NCBI GenBank assembly: GCA_037479045.1
Contig: JBBFLL010000002.1
Coordinates: forward strand, 2,347 to 66,346
Direction: 5' to 3'
Length of the DNA: 64,000 nucleotides
Source: Brevinematales bacterium
Lineage (GTDB): Bacteria > Spirochaetota > Brevinematia > Brevinematales > JAOACQ01
Both the position numbers and the translations under genes were made by a program. The notes under the pieces are model-generated. The model was not told the origin of the DNA. It saw only the letters and a list, made by a program, of their open reading frames with translations, and searched no databases. This document shows, one piece after another, positions 1 through 64,000 of the stretch; position 1 is the first letter of the stretch, and each line of letters starts with the position of its first letter.

Positions 1-2
1 AA

Positions 3-344
3 AAACCATTGGGAGTTTATTATATTTCAAATCAAACTATACATGAATACTTTCGAGTTGTAACAAATCCAAGAATCTTTAAAGACTGTTTGAACTTAGA
101 AAAAGCAATTGAAAATATAAGTTTTTTCTTTGATTGGTTTAAGATTGCAGGTAATATTCCATATGGAAAAGATTTTTTGATTATTAAGATGAGGGAATAC
201 AAAGTTTCAAGTGAAAAAATATTTGATTTTGCACATTATATGATAATGATAGAAAATCACATACAAAATATAATTACTGTAAACGAAAAAGATTTCGAAA
301 ACTTTTATGGAATTAATGTAATTAATCCATTAAAAAAGGTATAA
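3..344 (+). CDS. PIN-domain (VapC-like) protein, 5' end runs off the window
   Basis: The frame is open from the window edge. HEYFRVVTNPRIF and the C-terminal ITVNEKDFENFYGINVINPL resemble the central helix and the T-x-N-x-x-DF...v-x-nP end of VapC/PIN toxins. The stop lies 4 nt before the cas5 ATG. Confidence 0.6.
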   Translation, partial: KPLGVYYISNQTIHEYFRVVTNPRIFKDCLNLEKAIENISFFFDWFKIAGNIPYGKDFLIIKMREYKVSSEKIFDFAHYMIMIENHIQNIITVNEKDFENFYGINVINPLKKV

Positions 345-348
345 GTCT

Positions 349-1107
349 ATGGATAAATTAATTATTTTTGATATATCTGGCCCTTTTGCAAATTTCAGAA
401 AATTCTATACAAATTCATCTTCTTCAACCTACATTGTTCCACCAAGAACGGTTATTTCTGGTTTGATTGCTGGAATTATTGGCAAACCAAGAGATAGTTA
501 CTATGAAGAATTTTCTATAGATAATGCAAATATAGGTGTAAAACCTTTAACTAAAGCAAAAAAGTTAACACAGACCATAAATTATTATAACATTGAGATT
601 AAAAATAAAACACTAAGATATCAAGTTCCTATGGAAATTTTAGTTCCAGAGAAAAGAAATGAATTGGTTTCTTACAGGGTTTATTTTTACCATAAAGAAG
701 AGGAAATATTTAATGATTTCCTTAGCCGATTGAAAGATAGAAGATTTATATATAATCCTTATCTTGGAATAACAGAGTTTCTTGCTAATATAAATTTTGT
801 ATCATTTTTAGATGATAAAAGTGTGAAAAAAGTAGAAATAAACGAAGAAGATTTTATAGAAGTAGAAGGATGTTTTAACATAAAATATATTATAAAATTG
901 GATACTTCTTCTAATCCACCTGTAGTAGTTAATAGAATGCCAATTCAGTTCAAGGAAAATAGAGAGCTTGATTTGTTTGGAGAGTATATAGTTGAGAAAA
1001 ATTGTAGCACCATAAAAGTAAAGCTAAAAAAAGAAGCACCTCTATACAAATTAACATACAGTTTTAATGGTGAAACAAAAGAAGAAAATATTATATTTAT
1101 GGAGTAA
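349..1107 (+). CDS. cas5: CRISPR-associated protein Cas5 (type I-B-like)
   Basis: 252 aa. The N-terminus MDKLIIFDISGPFANFRKFYTNSSSSTYIVPPRTVISGLIAGIIG is the canonical Cas5 RAMP start. The gene sits directly upstream of cas3. Confidence 0.85.
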   Translation: MDKLIIFDISGPFANFRKFYTNSSSSTYIVPPRTVISGLIAGIIGKPRDSYYEEFSIDNANIGVKPLTKAKKLTQTINYYNIEIKNKTLRYQVPMEILVPEKRNELVSYRVYFYHKEEEIFNDFLSRLKDRRFIYNPYLGITEFLANINFVSFLDDKSVKKVEINEEDFIEVEGCFNIKYIIKLDTSSNPPVVVNRMPIQFKENRELDLFGEYIVEKNCSTIKVKLKKEAPLYKLTYSFNGETKEENIIFME

Positions 1108-1117
1108 GAAATAAATT

Positions 1118-3607
1118 ATGTGTAAATTTTTCTCACATCCTGATAAAGAATTAAAAGAACATCTTGCTTCTGTTGCTGAATTAATGAAAATTAAATTTGA
1201 CAAAATTGTTTGTTCAGAAGTAATTGAAAATTTGAAAGAACACCTCATTAATATAATAAAAATTACAGGAGTATCGCATGATTTTGCCAAGTATACAAGT
1301 TACTTTCAAAAACATTTAAGAAATAATAACAGAGATGAATTATCAAATCATGGTCTTTTGAGTGCTTTATTTGCTTTTTTCCTTGTAGATAAATACCTTT
1401 GTTGTAAAAGCCTGAAAGAAAACGAATACTTAAAGTTTTTACCTTTATTAGTATTTCAGTGCATTAAACATCATCATGGGAATTTAAACAATTTGGATAG
1501 AGAAATTAATGATTTAAAGATTAAATTAGATATTTTGCAAAAACAAATGGAAGATATTTTAAAAAATAAAGAAAAAATTACATCTGAACTTAAGAGACTA
1601 TTGGGAGATATTTTTTGTCAATCTGAAGATTTTGATTTTTTAGAAGAATTTAGTAAGAAATTAAATACAGAAACTCAATATGAAGATTATCCCGTAGAAA
1701 TAATTTTTGAAATTGGAAAACTGAATTATTGTTTTAATAATAAAATTAATGAGGAATTAAAAGATTATTATTTTATTATAAATCAATATATTTATTCACT
1801 TCTGATTTCATCAGACAAGATAGATGCTGCGAGTTTAGAACAAATAAATGTTAATGGGAAAGAATTTTCTTTAGACATTGTGGAACAGTATAAAAATAAT
1901 AATTTTAATTCAAAGAATAAAATAAAATTTATTATAAATAACGAAATATTCAAATGTAATTTGATTGAAATGAGAGAAAAAATTTATTTCAGTGTTTTAG
2001 AAAAGCTTGAAAAAATTGACATAAAAAGAAATAAAATCTTTACAATCACAGCACCCACAGGAACAGGAAAAACAATTACTTCATTTGCTTCAGCTTTAAA
2101 GATAAGAGAAAAATCAAATAAACCAGATATGAAAATAATATATTCACTTCCTTTCACAAGTATAATAGAGCAAAACTACGAAGTTATTGAAAAAATTTTA
2201 AGTTTAATAGAAGATTTTAAAGAAAACAAAAGTTTGTATTTATTAAAACATCACTATTTTTCAAAACCAGAGTTTAAAGTTGAAAATGAAAAACTACCAG
2301 TAGATGAGGCTTTAATGTATATCGAAAACTGGGATAGTCAGGTGGTTGTTACCACTTTTGTACAACTTTTTTATACTCTTATAGGATGGAGAAATAGGGA
2401 ACTGAAAAAATTCCACAACCTTGCAAATTCAATAATAATTCTTGATGAGGTTCAAAATATACCAGTGAAATACTGGAAACTAATTAATCATATTCTTAAA
2501 CTAATTTCTCAGTATTTTAACACTTATATAGTGCTTCTTACTGCGACAAAACCATTAATATTTGAAAATGATGAGTCAGTAGAACTTCTTGAAAACCATG
2601 AAGAATATTTTAAGAATCTTAATCGTACTAGACTTATTTTTGAAGAAAAACCTATGAAGTTAGATGATTTTGTATGTTATGTAAAAAAAAGAATACCTTG
2701 TAAAAATAGCGTGCTGGTAGTTTTAAATACAATTAATTCAAGTAAAGAGTTTATAAAAAAGATTAAAGAAGATAAACTTTTTTCTAAATTTACAAAATTT
2801 TATCTCTCAACAAATATAACTCCATTTGAAAGATTAAATAGAATAAAAAAGATAAAAGATTGTCTAAAAAATAATGAAAAAGTGATAGTAGTATCAACTC
2901 AGCTTATTGAAGCTGGCGTTGATATAGATGTTGAGATAATTTTTAGAGATATAGCCCCTTTTGATTCAATCATACAATGTGCTGGAAGAAGTAATAGAAA
3001 TGGCAAACTCAGTAGAGTAGGAGAAGTTTATATTGTTAAATTGATAGATGAAATAGGAAGTCTATTTGCAAAAAAAATTTATGATAGTATATCAATAGAT
3101 GAGGGTACATTAAAGATATTTGAAGAGAACCCAAATAAGGATGAGAAAGAATATTTAAGTTTAATTAATAAATATTTTGAGATTATGAAAGAAAAAAAGT
3201 CAAGTGAGGAATCTAAAAAACTAATAAACTCTTTAAGAGAGTTTTATTTTTTTGATAAAGATTTTGAACCTAAGAAACAACTACCTTTGAGTAATTTTGA
3301 ACTTATCAGAGAATTACCTTATGAAGTTTCGTTATTTATAGAATTAGATGATGACTCAACTAAAATTTTAAATAAATTTAATGAAATAAAAAAAGAAAAA
3401 GATAGGCTTAAAAAATATAATGCATTTCAAGAAATAAAGAGTGATTTTTATAAGTATATAATAACTGTAAGAAAGGATAAAATTGTAGGTGAAGAAATTA
3501 TTCAGGATGATTTATATTGCATTTCTGAAGAAATTCTTAATGATTATTATGACAATGAAGAAAATGTTGGTATTGGTTTTGATCCAGATAAGTTTGTAAA
3601 AAAATGA
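1118..3607 (+). CDS. cas3: Cas3 HD nuclease / SF2 helicase fusion
   Basis: 829 aa. N-terminal HD motifs (SHDFAKY, IKHHHGNL), Walker A TAPTGTGKT, DExx-type ILDEVQ, and late helicase motif QCAGRSNR. ATGA overlap with cas4. Confidence 0.93.
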   Translation: MCKFFSHPDKELKEHLASVAELMKIKFDKIVCSEVIENLKEHLINIIKITGVSHDFAKYTSYFQKHLRNNNRDELSNHGLLSALFAFFLVDKYLCCKSLKENEYLKFLPLLVFQCIKHHHGNLNNLDREINDLKIKLDILQKQMEDILKNKEKITSELKRLLGDIFCQSEDFDFLEEFSKKLNTETQYEDYPVEIIFEIGKLNYCFNNKINEELKDYYFIINQYIYSLLISSDKIDAASLEQINVNGKEFSLDIVEQYKNNNFNSKNKIKFIINNEIFKCNLIEMREKIYFSVLEKLEKIDIKRNKIFTITAPTGTGKTITSFASALKIREKSNKPDMKIIYSLPFTSIIEQNYEVIEKILSLIEDFKENKSLYLLKHHYFSKPEFKVENEKLPVDEALMYIENWDSQVVVTTFVQLFYTLIGWRNRELKKFHNLANSIIILDEVQNIPVKYWKLINHILKLISQYFNTYIVLLTATKPLIFENDESVELLENHEEYFKNLNRTRLIFEEKPMKLDDFVCYVKKRIPCKNSVLVVLNTINSSKEFIKKIKEDKLFSKFTKFYLSTNITPFERLNRIKKIKDCLKNNEKVIVVSTQLIEAGVDIDVEIIFRDIAPFDSIIQCAGRSNRNGKLSRVGEVYIVKLIDEIGSLFAKKIYDSISIDEGTLKIFEENPNKDEKEYLSLINKYFEIMKEKKSSEESKKLINSLREFYFFDKDFEPKKQLPLSNFELIRELPYEVSLFIELDDDSTKILNKFNEIKKEKDRLKKYNAFQEIKSDFYKYIITVRKDKIVGEEIIQDDLYCISEEILNDYYDNEENVGIGFDPDKFVKK

Positions 3608-4107
3608 AAAGTTGCAATCCTCTCACTCCCACACTCTTCTGGTATTACTACATCTGTCCAAGAGAAGTCTGGTTTATGGCAAGGTATATTGTGCCTGAGC
3701 AGGATGATACAAATGTTGCCTTGGGCAGGCTTATTAAAGAAGAAAGCTATTCGAGAGAGAAAAAAGAGATAAGAGTGGAAAATATGGTTATTGATGTTAT
3801 AAAGAGAGAAAAGGAAGAACTTGTTGTATGTGAGGTTAAGAAAAGTTCAAAATATCTTCAAAGTGCAAAAATGCAACTTTTATATTATCTTTATCAATTA
3901 AAGCAAAAGGGATTGATTGTTAAAGGGGAACTGTTATTTCCAAAAGAGAAAGAGAAAATCTCTGTTGAGCTTACTGGGAAATCTGAAATAGAAATAAAAA
4001 ATGCAATAAATAAGATTCAAGAATTAGTGAATAAAGAGAATCCGCCTATTTTGAAAAAGAATACTTTTTGCAAAAGATGTGCTTACAGAGAATTATGTTA
4101 TGCATAA
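3604..4107 (+). CDS. cas4: Cas4 RecB-like exonuclease
   Basis: 167 aa. N-terminal Cys (YYICPREVW), nuclease core VCEVKKS, and C-terminal Cys cluster CKRCAYRELC, as in Fe-S Cas4. Located between cas3 and cas1. Confidence 0.9.
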   Translation: MKSCNPLTPTLFWYYYICPREVWFMARYIVPEQDDTNVALGRLIKEESYSREKKEIRVENMVIDVIKREKEELVVCEVKKSSKYLQSAKMQLLYYLYQLKQKGLIVKGELLFPKEKEKISVELTGKSEIEIKNAINKIQELVNKENPPILKKNTFCKRCAYRELCYA

Positions 4108-4118
4108 TGAGGTTTAAA

Positions 4119-5111
4119 ATGAAAAAACCAATTTATATTTTTTCTGATGGAGAATTAAAAAGGAAGGATAAAACTCTCTATTTTGAGAAAGAAAGTGGAA
4201 AAAATTATATTCCAATAGAAAATACTTCAGAAATAATGATATTTGGTGAGGTTACTTTAAACAAAAGGCTATTGGAATTTTTGACTCAAAACGAAGTTAT
4301 AATTCATTTTTTCAATCATTATGGTTATTACATTGGTACATATTATCCACGGGAACATCTTAATTCTGGTTTTGTTATACTTAAACAGGCTGAACATTAT
4401 CTTAATAGTGAAAAGAGGACAAATCTTGCAAAGAAAATAGTTTATGGAGCTGTTGAAAATATAAAGAAAGTTCTGGGATATTACAATTCAAGGGGAAAAG
4501 ACCTTTCAAGATGCATTCAAGAAATAGATGAGTTACAAGCCAAACTTGATGAGCAATCTGATATCGAACAATTGATGGCAATAGAAGGTAATATAAGAGA
4601 GCAATATTATAAGGCATTTGATATCATAATTGAAGATGAAGATTTTTGCTTTGAGAGTAGAACAAAAAGACCGCCACAGAATAGATTAAATACTCTTATA
4701 AGTTTTGGAAATTCAATGCTTTATACTACATGCTTATCTGAAATATATAAAACTCATCTTGATCCGAGAATAGGTTTTTTACATACCACTAATTTCAGAA
4801 GGTTTTCATTAAATCTTGATGTGGCAGAGATTTTTAAGCCAATAATTGTGGATAGAGTTATTTTTTCATTGTTAAATAAAGGTATGATTAAGGAAGATAA
4901 TTTTGAAAATAAAATGAATGGAATTGTAATGAACAAAAAGGGAATGGAAATTTTTGTAAAAGAATATGATGAAAGATTAAAAACAACTATTCATCATAAG
5001 GGATTGGGAAGAAATGTTTCTTACAAAAAATTGATAAGGCTTGAATTATACAAGATAGAAAAACATATTATGGGAGATGAAGAGTACAAACCTTTTGTTT
5101 CGGGGTGGTAA
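4119..5111 (+). CDS. cas1: Cas1 integrase
   Basis: The ORF track opens at 4068. However, the ATG at 4119 (MKKPIYIFSDGELKRKDKTLYFE) lies just past the cas4 stop and matches a Cas1 N-terminus. Later LNLDVAEIFKPIIVDRVIF resembles the conserved Cas1 C-terminal helix. Confidence 0.92.
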   Translation: MKKPIYIFSDGELKRKDKTLYFEKESGKNYIPIENTSEIMIFGEVTLNKRLLEFLTQNEVIIHFFNHYGYYIGTYYPREHLNSGFVILKQAEHYLNSEKRTNLAKKIVYGAVENIKKVLGYYNSRGKDLSRCIQEIDELQAKLDEQSDIEQLMAIEGNIREQYYKAFDIIIEDEDFCFESRTKRPPQNRLNTLISFGNSMLYTTCLSEIYKTHLDPRIGFLHTTNFRRFSLNLDVAEIFKPIIVDRVIFSLLNKGMIKEDNFENKMNGIVMNKKGMEIFVKEYDERLKTTIHHKGLGRNVSYKKLIRLELYKIEKHIMGDEEYKPFVSGW

Positions 5112-5375
5112 ATGTATTTTATTTTAATGTATGATGTAAATGAAAAAAGGGTAGCAAAGGCTTTGAAAACTTGCAGAAGATATTTAACATGGGTTCAGAA
5201 CTCAGTTTTTGAAGGAGAGCTTTCAAAAGCACAATATGAGAAACTCAAAGTTGATCTTAAGAAAGTTTTAAATCTTGAAGAAGATTCTGTTATAATTTAT
5301 GAACTTCGAGATGAAAGATATTCAAACAGGGAAGTTATAGGAATATCTAAAAATGAAGTAAATAGTTTTTTTTAA
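5112..5375 (+). CDS. cas2: Cas2
   Basis: 87 aa. MYFILMYDV...WVQNSVFEGEL is the Cas2 ferredoxin-fold signature. The gene starts on the base after the cas1 stop. Confidence 0.92.
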   Translation: MYFILMYDVNEKRVAKALKTCRRYLTWVQNSVFEGELSKAQYEKLKVDLKKVLNLEEDSVIIYELRDERYSNREVIGISKNEVNSFF

Positions 5376-5513
5376 GTCGATGTATTATAATGTAAAAATG
5401 TTAGTGGTTCGACAAATTTTTATTTTTATGTAAGAAAAAGAAAAAAATTTTTTTGAAAAATATTGATTCGATAGGAAATATTTGCTAAAATAATTAATAA
5501 CTGATGAAAATGG
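5376..5513 (+). promoter_or_regulatory. CRISPR leader with candidate sigma70-type promoter (TTGATT 5463-5468, 17-nt spacer, TAAAAT 5486-5491)
   Basis: AT-rich non-coding stretch between the cas2 stop and the first repeat. The -35/-10 hexamers have 17-nt spacing and end ~22 nt upstream of repeat 1. Confidence 0.5.
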
Positions 5514-5944
5514 ATTTTTAGTCTACCTATGAGGAATTGAAACATTAAAATCGTTACTTATAATACAGGTGATAAAAAAGATTTTTAGTCTACCTATGAG
5601 GAATTGAAACTTTAAATAAGTATAATAACTTCCCGCCCATCCATCTCATTTTTAGTCTACCTATGAGGAATTGAAACTATATATAGAGAGAGTTTTTTTA
5701 AAGGAGGTATATATATTTTTAGTCTACCTATGAGGAATTGAAACAATTTTTGAAAAGCAATAACAAAAAGCCCGATGTTTTATTTTTAGTCTACCTATGA
5801 GGAATTGAAACTAAACTTCGAGGTTAAAAACGAGCTAACGAGCGAATTATTTTTAGTCTACCTATGAGGAATTGAAACTTATTTTCTAATGTCGCATTTT
5901 GTATGTTTATACTTATTTTTAGTCTACCTATGAGGAATTGAAAC

Positions 5945-6344
5945 TCTGAAAACAAATTAGACCTAACGGGAAAATATGTTATTTTTAGTCTACCTATGAG
6001 GAATTGAAACGAATTAAACATTGCTATAATTCTTTGTGTGCAAATCAATTTTTAGTCTACCTATGAGGAATTGAAACATTGTATAAGTTGTGTTGAGATA
6101 AAAGTTTTTAAAGAATTTTTAGTCTACCTATGAGGAATTGAAACTCTGAAAACAAATTAGACCTAACGGGAAAATATGTTATTTTTAGTCTACCTATGAG
6201 GAATTGAAACGAATTAAACATTGCTATAATTCTTTGTGTGCAAATCAATTTTTAGTCTACCTATGAGGAATTGAAACATTGTATAAGTTGTGTTGAGATA
6301 AAAGTTTTTAAAGAATTTTTAGTCTACCTATGAGGAATTGAAAC
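5945..6344 (+). repeat. Perfect tandem duplication of a 3-spacer/3-repeat block (2 x 200 bp) inside array 1
   Basis: 5945-6144 is base-for-base identical to 6145-6344. The spacers are TCTGAAAACAAATTAG..., GAATTAAACATTGC... and ATTGTATAAGTTGTG.... Confidence 0.95.
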
Positions 6345-7874
6345 AAAAATACAATGGTCAAAATTGCGAAGTTATTACGAATTTTTAGTCTACCTATGAG
6401 GAATTGAAACTCATCAATCTTTAAATTACCAAAAAATTTTATAACAGATTTTTAGTCTACCTATGAGGAATTGAAACAAAGCACTCGATTTGATAATCTC
6501 TCTATCTCTGTCAAATTTTTAGTCTACCTATGAGGAATTGAAACAGAGAGTGTCAGAAAAGACACTCTCTTTTTTTTTGTATTTTTAGTCTACCTATGAG
6601 GAATTGAAACACGGCAAGGAAGAAAAATTCTTCCTTGACGGGGAGAATTTTTAGTCTACCTATGAGGAATTGAAACCAACATACTGTTTATTATTTTTCT
6701 CGCTCCACAACTATTTTTAGTCTACCTATGAGGAATTGAAACGGCTGATTCGTGATAAAATTTACTTAATCAACGGAAAATTTTTAGTCTACCTATGAGG
6801 AATTGAAACGATTTAATGAAAAAGAGCTTGCAAGTTTTGTTGAAGAATTTTTAGTCTACCTATGAGGAATTGAAACACTATTGAGAGTGATAAAATACTT
6901 CTCAAGCCAAAAAATTTTTAGTCTACCTATGAGGAATTGAAACATAAGATGGGATAGTATAAGCCCAGAGGGGTATTTAATTTTTAGTCTACCTATGAGG
7001 AATTGAAACTTGCTGACTGATCTGAATAAATACAGAGTGCTGGCAATTTTTAGTCTACCTATGAGGAATTGAAACTTCTTTACCAAAAAAAGACGTAATT
7101 GATATAAAAAAAATTTTTAGTCTACCTATGAGGAATTGAAACAACTGATAGAGATACAAAACGATTTACTTCGATTTGAATTTTTAGTCTACCTATGAGG
7201 AATTGAAACATAAGTGCAAGCGTAGATGGGGATATTATCGTCCCTGATTTTTAGTCTACCTATGAGGAATTGAAACAAAGATAAACTAAAAAATTTTTTT
7301 TGTAAAAGACTTATTTTTAGTCTACCTATGAGGAATTGAAACTTTTATTATATTTTTGTGAAAAATAAAGAATTAGTCATTTTTAGTCTACCTATGAGGA
7401 ATTGAAACATAAGTTCAAAGTATAAAGGATTATTTCCTATTTCTATTTTTAGTCTACCTATGAGGAATTGAAACTAAGATTGAAATATTTTTGTTTTTCA
7501 TCGGCAGGCATATTTTTAGTCTACCTATGAGGAATTGAAACTTTTATGATTGTAAAAGAAATAGTTAGCAATTATTTAATTTTTAGTCTACCTATGAGGA
7601 ATTGAAACATATACCACTCAAGCCATAGACTTAACTGGGCATAAATTTTTAGTCTACCTATGAGGAATTGAAACTTGGCGAGGATGTTAATAGAGAAGGA
7701 TTGAAAGAAAATTTTTAGTCTACCTATGAGGAATTGAAACTCGTTTATATCTATCTTAACTACTCCAAATCCAAACAATTTTTAGTCTACCTATGAGGAA
7801 TTGAAACCCAAAAAACGTTTGTCATTCAGGGGCAAATTACCATCATTTTTAGTCTACCTATGAGGAATTGAAAC

Positions 7875-8274
7875 TACGGATGTATATTTTTGCAATAATC
7901 AAAACACGGATTTTTAGTCTACCTATGAGGAATTGAAACCACTCAAGCCCTTTCTTGTTTAAAGCATCAATATAAAGATTTTTAGTCTACCTATGAGGAA
8001 TTGAAACTAATCTAAAACATTTCTTATTGTAAGAAAACTATTTGATTTTTAGTCTACCTATGAGGAATTGAAACTTCATTACAAAATGTGCTGCCTCATT
8101 TAAAGCTGTTAATTTTTAGTCTACCTATGAGGAATTGAAACTACGGATGTATATTTTTGCAATAATCAAAACACGGATTTTTAGTCTACCTATGAGGAAT
8201 TGAAACCACTCAAGCCCTTTCTTGTTTAAAGCATCAATATAAAGATTTTTAGTCTACCTATGAGGAATTGAAAC
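7875..8274 (+). repeat. 133-bp two-spacer block repeated 267 bp (4 units) downstream inside array 1
   Basis: 7875-8007 equals 8142-8274 (spacers TACGGATGTATATTTTTGC... and CACTCAAGCCCTTTCTTG...). In addition, the spacer at 8008-8044 recurs at 8939-8975. Confidence 0.95.
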
Positions 8275-8405
8275 TAACTAAATGTCTCCCACCTTGCAAA
8301 GCTCTTAAAAATTTTTAGTCTACCTATGAGGAATTGAAACTAACTATCTATTGGTGTCCTCAAAAGGTCACCCCCATTTTTAGTCTACCTATGAGGAATT
8401 GAAAC

Positions 8406-8671
8406 AAGAATTTCTTTTCGAGTTTATAGAGCTAACAAGGCATTTTTAGTCTACCTATGAGGAATTGAAACCTTGTAAAAGTTTCTTTCTTTATATCACC
8501 AATGCCTAATTTTTAGTCTACCTATGAGGAATTGAAACAAGAATTTCTTTTCGAGTTTATAGAGCTAACAAGGCATTTTTAGTCTACCTATGAGGAATTG
8601 AAACCTTGTAAAAGTTTCTTTCTTTATATCACCAATGCCTAATTTTTAGTCTACCTATGAGGAATTGAAAC
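8406..8671 (+). repeat. Perfect tandem duplication of a 2-spacer block (2 x 133 bp) inside array 1
   Basis: 8406-8538 equals 8539-8671 (spacers AAGAATTTCTTTTCGAG... and CTTGTAAAAGTTTCTTTC...). Confidence 0.95.
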
Positions 8672-9435
8672 TTTTTCACAAATTCAACAGTCTTTCCAAT
8701 CAATTCATATTTTTAGTCTACCTATGAGGAATTGAAACATAGAATTTTATCAAGACAAAGCTCTTATGGATAAAATTTTTAGTCTACCTATGAGGAATTG
8801 AAACTTTAATACACCTAAGTAATCTTTAAAACTTCTTTTTCATTTTTAGTCTACCTATGAGGAATTGAAACATAGCTTTTTCACAAGTTTCAGCAAATTG
8901 ACAATATCATTTTTAGTCTACCTATGAGGAATTGAAACTAATCTAAAACATTTCTTATTGTAAGAAAACTATTTGATTTTTAGTCTACCTATGAGGAATT
9001 GAAACTTAACTGCTGTAAAAAATATTTCTGCGTTTGATTATGAATTTTTAGTCTACCTATGAGGAATTGAAACCCGAAAAAATCTTGTCAAGTTTTTTTT
9101 CATTTTTTTTATTTTTAGTCTACCTATGAGGAATTGAAACAGGTCTACCTCCTGACTTGAGGAAGTCACCTCTTGCCTATTTTTAGTCTACCTATGAGGA
9201 ATTGAAACTGATATATATGTAAAATAAAATAGAGAGGTGATTTATTTTTAGCCTACCTATGAGGAATTGAAACGATGTAGGTCTCAAATGGCAACAAATT
9301 TATGAAATTATTTATAGCCTACCTATGAGGAATTGAAACCAGTTTTTTGAAAATTATTTCCTTGCTAAAGCAAAAATTTATAGCCTACCTATGAGGAATT
9401 GAAACACACTTGCGTCATCTCCAAAATTCTGGACA

Positions 9436-10696
9436 CTAACAATAAAAACTTAATGGTTCTGAGAACTGAAACTTGCTAATTTCTTTTAACAACGCGTCTT
9501 CTACAAACTAACAATAAAAACTTAATGGTTCTGAGAACTGAAACGCGTTAGCCCAGTTGTAATAAATATTGTGATTATGCCTAACAATAAAAACTTAATG
9601 GTTCTGAGAACTGAAACTTTAGCAACACTCTCGATCCCTTGCCAATACTGGTACTAACAATAAAAACTTAATGGTTCTGAGAACTGAAACTACTTCAGCC
9701 CTCATCAAGCAACCACTATGATTTAAACTAACAATAAAAACTTAATGGTTCTGAGAACTGAAACATGCGGATTTCTTTCTTTAGTTTTATTAGCACGTTC
9801 TAACAATAAAAACTTAATGGTTCTGAGAACTGAAACTACTTTCCTCCTTTTTTTTATCATATATATATTATACCTAACAATAAAAACTTAATGGTTCTGA
9901 GAACTGAAACCCTGTGCTGTAGTTTTTACCACACTGCCGAATGCCCCTAACAATAAAAACTTAATGGTTCTGAGAACTGAAACTCCTGTAACTCTTTGCT
10001 ACCAATCTTTACACTCGTCTAACAATAAAAACTTAATGGTTCTGAGAACTGAAACCTCACTATCGAAGAGGCCGAGCTGCTTGAAGAACTCTAACAATAA
10101 AAACTTAATGGTTCTGAGAACTGAAACCCTTTTCTGAAAAATTTTCTGTAACTGCTTCCTGCGCTAACAATAAAAACTTAATGGTTCTGAGAACTGAAAC
10201 TATCGGCCGTCGACGTGCACGATTGATGTATATATTCTAACAATAAAAACTTAATGGTTCTGAGAACTGAAACAGTATTTATCAATCTATTAAAAGACAT
10301 ATAATAAGACTAACAATAAAAACTTAATGGTTCTGAGAACTGAAACCAATCGTGCAAGTATCACTGTTCAAAAGTTTTGCCTAACAATAAAAACTTAATG
10401 GTTCTGAGAACTGAAACACATAAATGATATTATTTACTTTCCTAAAATGCCAGCTAACAATAAAAACTTAATGGTTCTGAGAACTGAAACATACAATTAG
10501 CGCTATGTATTTACTCGCATTTGATTTCTAACAATAAAAACTTAATGGTTCTGAGAACTGAAACAAATTCCAAAATTCATACTTACCTCCTTTTTTTCTC
10601 TAACAATAAAAACTTAATGGTTCTGAGAACTGAAACAAAACAAAGCCGAAAACGTATTTTGATTTACTTCGCTAACAATAAAAACTTAATGGTTCT
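9436..10696 (+). CRISPR. CRISPR array 2: 17 full copies plus one 3'-truncated copy of the 37-bp repeat CTAACAATAAAAACTTAATGGTTCTGAGAACTGAAAC, with 17 spacers of 34-37 bp
   Basis: Repeats start at 9436, 9508, 9581, 9654, 9728, 9800, 9874, 9947, 10019, 10091, 10164, 10237, 10310, 10381, 10454, 10528, 10600 and 10672. The last copy keeps only its first 25 nt (10672-10696). The repeat contains the small hairpin GGTTC-TGA-GAACT and ends in ACTGAAAC. Confidence 0.97.
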
Positions 10697-10813
10697 TAAA
10701 TAAAGTTTTCATAAAAAAATATTATTAAAAATTTGATTTTTTTTATATCATATGTAATAATTTAATCAGTTGGATAGAGATTTTTGCGTGTTTTTTATTC
10801 TCTATCGAGCATT

Positions 10814-10860
10814 CTGCCCTTAGAGCAAAAATTAAGGGCAGGAAAACCGTTTTTATTTTT
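10814..10860 (+). terminator. Hairpin CTGCCCTTA-(10 nt)-TAAGGGCAG followed by a T-rich tract; candidate terminator of the CRISPR transcript
   Basis: Perfect 9-bp inverted repeat at 10814-10822 / 10833-10841. The T-run TTTTTATTTTTT starts 8 nt after the stem, which is farther than canonical. Confidence 0.4.
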
Positions 10861-11083
10861 TGAAAATCAAAACATTTCAATCACACTATAGAATGATAAT
10901 TCGTTCTCAGAGGTTTACTAACCTTGGTTCTATTACCCAGTTAATGAAATTTAATTTAATTAATTATAATAAAAAAATTAAAAAAATCAAGTTTATAAGT
11001 TTAAATTTATTGTTAGATAATATTATAAAATCAAAAACTAACAATTAAAAATTAATATTTTTTAATTAACATCATATACCCTT

Positions 11084-11470
11084 TCAAGAAAAAATTTCTT
11101 TCATGTTATCTGAAGATAATAACTGCTGGATATAAGAATAATTTAAATCGCTCGAAAAGAAAATATAAAATTCAGCAGCGTCTTGTTTAGGATAAGTATA
11201 AACTACATTTAAATCTTTTAAGTGATGATCAAGGATATATTTTTTATTAAAGTCAATAAATATCGGGCTGAAAGAACATAAGAATATAATAGTAAAGGGG
11301 TCATATATATCTTTTGATGAATTGGGATTAGAAAAAATTTTTATATCCATAATAAAAGCAAAAGGTTCAAGTGCAGAACTTATTTTTGAGATCATTTCTT
11401 TTGTTAAATTTTCTCTGTATGAGAGATTTTTTTGAATAATGGTGTCTAACGTATCGTTATTTTTCGACAT
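11084..11470 (-). CDS. Hypothetical protein (128 aa), no recognisable motif
   Basis: Strong SD (AAGGAGGAG) lies 7 nt upstream of the ATG on the minus strand. The ORF is the only coding-like frame between array 2 and mfd. Confidence 0.6.
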   Translation of the reverse strand: MSKNNDTLDTIIQKNLSYRENLTKEMISKISSALEPFAFIMDIKIFSNPNSSKDIYDPFTIIFLCSFSPIFIDFNKKYILDHHLKDLNVVYTYPKQDAAEFYIFFSSDLNYSYIQQLLSSDNMKEIFS

Positions 11471-11580
11471 AAAAGACTCCTCCTTTTTTGGATAATAGCC
11501 TTATGTTAAAAAGTCAGCATTCTTATAATACCATCTTATATTTTAAAATTCAATTTTTTTTGATAATTTTTTTTAATATT

Positions 11581-11609
11581 TTGCAAAAGGTTGTTTTTTT
11601 TATTATAAT
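11581..11609 (+). promoter_or_regulatory. Near-consensus promoter TTGCAA-17-TATAAT immediately upstream of mfd
   Basis: TTGCAA 11581-11586, 17-nt spacer, TATAAT 11604-11609. The mfd ATG at 11616 is 7 nt past the -10. Confidence 0.5.
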
Positions 11610-11615
11610 ATTTAA

Positions 11616-14600
11616 ATGCAAAACTTTTTAGACCTTGTGTTTAATTCTTTTGATTCAAAAGAAGTTGTTTCAGATAAAGAAATTTCTGTCCCAATCGGTT
11701 TTTTCCCATTTTTGTTATCCTCTGTGAAAAGCAGTGATTTCAATATTTTTTATGTTGCAAAAAATGAAATTGAAGCAGAGGGAATTTATACATCTCTTAA
11801 AGCCATTGGTGAAGAAAGTTTGTTTTTTCCAGAGGTTGATGTCTTGCCTTTTTCAAATGTTTTTCCTTCTCCTGATAAGCTATTTGACAGGTTTAATACT
11901 CTATACAATATTTCTCATAAAGGTGGAAATATTGTTATAACAACAATGGAAGCCTTTTTGAGAAAAATTCCTCCAGTTGAATTTTTCAAAAAATCTATAA
12001 TTGAGTTAAAAAAGAGTGAGAAATTTGAAAGAGATTATTTGATAAAGAAACTTTCAGAATATGGATATATCAGAGAAAATAAGGTTATTGAGACGGGAAG
12101 TTTTTCTGTAAGGGGAGATATTGTTGATGTTTTTTGTCCAATATATAATAAGCCTTTGAGAATAGAGTTTTTTGGTGATGAGATCGAAAGTATAAAATTT
12201 TTTGAACTTGAGACTCAAAAATCTTCAACTATGGTAGATAATATTATTCTTACTCCAGCAGATGAATTTAATATTGATAAGGAATTTGTCAAGGAAGAGG
12301 ATAAAGTCTATCTTTCAAACACCCTTATTCATTCATATTTTTTGAAATTTTATAATTCTTATTCAAAAATTACAGATTATTCAGTAGCAAAAAATATAAT
12401 TTTTGTTGATGAATTTTATAATGAGCTTGAAGAAAATGTTAAAAAGAAATACGATAATAAAGAAACAAGTCTTATTTTTTCTTTTAAAGATTTTTTTATT
12501 GATTCTCAAATTATAAAAAATACACATATTAAAAAGCCAGATCAGCCTTTTTCAAGTATATATAAACTACCAGAATTCAAGTCGAATTTTTCTCAGGTTA
12601 TTAACTTACTTGAAAGTGAATATCTTAAAAATGGATATAAAGTCTTTATCCTTGTAGAATACAAGGAGCTTGCTGAAAGGCTTTCAAACATATTACACAA
12701 ATTTTCACCTGAAATTATAAGGCCTGATACAGAATTGAAAGAAGATAAAAATGTTTACATAGTTGTTATAAACTATGAAACTGGCTTTGAGATTAAAGAC
12801 AAGAAGATAATACTTATATCCGAAAGTGATATAAGTGGTAAAAAAAGACTTTTCAGGAAGAAAATCAGACAAATTGAGAGCTTTTTTGAAGATGTTGAAG
12901 ATATAAAAGAAGGTGAATACGTTGTCCATATAAATTATGGAATTGGTATTTTCAGAGGTATTGAAAGAATAAATGTTCTCGGTAAGGAAAAGGATTATAT
13001 TCTACTTGAATATAAGGACAAAGAGAAACTTTATGTTCCTTTTGAACAGTCCAATTTGATCGGTAAATACATAGGTGATCCAAATAAAAAGGCAGAACTT
13101 GATTCTTTAGGGACAAAAAGCTGGGTTAAGAAAAGAGAAAGAGTAAAGAAGTCTATCGAAGAATTTGCAGAAAAACTTGTAGCAATCTATGCAAAAAGAA
13201 AGGCTTTGCAGGGGTATGCATTTGGTCCTGATACAGTCTGGCAGAAAGAATTTGAGGATAAATTTGAATACATAGAGACGCCCGATCAGATAAAAGTCAT
13301 AGAAGAAATCAAAAGAGATATGGAATCTTCAAGGCCTATGGAGAGACTGCTTTGTGGAGATGTAGGTTTTGGTAAAACAGAAGTAGCAATGAGAGTTGCC
13401 TTTAAAGCTGTAATGGATGGTAAACAGGTTGCTGTTGTAGCTCCCACAACAGTGCTTGTGGAACAGCATTACATAACTTTTACAGAGAGATTTAAAGGTT
13501 TTCCAGTAAGGATAGCTTATTTATCGAGATTTACTGAAAGCAGTAAAGAAAGAGAAATCTTAACTCAACTTAAAAATCATAAAATAGATATAATAATAGG
13601 AACACACAAGCTTTTTTCTGAAAAGATAGTTTTTCAGAATCTTGGATTGATAATAATCGATGAAGAACATAAGTTTGGAGTTCTTCATAAAGAGGCTTTG
13701 AAAGAAAGATATCCTCTTGTTGATTTTCTTTCTCTTTCGGCTACTCCTATACCAAGAACTTTAAATATGGCATTATCATCTCTCAGGGATATAAGTCTTC
13801 TTCAAACACCACCAGATATGAGAATTCCAGTAGAAACCTATGTGGGGGATTTTTCTCTTGATATTTTGAAGTATGCAATTGAAAATGAGATTAAAAGAGG
13901 TGGGCAGGTATTTTTTGTTCATAATACTATAAAAAGGTTGCCAGAATATGCATATTTGATAGAAAGCCTTGTTCCAGAAGCAAAAACAACAATAGGTCAT
14001 GGCAGAATGGAAGAAGAGGAGCTTGAGAAATCTTTTCTTGGGTTTGTTAAGGGGGATTTCAATGTTTTTGTTTCCACGGCTATAATTGATTCAGGACTTG
14101 ATATTCCAAATGCCAATACGATTATTGTAAGTGATTCTCATAAATTTGGCCTATCACAGCTTTATCAGTTGAAGGGTAGGGTTGGAAGAGGCAAGAATCA
14201 GGGGTATGCTTATTTTCTATATCCAAAAGATAAGATTTTAACTGAAAATGCTGAGAAAAGGCTTTATGTGATACAGGAATATACAGAACTTGGTGCAGGA
14301 TTTAATATTGCGTTAAGGGATCTTGAAATAAGAGGAGCTGGAAATATTCTTGGTAAGGAACAGCATGGAAATATTGTAGCAATAGGTTATGATATGTATA
14401 TGAAATTACTGAGAAAGGAGATTGAAAAACTCAAAGGTGAAGAGAAGCCAGAAATAATTACTATGATAGATTTGAAATACGATGCCTATATTCCAGATTT
14501 TTATATTTCGGATAATTCTTCAAAGATGGAAGTGTATAAAAAAATTCTTTCTGTTAATGATGAAAATGAGATAGAGGAGCTTAAGATAGAATTAATAGAC

Positions 14601-14897
14601 AGGTTTGGGGAAATTCCAGAAGAAGTTTTATCTTTGTTTGAAATTTCAAGGCTTAAGATTCTTGCCTCAAAGGCTGGAATTGAATCAATAATAGAGAAAG
14701 GGGATTTGATAGAGATTGAATTTTCAAAATATTCAAAGGCAGATATTTCAAAAATTATGAAGATTATTACAGAAAATAAAGAAATTATAATTAAACCAAA
14801 TGAAAAGAACAAACTTTTTATGAAAACTTTTGAGAGCAATATTTATATAAAAGTGAGAAGGCTTACATCTTTTATAAAAGATATTACAGATATTTAA
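11616..14897 (+). CDS. mfd: Transcription-repair coupling factor Mfd
   Basis: 1093 aa. CarD/RNAP-interacting region (EGEYVVHINYGIGIF), helicase motifs GDVGFGKTEVAMR and IIDEEHKFGV, and a TRG-like C-terminal region. Confidence 0.95.
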   Translation: MQNFLDLVFNSFDSKEVVSDKEISVPIGFFPFLLSSVKSSDFNIFYVAKNEIEAEGIYTSLKAIGEESLFFPEVDVLPFSNVFPSPDKLFDRFNTLYNISHKGGNIVITTMEAFLRKIPPVEFFKKSIIELKKSEKFERDYLIKKLSEYGYIRENKVIETGSFSVRGDIVDVFCPIYNKPLRIEFFGDEIESIKFFELETQKSSTMVDNIILTPADEFNIDKEFVKEEDKVYLSNTLIHSYFLKFYNSYSKITDYSVAKNIIFVDEFYNELEENVKKKYDNKETSLIFSFKDFFIDSQIIKNTHIKKPDQPFSSIYKLPEFKSNFSQVINLLESEYLKNGYKVFILVEYKELAERLSNILHKFSPEIIRPDTELKEDKNVYIVVINYETGFEIKDKKIILISESDISGKKRLFRKKIRQIESFFEDVEDIKEGEYVVHINYGIGIFRGIERINVLGKEKDYILLEYKDKEKLYVPFEQSNLIGKYIGDPNKKAELDSLGTKSWVKKRERVKKSIEEFAEKLVAIYAKRKALQGYAFGPDTVWQKEFEDKFEYIETPDQIKVIEEIKRDMESSRPMERLLCGDVGFGKTEVAMRVAFKAVMDGKQVAVVAPTTVLVEQHYITFTERFKGFPVRIAYLSRFTESSKEREILTQLKNHKIDIIIGTHKLFSEKIVFQNLGLIIIDEEHKFGVLHKEALKERYPLVDFLSLSATPIPRTLNMALSSLRDISLLQTPPDMRIPVETYVGDFSLDILKYAIENEIKRGGQVFFVHNTIKRLPEYAYLIESLVPEAKTTIGHGRMEEEELEKSFLGFVKGDFNVFVSTAIIDSGLDIPNANTIIVSDSHKFGLSQLYQLKGRVGRGKNQGYAYFLYPKDKILTENAEKRLYVIQEYTELGAGFNIALRDLEIRGAGNILGKEQHGNIVAIGYDMYMKLLRKEIEKLKGEEKPEIITMIDLKYDAYIPDFYISDNSSKMEVYKKILSVNDENEIEELKIELIDRFGEIPEEVLSLFEISRLKILASKAGIESIIEKGDLIEIEFSKYSKADISKIMKIITENKEIIIKPNEKNKLFMKTFESNIYIKVRRLTSFIKDITDI

Positions 14898-15712
14898 TAT
14901 CCCATCAATTTTAATATTAAGTAATAAACTGGCATAGAGTAAATTACACTATCAAACCTATCGAAAAATCCACCATGACCAGGTAGTAATTCACCTGAAT
15001 CTTTTTTATGTGCCCATCTTTTGAAAGTTGATTCAGACAGATCCCCAAGAATCGCTGAAAAAATAACAAATGTTGCAATAATAATAAATTGAGATAAAGA
15101 GAATTTCGGTGAAAAATTAAAAATATTTTGTATAAAGAAAAGAATTATTGTTATTAAATAACCAAAAACAAAGGTTCCAATATACCCCTCAGTGGTTTTA
15201 TTTGGGCTTGATAGAAACGGAATATGATGTTTACCAAAAAACTTACCAAAAACAAATCCACCTGTATCAGACAACCAGGTTATAAGCAATACAATAGAAA
15301 GTATCCAGCCTGATAAATCCATCATTTTGATAAGTATTCCAAATGGGAAAAATATACCAAGAAGAATAAAACTGAAAATAGAAACCCCAACATGTTCAAT
15401 TGAAAAATCAAACTTACCGGATATAGATTCAAGAAGGGTAATTGAAAAAATTATAATTATGAAAAGTAAAAATTGTAGCCACGAAAAATAATTGATGTCA
15501 TAAACTCCAAGACCATAAAAATAAAAATTAAGACAGCTTAATACTATGCCTATGTTATTAATCCATATATAGAAACGAAAACCTTTGTCTTCTACCATAT
15601 TGAAAATTTCAAAATTTATTATGGAAGCAACTATAGTAAGAGCTAAAAATAAGAAAAATCCATTTAAATTACTGAAAAATACTACAAAAATACCAAATGG
15701 AAGAAGAATCAA
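14894..15712 (-). CDS. cdsA: Phosphatidate cytidylyltransferase CdsA
   Basis: The C-terminal signature GDLSESTFKRWAHKKDSGELLPGHGGFFDRFDS is present and the protein is multi-TM. The ORF is open to 15856, but that start would overlap uppS by 116 nt. A TTG at 15712 preceded by AAGGATAAGGA is the more plausible start; the start remains uncertain. Confidence 0.85.
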   Translation of the reverse strand: MILLPFGIFVVFFSNLNGFFLFLALTIVASIINFEIFNMVEDKGFRFYIWINNIGIVLSCLNFYFYGLGVYDINYFSWLQFLLFIIIIFSITLLESISGKFDFSIEHVGVSIFSFILLGIFFPFGILIKMMDLSGWILSIVLLITWLSDTGGFVFGKFFGKHHIPFLSSPNKTTEGYIGTFVFGYLITIILFFIQNIFNFSPKFSLSQFIIIATFVIFSAILGDLSESTFKRWAHKKDSGELLPGHGGFFDRFDSVIYSMPVYYLILKLMGY

Positions 15713-15740
15713 AGTCGTCCTTATCCTTAATATGAAACTC

Positions 15741-16475
15741 TTAAACTTTCCCGAATCTTCTTTCTCTTTCGGTGTAGTTTTTAATGGCTTTAACGAATTC
15801 TTCTGGGGTAAAATCTGGCCAAAATGTTTTTGTGACCCATATTTCCGCATAGGCAACCTTCCAAAGTAAAAAATTACTTATTCTTAATTCTCCACTTGTT
15901 CTTATCAAGAGATCCACATCTGGTATCTCTGGATGATATAGATAAGAACTGAATTTTTGTTCATCTATTTCATCAATATTAATTTTGTTGTTTTTTATAT
16001 CTTGCAGTATTTTCTTTACTCCATCTATTATTTCTTTTCTTCCACCATAGTTAAATACCATATTCAAAGTATAGTTGTCAAAATCTTTTGTTTCTTCTTC
16101 GATTGACCATAAAGATTTTATCAAATCTTCAGGAAGTCTTTCTTTACTTCCGTATATGGTTAATCTTATTTTGTTTTCAAGTAAAGTCTTTCTATATTCT
16201 GTTGCAAGTTTTTTAGCAAGTGAAAAAAGATAGTTTATTTCCTTTTCAGGTCTATTCCAGTTTTCTGTTGAAAAGGCATAAAAGGACAGAGTTTTTATAC
16301 CTATTTCTTTATTAAACTCAACAATATCTTTTAAAACCTGATATCCCTTTTCATGTCCTTTATGCCTTTCAAGTCCTTTTTCTTTAGCCCATCTTCCGTT
16401 GCCATCCATTATAATGCCAACATGTTGTGGAATTTTATCAAGCTCTATTTCTATACCGAAAAATTCTTTCTTCAA
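15741..16475 (-). CDS. uppS: Undecaprenyl (isoprenyl) diphosphate synthase UppS
   Basis: GIIMDGNGRWAKEKG and RTSGELRISNFLLWKVAYAEIW motifs. Confidence 0.95.
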   Translation of the reverse strand: MKKEFFGIEIELDKIPQHVGIIMDGNGRWAKEKGLERHKGHEKGYQVLKDIVEFNKEIGIKTLSFYAFSTENWNRPEKEINYLFSLAKKLATEYRKTLLENKIRLTIYGSKERLPEDLIKSLWSIEEETKDFDNYTLNMVFNYGGRKEIIDGVKKILQDIKNNKINIDEIDEQKFSSYLYHPEIPDVDLLIRTSGELRISNFLLWKVAYAEIWVTKTFWPDFTPEEFVKAIKNYTERERRFGKV

Positions 16476-17038
16476 ATTTCCATTATCTCCTTTTCTTTTT
16501 TGGCTACAAGTTCATCTATAAGTTTTATATGATTGTCAGTAACTTTCTGGATATCATCAAGTTCTTTCTTTTCTTCATCTTCGCTTATGTGACCTTCTTT
16601 GGAGAATTTTTTAACCTTGTCGTTTATATCTCTTCTTTCGTTTCTTATTGCTACTTTTGCTTCTTCTGCCATTTCTTTAAGTTTCTTTACATATTCTTTT
16701 TTTGTTTCTTCTGTGAGTGGTGGAATATTTATTCTTAAAACTTTTCCGTCGTTAACGACTGGGAAGTTAAGACCCGATTCAACTATTCCTTTTTCTATGG
16801 ATTTTATTATTGATTTATCCCATGGATCTATAACAATAGTGTGTGGATCTGGTGTGGAAAGTGATGCAGCCTGTTTAATTGGGCTCATATTTCCGTAATA
16901 ATCAAATCTTATATCTTCAACCATTCCAACGGTTGCCCTTCCTGTTCTTACTTTTTTAAGTTCATCTTTGAAAAAATTGATTGTTTTGTCCATTCTTTCA
17001 TTTGCTTCTTTCTTGAGTTTTATAAATTCCTCTATCAT
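16472..17038 (-). CDS. frr: Ribosome recycling factor
   Basis: 188 aa. The KVRTGRATVGMVEDIRFDYYG motif is present, and the frr-uppS-cdsA gene order is the classic one. Confidence 0.95.
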   Translation of the reverse strand: MIEEFIKLKKEANERMDKTINFFKDELKKVRTGRATVGMVEDIRFDYYGNMSPIKQAASLSTPDPHTIVIDPWDKSIIKSIEKGIVESGLNFPVVNDGKVLRINIPPLTEETKKEYVKKLKEMAEEAKVAIRNERRDINDKVKKFSKEGHISEDEEKKELDDIQKVTDNHIKLIDELVAKKEKEIMEI

Positions 17039-17100
17039 AATCTCCTCCTATTTTTATTTTAATTTAATTTTTAAATAAAATCAATTTTATTCGTTTGTTT

Positions 17101-17129
17101 AATAAAAAAGGAGGGGCTAACCCCTCCTT
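17101..17129 (-). terminator. Intrinsic (bidirectional) terminator after leuA
   Basis: AAGGAGGGG-CTAA-CCCCTCCTT stem-loop (17108-17129), flanked by A-run and T-run. It starts on the base after the leuA stop. Confidence 0.8.
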
Positions 17130-18803
17130 TTATTTTGAAAATCTGTTTATGGCGGAGATTATTGCATTTAAAGATGCTGTTGTGATATTTGCATCTATTC
17201 CTACTCCAAATCGCTTTTCTCCATTTCCGTTTTCAAGGCAAATGTAAGAAACAGCTTTTGAGTCTGAACCCTGACTTAATGCATGTTCTTCATAAGTAAC
17301 GAATTTATACCTTGAAAGACCAGCATTTTGTAAGGAGTGGAAAAATGCATCAATTGGACCATTGCCTATACCCTTTGTTTCAGTTTGCTTGCCATCAATT
17401 TCAAGAGTTGAAAATATTGTGACATTATTTTCTTTCTTGCTTAAATTCTGATCTTCTTCAATCCTGTATTTTAAGAGTTTCACTGGAGATTTTGAATCAA
17501 GATATTCTTTCTTAAAAAGCTCAAAAATCTCTTCTGGTTTTAATTCTTTCCCTGTTTCGTCAGTAACTTTCTGAACAATCTGAGAAAACTCAGGGTGCAT
17601 TTCTTTTGGCAATTTAAATCCAAAATAGTGTTCCATTATGAATGCTACACCACCTTTTCCTGATTGGCTGTTTATTCTGATTATAGGTTCATATTGCCTT
17701 CCTACATCAGCAGGATCTATAGGGAGATATGGCACTTCCCAGTACTCTGGTTTTTCCACTTCGTAGTAATTCAAGCCCTTTCGTATTGCATCCTGATGTG
17801 AACCAGAAAATGCTGTGTAAACAAGTTCTCCTGCATAAGGATGTCTTGGATGAACTTTCATTCTTGTGCATCTTTCATAAACTTCTACAACTCTATTGAT
17901 GTTTGAAAAATCAAGCTGTGGATCAATGCCCTGTGAGAACATATTTAAGGCAATTGTTAAAATGTCGGCGTTACCTGTTCTTTCTCCATTACCAAACAAT
18001 GTACCTTCAATTCTGTCAGCACCAGCAAGTAAAGCAAGTTCAGAAGCAGCAACACTTGTTCCTCTGTCGTTGTGTGCATGTATGCTTATAATTACCGATT
18101 CTCTGTTTTTCAGATGTTTGATAAACCATTCTATCTGATCAGCATAGATGTTTGGTGTAGCCATTTCAACTGTAGCAGGCAAGTTTATTATCATCTTGTT
18201 TTCTGGAGTAGGCTTCCATATATCCATTACAGCTTCACAAACTTCCACAGCAAAGTCAAGTTCTGTTCCAGTAAAACTTTCTGGAGAATATTCTTTTATT
18301 ATCTTTGTCCCCTTAACTTTTTTCTCAAGTTCTTGAATTAAACTTGCTCCTTCCCTTGCTATTTCAATAACACCTCTTTTGTCAGTTTTAAAAACTACCT
18401 TTCTCTGTAAAGTAGAGGTTGAGTTATAAAGATGCACAATTGCTGTTTTAACTCCCTCAAGAGATTCAAAAGTTTTTTCTATTAAATGTTTCCTTGATTG
18501 AGTAAGAACCTGAATCTTTACATCATCAGGTATCATATTTTTCTCGACAAGGGTTCTCATAAATCTATATTCTGTTTCGGAAGCAGACGGAAATCCTACC
18601 TCTATTTCTTTGAATCCAACTTCTAAAAGTAAGTTAAAAAACTCAAGTTTTTCATGGACCCCCATTGGGATAGCAAGTGCCTGATTTCCATCTCTTAAAT
18701 CAACACTACACCAGATGGGTGCCTTTGTAATAACCTTATCAGGCCATTCTCTATTTTCCATTTTAATTTTTGGAAAAGGTTTATACTTTTTATAATTCAT
18801 CAT
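17130..18803 (-). CDS. leuA: 2-isopropylmalate synthase (long LeuA form)
   Basis: WPDKVITKAPIWCSVDLRDGNQAL, HAHNDRGT and the C-terminal regulatory domain are present. The start was chosen at ATGATG (18803), which is preceded by TAGGAGGAATTTTT. The ORF track start at 18848 lacks an RBS. Confidence 0.9.
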   Translation of the reverse strand: MMNYKKYKPFPKIKMENREWPDKVITKAPIWCSVDLRDGNQALAIPMGVHEKLEFFNLLLEVGFKEIEVGFPSASETEYRFMRTLVEKNMIPDDVKIQVLTQSRKHLIEKTFESLEGVKTAIVHLYNSTSTLQRKVVFKTDKRGVIEIAREGASLIQELEKKVKGTKIIKEYSPESFTGTELDFAVEVCEAVMDIWKPTPENKMIINLPATVEMATPNIYADQIEWFIKHLKNRESVIISIHAHNDRGTSVAASELALLAGADRIEGTLFGNGERTGNADILTIALNMFSQGIDPQLDFSNINRVVEVYERCTRMKVHPRHPYAGELVYTAFSGSHQDAIRKGLNYYEVEKPEYWEVPYLPIDPADVGRQYEPIIRINSQSGKGGVAFIMEHYFGFKLPKEMHPEFSQIVQKVTDETGKELKPEEIFELFKKEYLDSKSPVKLLKYRIEEDQNLSKKENNVTIFSTLEIDGKQTETKGIGNGPIDAFFHSLQNAGLSRYKFVTYEEHALSQGSDSKAVSYICLENGNGEKRFGVGIDANITTASLNAIISAINRFSK

Positions 18804-19212
18804 AAAAATTCCTCCTAAAATTTTATATAAATATAAAGATATAACCACTTCAACCTTTTAACAATCAAAAACATAGATAATCTACAAGCCATATAAAGAA
18901 TGATAATATAAAGGTGAGAGAGATAAAATAAGAAACGAAATGAGATGCTATTTTGTAGTTGAAGAAAACGACACGAGCCCCATAAAAACCTCCAAGTAAT
19001 TAATTATATTAATTAATCGGAAAAAAAGCAAGTTTAAGAAAGTTTTTATTTTTCTTTTTAATATCAAGCTTTTACTAAAACAAAATATTTCTTATTTAAC
19101 AGTTTTTAAAAAATATTTCAAAATCTACGTATTTTCCACGATGACAAAATTCTTATAAAAATTTAAACTATCTTTGTAAAAAAACTTTAGCTTCAAAAGG
19201 AGAAGTATAAGT

Positions 19213-20523
19213 ATGAAAAAATTATATTTTTTAATTTTATTACCCTGTCTGTTATTCTCTCAAAATGACAAAAAAACTGTTGCAGTTATCGGTTTTTTTA
19301 ACAAAGGTGAAAAAAGTGATGATTTTTATAATGAAATAATTTCGAGTTCAATTTCGAGTTTTTTGTCAAAAATAAAGGAATTAAAGGTAATACCTTATAA
19401 TGAAGTCAAAAATGTTGTTGAAAGAGAGGGATTGTTTGAGAAAAATGAATTTTCCCCTGAAAATTCAATTGATATTGGTGTAATACTTGGTGCTCAGGAA
19501 ATACTTGTGGGGGATTATTATGTAAAAAAGAGAGAAAAAGAAATAAATATAAATTTCTATATTTATGATGTGGTTAAAGGAGAACTTAAGTTGAAAAGAT
19601 CTTACAAAGGTAAAACTGATTTAGGATTTTTTGATACAATGGATAAGATGGTCTTTATAGTAGGTTCTCTTTTTATTTCAAGGCCATTGTTTGTAGGAAA
19701 AATTTTAGTTGAGGTGGATTCGCCAGATGAATATTTACTTTATATAAATGATAGTTTTCAGGATAAAATAAGTAAGGAAAAGTCATTTTCTGAAAATATT
19801 ATTGCTGAAGAAAATTTCATTCTATCTCTTAAAAAATCAAAAAATCTTGAAGAAGTATATAGAAATAATATTTTCGTGAAAAACAATGAAACCTTCTTTT
19901 TTAAGTATATACCTTCTGGAAATATTAAGATATATGCTAAAGGTTTTGAGGGTGGTGAAATTTATACCAATGAGGCTCTGTATGCAAATGTTCCAGATGA
20001 TGGAGAATGTATTATAAGTAATATCATTAGTGGGACTGAATGTGGGGTATATTTGAAGAAAGATGATCTAATTTCAGAAAAAAAGATAGTTAAAATACAA
20101 GAAGGAAAAACGAAAGAACTGACTTTTTCTATAAACAGAGCAAGAAAATTAAAAATTCCGTTGGGAAACAATTCTATAACTACTTGGAATATAACAGGTT
20201 ATATAATGAGTGGTCTTGGAGTAGTTAGCTTTGGTGTGGGATATTATTTCAACAGCGAAGCAAAAAGATATTATGATTTAACAGTAGAAAAGTATGAGGA
20301 GTATAAAACAGCCACAACTGATTTTGACGCTAAATGGAATGCTTATCAAAGTGCTTACAATAGTTTTAATACAATGTTATTAGCAAGAAATATAAGCTAT
20401 ATAAGTGGTGGAATTTTGATTGGAGGTGGATTAATATTATCCTTTTTGCCTAAAGGGAAAGATGAAAATAATTTTAAATTACAAATTCAACCTAATTATG
20501 TTGAATTAAATTTAAAATTTTAA
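19213..20523 (+). CDS. Secreted/membrane-anchored hypothetical protein (signal peptide, LpoB/CsgG-like N-domain, possible PEGA-like region, C-terminal TM)
   Basis: MKKLYFLILLPCLLFS signal. VAVIGFFNKG...ISSFLSK resembles periplasmic lipoprotein-activator folds. A hydrophobic segment lies near residue 330. SD AAAGGAGAAG lies upstream. Confidence 0.55.
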   Translation: MKKLYFLILLPCLLFSQNDKKTVAVIGFFNKGEKSDDFYNEIISSSISSFLSKIKELKVIPYNEVKNVVEREGLFEKNEFSPENSIDIGVILGAQEILVGDYYVKKREKEININFYIYDVVKGELKLKRSYKGKTDLGFFDTMDKMVFIVGSLFISRPLFVGKILVEVDSPDEYLLYINDSFQDKISKEKSFSENIIAEENFILSLKKSKNLEEVYRNNIFVKNNETFFFKYIPSGNIKIYAKGFEGGEIYTNEALYANVPDDGECIISNIISGTECGVYLKKDDLISEKKIVKIQEGKTKELTFSINRARKLKIPLGNNSITTWNITGYIMSGLGVVSFGVGYYFNSEAKRYYDLTVEKYEEYKTATTDFDAKWNAYQSAYNSFNTMLLARNISYISGGILIGGGLILSFLPKGKDENNFKLQIQPNYVELNLKF

Positions 20524-20553
20524 ATTTAAATATTTAATAGGGGGTAATGAATT

Positions 20554-22167
20554 ATGAAGTTTATAAACTTATTTTTATTATTACTTATATTTTATGGTTG
20601 TGATAGCTTTGATATTGATAGGATAAAGCATGAGAGGGATAATGAACTTGATCCAAATAAATTATTAGAAATGGTAGCTACTCCTATAATATTTCCAGAG
20701 AGTATATTACATACAAATTCGGTTTCTGTTAATATATTATGTTCTACGCCGGGGGCAACAATTTATTGGACAACAAATAATGGAGTAACTTGGACTACCG
20801 GTTATAATTTTATTCTTTCTACAGGCAGTTTATTAATTGCAAAAGCTAAAAAGTCTGGAATGATAGATTCTTTAGAAGCAACTAATCAATATAATATAGT
20901 TTATAATTTTTCAAGGACATATGGTGGGAATTTTGTTGATGAGGGAAAAATTGTTCAAAAGACGTCTGATGGTGGTTTTATAATTGGTGGTGGTACTTCA
21001 TCTTTTGGAAGCGATGATATATGGATTATAAAACTTGGGAAAGATTTTAACATTGAGTGGCAGAAAACATATGGTGGGGATAATCTTGATGATTTAGATA
21101 TAGAAAATGGTATAGGTAAGTCAGAAGGTATTTGTGAAACTTCTGATGCAGGTTATGTTGTTGCAGGCTATACGAAATCCTTTGGAGATTCAGATGGTGA
21201 TGTCTGGGTATTAAAGCTCAACAGAGATGGAAATATTAATTGGCAAAAAAGATATGGAGGAGATTCTTTTGATTGTGCCTACTCAATTCAACAAACATCT
21301 GATGGCGGTTATATTGTGGCAGGTTTAACATGGTCGTTTGGATATCAAGGGAGTTTATTAGTATTAAAACTTAATAGTTCTGGAGAGATTCAATGGGCAA
21401 AGATATATGGAGGAAATTCTTATGATTATGGATACTCAATTAAAGAGGTTTCGACAGGAGGGTATATTGTTGTAGGTCAAACATATTCTTTTGGAGGAAA
21501 TGGTGATATCTGGGTATTAAGACTTAATAATGATGGAACCATAGCTTGGCAAAAACGATATGGAGGAAATGGTGATGATAGGGCGTATTCTATTATAGAA
21601 GTAAGTGATGGGTTTATTGTTGTTGGTGATAGTGGTTACTCAGGATGTGTTTTAAAAATCCGTAGTAATGATAATGGAAGTATAGAGTCAAGTCAAATTT
21701 ATTCAAATGACAATTGTTATATTAGGTTATATTCTATACAGCAAATACCTGAAGGTTATCTGATTGTTGGAAAAAAAGGTTTTGGTATAGGTGAGGAAGC
21801 TGGAAAAGGAAATGGTTTGATATTGAAAATCAGCAATAATAATGAATTAAACATTATTTTTCAGAAGTCTTATGGAACTGAAGGAGGAGATGATACTTTT
21901 TGTTCTATTCAAGATACAGCTGATGGAGGTTTTGTTGCTCTTGGATATACAGATTCATTTAGTGAAAGTGTTGATTTATGGGTAGTTAAGCTTTTTTCAA
22001 ATGGTTACTTAACGAGTTTATTGTTTAATGAAAATATTTTTAGTTCTTATCCTTATTTTGATTCATATGATACTTCTTGTGTACCTGTTGATGTTTCTTT
22101 AACTGTAGAAGATACATATTGCAATACTTATAATACATCAGCTACTATTACACAACAAGCCCCATAA
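20554..22167 (+). CDS. Lipoprotein with chitobiase-C-like domain and ~7-8 beta-propeller (SBBP-like) repeats
   Basis: Lipobox LIFYGC. GATIYWTTNNG...AKAKKSGMIDS is present. A repeated unit occurs: YGG-x-D-x-x-SI-x-TSDGGYIVAG-x-T-x-SFG...D-x-WVLKLN-x-DG-x-I-x-WQK. Confidence 0.65.
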   Translation: MKFINLFLLLLIFYGCDSFDIDRIKHERDNELDPNKLLEMVATPIIFPESILHTNSVSVNILCSTPGATIYWTTNNGVTWTTGYNFILSTGSLLIAKAKKSGMIDSLEATNQYNIVYNFSRTYGGNFVDEGKIVQKTSDGGFIIGGGTSSFGSDDIWIIKLGKDFNIEWQKTYGGDNLDDLDIENGIGKSEGICETSDAGYVVAGYTKSFGDSDGDVWVLKLNRDGNINWQKRYGGDSFDCAYSIQQTSDGGYIVAGLTWSFGYQGSLLVLKLNSSGEIQWAKIYGGNSYDYGYSIKEVSTGGYIVVGQTYSFGGNGDIWVLRLNNDGTIAWQKRYGGNGDDRAYSIIEVSDGFIVVGDSGYSGCVLKIRSNDNGSIESSQIYSNDNCYIRLYSIQQIPEGYLIVGKKGFGIGEEAGKGNGLILKISNNNELNIIFQKSYGTEGGDDTFCSIQDTADGGFVALGYTDSFSESVDLWVVKLFSNGYLTSLLFNENIFSSYPYFDSYDTSCVPVDVSLTVEDTYCNTYNTSATITQQAP

Positions 22168-22200
22168 ATAAGTATATTTAATTTTTCAATTTCTCATCGC

Positions 22201-22229
22201 TTGACAAAAATTATTCCAGTCATTATAAT
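22201..22229 (+). promoter_or_regulatory. Perfect consensus promoter TTGACA-17-TATAAT upstream of thiG
   Basis: TTGACA 22201-22206, 17-nt spacer, TATAAT 22224-22229. SD AAGAGG precedes the ATG at 22263. Confidence 0.6.
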
Positions 22230-22262
22230 TGAGAGTAAAACTCATATCCTTAAGAGGCATCT

Positions 22263-23036
22263 ATGTTAGAAAATGATTTCCTTCTGCTTGGTGGAAGAAA
22301 GTTTAAAAGCAGATTCTTTGTTGGAACTGGAAAATTACCTTCACCAGCTATAATTAAAGATATTATAAAAGAGAGTGGCAGTGAACTTGTAACAGTTGCA
22401 TTAAGAAGGGTGAATTTTGAAGATAGAGAACATAACATTCTTGAGTATATTCCCGAGAGTGTAGTAGTAGCTATAAATACTTCTGGGGCAAGAAATGCTG
22501 ATGAAGCTATAAGAATAGCAAGAATTGCAAGAGAAGCGGGTTGTAGTAATTTTGTTAAGATAGAAGTAATTCATGATATGAAATATTTATTTCCAGACAA
22601 TGATGAGACTGTGAAAGCAACATACGTTCTTGCTAAGGAAGGTTTTGTCGTATTACCTTATGTTTTGCCAGACTTTATAATTGCTAAAAAACTTGAGGAT
22701 GCAGGGGCTTCTGCTATAATGCCTCTTGGTTCTCCAATTGGTAGTAATCAGGGTCTTAAGACAAAAGAACTCATAGAAATAATTATCGAGAATACTACAT
22801 TACCTGTTATAGTGGACGCAGGTATTGGTAAGCCTTCTCATGCTGCAGAAGCTATGGAGCTTGGTGCAGCAGCAGTTTTAGTTAATACAGCCATAGCTAC
22901 TTCTGAAGACCCTGTAATGGCAGCCAAGGCTTTTGCTCTCGGAGTTGAGGCAGGTAGAATGGCTTATATTGCTAAAATGAGAGAAGAACAGAAACTTGCA
23001 TCAGCAAGTTCTCCTTTGACTGGATTTTTGAGGTAG
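22263..23036 (+). CDS. thiG: Thiazole synthase ThiG
   Basis: 257 aa. [10 protein letters not shown], an [13 protein letters not shown]-type motif and [12 protein letters not shown] are present. Confidence 0.93.
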
Positions 23037-23038
23037 AT

Positions 23039-24136
23039 ATGAGTTTTTTTGAAGTTATTCAAAAGTATAATATTGATTTTAAATCATACGAAGATAATCT
23101 TTCACTGGAAGATATAAAAAAAAGCCTTTATAAAGAAAAAAAGAATGAATTTGATTATTTGAATCTTTTGAGCTTGAAGGCTCAAAATTTTCTTGAGGAG
23201 ATGGCAAGAGAAGCTCAAAAAATCACTTTTCAGTATTTTGGCAAAACGATTCAGCTTTATGCCCCTCTTTACATTTCTGATTATTGTACTAATAGCTGTA
23301 CCTATTGTGGATTCAGTGCATTAAACAAGATAAAAAGACAGAAATTGACTCTTGAAGAAATTGAAGAAAATGCAAAAGAGATTGCAAAAACAGGTATTAA
23401 ACATGTTCTTTTTTTAACTGGGGAAGCTCCAGCTATAACTCCTATGGAATATTTGCTTGATACTGTTAAAATATTGAAAAAATATTTTTCTTCAATTTCG
23501 ATAGAAATATTTCCAATGGATGTAGAAGATTACAAAATACTTTCAGAGGCTGGTGTTGATGGGCTTACAATATATCAGGAAACCTACGATAGAGAAATTT
23601 ATGATAAAATTCATCTTGCAGGAAAGAAAAAAGATTATCTTTATAGGCTTGATACTCCTGAAAGAGGTGCTATAGCAGGCTTCAGAAGGGTTAATATAGG
23701 TGCTTTATATGGACTTGCTGATCCTGTTAAGGATGCATTTTTTTCTGGACTTCATGCTAAGTATTTACAGGATAAGTATATTGACACAGAGATAAGTATT
23801 TCATTTCCAAGAATTAATCCAGCAGAAGGAAATTTTAAGCCAGTATTTCATCTCGATGATAAAAGATTTGTGCAGTTTATATGTGCTTTAAGGCTTTTTT
23901 TACCTCGTTGTGGAATAACAATTTCAACAAGAGAAAATGCAAGAATGAGAGATAATTTAATAGGTCTTGGAATAACAAGAATGTCGGCGGGTTCAAAAAC
24001 GTCGGTTGGTGGTTATAAATATGAGAATTTGCCAAATCAATTTGAGATTTCTGATAACAGAAGTGTTTACGAAATTGAGAGAGTTATCTGGCAAAAGGGA
24101 TACGAACCAGTGTTTAAAGACTGGCATCAATTTTAA
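23039..24136 (+). CDS. thiH: 2-iminoacetate synthase ThiH (radical SAM)
   Basis: CTNSCTYCGF radical-SAM cluster motif. The gene is adjacent to thiG. Confidence 0.9.
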   Translation: MSFFEVIQKYNIDFKSYEDNLSLEDIKKSLYKEKKNEFDYLNLLSLKAQNFLEEMAREAQKITFQYFGKTIQLYAPLYISDYCTNSCTYCGFSALNKIKRQKLTLEEIEENAKEIAKTGIKHVLFLTGEAPAITPMEYLLDTVKILKKYFSSISIEIFPMDVEDYKILSEAGVDGLTIYQETYDREIYDKIHLAGKKKDYLYRLDTPERGAIAGFRRVNIGALYGLADPVKDAFFSGLHAKYLQDKYIDTEISISFPRINPAEGNFKPVFHLDDKRFVQFICALRLFLPRCGITISTRENARMRDNLIGLGITRMSAGSKTSVGGYKYENLPNQFEISDNRSVYEIERVIWQKGYEPVFKDWHQF

Positions 24137-24152
24137 AATAATGGAGTAGGCG

Positions 24153-25253
24153 ATGGGAGCATTACTTGAAAGATTTGAAGAAATGGATAATGAATTAAAA
24201 ACTGACTGGAACTATCTTAAGATTGACGATAAGTTGAAAAAGATTGAAGAATTGAAAAAAGAGTTGAATAAGGAAAATGTTTGGAGTGATCATCAAACAT
24301 TTGCTAAAATTTCAAGTGAGGTAGCTTCTCTTGAAAAAGAAGTAAAAAGCTGGGTTGAATTAAAAGAGAAAATAACTGGAAACAAAGAGCTTGTAAGTTT
24401 AGCAGAAGATGAAAATGATGAAGAAACTTTATTACACCTCTCGGAAGAGTATAATAAATTATTGAAAGAATTAAAAGGACTTGAATTTGTTTTGATGTTC
24501 AGTGGGGAATTTGATAAAAACAATGCTTTTTTGAATATTCATCCCGGAGCTGGTGGAACAGAATCAATGGATTGGGCTGATATGTTACTCAGAATGTATA
24601 TCAGATGGGCTGAAAGACACAATTTTAAGGTTGAAATTCTTGATTATCAACCTGGTGAAGTAGCTGGGGTGAAAGATGTCACAGTTTATATAAAAGGTGA
24701 TTATGCCTATGGATATTTGTCAAGTGAAAATGGAATTCATAGACTGGTAAGACATTCTCCATTTAATGCAAACGATAAAAGGCAAACTTCTTTCTGTTCT
24801 GTTACAGTTATTCCAGAAATAAATGAGGACATAAACATAGAGATAGATCCTAAGGATTTGCGAATAGATACCTATAGAGCAGGTGGAGCAGGCGGACAGT
24901 ATGTTAACAAAACTGAATCGGCAGTCCGAATTACTCATATTCCTACAGGTATAGTAGTAGCCTGTCAATCCGAAAGGTCTCAACTTCAAAATAGAGAAAC
25001 AGCAATGAAGATGCTTAAAGCAAAACTTTATGATCTTGAAAAGAGAAAAAAAGAAGAAGAAAAAGAAAAACTTACAGAAAAAAAGGCTATAAATTTTGGA
25101 AGTCAGATAAGGAGCTATGTTTTCCAACCTTATACACTTGTAAAGGATCACAGAACAGATTTTGAAAACAGAAATATTCAGGCAGTGATGGATGGAGAGA
25201 TTGACGACTTTATAATCTCCTTTTTAAAAATGAAAAACTCACAGCAGATTTGA
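24153..25253 (+). CDS. prfB: Peptide chain release factor 2 (uninterrupted frame)
   Basis: IHPGAGGTESMDWADMLLRMY, the SPF tripeptide (HSPFNANDKRQTSF) and GGQYVNKTESAVRITHIPTG (GGQ) are present. Confidence 0.95.
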   Translation: MGALLERFEEMDNELKTDWNYLKIDDKLKKIEELKKELNKENVWSDHQTFAKISSEVASLEKEVKSWVELKEKITGNKELVSLAEDENDEETLLHLSEEYNKLLKELKGLEFVLMFSGEFDKNNAFLNIHPGAGGTESMDWADMLLRMYIRWAERHNFKVEILDYQPGEVAGVKDVTVYIKGDYAYGYLSSENGIHRLVRHSPFNANDKRQTSFCSVTVIPEINEDINIEIDPKDLRIDTYRAGGAGGQYVNKTESAVRITHIPTGIVVACQSERSQLQNRETAMKMLKAKLYDLEKRKKEEEKEKLTEKKAINFGSQIRSYVFQPYTLVKDHRTDFENRNIQAVMDGEIDDFIISFLKMKNSQQI

Positions 25254-26567
25254 GGCTAACTCTGCAAGTCTTGACCTTTCTCCCTTTTCAAGGGTTATGT
25301 GTGCGTAAATTGGTTGACCTTTCATTCTGTCTATGAGGTAGGTTAAACCATTACTTCTTGAATCAAGATATGGAGTGTCTATCTGATAAGGATCTCCAGT
25401 GAAGACTATTTTTGTTCCTTCACCTGCCCTTGTTATTATGGTTTTTACTTCGTGAGGAGTAAGATTTTGAGCTTCATCGACAATAAAAAATGATTTTGAG
25501 AGACTTCTACCTCTTATATATGCTAAAGCCATAATTAATAGCCTTCCATTCTGTAGCATATCATTTATATTTTTTGCCTCTTCTGAATCCTCGTCAAACT
25601 GGTGTTGAATAACAGATAAATTGTCATATAGAGGTTGCATATACGGATCTATCTTTTTGTCAATGTCACCGGGTAAATATCCTATATCTTTGTTTGAGAG
25701 TGGAACAATTGGTCGAGCTAAAAGTATTTGCCTGTAGTGATTTCTTGTTTCGAGTGCAGCAGCAAGTGCCATCAATGTTTTTCCTGTTCCAGCTTTTCCA
25801 GAAAGTGTTACAAGTTCAACCATTGGATTTATAAGAGCATGGAGAGAAAAAATTTGTTCTGCGTTTCTTGGCTGAATACCATAGGCTCTTTTTTTCTCAA
25901 CTAATTTAAGCGTTTTATCCTGATAGGAGTAATATGCAAGTGCACTTTTAGATTGATTTTTTAAAATAAAATATTCATTAGGGTAGGGTTCATCTTCTAA
26001 ACCTAACTCTTCTATTCGTATAAAATTATTTTGAAATAAGGTGTCAATAAGTTCTGATGAACAACCTGTAATAAGTCTCTTGCCTGTATAGAGTTCATCT
26101 ATATTTTTTACTTTACCAGTTTCATAGTCTTCAGCTTTTAAGCCAATAGATTTTGCTTTCATTCGGAGGTTTATGTCTTTGGTAACCAGAATAACACGAT
26201 TTGACCCGTAAGTTTCTGAAAGATTGTATGCTACTGATAAGATTCTGTGATCAGGAGTATCTTCTGAAAAAACCTCTGCAAGTTTTTCGTTTTTTTTGAT
26301 ATTGGTAGTAATCATTATTAAGCCGTCACCCGGAAGATTTACCCCTTTATCAGGTTCCTTATCCCCAATAACTTCTTCAAGTTTTCTTGTAAATTCTCTT
26401 GCATTAAAGTTTATGAGTTCATTACCTTTTTTAAACTTATCAATTTCTTCGAGCAAAGTGATAGGTATAACAACGAGATTATCTTTGAATGAAAAAATAC
26501 AGGAATAGTCGTATAGTGGAACATTTGTATCAAGAACAAAAATTTTCTGGTCTTTTCTTAGTTTCAC
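25239..26567 (-). CDS. PIN-PhoH (PhoH2/YlaK-type) ATPase
   Basis: N-terminal PIN (IFVLDTNVPLYD, HRILSVAY) and C-terminal PhoH ATPase (GKAGTGKT, FIVDEAQNLT, GDPYQID). Confidence 0.9.
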   Translation of the reverse strand: MKLRKDQKIFVLDTNVPLYDYSCIFSFKDNLVVIPITLLEEIDKFKKGNELINFNAREFTRKLEEVIGDKEPDKGVNLPGDGLIMITTNIKKNEKLAEVFSEDTPDHRILSVAYNLSETYGSNRVILVTKDINLRMKAKSIGLKAEDYETGKVKNIDELYTGKRLITGCSSELIDTLFQNNFIRIEELGLEDEPYPNEYFILKNQSKSALAYYSYQDKTLKLVEKKRAYGIQPRNAEQIFSLHALINPMVELVTLSGKAGTGKTLMALAAALETRNHYRQILLARPIVPLSNKDIGYLPGDIDKKIDPYMQPLYDNLSVIQHQFDEDSEEAKNINDMLQNGRLLIMALAYIRGRSLSKSFFIVDEAQNLTPHEVKTIITRAGEGTKIVFTGDPYQIDTPYLDSRSNGLTYLIDRMKGQPIYAHITLEKGERSRLAELASNLL

Positions 26568-26577
26568 TTTTTCCCCC

Positions 26578-28905
26578 TTATTTGAAGAAAACTATGGTTT
26601 TTCCCTGCCCGCCTTCTTCTGGTCTTGCATACTCAAATTTTTCAACTTCCTTTAATGTTTTTAAATATTCGTGAACTAATTTTCTTAAAACACCTTCTCC
26701 CTTTCCGTGAAGTATTTCCATTATGTTGACACCATTTATTATAGCTTTGTCTATATTTTTTTCAAGTGTTTTTATTGCCTCTTCTGCTTTCATTCCTCTT
26801 AAATCAAGGATGAAAGGTGGATTTTCAGCTTTGTAGTTTGTAAACTTTTGTTTTATTGGTTTTTCTTCCGAAGTAGTAAAAAGCTCATCTTTTTCTATAA
26901 AAAGGCTCAAAATTCCAATTCTCACTTTTATTTTGTCGTTTGTTATTTGTTCTATATATCCATCTTTTCCGTATTTTGCAACGTAGACTTTATCTCCAAT
27001 AGAAAGATTTTCTACCTTTTTTCTTTCTTTATCAATAAACTTTTTTTCTTCCTCTTCTATAAAAGTATTTATTTTATTTATTTCTTCTTCAATAAGTTTT
27101 TTGTTTTCTTTCTTTTTTTCTTTTATTTCATTTTTGAGGTAAGCAATTTCTTTGAGAAGCTCATCATATTCTCGTTTAAGGTTTTTAAAATTTTCAGATT
27201 TTATTTTGTTTTTTTCTGCCTCAAATTCCATCTTCATTTTTTCATAATCTTCTTTCAGTTGTTTTGCTTTTTTTAAATTTTCTTCTATAATTCTTTTCTT
27301 TTTGTATAGTTCATTGCTTTCCTTTTCAAATTCCATCATTTTTTTGTCAAGGTCTGTTTGAATTGAATTAAGATATTCTTCGGCATTTTTTATTATGTCT
27401 TCTGGAAGTCCATATTTTCTTGCAATTGTTAAAGCATAACTTTTTCCATATTTGCCTATTTGTAATCTATAAAGAGGTAAAAAATTTTCTTCATCAAACT
27501 CCATTGAAGCATTTATTACATTTTTGTCGGTTAAAGCAATCTGTTTTAAGCCCTGATAATGAGTGGTAATAACAAATAAAGTATTCTTTTCTATAAGTTT
27601 TTTTATTATTCCATAGGCTATTGCTTCTCCTTCCTTTGGTTCAGTAGAAGAGGCTATTTCATCAATAAGAACAATAGATTTTGAATCAGCATTTTTAATT
27701 ATTTCATTCAATGCAATTATATGACCAGAAAAACTGGAAAGATTGTTTGAAATACTTTGTTCATCTCCTATTTCTGCCATTATTTTGGTGAATAATCCCA
27801 TCTCTGAGTTTTCTTTTGCAGGGATTGGAATACCGCATAATGCCATTTTGATAAGTAGTCCTATTGTTTTTATTAATACAGTCTTTCCACCTGCATTGGG
27901 TCCTGATACTATGAGCCCACGATAATTTTTACCTAATTCAACGGTTAAAGGAACTGCTTTATCAAAAAGGAGAGGGTGTCTTGCTTCAACAAGCTTTATA
28001 TAGCTTTCTTCGATGATTTTTGGGAAATTGCATCCATTTTTTATAGCATAGCTTGCTCTTGCATTAAGCCATTCGATTACACCAACTCTTTCATAAATCG
28101 TTCTTATATTTATTGAATTTTCATTAATTTTTTTCGTAATTTCGATTAATAATTTTTCTATTTCTCTGATTTCTTTTTCTTCAAGCTCCATAATTTCTTC
28201 GTTCAGGTAAAAAAGTATTTCAGGTTCGATATACACAGTTTCTCTACTGTTTGAAAAAGAATGAATCAATGCATTGGTCTGGGTTTTAATCTTTGATTTT
28301 TGAGAGGATTTAACGGGTATTACAAATCTTCCATCTTTAAAAGTAATAATTTTTTCCTGAAAACAATCACTTAAATCAGAATTTTGAAAGATTGAATTGC
28401 ACTTCTTTTGAATTTCGTCTTTTAACGATGATTTTCTTTTTCTTATCTTGTTTAATTCTGGCGTTGCATTGTCTTTTATAGTTCCATCAGAATCAAAAAT
28501 ATTAAGAAAAGCGTTGTATAGATCAAATGGAAAAATCTCTTTTTCAATAATTTTTGAAAGTAGGGGATATTTTGACGAATACTCACTGAAATTATCAATA
28601 ATTCCTTTATAGATAAAGAGATATTTTTGAATTTCGAGAAGGTCTTCTATTGACAGGTAGTAATTTTCAATACTACTCATATCAATAGCTTTTTCAATAT
28701 TATTTGCTTCTTCAAAGTGAAATTTTCCATCGTATTTTAAAAATTCAATAGTTTCTTTAACTAAGTCAAATTCATTTTTTAACTTTAAAGTATTGTCAAA
28801 TTGTTTTAATTCTGAAACTATTTTTAAAGAAGAGCTTGTCTTGAGATTTTTTTTTATAATTTCCAGAACTATCTCAAACTCTAAAACTTCATCGTATGTT
28901 TTCAA
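26578..28905 (-). CDS. mutS2: Endonuclease MutS2 (MutS-ATPase plus C-terminal Smr domain)
   Basis: 775 aa. GPNAGGKT, LIDEIASSTEP, a coiled-coil K/E-rich linker, and Smr LDLRGMKAEEA...HGKGEGVLR. Confidence 0.93.
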   Translation of the reverse strand: MKTYDEVLEFEIVLEIIKKNLKTSSSLKIVSELKQFDNTLKLKNEFDLVKETIEFLKYDGKFHFEEANNIEKAIDMSSIENYYLSIEDLLEIQKYLFIYKGIIDNFSEYSSKYPLLSKIIEKEIFPFDLYNAFLNIFDSDGTIKDNATPELNKIRKRKSSLKDEIQKKCNSIFQNSDLSDCFQEKIITFKDGRFVIPVKSSQKSKIKTQTNALIHSFSNSRETVYIEPEILFYLNEEIMELEEKEIREIEKLLIEITKKINENSINIRTIYERVGVIEWLNARASYAIKNGCNFPKIIEESYIKLVEARHPLLFDKAVPLTVELGKNYRGLIVSGPNAGGKTVLIKTIGLLIKMALCGIPIPAKENSEMGLFTKIMAEIGDEQSISNNLSSFSGHIIALNEIIKNADSKSIVLIDEIASSTEPKEGEAIAYGIIKKLIEKNTLFVITTHYQGLKQIALTDKNVINASMEFDEENFLPLYRLQIGKYGKSYALTIARKYGLPEDIIKNAEEYLNSIQTDLDKKMMEFEKESNELYKKKRIIEENLKKAKQLKEDYEKMKMEFEAEKNKIKSENFKNLKREYDELLKEIAYLKNEIKEKKKENKKLIEEEINKINTFIEEEEKKFIDKERKKVENLSIGDKVYVAKYGKDGYIEQITNDKIKVRIGILSLFIEKDELFTTSEEKPIKQKFTNYKAENPPFILDLRGMKAEEAIKTLEKNIDKAIINGVNIMEILHGKGEGVLRKLVHEYLKTLKEVEKFEYARPEEGGQGKTIVFFK

Positions 28906-28917
28906 ATTGGCATCCTG

Positions 28918-29355
28918 TTAAAATTGTTTTATGTAGAAATTAAGTTGAAAAATTGAATCTTTAAAAAGTGGAGATTCATATTTATATTCATTATAATTGG
29001 AAACAAAAACAAAATCAAAATATGCTACAATAAAGGGTAAAAAGAATGTATTAAAATACAAGAAAACCTCATCAGATTTATCTAAGGTAAAACTTTTTCT
29101 TAAATACCAATTTTTTTGTTGTAGTAGGTTGAATGTAACATAATATGTTACAGGTACAGATATAAAATACACTGCATCAAATCTTTTTGTAGGGGTTAAA
29201 GATTCTGTCTGGTTTGTTGAACCTGTTTTAAGATATATGTTTGGAATTTTTTCTTCTTCAGTAATCTTACCTTCCAGATTTGTGATAGATGAATTTGTTT
29301 CTTCAACTCCATAAAGAGCTGAAAAAAATAAAATAGTAAGAAGAAGTTTTTTCAT
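28918..29355 (-). CDS. Hypothetical secreted protein (145 aa)
   Basis: The MKKLLLTILFFSALYG signal peptide is present. No other motif was recognised. Confidence 0.5.
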   Translation of the reverse strand: MKKLLLTILFFSALYGVEETNSSITNLEGKITEEEKIPNIYLKTGSTNQTESLTPTKRFDAVYFISVPVTYYVTFNLLQQKNWYLRKSFTLDKSDEVFLYFNTFFLPFIVAYFDFVFVSNYNEYKYESPLFKDSIFQLNFYIKQF

Positions 29356-29415
29356 AGTTTATATTATACAAAATGAAATATTTTTTTGCAAAAATAAGAA
29401 TTAATTTTCTCAATT

Positions 29416-30546
29416 TTATTTAATGAGAGATTCTATAATTTCATAAAAGTTTTTTGCAGTCTTATTCCATTCAAACTCTGATGCCCATTTTATAGCATTT
29501 TGTGACATTTCATTTCTCAAGTTTTCGTTTTCAAATAAAAGTTCAATTTTTTTAGCAAGTTCAATAATATTTCTGTCGGGGACTAAGAAACCCGAGTAAT
29601 TATTTTTTATTGAATCTCTTAGTCCTTCAACATCGTAGCCAACAACAGGTAATCCACAAGCATTTGCTTCAACTACAGTTATTCCCCAGCCTTCCTTTTC
29701 TGAAGCAATAGCATAGATATGAGATTTTGATAGAAGATTTATTTTTTCCTCATCATTTACATAGCCAAAGAATTTCACATCTTCAGAAATAGATAGTTTT
29801 TTGGCTAACTTTTTTAATCTTTTTTCATCATCACCAGTTCCAAGTATCCATAGCTTTGAAGATTTTACTTTTAAGGAAGAAGATTTTTTCTTTATTATTG
29901 AAAAGGATTTTAAAATGTGATCCACTCTTTTATATTTTTTTAATCTGCCAAAATATACAAGAGTAGGGAAAGGGTTCTTTTCATTTGAAACTTTTGAACG
30001 AATAAAATCAAATTCAATACCATTGTAACAAATGAAAGTTTTTTTGTATTTGTAATTCTGTATTAATTTTTTATTGCTGCTTTCTGATACAACAATTGTT
30101 GGAGTATTTGAATAGAAAGTCAGTAAGAATTTTTCCATAAGGAATACATATAAAGCAACAGGAAAAGGCAGTTCTTTGAAAACACTTGTCCCATGGATAT
30201 GGTGATGAATTGCAATAACTGGTTTGTTTTTTATATATAAAGGAGTTACAAGCGGAATTTTTGAAATATCGTCTATAATAAGATCGTAGTTATTCTTTGA
30301 AAAAAATTTTTTCCAGTAATGGTAGAATGTGAAATTAAACAGGAAATTATTTGGTATTCTATAAACCTTATAGCCATTTATAATTTCAAAATCTGGAAAA
30401 ACCTTTGTAACTCCATTAAAAGTTGATGAAACAAAATCTACTTCCCAATTGGCTGGTTTTCGCTTTAGGATTTCATCTATGTTTACCTCTGCACCACCAG
30501 CCTCAGGATTTTTAATATCTCTCCAGTTTATTACAAGAACCTTCAT
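29416..30546 (-). CDS. Glycosyltransferase family 4 (GT-B, EX7E type)
   Basis: N-terminal INWRDIKNPEAGGAE and C-terminal SEKEGWGITVVEANACGLPVV are typical of GT4. Confidence 0.85.
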   Translation of the reverse strand: MKVLVINWRDIKNPEAGGAEVNIDEILKRKPANWEVDFVSSTFNGVTKVFPDFEIINGYKVYRIPNNFLFNFTFYHYWKKFFSKNNYDLIIDDISKIPLVTPLYIKNKPVIAIHHHIHGTSVFKELPFPVALYVFLMEKFLLTFYSNTPTIVVSESSNKKLIQNYKYKKTFICYNGIEFDFIRSKVSNEKNPFPTLVYFGRLKKYKRVDHILKSFSIIKKKSSSLKVKSSKLWILGTGDDEKRLKKLAKKLSISEDVKFFGYVNDEEKINLLSKSHIYAIASEKEGWGITVVEANACGLPVVGYDVEGLRDSIKNNYSGFLVPDRNIIELAKKIELLFENENLRNEMSQNAIKWASEFEWNKTAKNFYEIIESLIK

Positions 30547-30575
30547 TTATAACATCCATAATAAAGTTAATCTTT

Positions 30576-30604
30576 ATTATAACAAGAAAAATATTATTTT
30601 GCAA
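30576..30604 (-). promoter_or_regulatory. Near-consensus promoter TTGCAA-17-TATAAT (minus strand) for the GT4 gene
   Basis: On the minus strand, TTGCAA is at 30604-30599, the spacer is 17 nt, and TATAAT is at 30581-30576. Confidence 0.5.
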
Positions 30605-30718
30605 AATAGAAAGAGGTAAAAATAAAACTTCCGATAAGAAATATTATGTTAAGTTAATGAAAAATGTCCGATAGATTTTCCCAAGTCTCTTGTCTGAGTC
30701 TTAAATTGTAGGCTCTCT

Positions 30719-31207
30719 TTAATCTTCAATTTCACCCATAATATCAAGTAATTCTTTTTTTACATCTTCTATGTCTTTTTTTAACGCAAGTGATATTTCA
30801 TTTGAAACAAGATTTAATGTCTGGTTGTATAATCTTTTCTCAGTTATTGAAATATCTTTCTTTTTGCTTTGAATAAAAAGGCTTTTTAAGACTTCCATCA
30901 TTTCTATTAATTTGCCTGATTTTAATAGAGTTTGATATTTTGCGTATCTATTTTTCCAGTTTAAATCTATTTCATAATCTTTAGATGACAAATACAGTAG
31001 ACAGGATTTTATTGTTTTTTCATCTGATAGGTATCTTAAGCATATTTTTTCTGCATTGTTTGCTGGAACAGATATTTTAGTTCCAGTAAGAGGGAAAAAT
31101 ATTTCGTAGTAGATATTTTTACTTCCAAGAACTTCTTTTTCTTTAATTTCCGATATCTCTCCAGCTCCATGAAATGGATAAAAAACCCTATCCCCTACTT
31201 TAAACAT
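30719..31207 (-). CDS. CarD/CdnL-family RNA-polymerase-binding regulator
   Basis: MFKVGDRVFYPFHGAGEISEI...YYEIFF is the CarD_CdnL_TRCF N-domain. Confidence 0.85.
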   Translation of the reverse strand: MFKVGDRVFYPFHGAGEISEIKEKEVLGSKNIYYEIFFPLTGTKISVPANNAEKICLRYLSDEKTIKSCLLYLSSKDYEIDLNWKNRYAKYQTLLKSGKLIEMMEVLKSLFIQSKKKDISITEKRLYNQTLNLVSNEISLALKKDIEDVKKELLDIMGEIED

Positions 31208-31805
31208 TAGTTTTTACCTCTTCCCTACCCTTGAATGCTTCTTCAAGACTTTTGCTTCCTGCATATTGAAGTCCTGTTCCAACTGGAATACCTCTTGCAA
31301 GTGTAGTAAATTTTATATGTGAATTTTTAAAAAGATCTTTTATATAAAGTATAGTTGTATCTCCTTCTGGTGTTGCACTTAATGCGAATATGACTTCTAT
31401 GACCTTATTTTCTGTTATTCTTTTAATGAGTTCTTTAATCTTTAAATCTTCTGGTTTTATTCCACTTAAAGGAGAAATTAAACCTTCAAGAGAATGATAA
31501 ATTCCATTATATATGCTGGTATTCTCAATTAAATATATGTCAAGCGGGCTTTCTACTACACATATTTTTGTCTTATCCCTTTTTGGGTCTGTGCAAATTG
31601 AACAGGGATCTGTAATATCTATATTTCCACAAAGGGAACACTTTTTTGTTTTTCTTTTAATTGCTACAATACTTGTTGCTAATTGTTGAGCAAATTCAAA
31701 ACTTTGAGACAAAATATAGAAAGCCACCCTTTCAGCACTTTTTGGTCCAATACCAGGAAGTTTTGAGAATATTTTGATAAAATCTCTTATATTAGGGGGA
31801 TACAT
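31200..31805 (-). CDS. recR: Recombination protein RecR
   Basis: LPGIGPKSAERVAF helix-hairpin-helix, a C4 zinc finger (CSLCGN...CSIC) and a Toprim region are present. Confidence 0.95.
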   Translation of the reverse strand: MYPPNIRDFIKIFSKLPGIGPKSAERVAFYILSQSFEFAQQLATSIVAIKRKTKKCSLCGNIDITDPCSICTDPKRDKTKICVVESPLDIYLIENTSIYNGIYHSLEGLISPLSGIKPEDLKIKELIKRITENKVIEVIFALSATPEGDTTILYIKDLFKNSHIKFTTLARGIPVGTGLQYAGSKSLEEAFKGREEVKTNV

Positions 31806-32105
31806 TTATTTCCCCATGAGGAAATTTCCTATTTCTGAATTTTTCATCTGTTTCTTTACGATTTTATCAATCTCTTTTGCAGCAGCTTTATATGCTTCTT
31901 TAATGCATTTTGCAAGTTCTTCTTTGTCAAGTTTCATAGCTTCATCTGAAATTTCGATATTTCTTAACTCTTTTTCTCCATCAAGGGTTAATTTGATATA
32001 GTTTTTCTTTGAAATACCTGTGGCTCTTATTTCTTCCATTGTTTTTTTTGTTTCTTCTGCAATCTTTCTTAACCTGTTTAATTCTTTAAAATCCTGTATA
32101 GGCAT
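31806..32105 (-). CDS. ybaB: YbaB/EbfC nucleoid-associated protein
   Basis: 99 aa. It sits between dnaX and recR (conserved synteny) and has the typical ...LTLDGEKELRNIEISDEA... core. Confidence 0.9.
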   Translation of the reverse strand: MPIQDFKELNRLRKIAEETKKTMEEIRATGISKKNYIKLTLDGEKELRNIEISDEAMKLDKEELAKCIKEAYKAAAKEIDKIVKKQMKNSEIGNFLMGK

Positions 32106-32117
32106 TCTTTACCTCCT

Positions 32118-33722
32118 CTATTCTTTTATTGGTTTCCCATCAAATTCTTTTATAATCAGTTCTTTTATACTTTTTGGTTTGTTGTCAATTTCCTCAGTTT
32201 CTTTAGATTCAAAAAGGTTTAAGTCAACCTTTTTTTCGTAATTTTCTTTTGAAACTGAAAAATTTAAAGCTATTTTGACTCCAAAGATTTCGTAAAGTTT
32301 ATTTTCTATAGCACTTTTTTTGCTGTTAAAGTATTCTATCGTGTGAGGTTTTGAGAATTCAATAAATAATGCATTATTTTCACATTTTATTGAAGAAATG
32401 TGTGATAACATAGGTTTTGTGAAAGAATTTTCTGAGATCATTTTTATAAATGTTGCTTTAATATTTTCATCGTTTGTTTCAACTTTTTTTTCTACTTCCT
32501 TTTTAGCTGGTGTTGTTGAAACTTGTGTATTTGAGTTGTTTGAAATTGGAGGCTTTTTCTCAGTAGTTGTCTCTTTATCTTCAAGATATTTGATCAGTTC
32601 ATCTTTAATATCTGATAATTTAACGATGTTTTTGTATTCTACAAGTTTAAATAGAGCAATTTCAAACAAAAATTTTTCTGCTATTTCACTTTTCATTTCT
32701 TTAAATAAGTCTACAAGCAGGTCTATCATAGTAATGATTTCTGAGTCAGAAAAATTATTTCCCAATTCCTTGAGTATATTGTACTTATTTTCTGAAAAAT
32801 CAATTATGTAATCATTAAAGTCGAGCTTTTTTACCATTAATATTTCTTTAAGGAATGTTATGAAATTTTTGAGGAACTGTTTTAATTCACCATTTTCGTT
32901 GTAATAATCATTTAATACCTTTAAAGCATTAATATAATCGTTGGAGAGTGCTGCTTTGAGAATATTTTCAAAGTATTTATCATCTGGAATGCCAAGCAAA
33001 TTTTTTACATTTTCCTCGGATATGTCTCCGTCTGTATATAAAGCAACCTGATCAAATATGCTTTCGGCATCTCTCATTGAACCATCGGCCTGTTCAGCAA
33101 TTAAGTATAAAGCATCTTCAGAGAAACTTATTTTTTCTTCTGTAGCAATTTTTTTCAGCTGTTCAACGATAATTTTGTTGTGCATTTTTTTAAAATGATA
33201 GTGTTGACACCTTGATTTGATAGTTGGCAAAATCTTGTGGGATTCAGTAGTAGCAAGAATAAATACTACGTGAGGAGGTGGTTCTTCAAGAGTTTTCAAA
33301 AGTGCGTTTGAGGCTTCATTTGTGAGCATATGAACTTCATCTATTATGTAGATTCTATATTTTCCATTTATTGGAGCATAGATTGTATTATCTTTTATGT
33401 CTCTGATATTCTCTATACCCCTATTTGAAGCTCCATCTATTTCTATAACATTTACTGAGAAGCCATTTGTTATTTCTATACATGAATCGCAAGTATTACA
33501 AGGTTCTCCATCAGGCTGCAAGTTTTTACAATTTAATGCTTTTGCAAATATTCTTGCGGTAGTAGTTTTACCTACTCCTCTTACACCAGAAAAGAGAAGT
33601 GCGTGTGGAACTTTGCCTTTAACTATAGAATTCTTGAGAGCAACAGTAATACCTTCCTGCCCTACTACATCGCTGAATCTTTGAGGTCTCCATTTTCTTG
33701 CGGTAACCTGATAACTCATCAA
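32118..33722 (-). CDS. dnaX: DNA polymerase III subunit tau/gamma
   Basis: ARKWRPQRFSDVVGQE, GVRGVGKTT, a zinc module CNTCDSC, IIDEVHML and KTLEEPP are present. Confidence 0.95.
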   Translation of the reverse strand: MMSYQVTARKWRPQRFSDVVGQEGITVALKNSIVKGKVPHALLFSGVRGVGKTTTARIFAKALNCKNLQPDGEPCNTCDSCIEITNGFSVNVIEIDGASNRGIENIRDIKDNTIYAPINGKYRIYIIDEVHMLTNEASNALLKTLEEPPPHVVFILATTESHKILPTIKSRCQHYHFKKMHNKIIVEQLKKIATEEKISFSEDALYLIAEQADGSMRDAESIFDQVALYTDGDISEENVKNLLGIPDDKYFENILKAALSNDYINALKVLNDYYNENGELKQFLKNFITFLKEILMVKKLDFNDYIIDFSENKYNILKELGNNFSDSEIITMIDLLVDLFKEMKSEIAEKFLFEIALFKLVEYKNIVKLSDIKDELIKYLEDKETTTEKKPPISNNSNTQVSTTPAKKEVEKKVETNDENIKATFIKMISENSFTKPMLSHISSIKCENNALFIEFSKPHTIEYFNSKKSAIENKLYEIFGVKIALNFSVSKENYEKKVDLNLFESKETEEIDNKPKSIKELIIKEFDGKPIKE

Positions 33723-33731
33723 TTACCTCAA

Positions 33732-35363
33732 TTATTTAAAATTAATCAAAGAAGGATCATACTCCTCTGGTTTTTCATATCCGAGCAAATTACAAATGGT
33801 TGCGGCAACGTTTGTTAAACCTCTTTTCTCAAGAGGTGCCATTGTGTATTCTTTGTTATATCCAGAATCAACAATCACAAAAGGAACTGGATTTAAAGTA
33901 TGAGCAGTCTTGGGTTCTTTTTTGCCATTTTTTATTGTAAACATTTCATCAGCATTTCCATGATCTGCTGTAATGATAGTTATACCACCAAGTTCATTTA
34001 CGACTTCAACAAGTTTACCAACACATGCGTCAACAGTTTCAACAGCTTCTATTGCAGCTTCCATAACACCAGTGTGTCCTACCATATCACCATTAGCGAA
34101 ATTAAGCCTTCCAAATTTGTATTTGCCTGATTTGAGAAGTTCTATAGTCTTTTCGGTTATCTCAAGAGCCTTCATTTTTGGAGCTTTATCGAATTGTATC
34201 TTATCAGATGGAATTTCTATATAAGTTTCAAGGGTTTCATCGACATAACCAGACTTATTACCATTCCAGAAATATGTAACATGGCCAAATTTTTGGGTTT
34301 CAGAAATAGCAAAAGATTTTATTCTTTCACCACATAAATATTCACTCACTGTCTTATCTATAAATGGTGGGCTGACAAGGTAATTTTTTGGTAAATGTAA
34401 GTCTCCATCATATTCCATCATACCAGCAAAGAGAACATTTGGTCTGTGTCCCCTATCAAAATATGGAAAATCATCATTTTCAAAAGCCATTGTTATTTCT
34501 ATTGCTCTATCGCCTCTGAAATTATAAAATATAACACTATCATTATCAATAATTTTACCTACAGGCTCGCCATTTTCTTCTATTACGAATGATGGAAGAT
34601 ATTGGTCAGTTATTTTTGGGTCTTCATTATAGAAGGTTTCAACAGCCTCTCTTGCACTTTTGAATTTTCTTCCGATACCATGAACATGTGCATCATAGCC
34701 TCTTTTTACAATGTTCCAGTCTGCAAAGTATCTATCCATTGTTGTAACCATTCTTCCGCCGCCAGAAGCAATTTTATAATCGAGCCCCTGTTTTCTGTAT
34801 TTATCAAGTTCCATTTCAAGTTTGTCAATATATATTAAAGCTGATTTTTCTGGAACATCTCTTCCATCGAGTAAGGTGTGAACTCTTACTTTTTTTATGC
34901 CGATTTCAGCGGCTTTTTTAATCATTGCAAAAAGATGATCTATATGCGAATGAACATTTCCATCTGAAAGTAAACCAATGAAATGAAGTGTAGAATTATT
35001 CTTAATGCAGTTTTCTATCAGTTTTAACCAGACTTCTCCTTTAAAAATGGATCCATCTTCTATTGCCAAATTAACCCTCTTAGCTCCCTGTGCAAAAACC
35101 CTTCCAGCTCCAAGTGCGTTATGCCCTACTTCACTATTTCCCATATCTTCATCTGATGGAAGTCCTACTGCAGTTCCATGAGCTTGAAGAGTTGTAAAAA
35201 GCTCTGTTTTGAATAATCTGTCAAGATTGGGTGTCTTTGCCATATATACAGCATTACCCTCATATTCTTTACCAAGCCCTATTCCATCCATAATTATGAG
35301 AAGTAAAGGACCTTTTCTACCATTAAATTTATCAAGTTTCTTTAAGGATAAACATTCTTTCAT
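33732..35363 (-). CDS. gpmI: 2,3-bisphosphoglycerate-independent phosphoglycerate mutase
   Basis: LLIIMDGIG, GNSEVGHNALGAGR and ITADHGNADEM motifs are present. Confidence 0.95.
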   Translation of the reverse strand: MKECLSLKKLDKFNGRKGPLLLIIMDGIGLGKEYEGNAVYMAKTPNLDRLFKTELFTTLQAHGTAVGLPSDEDMGNSEVGHNALGAGRVFAQGAKRVNLAIEDGSIFKGEVWLKLIENCIKNNSTLHFIGLLSDGNVHSHIDHLFAMIKKAAEIGIKKVRVHTLLDGRDVPEKSALIYIDKLEMELDKYRKQGLDYKIASGGGRMVTTMDRYFADWNIVKRGYDAHVHGIGRKFKSAREAVETFYNEDPKITDQYLPSFVIEENGEPVGKIIDNDSVIFYNFRGDRAIEITMAFENDDFPYFDRGHRPNVLFAGMMEYDGDLHLPKNYLVSPPFIDKTVSEYLCGERIKSFAISETQKFGHVTYFWNGNKSGYVDETLETYIEIPSDKIQFDKAPKMKALEITEKTIELLKSGKYKFGRLNFANGDMVGHTGVMEAAIEAVETVDACVGKLVEVVNELGGITIITADHGNADEMFTIKNGKKEPKTAHTLNPVPFVIVDSGYNKEYTMAPLEKRGLTNVAATICNLLGYEKPEEYDPSLINFK

Positions 35364-35462
35364 TATCTTCCCCTCTTAAAATTATTAACAGAATATTATA
35401 AATTAATTATTTTAAAAAAGCAAACTAATTTCTTCCTTGTAATGTTCCCCAAAATTTTTTAA

Positions 35463-35491
35463 TTGCAAAAAATGGATTTTTATGTTAAAAT
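35463..35491 (+). promoter_or_regulatory. Candidate promoter TTGCAA-17-TAAAAT upstream of dnaE
   Basis: TTGCAA 35463-35468, 17-nt spacer, TAAAAT 35486-35491. SD GAGGGG precedes the ATG at 35516. Confidence 0.45.
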
Positions 35492-35515
35492 CTTATTTCA
35501 CTACGAGGGGAATCA

Positions 35516-38500
35516 ATGAAAAATTTTGTCCATCTCCATAATCATTCACATTACAGTATTCTTGATGGTGTTTCAAAAATCGATGAAATAGTGAAAAAGA
35601 CAAAAGAGTATGAGTTTTCCTCTGTTGCTATAACTGAACACGGAAATCTTTTCAGTGTAATGGAATTTTACAAAGAATGCAAAAAAAATGATATTAAACC
35701 CATAATTGGTTGTGAAGTATATGTTTCTCCAAAAAGTAGATTTGAAAAGGATAAAGATGAAAAATATCACCATCTTGTTTTGCTTGCAAAAGATTATGAA
35801 GGTTATAAAAATTTAATGAAGATTTCCTCGGCTGGTTATATTGAAGGATTTTACTATAAGCCGAGAGTTGACAAGGAAATACTTGCTGAGTATTCAAAAG
35901 GGCTTGTTGTTTTGACTGCTTGTCTTGGAGGTGAAATTCCAAAACTTATTCTTTCAAATTCTGATGATTCAATATTGAGTGAGGCTATTGACTGGTATAT
36001 TCAAACTTTTGGAAGAGAGAATTTTTTCCTTGAAATTCAAAACCACAATATAAGAGAGGAGATTATTGTAGCTAAAAAGATTCTTGAACTTTCAAAAAGA
36101 TTTGATTTAAGGGTAGTTGCAACAAATGATTCTCATTATATCAATAAAGATGACGCAAAGTTGCAGGAGATCGTTTTTGCTATAAGGGATAAAACAACTT
36201 TGAAAGATCCAAAAAGGCAAATTTATCCGACAAATGAGTTTTTTTATAAGTCTTATGAAGAAATGTTTGAATTGTTTAAAGAGGTTCCCGAAACACTATC
36301 AAATACCAAACTTGTTGAAGAAATGTGCAATCTTACATTAAAACTTAATGAAAAACATACACCTCTATACAATCTTCCTCCCGGAGAAGATGCTTTTTCT
36401 TATTTAACAAAATTATGTAATCAGGGGCTTGAAAAAAAATTTAATGGTAAAGTGCCTCTTGAATATAAGGAAAGGCTTGAACTTGAACTTAACCTTATTA
36501 ATCATATGGGTTTTTCAAATTACTTTTTGATTGTTGCTGACTTTGTTAATGAAGCAAAAGAAAGAGGCATACTTGTTGGACCTGGAAGAGGCTCGGCAGC
36601 AGGGGCTTTACTTTCATATGCCCTTGGTATAACGGAAGTTGATCCCATAAAGTATCAACTTCTGTTTGAAAGATTTTTGAATCCTGAAAGGGTAAGTATG
36701 CCAGATATTGATGTTGATTTTCAGGATGATAGAAGAGATGAGATAAAGGAGTATATAAGAACAAAGTATGGCTACAATAACACTGCTGATATTATTACAT
36801 TTGGTGTATTGAAAGCAAGAGCAGCCTTAAAAGATGTTGGCAGAGTTCTTGATATTCCACTTGAGAAGGTAAATAAGATCACAAAGATGATTGACAATAA
36901 AATGGCTAACGAACCTCTTTCAGAGGTTGTTGAGCAGGTGCCTGAACTTAATATTATTAAATCAAGTGGTTCAAAAGAAGAAAAAGAATGGATAGAATAT
37001 TCAATCAGGCTTGATGGAACGGTAAGAAATATAGGCACCCATGCATCAGGGCTTATTATTTCTGACATTCCTTTATCAGAGGTTGTTCCTCTATATAAAG
37101 ATCAGGAAAGTGGGGTTATTTCGACACAATTTGAAGGAACTTATCTTGAAGAGAATGGCTTACTCAAAATGGATATTCTTGGGCTTTCAAACCTCACGAT
37201 AATTAAAGATTGTCTTAAGAGAATTCAAAAAAACCATCATATTAAAATTGATTTGAATAAAATTCCTCTTGATGATCAAAATGTGTTTAAGCTTTTCTGG
37301 AATGGGCAAACTGCAGGTATTTTTCAGTTTGAATCAAGTGGTATGACTGAATATTTGAAGCAACTCAAGCCAACTACAATTGAAGACTTGATAGCTATGA
37401 ATGCACTTTATAGGCCCGGTCCAATGGATAATATCCCGAAATATATAGCAAGAAAACATGGACTTGAGGAAATAGATTGCTACCATGAAGATCTTGAGAA
37501 TATTCTTAAGCCTACTTTCGGTATCATTGTATATCAGGAACAGGTGATGCAAATTGCGCAGGTTCTTGCTGGCTTTTCACTTGGAAAAGCTGATATTGTA
37601 AGAAGAATAATGGCAAAGAAAAAACCAGAAGAACTTGAAAAAATAAAGCCAGAATGGATAGAAGGAGCTATTTCAAGGGGGTATTCAAAAGAGCTTGCTG
37701 AAAAATTGTTTGATATTCTTGTGCCTTTCTCAAATTATGCATTTAACAAATCTCACTCTGCAGCCTATGCAATTTTAGCCTATCAGATTGCATATCTTAA
37801 AACTTATTATAAAATTGAATTTATGGCATCACTTCTTTCAATGAATATGGGGGATAGTGATGCAGTGAGAAAATACTGTGATGAATGCAACAATAGTAAG
37901 ATTAAAATCCTTCCTCCCGATATTAACAAGAGTGAATGGGAATTTAAGGAAGAAAATGGTAAGATAATTTTTGGTTTTGGTGCTGTAAAAGGGCTTGGAG
38001 AAGTTTTTGTAAAAGCTATTATTGATGAAAGAAATATGGGGGGTGATTTTACTTCATTTGAGAATTTTCTTGAAAGAATGCAAAAGAAGGAAGATTTTAA
38101 GAAAAATTATATAGAAATACTTATTAAGGCTGGAGCATTTGATTCTTTAACTGATGAAGATAGTTGTCTCAAACATAAAAGTGAGTGGCTACACAAGTTT
38201 GAAGATTATATCTCACATAAGGAAAGCCTTGATAGAGAATTGGAAAATGGAAATCAATATCTTTTTGGTGAAGATATTTTTGAGTGTAAAGATATAAAGA
38301 AAGAGACAAAAATTATCAGCCTTAAAGATGAATTTCTCTATGAATTCGAGGTTTTTGGCTTTTACTTAAGTAAGAAAATATTCAGCCATTATGAGAAAAA
38401 ATTTGGTATAATTTCAAAGATAAGCAAAGAACATATTGATAAACTTGAGAATACTAATTTTTTGATTTCTGGTTTTATTTCTGAAATGGATATTAAAATT

Positions 38501-38962
38501 GCCTCAAACAAGAAGCCTTATGCTATAATAAATGTTGATAATGGAAATGAAGTTTTTAAATTTATGCTTTTTTCTGAAAAATATGAAAGATTTGCAAGCA
38601 TTTTGAAACCAAAGGAATTTGTGTTTATAAGGTTTAAAACTGTGAAAAATAACGGTAATGTTCAATATGAACTTTTAGATATAAAAAATATAGAACGTCT
38701 ATCAGATGAAAGATTTACGGAATTTCACATCTATGTAGATGAGTTAAAAACTGAATTTGATGATTTTCAAATGGAAATCAAAAACTTTAAAAAATGGATA
38801 GAACTTCCAGAGATGAAAGGTCCACTGAAGATCTTTTGTCATTTGATTGGAAAGTCTATAAGCCTCATTGCCTTTTCAGATAGATATAACATAAAATATA
38901 GCAAGACACTTGTAGAAAAGATTATTAATTTTCCTTTTGTTGAAGGAATATGGCTTTATTAA
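35516..38962 (+). CDS. dnaE: DNA polymerase III alpha subunit
   Basis: 1148 aa. PHP domain start FVHLHNHSHYSILDG, palm PDIDVDF, and an OB-fold C-terminus. Confidence 0.96.
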   Translation: MKNFVHLHNHSHYSILDGVSKIDEIVKKTKEYEFSSVAITEHGNLFSVMEFYKECKKNDIKPIIGCEVYVSPKSRFEKDKDEKYHHLVLLAKDYEGYKNLMKISSAGYIEGFYYKPRVDKEILAEYSKGLVVLTACLGGEIPKLILSNSDDSILSEAIDWYIQTFGRENFFLEIQNHNIREEIIVAKKILELSKRFDLRVVATNDSHYINKDDAKLQEIVFAIRDKTTLKDPKRQIYPTNEFFYKSYEEMFELFKEVPETLSNTKLVEEMCNLTLKLNEKHTPLYNLPPGEDAFSYLTKLCNQGLEKKFNGKVPLEYKERLELELNLINHMGFSNYFLIVADFVNEAKERGILVGPGRGSAAGALLSYALGITEVDPIKYQLLFERFLNPERVSMPDIDVDFQDDRRDEIKEYIRTKYGYNNTADIITFGVLKARAALKDVGRVLDIPLEKVNKITKMIDNKMANEPLSEVVEQVPELNIIKSSGSKEEKEWIEYSIRLDGTVRNIGTHASGLIISDIPLSEVVPLYKDQESGVISTQFEGTYLEENGLLKMDILGLSNLTIIKDCLKRIQKNHHIKIDLNKIPLDDQNVFKLFWNGQTAGIFQFESSGMTEYLKQLKPTTIEDLIAMNALYRPGPMDNIPKYIARKHGLEEIDCYHEDLENILKPTFGIIVYQEQVMQIAQVLAGFSLGKADIVRRIMAKKKPEELEKIKPEWIEGAISRGYSKELAEKLFDILVPFSNYAFNKSHSAAYAILAYQIAYLKTYYKIEFMASLLSMNMGDSDAVRKYCDECNNSKIKILPPDINKSEWEFKEENGKIIFGFGAVKGLGEVFVKAIIDERNMGGDFTSFENFLERMQKKEDFKKNYIEILIKAGAFDSLTDEDSCLKHKSEWLHKFEDYISHKESLDRELENGNQYLFGEDIFECKDIKKETKIISLKDEFLYEFEVFGFYLSKKIFSHYEKKFGIISKISKEHIDKLENTNFLISGFISEMDIKIASNKKPYAIINVDNGNEVFKFMLFSEKYERFASILKPKEFVFIRFKTVKNNGNVQYELLDIKNIERLSDERFTEFHIYVDELKTEFDDFQMEIKNFKKWIELPEMKGPLKIFCHLIGKSISLIAFSDRYNIKYSKTLVEKIINFPFVEGIWLY

Positions 38963-39138
38963 ACCTGAGATTTCAGCCTCTTGAGATTTTCGGCTATAAC
39001 TGGAAAACTTTTCATAGCTTCAATATAAAGACAGGTTGATTTAAAAACGCCGCTTTCATAAAAAGTGCAGTTTTTATTTGCTTCGTTTTCGTCAAATGGA
39101 TTACAGATTTCTTTTGTTAGTGGACAAATCTTTTCCAT
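38959..39138 (-). CDS. Small Cys-containing protein (59 aa), not in the supplied ORF track
   Basis: Minus-strand ORF MEKICPLTKEICNPFDENEANKNCTFYESGVFKSTCLYIEAMKSFPVIAENLKRLKSQV. The SD GGGAGG overlaps the nadC stop, and the ATG lies 6 nt downstream of it. The ORF ends 4 nt inside the dnaE 3' end. Confidence 0.55.
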   Translation of the reverse strand: MEKICPLTKEICNPFDENEANKNCTFYESGVFKSTCLYIEAMKSFPVIAENLKRLKSQV

Positions 39139-39149
39139 AATTTTCCTCC

Positions 39150-40013
39150 CTACTCTATAAGCATTGAAACATCAAGCGGTTTTATAGTATGAGTTAATTC
39201 ACCCATAGAAACAAAATCCACACCAATTTCAGCAAGTTTGATTAATCTTTCTTTGTTAACATTTCCAGATACTTCTACATACTTTTCATTTTTAAGTAAA
39301 TTAAAGGCTTTTTTAACCTCTTCATCATTCATATTGTCAAGCATTACAATTTCTGCTTCTGTTTGTAAAACTTCATCTATCTGTTGGATTGAATTTATCT
39401 CTATTTCTACCAGTGCATCTGGTATAAAATTTTTTGCCATTCTCACAGCTTCTTTTATGCTTCCTACTGACTTAATGTGATTTTCTTTTATGAGAAACAT
39501 ATCATATAAGCCGTATCTATGATTATAGCCACCACCAATGGAAACAGCATATTTTTGGAGAAGTCTCATTCCTGCTATTGTTTTCCTTGTATCGAGTAGT
39601 TTCGTGTGAGAGAATTTTATTTCATTTGTGTAATTATAAACTTTTGTTGATATGCCAGATAAGAACCCCAAAAAGTTGAGAGCAGTTCTTTCTACAGAGA
39701 GAAGATTTCTTGTAATTCCAGTGATTTCAGCTATTTTTTCTCCTTTTTCAACTATTTCGCCATCTTTTTTTAAAATGCTAACCTCAGTATCAGGGTCATA
39801 AAGTTTGAATGATTTTTTGATGAAGTCTGTTCCACAGACTATACCTTTTTCTTTAGTAAAGATTATAGCTTTTTCTTTTTTGTTTTTAAGTAGTGCATTG
39901 GCTGTAATGTCCTCTTTTCCAATATCTTCTTCAAATGAAATTTTGATTAAGTTTTCAACAATGTATTCTGGTATTGATAAAAGTCTTTTTGGAAAATCTA
40001 TAGCTTTTCTCAT
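39150..40013 (-). CDS. nadC: Nicotinate-nucleotide (quinolinate) pyrophosphorylase
   Basis: TRKTIAGMRLLQKYAVSIGGGYNHRYGLYDMFLIKENH and a C-terminal TIM-barrel end are present. Confidence 0.93.
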   Translation of the reverse strand: MRKAIDFPKRLLSIPEYIVENLIKISFEEDIGKEDITANALLKNKKEKAIIFTKEKGIVCGTDFIKKSFKLYDPDTEVSILKKDGEIVEKGEKIAEITGITRNLLSVERTALNFLGFLSGISTKVYNYTNEIKFSHTKLLDTRKTIAGMRLLQKYAVSIGGGYNHRYGLYDMFLIKENHIKSVGSIKEAVRMAKNFIPDALVEIEINSIQQIDEVLQTEAEIVMLDNMNDEEVKKAFNLLKNEKYVEVSGNVNKERLIKLAEIGVDFVSMGELTHTIKPLDVSMLIE

Positions 40014-40014
40014 C

Positions 40015-40746
40015 TTAAATTCCTGAAAGCCTCTGGAAAATAAAGTGAGCGATTGTATCCTTCACATCGTTTGACATATTAACAAATCTGAAAGCACAGA
40101 ATTTTTTCTGGTAAGCAACAACAACGGCATCAACATCAATATCCTTTCCCTCTATCATAAATTGCATATTTTTGATTTCCATTCCGACAGAAAGAGAATC
40201 TTCTGGGAATGTTCCAACAAGCTCAAGAGCTACACCTCCAAAACTTATATCTTTTATAACGCCTATGATGAGCTGAAGATTTACTGGAGAGCGAAATTTG
40301 ACGCCAATTTTTTCGTTTGGGTTGTTTGGGTCTAAGGAAACTCTTGCAAATTTTCTATCGGGTGGTGTCCCTTTTATTTTTTCGTAGGCTTTTATAAGAT
40401 AACTTGCTATAAAGTCTCCTGTTGAATTATTCTTTATAAAACCTATGACACCGAGTTGAACTGCCGCAGTGATATATTGCTTGTCTATTGCAGAAATTAA
40501 AAGAATTACAGCAACTTTTTTTATGTTTTCATCTTGAGAACTTTTTACAGCTTTAACAAGCTGAAAAACTTCATCAAAATCCTCTCTTATTACATCCATT
40601 ACAACTATATCTGGTGTATCAGAAGAGATTTTTTGCATAAGTGATTCAGGATTTTCTACATGAATCAAGTTAATACCCTGTGGAATAAGAGAGGTTACAA
40701 ACATATTCCTTACAAAGTAAGATTGTGTATAAACCATTACCTTCAT
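40015..40746 (-). CDS. Receiver-like domain fused to a PilZ c-di-GMP-binding domain
   Basis: The N-terminal CheY-like fold has IVVMDV. The C-terminal PilZ motifs are RKFAR (RxxxR) and DISFGG (DxSxxG). Confidence 0.7.
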   Translation of the reverse strand: MKVMVYTQSYFVRNMFVTSLIPQGINLIHVENPESLMQKISSDTPDIVVMDVIREDFDEVFQLVKAVKSSQDENIKKVAVILLISAIDKQYITAAVQLGVIGFIKNNSTGDFIASYLIKAYEKIKGTPPDRKFARVSLDPNNPNEKIGVKFRSPVNLQLIIGVIKDISFGGVALELVGTFPEDSLSVGMEIKNMQFMIEGKDIDVDAVVVAYQKKFCAFRFVNMSNDVKDTIAHFIFQRLSGI

Positions 40747-42537
40747 TTAAATATCCTTCTCCAAAAATTTTTTTAATTTTTCATATACTTTAATTGCAAC
40801 TTTTTCAGGTAATCCAGCTTTCATTAAATCTTCTTTTTTAAGATTTTTTATTATATCATAGTTTAAAAATTTTTGCATTATTATTTCTCTTCTTTTTTTA
40901 CCTATTCCTTCAATTTCATCAAAGACGGATGATAATTCAGATTTATTTTTTATTTTGTTATAAAAGCTGTTTGCAAATCTATGAGTTTCATCTCTTACCT
41001 GTTGTAGTAGATGTAAGGCTGGAGAATTTTTAGGGAGTATAATTGGTTCACTTTTGAATGGAACAAATATTTCTTCATTCTCTTTTGCAAGAGAAATTGT
41101 ATCAATTTTTAGTTCAAGTTCATTTAAGGCTTTTAAAGCGGCGTTAAGCTGTCCTTTTCCTCCATCAATGAGTATAAGGTCTGGAAATTCCTTTTTTTCT
41201 TTTTTAAGTCTATCATATCTCCTATAAACTGCTTCATATATCATTGCAAAATCATCAGGTGAGTTTTTATTTTTTATCTTCATATGCCTGTAATTTTTTT
41301 TGTCGGGTTTTCCATTGAAAAAAGATATAACGCTTGCAACAGAGTGTTCTCCAAGAATATTTGCAATGTCAAACCCTTCTATTCTTACTGGAATTTTAGA
41401 TAGTCCGAGTGCTTCTTTTAAGGTATCAAGATGTTCCGAAACATCAACTTTTGTCCACAATTGGCTGAAATGTAAGGCTGCATTTTCGTTTGATATTTTT
41501 ATGATTGAACTTTCTGTAATGTTATCAGCTATTAAAATTTTTCTTTCAATATTGGTGGAATTTAATTCACTGGCAAGGTCTTTAAATTTTTCGTCAATTA
41601 CTATATCCACATCATTTTTATATTCAAGCAAAAAATGTCTTAAAATATCTTCTTCATTTTCTTCAAAATATACTGTCCCACTGAAACTTTGTTTCCCAAC
41701 CATTTTCCCATTTCTTACTCTTGAGACTACTATTACACTTTTCCCCCACTTTGAAAATATTCCAATATAATCCCTTGATATTTCTTTATTAAGAAAAACA
41801 TTCTGGCTTTCTTCAAAAACCTTTATTGAGTCTATCTTTTCTTTGATTTTTTGGGCTTCTTCAAAGAGAAGTTCTTTTGCTTTTTCTTTCATTTCTTTTG
41901 TAAGCTGTTGAATTAATTTTTGATAGTCACCATTCAAGAATTTTATTGCCCTCTCAACGTTTTTTTTATATTCAGTTTCATTAATTCTTCCAATACAGGG
42001 AGCACTACACATATTGATGTGATAATACAAACACTCTTTTTTTGGCATTACTTTGCATACTCTCAGTTGAAATGTTTTTTGTATTATATCGATTGAATCT
42101 CTCACAGATTTTGCACTTATGTAAGGTCCAAAGTATAAACTTCCGTCTCTCTTTTCTTCTCTTGCAAAAACGATTCGAGGGAATTTTTCGTTTGTTATTT
42201 TTATAAAAGGGTAAAACTTATTGTCTTTAAATTGAACATTGTATTTTGGTTTGTATTGTTTTATAAAGTTTGCTTCGAGTATTAATGCTTCGGATTCATT
42301 GTTTACTGAGATTATATCTATAAATACTATATTTTCTACAAGAGAGGCTGTTTTAATGTCCTGTTTTTTCTGAAAATAGCTTGTAATTCTTTTTTTCAGA
42401 TTCTTTGCTTTCCCAACGTATATAATGTTGCCAGAAGAATCTTTCATTATATATACACCATAGTTTTCAGGAATATTATTTATTTCCTGTGGTGTAAAAA
42501 TAGCAATGTTTTCTTTTATTTCAATATTACCATTCAT
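40747..42537 (-). CDS. uvrC: Excinuclease ABC subunit C
   Basis: GIY-YIG start (GVYIMKDSSGNIIYVGKAKNLKKR), a UvrBC-interacting region, an endonuclease V-like domain, and a C-terminal (HhH)2. Confidence 0.95.
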   Translation of the reverse strand: MNGNIEIKENIAIFTPQEINNIPENYGVYIMKDSSGNIIYVGKAKNLKKRITSYFQKKQDIKTASLVENIVFIDIISVNNESEALILEANFIKQYKPKYNVQFKDNKFYPFIKITNEKFPRIVFAREEKRDGSLYFGPYISAKSVRDSIDIIQKTFQLRVCKVMPKKECLYYHINMCSAPCIGRINETEYKKNVERAIKFLNGDYQKLIQQLTKEMKEKAKELLFEEAQKIKEKIDSIKVFEESQNVFLNKEISRDYIGIFSKWGKSVIVVSRVRNGKMVGKQSFSGTVYFEENEEDILRHFLLEYKNDVDIVIDEKFKDLASELNSTNIERKILIADNITESSIIKISNENAALHFSQLWTKVDVSEHLDTLKEALGLSKIPVRIEGFDIANILGEHSVASVISFFNGKPDKKNYRHMKIKNKNSPDDFAMIYEAVYRRYDRLKKEKKEFPDLILIDGGKGQLNAALKALNELELKIDTISLAKENEEIFVPFKSEPIILPKNSPALHLLQQVRDETHRFANSFYNKIKNKSELSSVFDEIEGIGKKRREIIMQKFLNYDIIKNLKKEDLMKAGLPEKVAIKVYEKLKKFLEKDI

Positions 42538-44224
42538 TTTTTGGATTTATACCGATAGCTTTTCTTTTTTCTTTTTTACCCATATATTTCTTTTCTTCTT
42601 CCTTTATAAGGTTAAGTAAATTTTCTATATCTTTTGGCTTTTGGTCCATTTCATTTTGTGAGGATTGGGAAGAAGAGCTTGAATTATTCTGGCTTGATGA
42701 TTGAGAGTTTTTGTCGTTCTTTGGGCTATTCTGTTGTTCTTGATTTTTATTTTGTTGTTTTTGTTCTGATTGATTTTGTTGCTGTTGCTTGGCATAGAGG
42801 AGGTTAAGCAAAGCTTTTTTGTATAATTCACTTTTTGGCTCTTCGTTTACTAAAACCTCTTTATATTTTTCTATGGCTTTGTCTATTTCATTTTTTTCAA
42901 GGTATAAGTTGCCAAGATTGTAGTTTGCCCTGTTAACTAATTTTTTGTTGTTTGACTTTATTGCTCTATTGTAATATTTTTCTGAGTCTTCATAATTCCC
43001 GAGTTTATAGTAGGTATTTCCAATATTATACGTAAGTTTGTCATTTTTTTGTTCTTTAAGCTGAGCCTTTTGAAAATATTTTAAGGCATCTTCATAGTTT
43101 TCCTTTTTATACTCTTTTACACCTTTTGTTTTCAAACTTGCAAAGCTATTGTTATTAAAAATTACAAGAGTAGTAGCAATCAATAATACTTTTTTTGTTA
43201 GATTGAAATTTATTTTTTTAATTGGTAAGTAAAGGTATATTAATAGTAATAATAAAGCTATTAAAAGAAAATACTGGTATTGAGGTTCAAGGTATTCATA
43301 TTTACTTAATCCAAATTTTGTCTTTTTTATCTGATCAACTTTTGAGAGTAGCTTTTCAATATCTTTACTATAGAAGAATTCTCCTTTTGTTTCTTCGGCG
43401 ATTGACTTCAACATTTTTTCATTTAATTGAGATACAACCACTTTACCATCTTTTTTGAGATAATCAACTATATTACCATTGTTATCATAAAGAGGAATAT
43501 TTCCTCCATTTGGTGTGCCAATACCTACAGTAAAAATTATAACTCCTTTTTCTTTTGCTATTTTTGCAGACTTCAAGGGATTAAATTCATAATCCTCACC
43601 ATCTGTTATTATTATCATAACTTTATGAGTTAAGGTATTCTCTTCAAATAAAGCAAGGGCTTTTTTTATAGCATCCTCAATGTTTGTTCCCTGAATATCT
43701 ATCATATCTGTGCTTAATTCATTTATAAATGTTGATGCTGCTTCAAGATCAGTTGTAAGAGGTAAAACATTGAAGGCAAATCCAGCAAATGCTGTTACAC
43801 CTACTCTATTACCTGTAAGTCTTGAAAGAATTTTATTTCCAATATTTTTTGCTTCTGTTAATCTATCAGGTATTGCATCTTTTGTGAGCATACTTCTTGA
43901 AATGTCAAATACTATGACAAGATCTATTCCTTCCATTGTTCCATAACTTGATTTACTACCCCATCTTGGATCAAGTAGAGAAATAAAGATAAAAAAAGTT
44001 GCCACAACTAATATTACTGGTTTAAGCTTATAAAAAAATGGGTCAATTTCTGATGAGATAAAATTGTTGTTTTTACTGAAATATTTCAAAAAGTTAACCT
44101 TTATAACAGCCGAAACTATTACTATTAAAACAGCTAATATGAACAATAGTAGAAAAATCAAAAAATAGTCAATCTTTGCAAAAAGCATATATATGATTTT
44201 AGTAATATTGATGCCTTTTGTCAA
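42527..44224 (-). CDS. VWA-domain / TPR membrane protein (BatB-like) with Q/N/S-rich C-terminal tail
   Basis: MIDAS DISRSM, TPR units (YNIGNTYYKLGNYEDSEKYY, YNLGNLYLEKNEIDKAIEKY), and a low-complexity tail QQQQNQSEQKQQNKNQEQQNS.... Confidence 0.8.
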   Translation of the reverse strand: MTKGINITKIIYMLFAKIDYFLIFLLLFILAVLIVIVSAVIKVNFLKYFSKNNNFISSEIDPFFYKLKPVILVVATFFIFISLLDPRWGSKSSYGTMEGIDLVIVFDISRSMLTKDAIPDRLTEAKNIGNKILSRLTGNRVGVTAFAGFAFNVLPLTTDLEAASTFINELSTDMIDIQGTNIEDAIKKALALFEENTLTHKVMIIITDGEDYEFNPLKSAKIAKEKGVIIFTVGIGTPNGGNIPLYDNNGNIVDYLKKDGKVVVSQLNEKMLKSIAEETKGEFFYSKDIEKLLSKVDQIKKTKFGLSKYEYLEPQYQYFLLIALLLLLIYLYLPIKKINFNLTKKVLLIATTLVIFNNNSFASLKTKGVKEYKKENYEDALKYFQKAQLKEQKNDKLTYNIGNTYYKLGNYEDSEKYYNRAIKSNNKKLVNRANYNLGNLYLEKNEIDKAIEKYKEVLVNEEPKSELYKKALLNLLYAKQQQQNQSEQKQQNKNQEQQNSPKNDKNSQSSSQNNSSSSSQSSQNEMDQKPKDIENLLNLIKEEEKKYMGKKEKRKAIGINPKNEW

Positions 44225-44335
44225 ATAAATTATATTTTTGGTGATAAAAAATATTATAATATGATAATATTTTCTTTACTTTCAGAAATAATTTTATTAT
44301 AATTAAGATGAAAAATAAATTTTAGGAGTTTTAAA

Positions 44336-45340
44336 ATGGAAAGATTAATTGATGATAAGTCAAGAGAAGGGCTTAAAACATATTTTGCAGATGTTTTACA
44401 GAGAGATGTAAATGTGGATATTTATACTGATAAAAATTCTGAGATGTCAGAATTTGTTGTTCAACTTTCAAACGAACTTGCTGAGCTTTCATCCAAGGTT
44501 AAAGTTAATGTTTATGAGATGAACAAGGCTCAAAAATATGGTATTTCAACGGATCCTTTTATTGTAATTGGGGAGAATCTTGGATATAAGCTGATTTTTA
44601 ACGGGACTCCAGCAGGTCATGAAGCCAATACTTTCATTGAACTTATAAAAATGGCTTCTGTTGGTTCATCTGGTCTTGGTGATGAGACGAAGAAAGGCTT
44701 AAGTGAAGTAAAGGATAAGACTAAAATTCAGGTTTTTGTTACTCCATCCTGTCCTTATTGTCCTTATGCAGCGATTCTTGGGGGAGCATTTGCTGTAGAA
44801 AATGGGAATATAACGCTTGAAGTTGTTGAAGCACAGGAAAATATTCCGCTTTCTCAGAAGTTTAATGTTTCTTCTGTTCCTCTTATTGTTGTAAATGAGG
44901 ATATAACAAAATCGTTGGTCGGTGTTCAGCCAGAAGACAAACTTTTAGCTTTAATTTCTGGGAAAGAGATAAAACATGAAGTAGCTGAATTACCAGACAA
45001 TCCAGATGGAGTGGTATATCTTAATGATGGTAACTTCAATGAGGCTTTGAAAAAATATGAAAAACTTGTTGTTGATTTCTGGGCTGACTGGTGTATGCCA
45101 TGTAAAATGCTTGCTCCGATTATAGACAGTCTCTCTGGGGAATTAAAGGGAAGAGTTGTTTTTGCAAAACTCAATACTGATGAAAATCCAATTGTATCTG
45201 GTGAGTATAATGTTGAGTCAATTCCCACTCTACTTTTATTTAAGAATGGTAAACAGGTTAACAGACTTGTCGGGGCAAGGTCAAAAGAGCAACTTTACAA
45301 CGAAGTTTCTTCCACTTTTAAACTTATTTCATTAGCATAA
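44336..45340 (+). CDS. Protein-disulfide-oxidoreductase-like (two Trx folds, CPYC) fused to a thioredoxin with a CMPC active site
   Basis: The middle unit is VFVTPSCPYCPYA. The C-terminal unit is VVDFWADWCMPCKMLAP...IPTLLLFKNGK, which is thioredoxin-like. Confidence 0.8.
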   Translation: MERLIDDKSREGLKTYFADVLQRDVNVDIYTDKNSEMSEFVVQLSNELAELSSKVKVNVYEMNKAQKYGISTDPFIVIGENLGYKLIFNGTPAGHEANTFIELIKMASVGSSGLGDETKKGLSEVKDKTKIQVFVTPSCPYCPYAAILGGAFAVENGNITLEVVEAQENIPLSQKFNVSSVPLIVVNEDITKSLVGVQPEDKLLALISGKEIKHEVAELPDNPDGVVYLNDGNFNEALKKYEKLVVDFWADWCMPCKMLAPIIDSLSGELKGRVVFAKLNTDENPIVSGEYNVESIPTLLLFKNGKQVNRLVGARSKEQLYNEVSSTFKLISLA

Positions 45341-45343
45341 AAA

Positions 45344-45369
45344 ACTGCGGGATAGTCCCGCAGTTTTTT
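45344..45369. terminator. Bidirectional intrinsic terminator between convergent genes
   Basis: AAAAACTGCGGGA-TAG-TCCCGCAGTTTTTT: a 9-bp stem flanked by an A-run and a T-run. Confidence 0.8.
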
Positions 45370-46078
45370 ATTTTATACTATTGTAAAAAGCTGCAGCTAC
45401 TGCTCCTGCAAATGGAATAAGCCATAAATAAGCAATTCCTAAGGTTAATACACACAAAACAGCAAGTATACTAAAAATTATATAAAGCAAAAAGAGTTTT
45501 CCTTTGTTTCCCTTCATTATTTGAACGCTTTTCTTTATAGCCTCAAACCCAGATATTTCAGGTTCGTCAGCAATAATGAAAAATGTCATCGAATATGAAA
45601 ATGCAGCAATTATTGCGGGAATTAAAAGTAAATAACTTAACAAAATAAATATAATAAATGAAGTATCATTAAGTAGACTGTATAAATTTGACATATCACC
45701 AGTTATTAAACCACTGTTAACAACATAAACAACAATTAATATGGCAAAAGGAATTATAAATATTAATGACCACAAAAAAAGAAAAATAATAAAAAGAAGA
45801 TAAGCAACAAAACTTCTTGCAAAGTTTTGATTTGAAAATCCTTCAAATAACATATTGAAACTTACCTCTTCATTTCTTGTTAAGGAAATAAAGTATTTTG
45901 ATAGCCCTACTAATAGAGGACCCAAGACTATTAAGGTAACTATTGAACCCAATATTGGTATGAATGCTAAAATAATCAAGATTGCAAGAGATACAAGAGA
46001 TACCCCGATAGAAAGCAACCATTTTCCTTTAAGAGAACTGTTAGCAGTTTTCATTAAATCAGAAATTTTTACACTCAT
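45368..46078 (-). CDS. DUF975-family integral membrane protein
   Basis: SLKGKWLLSIGVSLV...LVGLSKYFISLTRNEEVSFNMLFEGFS is the DUF975 pattern. The start was chosen at MSVKIS (46078) because GAGGAGG precedes it. The ORF track start at 46093 lies within that SD. Confidence 0.75.
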   Translation of the reverse strand: MSVKISDLMKTANSSLKGKWLLSIGVSLVSLAILIILAFIPILGSIVTLIVLGPLLVGLSKYFISLTRNEEVSFNMLFEGFSNQNFARSFVAYLLFIIFLFLWSLIFIIPFAILIVVYVVNSGLITGDMSNLYSLLNDTSFIIFILLSYLLLIPAIIAAFSYSMTFFIIADEPEISGFEAIKKSVQIMKGNKGKLFLLYIIFSILAVLCVLTLGIAYLWLIPFAGAVAAAFYNSIK

Positions 46079-46200
46079 AATATTCCTCCTCAAACTTATT
46101 GTAACTAATTATTTTTTTTATTGCAAATATGTTATGAAAAATTTTCAATTTTATTCAACTAAAACTTGAATAAATTTTCAAACTCTAATATTATTTTTAT

Positions 46201-47079
46201 ATGTTTATTATTTTGTTGTTTTTGCCATGTTTGTTTTTTGCTGAAGTTAAGCCTGTTATAATCGTTGATGATTTTATAGAATCTACAAATTCTTATATAT
46301 CTCAAACGCATAATTTAATACTTGAAAATCTTAAAGGTTATGATATTTCAAATTTTGTGATTCAGCCTTTTGTTTATAAGGTTGAAAAAAATATTTATTT
46401 AAAAGCCAAAATATATACAAATAAATCCTTTATAAAAGAAGAAGAAGTTTATGTAAAACTTCCTATTTCAGAAGAAAAGTGGATTGTTGCTGTCAAAGAT
46501 TTAATTTTGAGACTAACAAATGAAACAAATACGCCGTATATCTCAAAAGAAGACAAAGAATTAAAAGAGAAAATCAATAGTTTTAGTGAGGAAGAGTTAA
46601 TAAATTTGATAAAAGAGTTGAGTAAAAATAAATCCTTACAGCTTGTAAGTATTTTTAATTTTGGATATTCATTTCCTATGAATATTGAAATAAGTTTTAT
46701 AAGCCTTTTTAAAACGTGGAGTTTTAGTGATTTTTTGTCTTTTGGATTTGGAACGAAAGTTTTAAAGGTTTATCCACTACTCCCTTATGAGACAAATTCT
46801 GCAATAACTATACTTCCGGTTGAAATTTATTTTCCATTATTTATAGATCAAAAATCAAAATATAATGACATAATTTTTAATTTTGAATGGGGCTGGTATA
46901 AAAACAACACAACAAATACAATAAAGTACAATGAAGATTTAACCTATATTGACTTAAGTATAAAATACTTACTTCCTTACACAATTTTAAAGGCAGGGAT
47001 TAATTATAACTATCTTCGTGATAAGGTACTTTTTTATGCTGGTGTAGATATCTATATTGGCAGATATGGAAAAGAATAA
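46201..47079 (+). CDS. Hypothetical exported protein (292 aa)
   Basis: Hydrophobic N-terminus MFIILLFLPCLFFA. The C-terminal half is rich in alternating aromatic/polar residues and may form a beta-barrel. No motif was recognised. Confidence 0.5.
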   Translation: MFIILLFLPCLFFAEVKPVIIVDDFIESTNSYISQTHNLILENLKGYDISNFVIQPFVYKVEKNIYLKAKIYTNKSFIKEEEVYVKLPISEEKWIVAVKDLILRLTNETNTPYISKEDKELKEKINSFSEEELINLIKELSKNKSLQLVSIFNFGYSFPMNIEISFISLFKTWSFSDFLSFGFGTKVLKVYPLLPYETNSAITILPVEIYFPLFIDQKSKYNDIIFNFEWGWYKNNTTNTIKYNEDLTYIDLSIKYLLPYTILKAGINYNYLRDKVLFYAGVDIYIGRYGKE

Positions 47080-47081
47080 GT

Positions 47082-47846
47082 TTATTTTACGTATAGCTTT
47101 CTGATCTTCATATAGTCATCTTTCTTTGAAGGATCGTAAACACAAAATTGGTTTTTACCAAGATATTTTGCTTCGTACAATGCATTATCAGCTTCCTGTT
47201 GTAATTTCTGATAATCTGATTCTATTTTTTTATCATCCAAGAATTTTTGTTCAACAAATTTGTAGGAAATAGATGAAATTCCTGCACTTACCGTTACCTT
47301 AAGTTTTTCTCCTTTATGTTCAATTTCAAGTTGTCTTATTCTATCCATAATCTTTGATACATAAACCTTTGCCCCTTCTATATCAGTTGCAGGAAGGATA
47401 ACATCAAACTCCTCTCCACCAAATCTTATAACGTAATCAGTAGGTCTTGAGCCGCTTTTCAAAATATCAGCTATCTCTACTAAAACTTTATCTCCTACAT
47501 CATGCCCGTATTTATTATTAAAATGTGAAAAGTTGTCTATGTCAAACCTTACAAAAGAGATATGATATAACATTTGCCTGAATCCGTCATAAAATATTCT
47601 TGAGGCTGTTTTAACTATATTGGTAAGATAGTCTCTTTTGAATTTTAAAAGGTTTGTTTTTTCATCTACGTTAACTTTTTGTTCAAGTAATTCATACTTA
47701 TCAAGAAGCGAAAAGTATTCAAGCTCAGATAGTCTTAAATTTTCTACAATATCATCATCAAGAACTCCAGCTTTAAAAAGACGAGTAATTATTTCAATGT
47801 TTCTCAATTGAAAGTCTTTAAGCTCAATGTTTTTATTTTTCTCCAT
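47082..47846 (-). CDS. GGDEF-domain diguanylate cyclase
   Basis: FDIDNFSHFNNKYGHDVGDKVL, RFGGEEFDVILP (GGEEF active site), and YEAKYLGKNQF are present. Confidence 0.88.
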   Translation of the reverse strand: MEKNKNIELKDFQLRNIEIITRLFKAGVLDDDIVENLRLSELEYFSLLDKYELLEQKVNVDEKTNLLKFKRDYLTNIVKTASRIFYDGFRQMLYHISFVRFDIDNFSHFNNKYGHDVGDKVLVEIADILKSGSRPTDYVIRFGGEEFDVILPATDIEGAKVYVSKIMDRIRQLEIEHKGEKLKVTVSAGISSISYKFVEQKFLDDKKIESDYQKLQQEADNALYEAKYLGKNQFCVYDPSKKDDYMKIRKLYVK

Positions 47847-47855
47847 ATAAAACCT

Positions 47856-48458
47856 CTATTTTACTAATGTAGAAAGTATTTTCTTTATTATGTTTTCAAC
47901 AGAAGTATTGTTTATAAAATCTTTATCTTCAAAAACATTCTCTATAGCTTTTTTTGCTTCAAACTCTGAATAACCAAGAACTTTCAAAGCCATAAGCACT
48001 TCTATTTTTTTCTTATCAAATTCGTTTACTACCTCTATTCTTTCAGATAGTTCAAGTTTTTTAATTTTATCGGATAGTTCAAGCACAATTCTTGAAGCAA
48101 GTTTAGCTCCTATTCCTTTTACACTTGAAAAAATTTTTTCATTCTCCATTACGATTGCCTTTCTTATATCATCAACTGATAATTCAGAGAGTATTCTTAA
48201 AGATTGTTTAACTCCAAGTCCATTAACAGTAAGCAATAGTTCAAAAACCTTTTTTTCATCCTGAGTAAGAAAGCCTACAAAATATGCCTCATCTTCCCTC
48301 AAAATGAATTTTACGAATATTTTTACTTTACTACCAATTTCTGGCAAAGAATTAAAAACCCTTGTAGGAATGAGAATTTCATAACCAACTCCATTGCAAT
48401 CAAGGATCAACAAATTTTCATCTTTTGAAACTAAAATTCCATTTAAAAAACTGAACAT
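47856..48458 (-). CDS. ruvA: Holliday junction helicase subunit RuvA
   Basis: MFSFLNGILV...GVGYEILIP start, HhH motifs (VNGLGVKQSLRIL, VKGIGAKLASRIVLEL), and domain III. Confidence 0.93.
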   Translation of the reverse strand: MFSFLNGILVSKDENLLILDCNGVGYEILIPTRVFNSLPEIGSKVKIFVKFILREDEAYFVGFLTQDEKKVFELLLTVNGLGVKQSLRILSELSVDDIRKAIVMENEKIFSSVKGIGAKLASRIVLELSDKIKKLELSERIEVVNEFDKKKIEVLMALKVLGYSEFEAKKAIENVFEDKDFINNTSVENIIKKILSTLVK

Positions 48459-48488
48459 AGTTTATTATCCAATGAATAAAATTTTGTG

Positions 48489-49727
48489 TCAACGAAATTT
48501 TATTTCTATAAAATTTTCAAATTTAAGAACAATCAAAACAAATAGTCCACTTAAACCAACTAAATTAGCGACACTTTGAAGGTCTTTTGAAAACAAAGAA
48601 ATACCTACAATCTGGATTATTATAGCTATAAAGATTGAAATATCATATATCTTTTTCTTTGAAATAACATAATAATTTACAAGATAGGTTATATAAGCAA
48701 ATGGAATATATACGATTGAGTAATATGGGAGTAATTTTTCAAAGCCTGAATATTGTCCTTTAAGAATATAGCTTGAAATAAATGGTGAGAAAATAAATAC
48801 CAATCCTATAAATCCACAAAGGAAAATTGTTAAAAATAAAAGGGCAAGTCTATTTGCTTTTTTCATATCTTCAGATTTTGATAGAACTGGCAAAAAAACT
48901 GTGGAAATCGATAATGCTATATAAAATGAGGCTTTTCCTATAACGCTTACTGAAGAATAAATCCCGGATAGCTCAGGTAATTTTGACCTTACAATTATTG
49001 AATCAATGTTGGATAAGATTGTGAATCCACTTATTGCAGGAAAGCTATGAACAAAAGAAGTAAAAAATTTTTTAGTTTCAAATTTTTGGTTTTCTATTTT
49101 AATTTTCTTTTTTTTACAAAAAAATTCAAAGAGAAGTAGTAAAATAGTAAAAATATTTCCAGCTATGAAAGCGAAAATAGTCCCTAAATAGTTATTGGTT
49201 ATATAAACAATTAGAAATCCAGTGATTAGTTTTACAATTGTTGGAAAAATCTGTATTATTGAAAGATAGATGAAATTTTCCCTTGCCTGTAAATAGGCGA
49301 TGAAAACGCAGATGAAGAAAGGGAAAAGGGTCATTATGATAAGATAGATAAAATCTTCTGTTTTTTCGATTTTTAAAAAAGTTTTCAGTAATGGTAAAAA
49401 AATTAAATAAATAATTAAAAGTAAAATTGATAGAATAAATAACCATTTAAAGGCATTTTTTATGTAATTTAATGCTTCATTTTCTTTATCTTTATGAACA
49501 AGTATTGATAATTCTCTTGTTATGAAAAATTGAAATGTATTTGGAATGAGTGTTATAAAAAGTGAAAGAATGATAAGAGGGTATATAACTCCATACTTTT
49601 CTGGTCCAAGCATTCTTTGCATAAGTATATGAAATATGAAATTAAGCCCGCCCACCAAAAAATTTGTAAATGACATAAGTGATGAATTAAAAAATTCCTT
49701 TTTACGAAATATTCTTAATATACTCAT
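48489..49727 (-). CDS. Polysaccharide/lipid flippase (MOP/Wzx-like), polytopic membrane protein
   Basis: 412 aa with ~12 hydrophobic segments. The N-terminus has the typical ...F..N.L..GLNFIFHILMQRMLGPEKYG pattern. Confidence 0.65.
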   Translation of the reverse strand: MSILRIFRKKEFFNSSLMSFTNFLVGGLNFIFHILMQRMLGPEKYGVIYPLIILSLFITLIPNTFQFFITRELSILVHKDKENEALNYIKNAFKWLFILSILLLIIYLIFLPLLKTFLKIEKTEDFIYLIIMTLFPFFICVFIAYLQARENFIYLSIIQIFPTIVKLITGFLIVYITNNYLGTIFAFIAGNIFTILLLLFEFFCKKKKIKIENQKFETKKFFTSFVHSFPAISGFTILSNIDSIIVRSKLPELSGIYSSVSVIGKASFYIALSISTVFLPVLSKSEDMKKANRLALLFLTIFLCGFIGLVFIFSPFISSYILKGQYSGFEKLLPYYSIVYIPFAYITYLVNYYVISKKKIYDISIFIAIIIQIVGISLFSKDLQSVANLVGLSGLFVLIVLKFENFIEIKFR

Positions 49728-51868
49728 CTGATAACCTTAATCTTTGAAATATCATTTTTTGATAACATCTGGATGCCAAAATTTTCAAAATTTACTTTAA
49801 GAAGATTTGAGCTTGCGAATTTAACTTCACCTTCTCCAAAGGAAGAGTGAAAAATTTTCATTCCACTTGTAAGTTCACTATAATCGGTTATCTCAGACAT
49901 AGTTTTATTTTTATTTTCTGGTAATTTTTGTCTTGAATATTGTTTTATTTTAACATATTCTATCAATTCATCAGGTATGTCGTTAAGAAATGGAGAAGGA
50001 AAACATTCCCTTATTTCTCCAAATGAGAGTCTTGTGTCAGAATATGATATAAACAATTTCTCTTTCGCTCTTGTTATAGCAACATAAAACAGCCTTCTTT
50101 CTTCATTCATTTCCTGAACAGAAGTTGTTGCAGATGAATGTGGTATAAGACCGTCAATTGTTCCTACAATGAAAACAACTGGAAACTCAAGTCCCTTAGC
50201 ATTATGAATTGTCATAAGAGAAACATAATTTCTCTCTTCATCGCTACCAATTTCATCAGAACTACTTTGAAGTGTTATATCATTTATGTAATCTACTATT
50301 GTAACTTCTTTTTTGCTACCTTCATATAATTTTATTGAGTTAATGAGTTCTTCTACATTTTCCCATCTTTCTTCTGGATTTTCTTCATACTTATGAAGAT
50401 AATCTTTGTAGTCAATTACATCAAGAAGAATCTTTACAAAATTTGCGGGTGAAATTTTATCTTTATTCTCACTCAGTTCTGAAATTATTTCTCCAAGATT
50501 ATGTAAACTATCAATAACAGCCTTATTTACTCTTTCGAGCTGATATTTACCAAGAAGTATATCAATTAAGCCAAAACCTTCATTGTAGAGGTTTCTTATC
50601 TTGTTGATAGTAGCTTCCCCTACTCCTCTTTTTGGCACATCAATTATTCGCTCAAAGGAAGCCCAGTCTTCTGGATTAACTATAAATTTTATATAGGAAA
50701 GAATATCTTTTATTTCTTTTCTTGCATAAAATTTTAATCCACCAAAAACCCTATAAGGAATATTTTTGTATAATAATTCTTCTTCTATTATTCTTGATTG
50801 TGCATTTGTTCTATAGAAAACAGCAAAATCTTTATAGTCATATTTTCCAAGTAAATTATCTATTGTTTCAACAACCCATCTTGCTTCTTCTTTATCTGTG
50901 TATGCATCGTAAATTTTTATTTTTTCACCACCTTTTTTCTCAGTCCAGAGTTTTTTTTCCATTCTGTCATAGATTTTTTCTACTACTTTGTTGGCTGCTT
51001 CAAGTATGATAGAAGTTGATCTATAATTTTGTTCAAGAGGAATTATTTTTGCATTATATCTTTCTTTAAAGTCATAAATATTTTTAATTTGTGCTCCACG
51101 CCAGCTATATATTGACTGATCATCATCTCCAACTACACAGATGTTTTTATTTTTTTCTGCTAAGAGTTTTACCAATTCATACTGAGAAACATTGGTGTCC
51201 TGAAATTCATCTATCATTATATAATGCCAGAGGTTCTGATACTTATCAAGTAAATTTTGATTTTCTTTTAAAATTTTATATGGAAGGATTATTAAATCGG
51301 AAAAATCAAGGGCTTTGCTTTTTCTTAACCTTTTTTCATATTCTTCATAGACTTTTGCGGCAACTTCATCAAAATTGGAATGTATGGATTTTTTGAATTC
51401 ATCAATACTTATATTATCATCTTTTAAAGATGAAATTTTGTTAAGAATAGAAGACGGAGAAAATTTTTCTTTACTATAGTTAAAATCTTTAAGTATTGCT
51501 GATATTAAAGCCTTTGAATCATTATCATCATAAACAACAAAATCTTTAGGATACGAAATATATTCTGGATTCTGTCTTAAAATCATAAGACCTGTTGAAT
51601 GAAAAGTTCTGATCCATACATTTGACAAGTCATATCCAACAAGTTTAGATATCCTCTCTTTCATTTCATAAGCAGCTTTGTTTGTAAAGGTCACGGAAAG
51701 AATATTAAATGGTTTAACCTTTTTTTCTCTCAAAATATAAGCAAATCTATGAGTTATAACCCTTGTTTTACCTGAGCCAGCTCCAGCAAGAACGAGTAAG
51801 GCTCCATCTGTATGTAAAACAGCTTCCTTTTGCTTTTCATTGAGAGGTGCAAGAATTGGGTCAGACAT
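49724..51868 (-). CDS. pcrA: UvrD/PcrA-type ATP-dependent DNA helicase
   Basis: LNEKQKEAV, AGAGSGKTRVITHR, IMIDEFQDTN, NYRST and LMTIHNAKGLEFPVVF are present. Confidence 0.93.
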   Translation of the reverse strand: MSDPILAPLNEKQKEAVLHTDGALLVLAGAGSGKTRVITHRFAYILREKKVKPFNILSVTFTNKAAYEMKERISKLVGYDLSNVWIRTFHSTGLMILRQNPEYISYPKDFVVYDDNDSKALISAILKDFNYSKEKFSPSSILNKISSLKDDNISIDEFKKSIHSNFDEVAAKVYEEYEKRLRKSKALDFSDLIILPYKILKENQNLLDKYQNLWHYIMIDEFQDTNVSQYELVKLLAEKNKNICVVGDDDQSIYSWRGAQIKNIYDFKERYNAKIIPLEQNYRSTSIILEAANKVVEKIYDRMEKKLWTEKKGGEKIKIYDAYTDKEEARWVVETIDNLLGKYDYKDFAVFYRTNAQSRIIEEELLYKNIPYRVFGGLKFYARKEIKDILSYIKFIVNPEDWASFERIIDVPKRGVGEATINKIRNLYNEGFGLIDILLGKYQLERVNKAVIDSLHNLGEIISELSENKDKISPANFVKILLDVIDYKDYLHKYEENPEERWENVEELINSIKLYEGSKKEVTIVDYINDITLQSSSDEIGSDEERNYVSLMTIHNAKGLEFPVVFIVGTIDGLIPHSSATTSVQEMNEERRLFYVAITRAKEKLFISYSDTRLSFGEIRECFPSPFLNDIPDELIEYVKIKQYSRQKLPENKNKTMSEITDYSELTSGMKIFHSSFGEGEVKFASSNLLKVNFENFGIQMLSKNDISKIKVIR

Positions 51869-51883
51869 AAAAATTCCTTTTTA

Positions 51884-51914
51884 GAAAAATAGTGGTGGGT
51901 AGAAACCCACCACT
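51884..51914 (-). terminator. Intrinsic terminator after eno
   Basis: AGTGGTGGGT-AGAA-ACCCACCACT forms a 10-bp stem (51891-51914). It is followed on the minus strand by ATTTTTC. Confidence 0.8.
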
Positions 51915-51921
51915 TAATCAT

Positions 51922-53271
<1,350 letters not shown>

Positions 53272-53665
53272 TTATAAAAAAGTCAATTTAAGTTTACAAA
53301 AGATATTAAGTTCAATTTTTTTTCTTAATTGCTTTTTTTTAGGTATTTTAAAATATTTAAGGTTTTAAAATTTTAAAAAAAATTGCTAAAGAATTTACTG
53401 GAATATTAAAAAGTTAAAAGTGGATAAATTAATATAGTGTTTTAAAATTATTTATCTTTATTAAAATAAGGATCAGATTTTAACCTTATGTTTTGGTTGG
53501 TGGTGTATGCCATTTGGCTTAATATTAACCCCTATGTATGTAATTCACAATATTAAAGAAAAGAAAAAAATTGGTAAAGTTGATGAAAGATTAAGAGACT
53601 GGGTGATTGATAATATAAAATTAGTCAAAAACAAATTAAATATAGAGAAAGTTAATTAATATAAG

Positions 53666-54154
53666 TTAAAACCTGAAAGTCATCCCAATTCTTATTGGTA
53701 AAAGTGGAATTAGAACTTGGGCACTACTAAAGAAATCAAATTCTATACCACTTTCTATAAAAATTTTACAGCTTTCAACTGGTAAAAAATTTAATCTTGA
53801 TATTGCTTGTAAGCCATATAAATTATTATCGTCACTAGAACCTGCATAATATGTTCCAAGATTAACGAGAAAAATTGTTTCAATAGAAAATTGTTTATTC
53901 CTAAAATAATATTCTTTTCCAGCTCCAAAACTTCCATAAAATAGAAAACCTGGTCCAATAGCTAAATCGCAGCCAAAATAAAATTTTATATCGTTTGAGG
54001 TATAAAAATCTATCATTGGAGATATACAAATTCCATCATAACCCATAGTAGATAAAAACATTCCACCCCTTAACATTGATAATTCTAGTTTTTTTTCTTC
54101 GCTGAAAATAAAATTGACTGAAAAAATAATAGATAAAATTATTATTTTCTTCAT
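53666..54154 (-). CDS. Small outer-membrane beta-barrel-like protein
   Basis: Signal MKKIIILSIIFSVNFIFS, alternating-pattern strands, and a C-terminal ...RIGMTFRF with terminal Phe (OMP sorting signature). SD AAAGGAGGAA lies upstream. Confidence 0.6.
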   Translation of the reverse strand: MKKIIILSIIFSVNFIFSEEKKLELSMLRGGMFLSTMGYDGICISPMIDFYTSNDIKFYFGCDLAIGPGFLFYGSFGAGKEYYFRNKQFSIETIFLVNLGTYYAGSSDDNNLYGLQAISRLNFLPVESCKIFIESGIEFDFFSSAQVLIPLLPIRIGMTFRF

Positions 54155-54328
54155 AAAAAATTCCTCCTTTTATAGTATTAAAAAACACAAAAATATTATC
54201 TTTTTTATAAAAAAAATGTCAATAGACAAATGTCATAATTTTTTTAAATTAAGTTAAAATAACAGTTGACTTTATTTCAGATGGGTTTAAAATAAAAGAG
54301 ATTTTAAATTTTAAGGTCGGGTTTGTAA

Positions 54329-54724
54329 ATGAAAATCTTAAATAAAATGAAAGAGTATGCAAAAAACCTTAAGAAAGAAATTACAGCAATTTATTATGCT
54401 TATCAGGATCATGAAATTGGTTTATTGCCAAAGATAATTATATTTTTGACTATTGCTTATGCTACAAGTCCAATAGATTTAATTCCAGATTTTATTCCAA
54501 TTTTGGGTTATCTTGATGATTTAATTATTGTTCCTGCCTTGATTACTCTTTCTATAAAATTAATTCCAGAAAAAGTTATGAATAGAGCTAAAGAAAAAGC
54601 ATTGAAAGAACCATTGACGTTAAAGAAAAATTGGTTTTTTGCTGTTTTATTTATTTTAATCTGGATTATTTTGATTACATTTATATTATTGAAACTTATA
54701 AATATTTTCAAAATAAATAGTTAA
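54329..54724 (+). CDS. DUF1232/YkvA-family membrane protein
   Basis: YATSPIDLIPDFIPILGYLDDLIIVP is the DUF1232 signature. Confidence 0.8.
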   Translation: MKILNKMKEYAKNLKKEITAIYYAYQDHEIGLLPKIIIFLTIAYATSPIDLIPDFIPILGYLDDLIIVPALITLSIKLIPEKVMNRAKEKALKEPLTLKKNWFFAVLFILIWIILITFILLKLINIFKINS

Positions 54725-54735
54725 GGAAGTGAATT

Positions 54736-56559
54736 ATGAGTAGAAAAATTTTATTTTTTTTAATCTACTTATATGGATTATCTTTTTCTTTGGACAGAAG
54801 TGTAGAAAAAATTCTAAAAGAAATGTCAATTGAAGACAAGATTGGTCAAATGATACTTGTTGAGGCTGAAAATCTAACAAATAAAAGTGATATTAAAAAT
54901 TATAGAGTTGGTGGGGTTTTCTTTGGTGAAAATGCTTTTCCAAACCCAAATATTCCATCGAAGTGGATAGAAGTAATAACGGAATTTCAAAATATTGCAA
55001 AAACTACAAAAATGAAAATTCCACTTTTTGTAGGGGCACATATTTATCATGGTAATAATAAAGTTTTAAACAGTGTTATTTTTCCCCATAACATAGGGAT
55101 TGGAGCAACTTTTGAACCTGAAGTGGCTGAGAAAGTTGGTCTTATAACGGCAATGGAAACCTTGCCTATAGGTATAAACCTTGCATTTTTACCTTCACTT
55201 TCCTTACCGATTGATTTAAGGTGGGGACAAATTTATGAAACATATTCTGAAAATCCTGATATGGTTGGATTATTTATAAAAAGTTTACTTAAGGGTTTAC
55301 AAAAAGAAAATATAAGTAATAAATACTCTCTACTTGCGTGTGTAAGAGGTTATCCCGGTGAAGGTGGTTTAAAGAATGGAATTTATAATGGAAATATAGA
55401 AGTTTCAACAAATGAACTTCTGAATATTCATGTAAAACCTTTTAAAGTGGCAATAGAGAATGGAGTAAAAGCTATAATGTTGTCTTATGCAAGTTATAAT
55501 GGTATGGAAGTGCATGGTAATAACTTTCTTGTAGAGAAAGTATTAAGAGAACAACTTGGATTTGAAGGGGTTATTGTATCAGAACAGAATGCTTTTTATG
55601 AGCTTGACGGTGATTATGAAGAACAGCTTAAGACAGCCATTGATACTGGAATAGATATTTTCTTAATTTCTCATGAATACAAAAAATTTTTTAATACAAT
55701 GCTTAAAATGATTAAGGAGAAAAAAATTTCAGAAGAAAGGATAAACATTTCTGTAAGAAGAATATTGAAACTTAAAAGTGAATATAATCTTTTTTCAAAA
55801 TCTGATCTTTCCGTCTATTCAAAAGATGTTGTTAAAATTGGAAGTAAAGAACATCGAGAGGTTGCAAGAGAAGTCGTGCGAAAAAGTATTGTTTTATTAA
55901 AGAATAGTGGAATTTTGCCTTTAACGAATAGTTACAAAAGAATCCTTGTCTGTGGTAAGAATGCAAATGATGTAGGAAATCAGTGTGGTGGGTGGACAAT
56001 ATACAAAAATGGAAGCTGGCAAAGATTTTTACATATTACAAATGGTATGATTACAAAAGGAACATCAATATACAATTCTCTTAAAGAGAGATTTAAGGAA
56101 GCTGAAATTATTTACCAAAAAGAGCCACCGTATTTAAAAAAAGGAGAATACGATTTAGCTATAGCTGTTATTGGGGAAAGACCATATGCTGAGAAAGTTG
56201 GTTTTAGAAAAACTTTGACACTTGACTATGAGGATTTTCTTACACCTGACATTCAGGTGCTTGAGTATAGAGACACGAGGGTGATTAGAAAGATAAAGCA
56301 AGCAAAAATCCCTTTGATTGTTATCTATATTGGAGGGAGACCTTTGATTTTGACTGATATTGTTAAAAAAAGTGATGCATTTTTAGTGGCATGGCTACCG
56401 GGAACAGAGGGAGATGGTGTAGTTGATGTTTTACTTGGAAAATACTCTCCAACAGGTAAATTGCCATTAAGATGGCCAGCAAACAGCTTTCAAAATCCTA
56501 TTAAGCTGGACAAGAAACAACGTTCACTTTATCCTTATGGGTATGGTTTAACGTATTAA
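54736..56559 (+). CDS. Glycoside hydrolase family 3 (beta-glucosidase/hexosaminidase-like), secreted
   Basis: Signal peptide, KIGQMILVE, and a two-domain length of 607 aa. GGWTI, VAWLPGTEGDG and LYPYGYGL are typical GH3 elements. Confidence 0.85.
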   Translation: MSRKILFFLIYLYGLSFSLDRSVEKILKEMSIEDKIGQMILVEAENLTNKSDIKNYRVGGVFFGENAFPNPNIPSKWIEVITEFQNIAKTTKMKIPLFVGAHIYHGNNKVLNSVIFPHNIGIGATFEPEVAEKVGLITAMETLPIGINLAFLPSLSLPIDLRWGQIYETYSENPDMVGLFIKSLLKGLQKENISNKYSLLACVRGYPGEGGLKNGIYNGNIEVSTNELLNIHVKPFKVAIENGVKAIMLSYASYNGMEVHGNNFLVEKVLREQLGFEGVIVSEQNAFYELDGDYEEQLKTAIDTGIDIFLISHEYKKFFNTMLKMIKEKKISEERINISVRRILKLKSEYNLFSKSDLSVYSKDVVKIGSKEHREVAREVVRKSIVLLKNSGILPLTNSYKRILVCGKNANDVGNQCGGWTIYKNGSWQRFLHITNGMITKGTSIYNSLKERFKEAEIIYQKEPPYLKKGEYDLAIAVIGERPYAEKVGFRKTLTLDYEDFLTPDIQVLEYRDTRVIRKIKQAKIPLIVIYIGGRPLILTDIVKKSDAFLVAWLPGTEGDGVVDVLLGKYSPTGKLPLRWPANSFQNPIKLDKKQRSLYPYGYGLTY

Positions 56560-56568
56560 AGGTCTCTA

Positions 56569-57837
56569 TTGACAAATTTTTTTTCTCCTTTATCATTAAT
56601 TTTTATGAAAAGAGAAATTCGTAAAATTTTTGTTTTCTGGTTTTTCTGGTGTTTTATATTGATTCTGTATCAACAGGTTGTAACAAATAGATTTTTTTTA
56701 AAAAAGCCAGATACAGCATTAAACTGGACTGTTTTTGAAACTCAAGAATATTCATGGGACAATAGACCATATTTACTTGAAGATTTTCTTAATCAACATG
56801 TAGCTTGGGATTCTGAGTTTTATCTCGCAATTGCTGATAAAGGCTATGATAATGATAAAGTGAGAGTTGCTGGTGGAAGGGGTGAAAGATATTCTTTAAA
56901 CTATGCCTTTTTCCCTTTTTATCCAGTAATGATAAAGGTTTTCTCTATTCCTTTTGTTTTTCTTGAAAAATCAAAAATACTTTCTCATATTGAAATTCTT
57001 GTTTTATCAGGTGTGATTGTGTCTATGCTTGGTGTTTTAGTTGGTTTTTTATCTTTTTATTTTTTTCTTAAGAAGAATGATTTTTCAAGTGAAGAGGCTT
57101 TCAAAGGCATTTTTTATCTTTCTATTTTTCCTTCTGCTTTTTTTATGGGGGAAGTTTATACAGAAGGCTTATTTTGTGGGCTTTTGTTCTTAACTTTGAT
57201 TTTGACAATCCTTAAGAGAAGATGGCTTGCATGTATATTTGCATCTCTTTTGTTTTTAACGAGACCAGCCGGTATAATGGTAGTTTTTTTTATCTTTCTT
57301 GAGTTTTTAAAGGAAACAAATTTTATAAAAAATAAAAGATTTAATTTTAAAGATATTTTAGTCTTCGTTCCATTAGTCATTCCATTTTTGACATTTGTTA
57401 TCTGGAAATTTTCGCCTTTAGGTTATAGATTTGAATTTGTTCAGTCGGTTTTTTTTGGTAGACAAGGAATTAATATCTTTGATTCATTGAACAACTGGAA
57501 AGAAGCTCTTTTTTTGGTTTTATTTGGTGGCAATATGCCGACAAGAATATATTATTCTATAGAATTTGTAGTTATGATTATTGCACTTCTCTCTATTATT
57601 CTTGAAAGTAGAAAATATTTATCTCTTTCAATTCTTGGATTTTTGTTTTTCTTTTTTTCATTTTTCAGTGGTGTTGCACAGGGAATGCATAGATATTTGC
57701 TTTTTACTCCTACAATTTACACAATGCTTATAAAAGCTGGAAGAAATGAAGTGTTTGATAGAGTATGGAGTATTACAAGTGTTTTATTTTTTGGAATGAT
57801 GTCACTACTTTTCAGTTTTGATATGTGGGCAGGGTAA
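56569..57837 (+). CDS. Polytopic membrane glycosyltransferase-like protein (PIG-V/GT-C-like)
   Basis: AWDSEFYLAIADKGYD...YAFFPFYPVMIK matches the PIG-V-type mannosyltransferase N-terminal pattern. There are ~9-10 TM segments. The start is uncertain (TTG 56569 or ATG 56605). Confidence 0.6.
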   Translation: MTNFFSPLSLIFMKREIRKIFVFWFFWCFILILYQQVVTNRFFLKKPDTALNWTVFETQEYSWDNRPYLLEDFLNQHVAWDSEFYLAIADKGYDNDKVRVAGGRGERYSLNYAFFPFYPVMIKVFSIPFVFLEKSKILSHIEILVLSGVIVSMLGVLVGFLSFYFFLKKNDFSSEEAFKGIFYLSIFPSAFFMGEVYTEGLFCGLLFLTLILTILKRRWLACIFASLLFLTRPAGIMVVFFIFLEFLKETNFIKNKRFNFKDILVFVPLVIPFLTFVIWKFSPLGYRFEFVQSVFFGRQGINIFDSLNNWKEALFLVLFGGNMPTRIYYSIEFVVMIIALLSIILESRKYLSLSILGFLFFFFSFFSGVAQGMHRYLLFTPTIYTMLIKAGRNEVFDRVWSITSVLFFGMMSLLFSFDMWAG

Positions 57838-57866
57838 TTGACATCTTTGGTTTTTTGATGTATAAT
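57838..57866 (+). promoter_or_regulatory. Perfect consensus promoter TTGACA-17-TATAAT upstream of the MFS gene
   Basis: TTGACA 57838-57843, 17-nt spacer, TATAAT 57861-57866, SD AAGGAG 57875-57880, ATG 57886. Confidence 0.6.
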
Positions 57867-57885
57867 TTATTCTTAAGGAGATTTT

Positions 57886-59082
57886 ATGGGGAAGAAAAAA
57901 CAAGTAAACAATAATGTTTTGATGACTGGTTTTACGTCTTTTTTTACAGATATTTCATCAGAAATGATTTATCCACTTATTCAGGCTTTTGTAAGTTCAA
58001 TATTAAAATCTCAGGCGGCTTTAATAGGTCCTGTTCTTGGACTTATAGAAGGAATAGCTGAATCAACGGCAAGCATTCTTAAGCTCTTTTCTGGCTATAT
58101 TTCTGATAGAATTAAAAAGAGAAAAATTCTTGCGATTATAGGGTATTCTTTATCAGCCGTTAGTAAAATTTTGTTTTTTATTCCTTACTGGTTTACTGTT
58201 TTTACAGCAAGGATTATCGATAGGATAGGAAAAGGTATAAGGACAGCTCCAAGAGATGCTTTAATATCAGATAGTGTTTCAAAAGATAAAATGGGAAAAG
58301 CATTTGGGTTTCAGAGGGGAATGGATTTTGCTGGTGCATTTCTTGGTACTTTAATAAGTTTCTTACTTATTAAATTTGTTTTTAAAGATTTAGATAGTGT
58401 AAGAGAACCAGCAAAATTTTATCCTATTTTTGCTATTGCATTAATTCCAGCTTTAATTGGAGTTATTTTCCTTTTCTTTACAAAGGATGTTAAAGTCGAA
58501 AAGGAAGCAAAACTTCCCACTTTTAATCTTAAAAAATACAATAAATCTTTAAGAGTATTTTTCCTTGCTCAATTTATTTTTACACTCGGTAATTCATCAA
58601 ACCAATTCTTATTATTAAGAAGCACAGATCTTGGACATTCTTTATCTACAATTACAATTATGTATTTACTATTTAACCTTACTACAACAATTTTTTCAAC
58701 TCCACTTGGGGCTTTATCTGATAAAATTGGAAGGAAAGGATTACTTATTCTTGGATATTTTATGTATGCAGTTGTTTATACAGGATTTGGGATTGTTAAC
58801 CCTAATTCAAACTGGGTTTTATGGATTCTCTGGATAGTTTATGGACTTTACTATGCGATGACGGAAGGACTTGAAAAGGCTTTTGTTTCTGAGCTTGCAC
58901 CTGAAAACTCAAAGGCAACTGCAATTGGTTTTTACCATATGATAGTTGGTGTGACTTTACTACCTGCAAGTTTGATAGCTGGATTTTTATATAGTTTAAA
59001 TCCAGTTTCTCCATTTTTGCTTGGAGGAATTCTGGCACTCATAAATTGTATAATTTTACTTGTTGGCTTAAAAAATGAGTAA
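57886..59082 (+). CDS. MFS transporter
   Basis: 398 aa with 12 predicted hydrophobic segments. GYISDRIKKRK, an MFS loop 2-3 motif-like sequence, is present. Confidence 0.8.
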   Translation: MGKKKQVNNNVLMTGFTSFFTDISSEMIYPLIQAFVSSILKSQAALIGPVLGLIEGIAESTASILKLFSGYISDRIKKRKILAIIGYSLSAVSKILFFIPYWFTVFTARIIDRIGKGIRTAPRDALISDSVSKDKMGKAFGFQRGMDFAGAFLGTLISFLLIKFVFKDLDSVREPAKFYPIFAIALIPALIGVIFLFFTKDVKVEKEAKLPTFNLKKYNKSLRVFFLAQFIFTLGNSSNQFLLLRSTDLGHSLSTITIMYLLFNLTTTIFSTPLGALSDKIGRKGLLILGYFMYAVVYTGFGIVNPNSNWVLWILWIVYGLYYAMTEGLEKAFVSELAPENSKATAIGFYHMIVGVTLLPASLIAGFLYSLNPVSPFLLGGILALINCIILLVGLKNE

Positions 59083-59770
59083 ATTTTATGAAATATTTGT
59101 GGATTATTATGATCGAATATTTCCATTAAGTGAAGAATTAAAAAATTTTGTCTCAAGTTATGTAGAAATTGATAATACTTACCTTGATATTGGCTGTGGA
59201 ACTGGAGAACTTGCCATCTATCTTTCAAACAAAAATATTCTTAAAGAAATAATTGCAACGGATATCGATGAGGCAATGCTTGACAAGGCAAAAAGAAAAA
59301 CTAAAAACGTAAATTTTATCAAACTGGATATGAGAGAACTAAATTATCATGAAAAATTTGATATAATAAGTTGTTTTGGAAATACAATTGTTCATCTCAC
59401 TTCCTTAAAGGACATAGAAAATTTTTTTGATAATGTATTTAAAGCTCTTAAAAAAGGGGGAAAATTTTTATTTCAAATCCTTAACTATAATATATTGCAA
59501 AACTTTCCTGTAATTCAAAACGATGTTTTTATTTTTGAAAGATATTATAAATATGAGAAAGAATTAATTGAATTTGAGGTAAAATTCAGTTTAAAAAAAT
59601 CAAAAGAGACTTTTGAAAGTTCAATTTTTCTTTATCCGTTGACGTTTAATAAAATTTCAGAAATTTTAACATCTTTAAAGATAAAAAATATATCTTTTTT
59701 CTCTGATTTTCAAAAAAATCCATTTAATCCTGAAAAATCAAGCCTGCTTGTGGGAGTTATAGAAAAATAA
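59075..59770 (+). CDS. Class I SAM-dependent methyltransferase
   Basis: YLDIGCGTGELAIYL (motif I) and DIISCFGNTIVHL are present. Confidence 0.85.
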   Translation: MSKFYEIFVDYYDRIFPLSEELKNFVSSYVEIDNTYLDIGCGTGELAIYLSNKNILKEIIATDIDEAMLDKAKRKTKNVNFIKLDMRELNYHEKFDIISCFGNTIVHLTSLKDIENFFDNVFKALKKGGKFLFQILNYNILQNFPVIQNDVFIFERYYKYEKELIEFEVKFSLKKSKETFESSIFLYPLTFNKISEILTSLKIKNISFFSDFQKNPFNPEKSSLLVGVIEK

Positions 59771-59881
59771 AAAAAATCTTGCATTTTTAAAAATTGAGGT
59801 TTAAAATATCTCTATATTTTCGTGTTTGTATAATAAAGATAGGGGTTAATCTTTATTTGACTTTTGGTTGAGGAGGTTTTT

Positions 59882-60508
59882 ATGAGGATTTTTATCCTTG
59901 GTGGTTCAAAGGGAATTGGGTTATGTCTTACAAAACTTGCTCTCGAAAAGGGTTATAATGTAAAGGTAATGTCAAGAAATGCTGAAAGTATGCCGATAGT
60001 CCACAAAAATCTTGAGAAGATAAATGGTAATGGGCTTGAACTACAGAAAGTAGAGGAAGCCACTGAAAATGCTGATGTGGTTATAAGTACTATTGGAACA
60101 AGAAGTAATAAGAAAAATCAAAATCTATTTTCAGAAACAACTAAAAATCTTCTTTCTGCTATAAATGGACATAATAAACTTTTTATTTCTGTGACGGGTA
60201 TTGGTGTAAAAGATACTTATGGAAAAAATGGATTTTTATTTGATAAAATAATATTACCATTCTTACTCAAAAATATCTATAAGGATAAAGATATTCAGGA
60301 AGAGATAATAAAGCACTGCAATACTCAATGGATAATCGTTCGTCCCGGATTTCTTACCAATGGTCCATTAACAGGTAGATATAAGATAGTTACAGATTTA
60401 ACTCATCTTAGAACTGGTAAAATCTCAAGAATGGATGTTGCCCATTTTATATTAAGTCAGATTGAGGATCCAGTATATCTTAAAATGGCTCCTGTTATAA
60501 CATATTAA
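59882..60508 (+). CDS. NAD(P)-binding (NmrA/atypical-SDR-like) protein
   Basis: MRIFILGGSKGIGLCL is a Rossmann start. The start was chosen at 59882 because GAGGAGG precedes it. Confidence 0.75.
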   Translation: MRIFILGGSKGIGLCLTKLALEKGYNVKVMSRNAESMPIVHKNLEKINGNGLELQKVEEATENADVVISTIGTRSNKKNQNLFSETTKNLLSAINGHNKLFISVTGIGVKDTYGKNGFLFDKIILPFLLKNIYKDKDIQEEIIKHCNTQWIIVRPGFLTNGPLTGRYKIVTDLTHLRTGKISRMDVAHFILSQIEDPVYLKMAPVITY

Positions 60509-60514
60509 ATTCTT

Positions 60515-61468
60515 ATGAACTACAGAATTTTTTGCCTATTCTTTTTGTTGGTAAGTTGTTCTAAAACTGTTAGCAAAGATGAATTTTCTATTTTTACGAT
60601 GAATACAGTTTTAACTGTGACTACCTATAATGCTAAACTGGCGAAAAAAGATAAAGAGGCTATTTCAAATCTTCTTACCGAACTTGAAAATAAATTCAGT
60701 ATTTCAACTGATAATTCTATAGTTAATCAGCTCAAAAAGACAAACGTCTTGTTTTATAATGATGATGAGATATTTTTTGTTTTAAAAAAGAGTAAATACT
60801 TTTATGAGATTTCAGAAGGAAATTTTGACATCACCATCGGAAAACTTGTAAAAACCTGGGGATTTTATAATGAAGAATACAGATTGCCCTCACTTTATGA
60901 GATTAAAAAAGCAGTTTTGGAAGTTGGATTTAATAATCTTACTTTTTCATCAAATTATATTCAATTAAATAAAAATGTCTGGTTTGATTTTGGTGGAATT
61001 TTAAAAGGATATGCAGTTGAAAAAGTTGTGTCATATCTTAAATCGAAAGGTTATAAAACTGGTATTGTTAATCTTGGAGGCAACTTAAAAGTTTTTGGCG
61101 AAAAACCAGATGGAACAAAATGGAAAATAGGAATAAGAGATCCAAGAAAGATTGGAGAAATTTTCAAAGTAATAGAACTTGAGCCTGAAGAAAGCATAGC
61201 CACTTCAGGAGATTATGAAAAATATTTTATAACAAATGGAGTCAGATATCACCATATACTTAATCCTAAAAGCGGCTTTCCTGTTGCTAATGGCGTTGCA
61301 GGAGTAAGCGTTATTACTACTAATGCGATGGAAGCAGATGCCTACTCTACTATTTTGTTTATTTTGGGAAAAGAAAAAGGGATGAATATTGCAAAGAAAT
61401 ATAATCTTAAAGCTATCTTTTTATTTGAAAACAAAGAAAATAAAATTGAGGAAAAAAGCAATTTTTAA
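60515..61468 (+). CDS. apbE: FAD:protein FMN transferase (ApbE family) lipoprotein
   Basis: Lipobox LLVSCS. FTMNTV, GGILKGYAVEKV, ATSGDYEKYF, YHHILNPKSGFP and EADAYSTILF are present. Confidence 0.88.
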   Translation: MNYRIFCLFFLLVSCSKTVSKDEFSIFTMNTVLTVTTYNAKLAKKDKEAISNLLTELENKFSISTDNSIVNQLKKTNVLFYNDDEIFFVLKKSKYFYEISEGNFDITIGKLVKTWGFYNEEYRLPSLYEIKKAVLEVGFNNLTFSSNYIQLNKNVWFDFGGILKGYAVEKVVSYLKSKGYKTGIVNLGGNLKVFGEKPDGTKWKIGIRDPRKIGEIFKVIELEPEESIATSGDYEKYFITNGVRYHHILNPKSGFPVANGVAGVSVITTNAMEADAYSTILFILGKEKGMNIAKKYNLKAIFLFENKENKIEEKSNF

Positions 61469-61497
61469 TTTACAATTACAAAAATGTAATATATAAT
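61469..61497 (+). promoter_or_regulatory. Candidate promoter TTTACA-17-TATAAT upstream of the nitroreductase gene
   Basis: TTTACA 61469-61474, 17-nt spacer, TATAAT 61492-61497. Confidence 0.45.
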
Positions 61498-61527
61498 ATG
61501 AATGCTTCATTCTGTCTGGAGGGATAA

Positions 61528-62073
61528 ATGCTCGAAAGCCTTATAGAAAAGAGAAGATCCTTAAGAGCGTTAGAAGCAGAACCTCTCAATGACAAAGATA
61601 TAGAGCTTGTTAAAAAAGCCGCATCACTTGCTCCTTCCTGTTTTAATAATCAACCATGGAGATTTATATTTATTAGAGAAAGGTTAAATGAATTATTCAC
61701 CGTTTTGAACAAAGGAAATGAATGGGCTAAAAATGCCTCTTTGATTATTGCTGTCTTTTCTGAAAAGAATCTTGATTGCGTGATTAAAGATAGAGAATAT
61801 TACTTGTTTGATACTGGTATTGCGACTGGATTTATGATACTTCAATTAACCTCTCTTGGTTTTGTTGCTCACCCAATAGCCGGTTTTGATGATTTAAAGG
61901 CAAAACAACTTCTTAATATTCCAGAAAATTTTGTTTTAATTTCATTGATTATTGTTGGAAAACATAGTCCAGATAAAATTGAATATTTAAATGACTATCA
62001 GAAAAAAATAGAACTTGAAAGACCAGAAAGAAAAAATTTTAAAGAAATATTTTATGATGAGAAATATAGTTAG
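61528..62073 (+). CDS. Nitroreductase-family protein
   Basis: IEKRRSLRAL and APSCFNNQPWRFIFI are present. Confidence 0.85.
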   Translation: MLESLIEKRRSLRALEAEPLNDKDIELVKKAASLAPSCFNNQPWRFIFIRERLNELFTVLNKGNEWAKNASLIIAVFSEKNLDCVIKDREYYLFDTGIATGFMILQLTSLGFVAHPIAGFDDLKAKQLLNIPENFVLISLIIVGKHSPDKIEYLNDYQKKIELERPERKNFKEIFYDEKYS

Positions 62074-62560
62074 TTTTTTGATTATTTTGCTTGTTTTTTC
62101 TTGTGGCAAACAAAAAGAGATAGAAAAAAAAGAAGGGATTAATTTATATAAAATCAATGATCGATATGGATTTTATGGTTTTGTAAATGGAAAAGAAGTA
62201 AGGATTGAACCTGACTATGAATATGCAGAGGAATTTAAAGAAGGACTTGCTCTTGTTTCTTACAATAAAAAATATGGTTTTATAAATGAACGGGGTGAAC
62301 TTGCTATTCCAATGATTTTTGATCTGGCACATAGTTTTTCAGAAGGTTATGCAAAGGTAAAAGTAGGAGAAAAATATGGCTATATTAATCGTGAAGGCAG
62401 GCTGGTAATTGATTTAATATATGATGATGCAAAAGATTTTAAGAATGGAAAAGCCCTTGTGAGAATAGGAAAAGAAAGTTTTTATATCTATCCTGATGGC
62501 AAAAGAGTTATTATGTCAAATACAAATGAAGTTTTTAAACCAAATATAAAAAATTTTTAA
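62054..62560 (+). CDS. WG (KWG)-repeat lipoprotein
   Basis: The start was chosen at MMRNIVSFLIILLVFSCG (lipobox). Repeats are YGFVNGKEV..., YGFINERGELAIPMIFD and YGYINREGRLVIDLIYDDA. Confidence 0.75.
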   Translation: MMRNIVSFLIILLVFSCGKQKEIEKKEGINLYKINDRYGFYGFVNGKEVRIEPDYEYAEEFKEGLALVSYNKKYGFINERGELAIPMIFDLAHSFSEGYAKVKVGEKYGYINREGRLVIDLIYDDAKDFKNGKALVRIGKESFYIYPDGKRVIMSNTNEVFKPNIKNF

Positions 62561-62579
62561 GTTAAGGAGGAGGAAATAA

Positions 62580-63134
62580 ATGTATTGTATTTTTCTTGGT
62601 AATAATTTTGAAGATATTGAAGCACTTTCTGTAATAGATATATTAAGAAGAGCGAAGATACCTCTTGAGATTTTTGGGGTTGGATCTGATAAGATAAAAA
62701 GTAGAAGCAATATTATATATTTTACTGAAATGGTCTTTAATTCTGAAAAAGATATCGATGTTTCAAAATTTGATGGTATACTACTTCCCGGAGGTCCAGG
62801 AACAACTGAACTTGCCAACAACAATGAGCTTATAAAGTTGATTAAAAATTTTTATTCAGAAAACAAACTTATTTTTGCAATATGTGCGGCACCAATGTTG
62901 CTGGATGTGGCGGGTATTCTTGAAGGTAAAAAATACACCTGTTATCCGGGAACCGTTATTAATAATGGGACATATGTCGATGAAGACGTAGTTATAGATG
63001 GAAAGATAATAACTTCAAAAGGTGTTGGAACATCTATAAAAGCAGCATTAACTCTTGTATCAATTATTAACTCAAAAGAAGAAGCTATTGAATTGTCGAA
63101 AAAAATAGTTTATAATTGGGATGGAAAATATTGA
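62580..63134 (+). CDS. DJ-1/PfpI-family protein
   Basis: ILLPGGPGT and the nucleophile elbow FAICAAP are present. SD AAGGAGGAGG lies upstream. Confidence 0.88.
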   Translation: MYCIFLGNNFEDIEALSVIDILRRAKIPLEIFGVGSDKIKSRSNIIYFTEMVFNSEKDIDVSKFDGILLPGGPGTTELANNNELIKLIKNFYSENKLIFAICAAPMLLDVAGILEGKKYTCYPGTVINNGTYVDEDVVIDGKIITSKGVGTSIKAALTLVSIINSKEEAIELSKKIVYNWDGKY

Positions 63135-64000
63135 TAAAAAGATTCTTCTACGTTGTTTTAATAATTTTTTGTGTAATTTTATATTCGGAAGATTTAAGGA
63201 AAGAAAAGGAAAAATATAAAAAAAAATACGACCCCCTCTATATTGATATAATTTCATCACCTGAAGATATTGATTCACTTGAAAGTATACGTTTAGACCT
63301 TGCAGAGTATGTTTATCCAGTAAGAAAGTTGTTAATAAAAGATCCTGTCGAGAAGTATAAATATCAATCTAAACCAGCCCTTATAAGTGAAGATGAATTA
63401 CTTGAATTTTCTGACGAAGATTTTTTTAAAGCTACAAGAAAAAAGCAGGAATTTAAAATTGAATCAGCCACAACTACAAATAAAAAAAGTCTGGAAATTG
63501 GTTTTGAAGAATGGGAAACAAAGATTATACTGGCTGGAGGAGTAAGTTTTAAAGCTGGATATGGCTTTATCTGGAAGGATCCGGCATATCCATCGGGTTT
63601 TCCCGGTATCAATTTTGGACTCAATCTTGATCAGAAAATGAGAGTAAATGTAGTTGGAAAGATTGGAGAAAGAATAAGAGTTGGCATAGACCATAATTCT
63701 GAAAGTCCAGAGAATACTTACGAAATAGGATACAAAGCCCTCGAAAGCGATAAAGGTATTTTAAGGGAAATAACTGCTGGAAATGTTGAGTTAAACATAC
63801 CACAATCAAGTTATTTTATTAAATATGAAGGAACAAGCAAGGAAAACTATGGTTTAAAATCTGTATTAAAAGCTGGTGATTTTGAAAATCAAACAGTTGT
63901 AAGTCTTGTTAAAACAAAGAAGGGATACAAGAAATTCGTAGGAACAAGACAACTTCAGAATATTGAAATTATGGATATAAATTACATAAAAAGAAAATAT
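63116..64000 (+). CDS. Large exported protein, 3' end off window; N-terminal region SprA-like (tentative)
   Basis: This ORF is absent from the ORF track because it has no stop in the window. Its frame is open from 63116 (TTG; alternative TTG at 63131) to 64000. Signal-like IKRFFYVVLIIFCVILYS is present. ITAGNVELNIPQSSYFIKYEGTSKENYGLKSVLKAGDFENQTVVS resembles the GNVsmpl...GvKtqlqfG..tvTaV block of SprA N-termini, as recalled from memory. The minus-strand track ORFs here are antisense artefacts. Confidence 0.6.
   Translation, partial: MGWKILIKRFFYVVLIIFCVILYSEDLRKEKEKYKKKYDPLYIDIISSPEDIDSLESIRLDLAEYVYPVRKLLIKDPVEKYKYQSKPALISEDELLEFSDEDFFKATRKKQEFKIESATTTNKKSLEIGFEEWETKIILAGGVSFKAGYGFIWKDPAYPSGFPGINFGLNLDQKMRVNVVGKIGERIRVGIDHNSESPENTYEIGYKALESDKGILREITAGNVELNIPQSSYFIKYEGTSKENYGLKSVLKAGDFENQTVVSLVKTKKGYKKFVGTRQLQNIEIMDINYIKRKY

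Follow-up and report, generated by a model that had tools for sequence, protein, structure and literature searches.

A type I-B cassette has probably replaced a type II-B CRISPR-Cas system at the alr-mfd site of a Brevinematia species and left the II-B array as an orphan

In the 64-kb stretch of Brevinematales DNA analysed here (the window), two CRISPR arrays of different repeat families are joined directly across 30 bp, and we consider it likely that this arrangement arose when a type I-B cassette replaced the type II-B cas genes, tracrRNA and leader, with the second array (array 2) remaining as an orphan relic. The first-pass annotation had advised comparing the locus in related genomes, and this proved decisive: the same alr-mfd site carries a II-B cassette in some strains and the I-B cassette with the junction in others. 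The observation of two directly joined arrays was confirmed, the same junction being present in two further loci (L002 and L003); its interpretation as a composite transcription unit is partly supported and mostly fails.

The left-hand array (array 1, 5514–9405, plus strand) contains 59 copies of the 30-bp repeat ATTTTTAGTCTACCTATGAGGAATTGAAAC, separated by 58 spacers of 35–38 bp, eight of which are duplicated in blocks. Upstream of it lie a 138-bp leader of 20% GC (5376–5513, plus strand) with promoter-like sites at 5453–5491 and the 3′ part of a type I-B cas operon (349–5375), whose genes cas5b (349–1107), cas3 (1118–3607), cas4 (3604–4107), cas1b (4068–5111) and cas2 (5112–5375), all on the plus strand, were assigned by NCBIfam models above cut-off. 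A gene for a PIN protein has been inserted into the operon between cas7 and cas5; the ORF at 9–344 encodes its C-terminal part. The entire operon, in the order cas6-cas8b-cas7-(66 aa + PIN)-cas5-cas3-cas4-cas1-cas2, is present in L005 (GCA_964632035.1), which is 100% identical to positions 1–5520 of the window. Array 1 thus has a 30-nt repeat, a ATTGAAAC tag, an adjoining cas6-cas8b-cas7-cas5-cas3-cas4-cas1-cas2 operon and an AT-rich leader, as type I-B arrays do, and Rfam CRISPR-DR2 matches it above the gathering score; the strand that Rfam assigns to CRISPR-DR-type families is arbitrary. The Clostridium thermocellum I-B repeat is 30 nt long, ends in ...CCTATGAGGAATTGAAAC and resembles the array 1 repeat in sequence. 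Arrays of this type share with array 1 the repeat length, the ATTGAAAC 3′ tag, an AT-rich leader after cas2 and older variant repeats distally; the locus differs from them in the PIN toxin-antitoxin-like pair within the operon and in the block duplications of spacers, and in nothing else of note. As originally described, array 1 ends in three variant repeats (9244–9405, plus strand), with one change (T>C) at 9244 and two changes each at 9310 and 9376 (ATTTATAGCC), which mark its old, leader-distal end on the right. The ATTTATAGCC variant is also scattered across the trailer half of the L002 array, and the right-most two spacers of array 1 are common to the window and L002, with the spacers farther left differing.

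Array 2 (9436–10636) consists of 17 perfect copies of the 37-bp repeat CTAACAATAAAAACTTAATGGTTCTGAGAACTGAAAC with spacers of 34–37 bp, and is followed by a terminal repeat of 25 nt (10672–10696); of the 18 copies first counted, 17 are therefore full and the 18th is truncated. The truncated copy has the same sequence in all strains that reach this end and lacks the 12 nt GTTTCAGTTCTC of the repeat start in the predicted crRNA sense (GTTTCAGTTCTCAGAACCATTAAGTTTTTATTGTTAG, minus strand). Type II-B is defined by 37-nt repeats with Csx12 and Cas4 (PMC3737331, Chylinski 2013). The same 37-bp repeat follows a csx12-cas1-cas2-cas4 operon at the same locus in L001, L013, L023 and L025, the operon being absent from the window, and NCBI names the L001 protein type II-B Cas9/Csx12. 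Repeat and synteny identify array 2 as a type II-B (Cas9) array, because conspecific strains carry csx12-cas1-cas2-cas4, a tracrRNA and a leader before the same array at the same site. Its repeat starts with GUUUCAGU in the predicted crRNA sense, which is equivalent to ending in AACTGAAAC on the cas-sense strand, and at two distant Csx12 loci, L016 and L017, where 37-nt units recur with a period of ~72, the cas-sense repeat also closes with ...AACTGAAAC. An exact 20-mer of the array 2 repeat had no match in the genome collection searched, in which the Csx12 relatives are only 31–32% identical.

The two arrays are separated by 9406–9435 (ACACTTGCGTCATCTCCAAAATTCTGGACA; 43% GC), which forms the right end of the I-B cassette. 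These 30 bp are free of genes, terminators and AT-rich stretches, and the earlier remark that neither a leader nor a cas gene lies between the arrays stands. The single promoter-like match at the junction (9399–9427, 9/12) reuses the TTGAAA present in every I-B repeat, and promoter-like matches in the region number 31 against a shuffle expectation of 32.3. At 30 bp the junction is shorter than every spacer of array 1 or array 2, contrary to the proposal that it is a spacer flanked by heterologous repeats. An identical junction, preceded by the same last two I-B spacers, is present on a 61.8-kb contig of GCA_964632035.1 (L002), in which the content of both arrays differs from that of the window, and again in the Logan assembly SRR33387333 (L003). 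Since an independent assembly has the same junction, it is genuine and not an assembly chimera. No similarity was found between the junction and any part of the fetched I-B or II-B loci, nor an exact match of the 30-mer in JGI metagenomes or viral contigs.

The strain comparison used conspecific contigs (Brevinematia MAGs) retrieved from public assemblies via the Mfd protein of the window. In the II-B strain GCA_049968535.1 (L001/L018), alr (minus strand) is followed by genes for Csx12 (1409 aa, PF21069), Cas1, Cas2 and Cas4 and by an array of the identical 37-bp repeat, and then by the truncated last repeat, right flank, 128-aa ORF and mfd known from the window; L013, L020, L023 and L025 share this II-B layout. 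In GCA_964632035.1 (L005, L002) and in the window, alr (minus strand) is followed instead by the I-B operon, complete in L005, array 1, the junction and array 2. The right border of the variable locus is conserved and consists of the 128-aa ORF (11084–11470, minus strand) and mfd (11616–14897, plus strand). Outside the exchanged part, the two strain types are nearly identical, at 99.5% across 8.4 kb of right flank and 99.9% across 4.7 kb of left flank. The left breakpoint lies ~70 bp beyond the alr start, after ...acaagttttttgg, and the right breakpoint is base 1 of the first II-B repeat. In L001 and L013 a leader of ~125 bp and the tracrRNA stand in front of the 37-bp array where the window has none, which bears out the earlier statement that array 2 has no leader-repeat junction.

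What had gone unremarked is that the window lacks the II-B effector and adaptation module in its entirety, together with the tracrRNA. A scan of the large ORFs across the 64 kb turned up no type II cas gene; apart from the I-B genes they are housekeeping genes, and the window holds no second cas operon downstream of array 2. A 1093-aa ORF downstream of the array, considered as a candidate Cas9 or Cas13, is Mfd. The tracrRNA anti-repeat has no match in the window at ≤3 mismatches, so that neither of the two components expected of a functional II-B system, cas9 and tracrRNA, is found within the 64 kb. A pairing-energy scan of the window returned two coding-region sites that are predicted to bind the repeat as strongly as the real anti-repeat, and minimum energy alone does not discriminate; one is inside the enolase gene and the other inside another coding gene, both without a terminator, and we took them as chance.

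The tracrRNA of the II-B strains also bears on the strand of array 2. On the L001 minus strand (7702→7640), between cas4 and the array, the anti-repeat UGGUUCGAUGAACUGAAAUC is followed by a GC-rich hairpin and seven U, which make up the only terminator-like site within 2 kb, and this stretch has the form of a tracrRNA. After the anti-repeat, the F. novicida tracrRNA runs on with ...AAUCAUUUAAAAG, like the ...AAAUCAUUAAAAG of L001. The predicted duplex between the L001 tracrRNA and the minus-strand repeat (GUUUCAGUUCUCAGAACCA...) comprises 10 bp, a 3×3 internal loop and a further 6 bp (−21.6 kcal/mol). The same tracrRNA architecture recurs with compensatory changes in two related Brevinematales loci, L021 and L022, whose Csx12 proteins are 63% and 46% identical, respectively; in L021 a U>C change in the repeat is paired with an A>G change in the tracrRNA. 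Among L001, L021 and L022, predicted energies lie between −20.7 and −27.5 kcal/mol for cognate repeat:tracrRNA pairs but between −12 and −18 for non-cognate ones. In II-B loci anti-repeats are found around the array, and in F. novicida the array is transcribed opposite to the cas operon (PMC3737331). On the grounds of the cognate tracrRNA geometry, the covariation, the shared II-B repeat ends and the F. novicida precedent, we infer that array 2 has its guide sense on the minus strand and runs towards array 1. What reads as ...GAAAC at the plus-strand end of the repeat corresponds, by complementarity, to the GUUUC with which the crRNA repeat starts, and is therefore no sign of plus orientation. 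A head-to-tail arrangement forming a single transcription unit, as initially proposed, is at odds with this predicted sense; read-through from the array 1 leader would give antisense II-B RNA and not guides, and the suggested hybrid crRNA would be a mere trailer transcript, as from any terminal I-B repeat, with no support for a function.

The II-B loci of Francisella novicida U112 and Legionella pneumophila, which have a Csx12-type Cas9 with Cas4, resemble array 2 in their 37-nt repeats and ~35-nt spacers, and resemble the II-B Brevinematia strains in having an anti-repeat/tracrRNA beside an array that is read against the direction of the cas genes (PMC3737331). Their crRNA repeat likewise has GUUUCAGU at its start. 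Unlike these loci, the window keeps only the array and its distal flank; cas9, cas1, cas2, cas4, the tracrRNA and the leader are gone.

The flank that remains (10697–11083) is 20% GC, as AT-rich as the I-B leader. On its minus strand it contains the promoter-like sequence TTGATT-16-TATAAT (10990→10963), which matches the consensus at 10/12 positions, and it also holds a degenerate inverted repeat fragment (10900–10923) and a decayed copy of the II-B leader end plus repeat (11006–11062). The whole flank is 100% identical between L001 and L023, though identity between L023 and the window over 5.8 kb is only 95.7%. We regard it as the best candidate source of a minus-strand pre-crRNA. A scaRNA-like RNA or second tracrRNA at 10900–10923 was also considered and rejected, its predicted pairing with the tracrRNA anti-repeat being at background (best −13 kcal/mol; 3% of random windows reach ≤ −14).

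Comparison of spacers between strains gave the polarity of acquisition. L001 and L023 have five spacers in common at the truncated-repeat end, and L002 and L014 have right-end units in common; the left-end spacers are unique to each strain. Because right-end spacers are shared and left ends are unique, the truncated repeat marks the old end, and new II-B spacers enter at the cas-proximal left end (9436 in the window), which is the 3′ end relative to the predicted crRNA sense. Acquisition at the transcription-downstream end has been reported for type II-C (PMC12638026), and in type II-C arrays such as those of Neisseria meningitidis the variable end is likewise 3′ relative to crRNA sense. The II-B array differs from these in having no convincing repeat-internal promoter; a promoter scan for II-C-kind elements in array 2 made no call, the best candidate being TTCTCA-15-TATTGT. 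Given the polarities of the two arrays, the old end of the I-B array adjoins the II-B acquisition end, and the II-B leader that belongs there is deleted.

These results can be accommodated in a simple scenario, in which the alr-mfd site would be a variable CRISPR-Cas locus in a hot-spring Brevinematia species. The ancestral state, as in L001, L013, L023 and L025, would comprise csx12/cas9-cas1-cas2-cas4 on the plus strand, the tracrRNA on the minus strand, the ~125 bp leader and the 37-bp array, with spacers entering at the left end and crRNAs transcribed against the direction of the cas operon, on the minus strand. In the lineage of the window, an I-B cassette running from cas6 to cas2 and bringing its leader and its own array would have replaced everything from ~70 bp past the alr start up to, and excluding, the first II-B repeat. 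Such a swap would have deleted cas9, the adaptation genes of the II-B system, its tracrRNA and its leader, and would have brought the oldest I-B units to within 30 bp of the side at which the II-B array gained spacers, leaving the two arrays convergent in crRNA sense and not in tandem. Array 2 may still be transcribed from the conserved right flank; it would yield no working guides without a tracrRNA and Cas9, and would not grow without a leader and a cognate integrase. As judged from the gene content of the locus, array 2 in the window is thus most likely an orphan that can neither make Cas9 guides nor gain spacers.

The swap appears to be recent, because all 17 repeats are perfect and the flanks of the two strain types are 99.5–99.9% identical. 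The array-2 contents that accompany the single junction differ: the window and L002 have no array-2 spacer in common. One junction on differing array-2 contents is best explained by homologous recombination, in which crossovers within the 37-bp repeats and the flanks would transfer the cassette and junction from one array-2 background to another. The right flank exists as two alleles that differ at four clustered sites (10863, 10884, 10888 and 10892), and L002 has the allele of L001, yet shares its spacers and a 479-bp insert with L014, which has the allele of the window. Recombination is evident locally from this combination of the L001 flank allele with L014 spacers in L002. Rfam contained no family matching the 479-bp insert, array 2 or the tracrRNA region.

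Intact repeats at 17 of 17 positions and the lack of any spacer shared with L002 might instead mean that spacer turnover continued after the fusion, and so count against the orphan reading. Array 2 could then still be working, with a csx12 operon and tracrRNA provided in trans from another part of the genome, and its perfect repeats, its intact right flank and the wholly different array-2 spacer sets of the two junction-bearing strains would all fit. We find this improbable. The exact Csx12 protein is located at the alr-mfd site in every assembly that holds it, and it is recorded only from II-B-type contigs and not from any I-B assembly; deletion of the leader with its conserved inverted repeat would deprive polarised acquisition at 9436 of its usual target; and recombination between flank alleles accounts for the differing spacers without new acquisition. 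It is still harder to sustain a composite, co-oriented array in which transcription from the I-B leader would run on into array 2 as the sole source of its guides and a hybrid crRNA would span the junction. Such read-through on the plus strand is physically possible, there being no terminator-like site between the arrays, and the plus-strand end of the II-B repeat, TGAGAACTGAAAC, resembles the I-B end, TGAGGAATTGAAAC. The AACTGAAAC ending on the cas-sense strand is, however, a general II-B feature, and the reading also runs against the tracrRNA geometry, which places the guide sense on the minus strand, against the position of the conserved AT-rich flank on the opposite side of array 2, and against a junction length outside both spacer ranges. 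A misjoin of I-B-strain and II-B-strain reads from one population has the least to commend it, even though both strain types coexist in public metagenomes and arrays do break or collapse in assemblies, as array 2 has in L003: recovery of the identical junction and last two I-B spacers with other array content in GCA_964632035.1, and of the junction again in SRR33387333, speaks against it, and a chimera would not generate a unique 30-bp sequence missing from both parental loci.

A further idea, which we rate as only marginally more probable than a misjoin, is that the I-B Cas6, encoded at 5436–6200 of L005, cuts plus-strand read-through transcripts of the II-B repeats and that Cascade reuses spacers acquired by the Cas9 system. 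At its plus-strand 3′ end each of the two repeats carries the common motif TGAG(G)AA(Y)TGAAAC, and Cas6 could conceivably cut the II-B repeats because the ends TGAGAACTGAAAC and TGAGGAATTGAAAC are close. A PAM that is 3′ for Cas9 would, when read on the opposite strand, occupy the 5′ PAM position used by type I systems. Against this idea, the AACTGAAAC part of the similarity is generic to II-B and the hairpins are predicted to form in a different register. No protospacers were found for a PAM comparison in the phage genomes or viral contigs scanned: blastn of both arrays against phage genomes gave nothing relevant and spacer scans of viral contigs were empty. No self-targets of the spacers were found among the fetched loci. 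If true, cross-type reuse would mean that immune memory is recycled after a cassette swap, would explain the perfect repeats, and would produce plus-strand array 2 species with an 8-nt ACUGAAAC tag.

Replacement of the II-B cassette by the I-B cassette thus remains the reading we favour, and the kind of event it describes is already known, both as orphan arrays and as cassette swaps at defence hotspots; the locus would be a new example and not a new mechanism. As with cas-less orphan arrays and defence hotspots between core genes, array 2 has no cognate cas genes and alternative immune cassettes occupy one conserved site in one species. It differs from known orphan arrays in that it directly abuts, at 30 bp, the active array of the incoming system, and in that the cut lies exactly at the leader-repeat boundary. 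Two practical points follow for the reading of such loci. A repeat end of ...GAAAC is an unsafe guide to orientation, since II-B arrays have it on the non-guide strand, and where arrays of different families are adjacent, strain-level synteny should be checked before a new architecture is proposed. For the Brevinematia, the locus would record that, within one species and very recently, a type I-B system took the place of a Cas9 system at a single hotspot, with a pristine orphan array left in place, and may offer a natural setting for questions about the rate at which orphan arrays decay and about recombination between strains.

Exactly 19 nt before repeat 1, the leader of the type II-B array contains an inverted copy of the first 11–12 nt of the repeat. 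The element was located in a conspecific II-B strain (L001, 7794–7836) and in two related Brevinematales II-B loci (L021, approximately 6375–6417, and L022, approximately 11794–11838). Across these three species the inverted copy covaries with the II-B repeat (TTTATTGTTAG/CTAACAATAAA, TTTATTGTAGG/CCTACAATAAA and TTTGATTGAAAC/GTTTCAATCAAA). It may serve as an integration element or as a 3′-end element. In the window the leader inverted copy is deleted. A decayed direct copy of the II-B leader end, together with a degenerate repeat, is present at window 11006–11062 (TTTATTGTTAG-N21-CTAACAATTAAAAATTAAT...), approximately 310 bp to the right of the orphaned II-B array (array 2), where it adjoins the 128-aa ORF at its stop codon.

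Closer to array 2, just beyond its end, the plus strand at window 10806–10862 contains a hairpin (CTGCCCTTA...TAAGGGCAG) followed a few bases on by a T-rich run, a candidate stop that could act on plus-strand read-through; the hairpin was not called in the terminator scan because its loop is too long. Two alleles of this flank are distinguished by four clustered substitutions (10863, 10884, 10888 and 10892), the flank being elsewhere invariant, and the cluster is located directly 5′ of a degenerate inverted II-B repeat fragment (10900–10923). A scaRNA-like role for this fragment is unsupported, since its pairing with the tracrRNA is weak.

Irregularities were also observed within the arrays. 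Block duplications spanning 8 spacers are found in the type I-B array (array 1) at window 5915–6314, 7845–8277, 8376–8641 and 7978/8909; for example, 6115–6314 is 100% identical to 5915–6114. These reflect either repeat-mediated duplication or an assembly effect. A further, more divergent II-B strain (L023, 95.7% identical) carries a II-B array of approximately 4.2 kb (5800–10000), the newer half of which contains many variant repeats and spacers of irregular length (29–44 nt).

The I-B operon carries, as an insertion between cas7 and cas5, a 66-aa ORF and a 149-aa PIN-domain (VapC-like) ORF (9366–9996 in L005, the I-B strain contig with the full operon; in the window, 9–344 is the C-terminal part of the PIN protein), and the pair occupies the identical position in eight assemblies. 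In L002 (1800–2278), the I-B strain contig with the array junction, and in L014, a contig that has its right-end II-B units in common with L002, a 479-bp insert separates II-B repeats in the manner of an oversized spacer; the window is without it. TTGACT...GATAAT in the insert is strongly promoter-like, and after it comes a GC-rich stretch that looks structured; an Rfam search returned no match. The 106-aa ORF of the insert encodes a domain of the PBECR2 family (BECR-fold RNase toxin), whose score of 30.1 bits exceeds the gathering score of 27.1, and the insert may be a toxin module housed within the CRISPR array.
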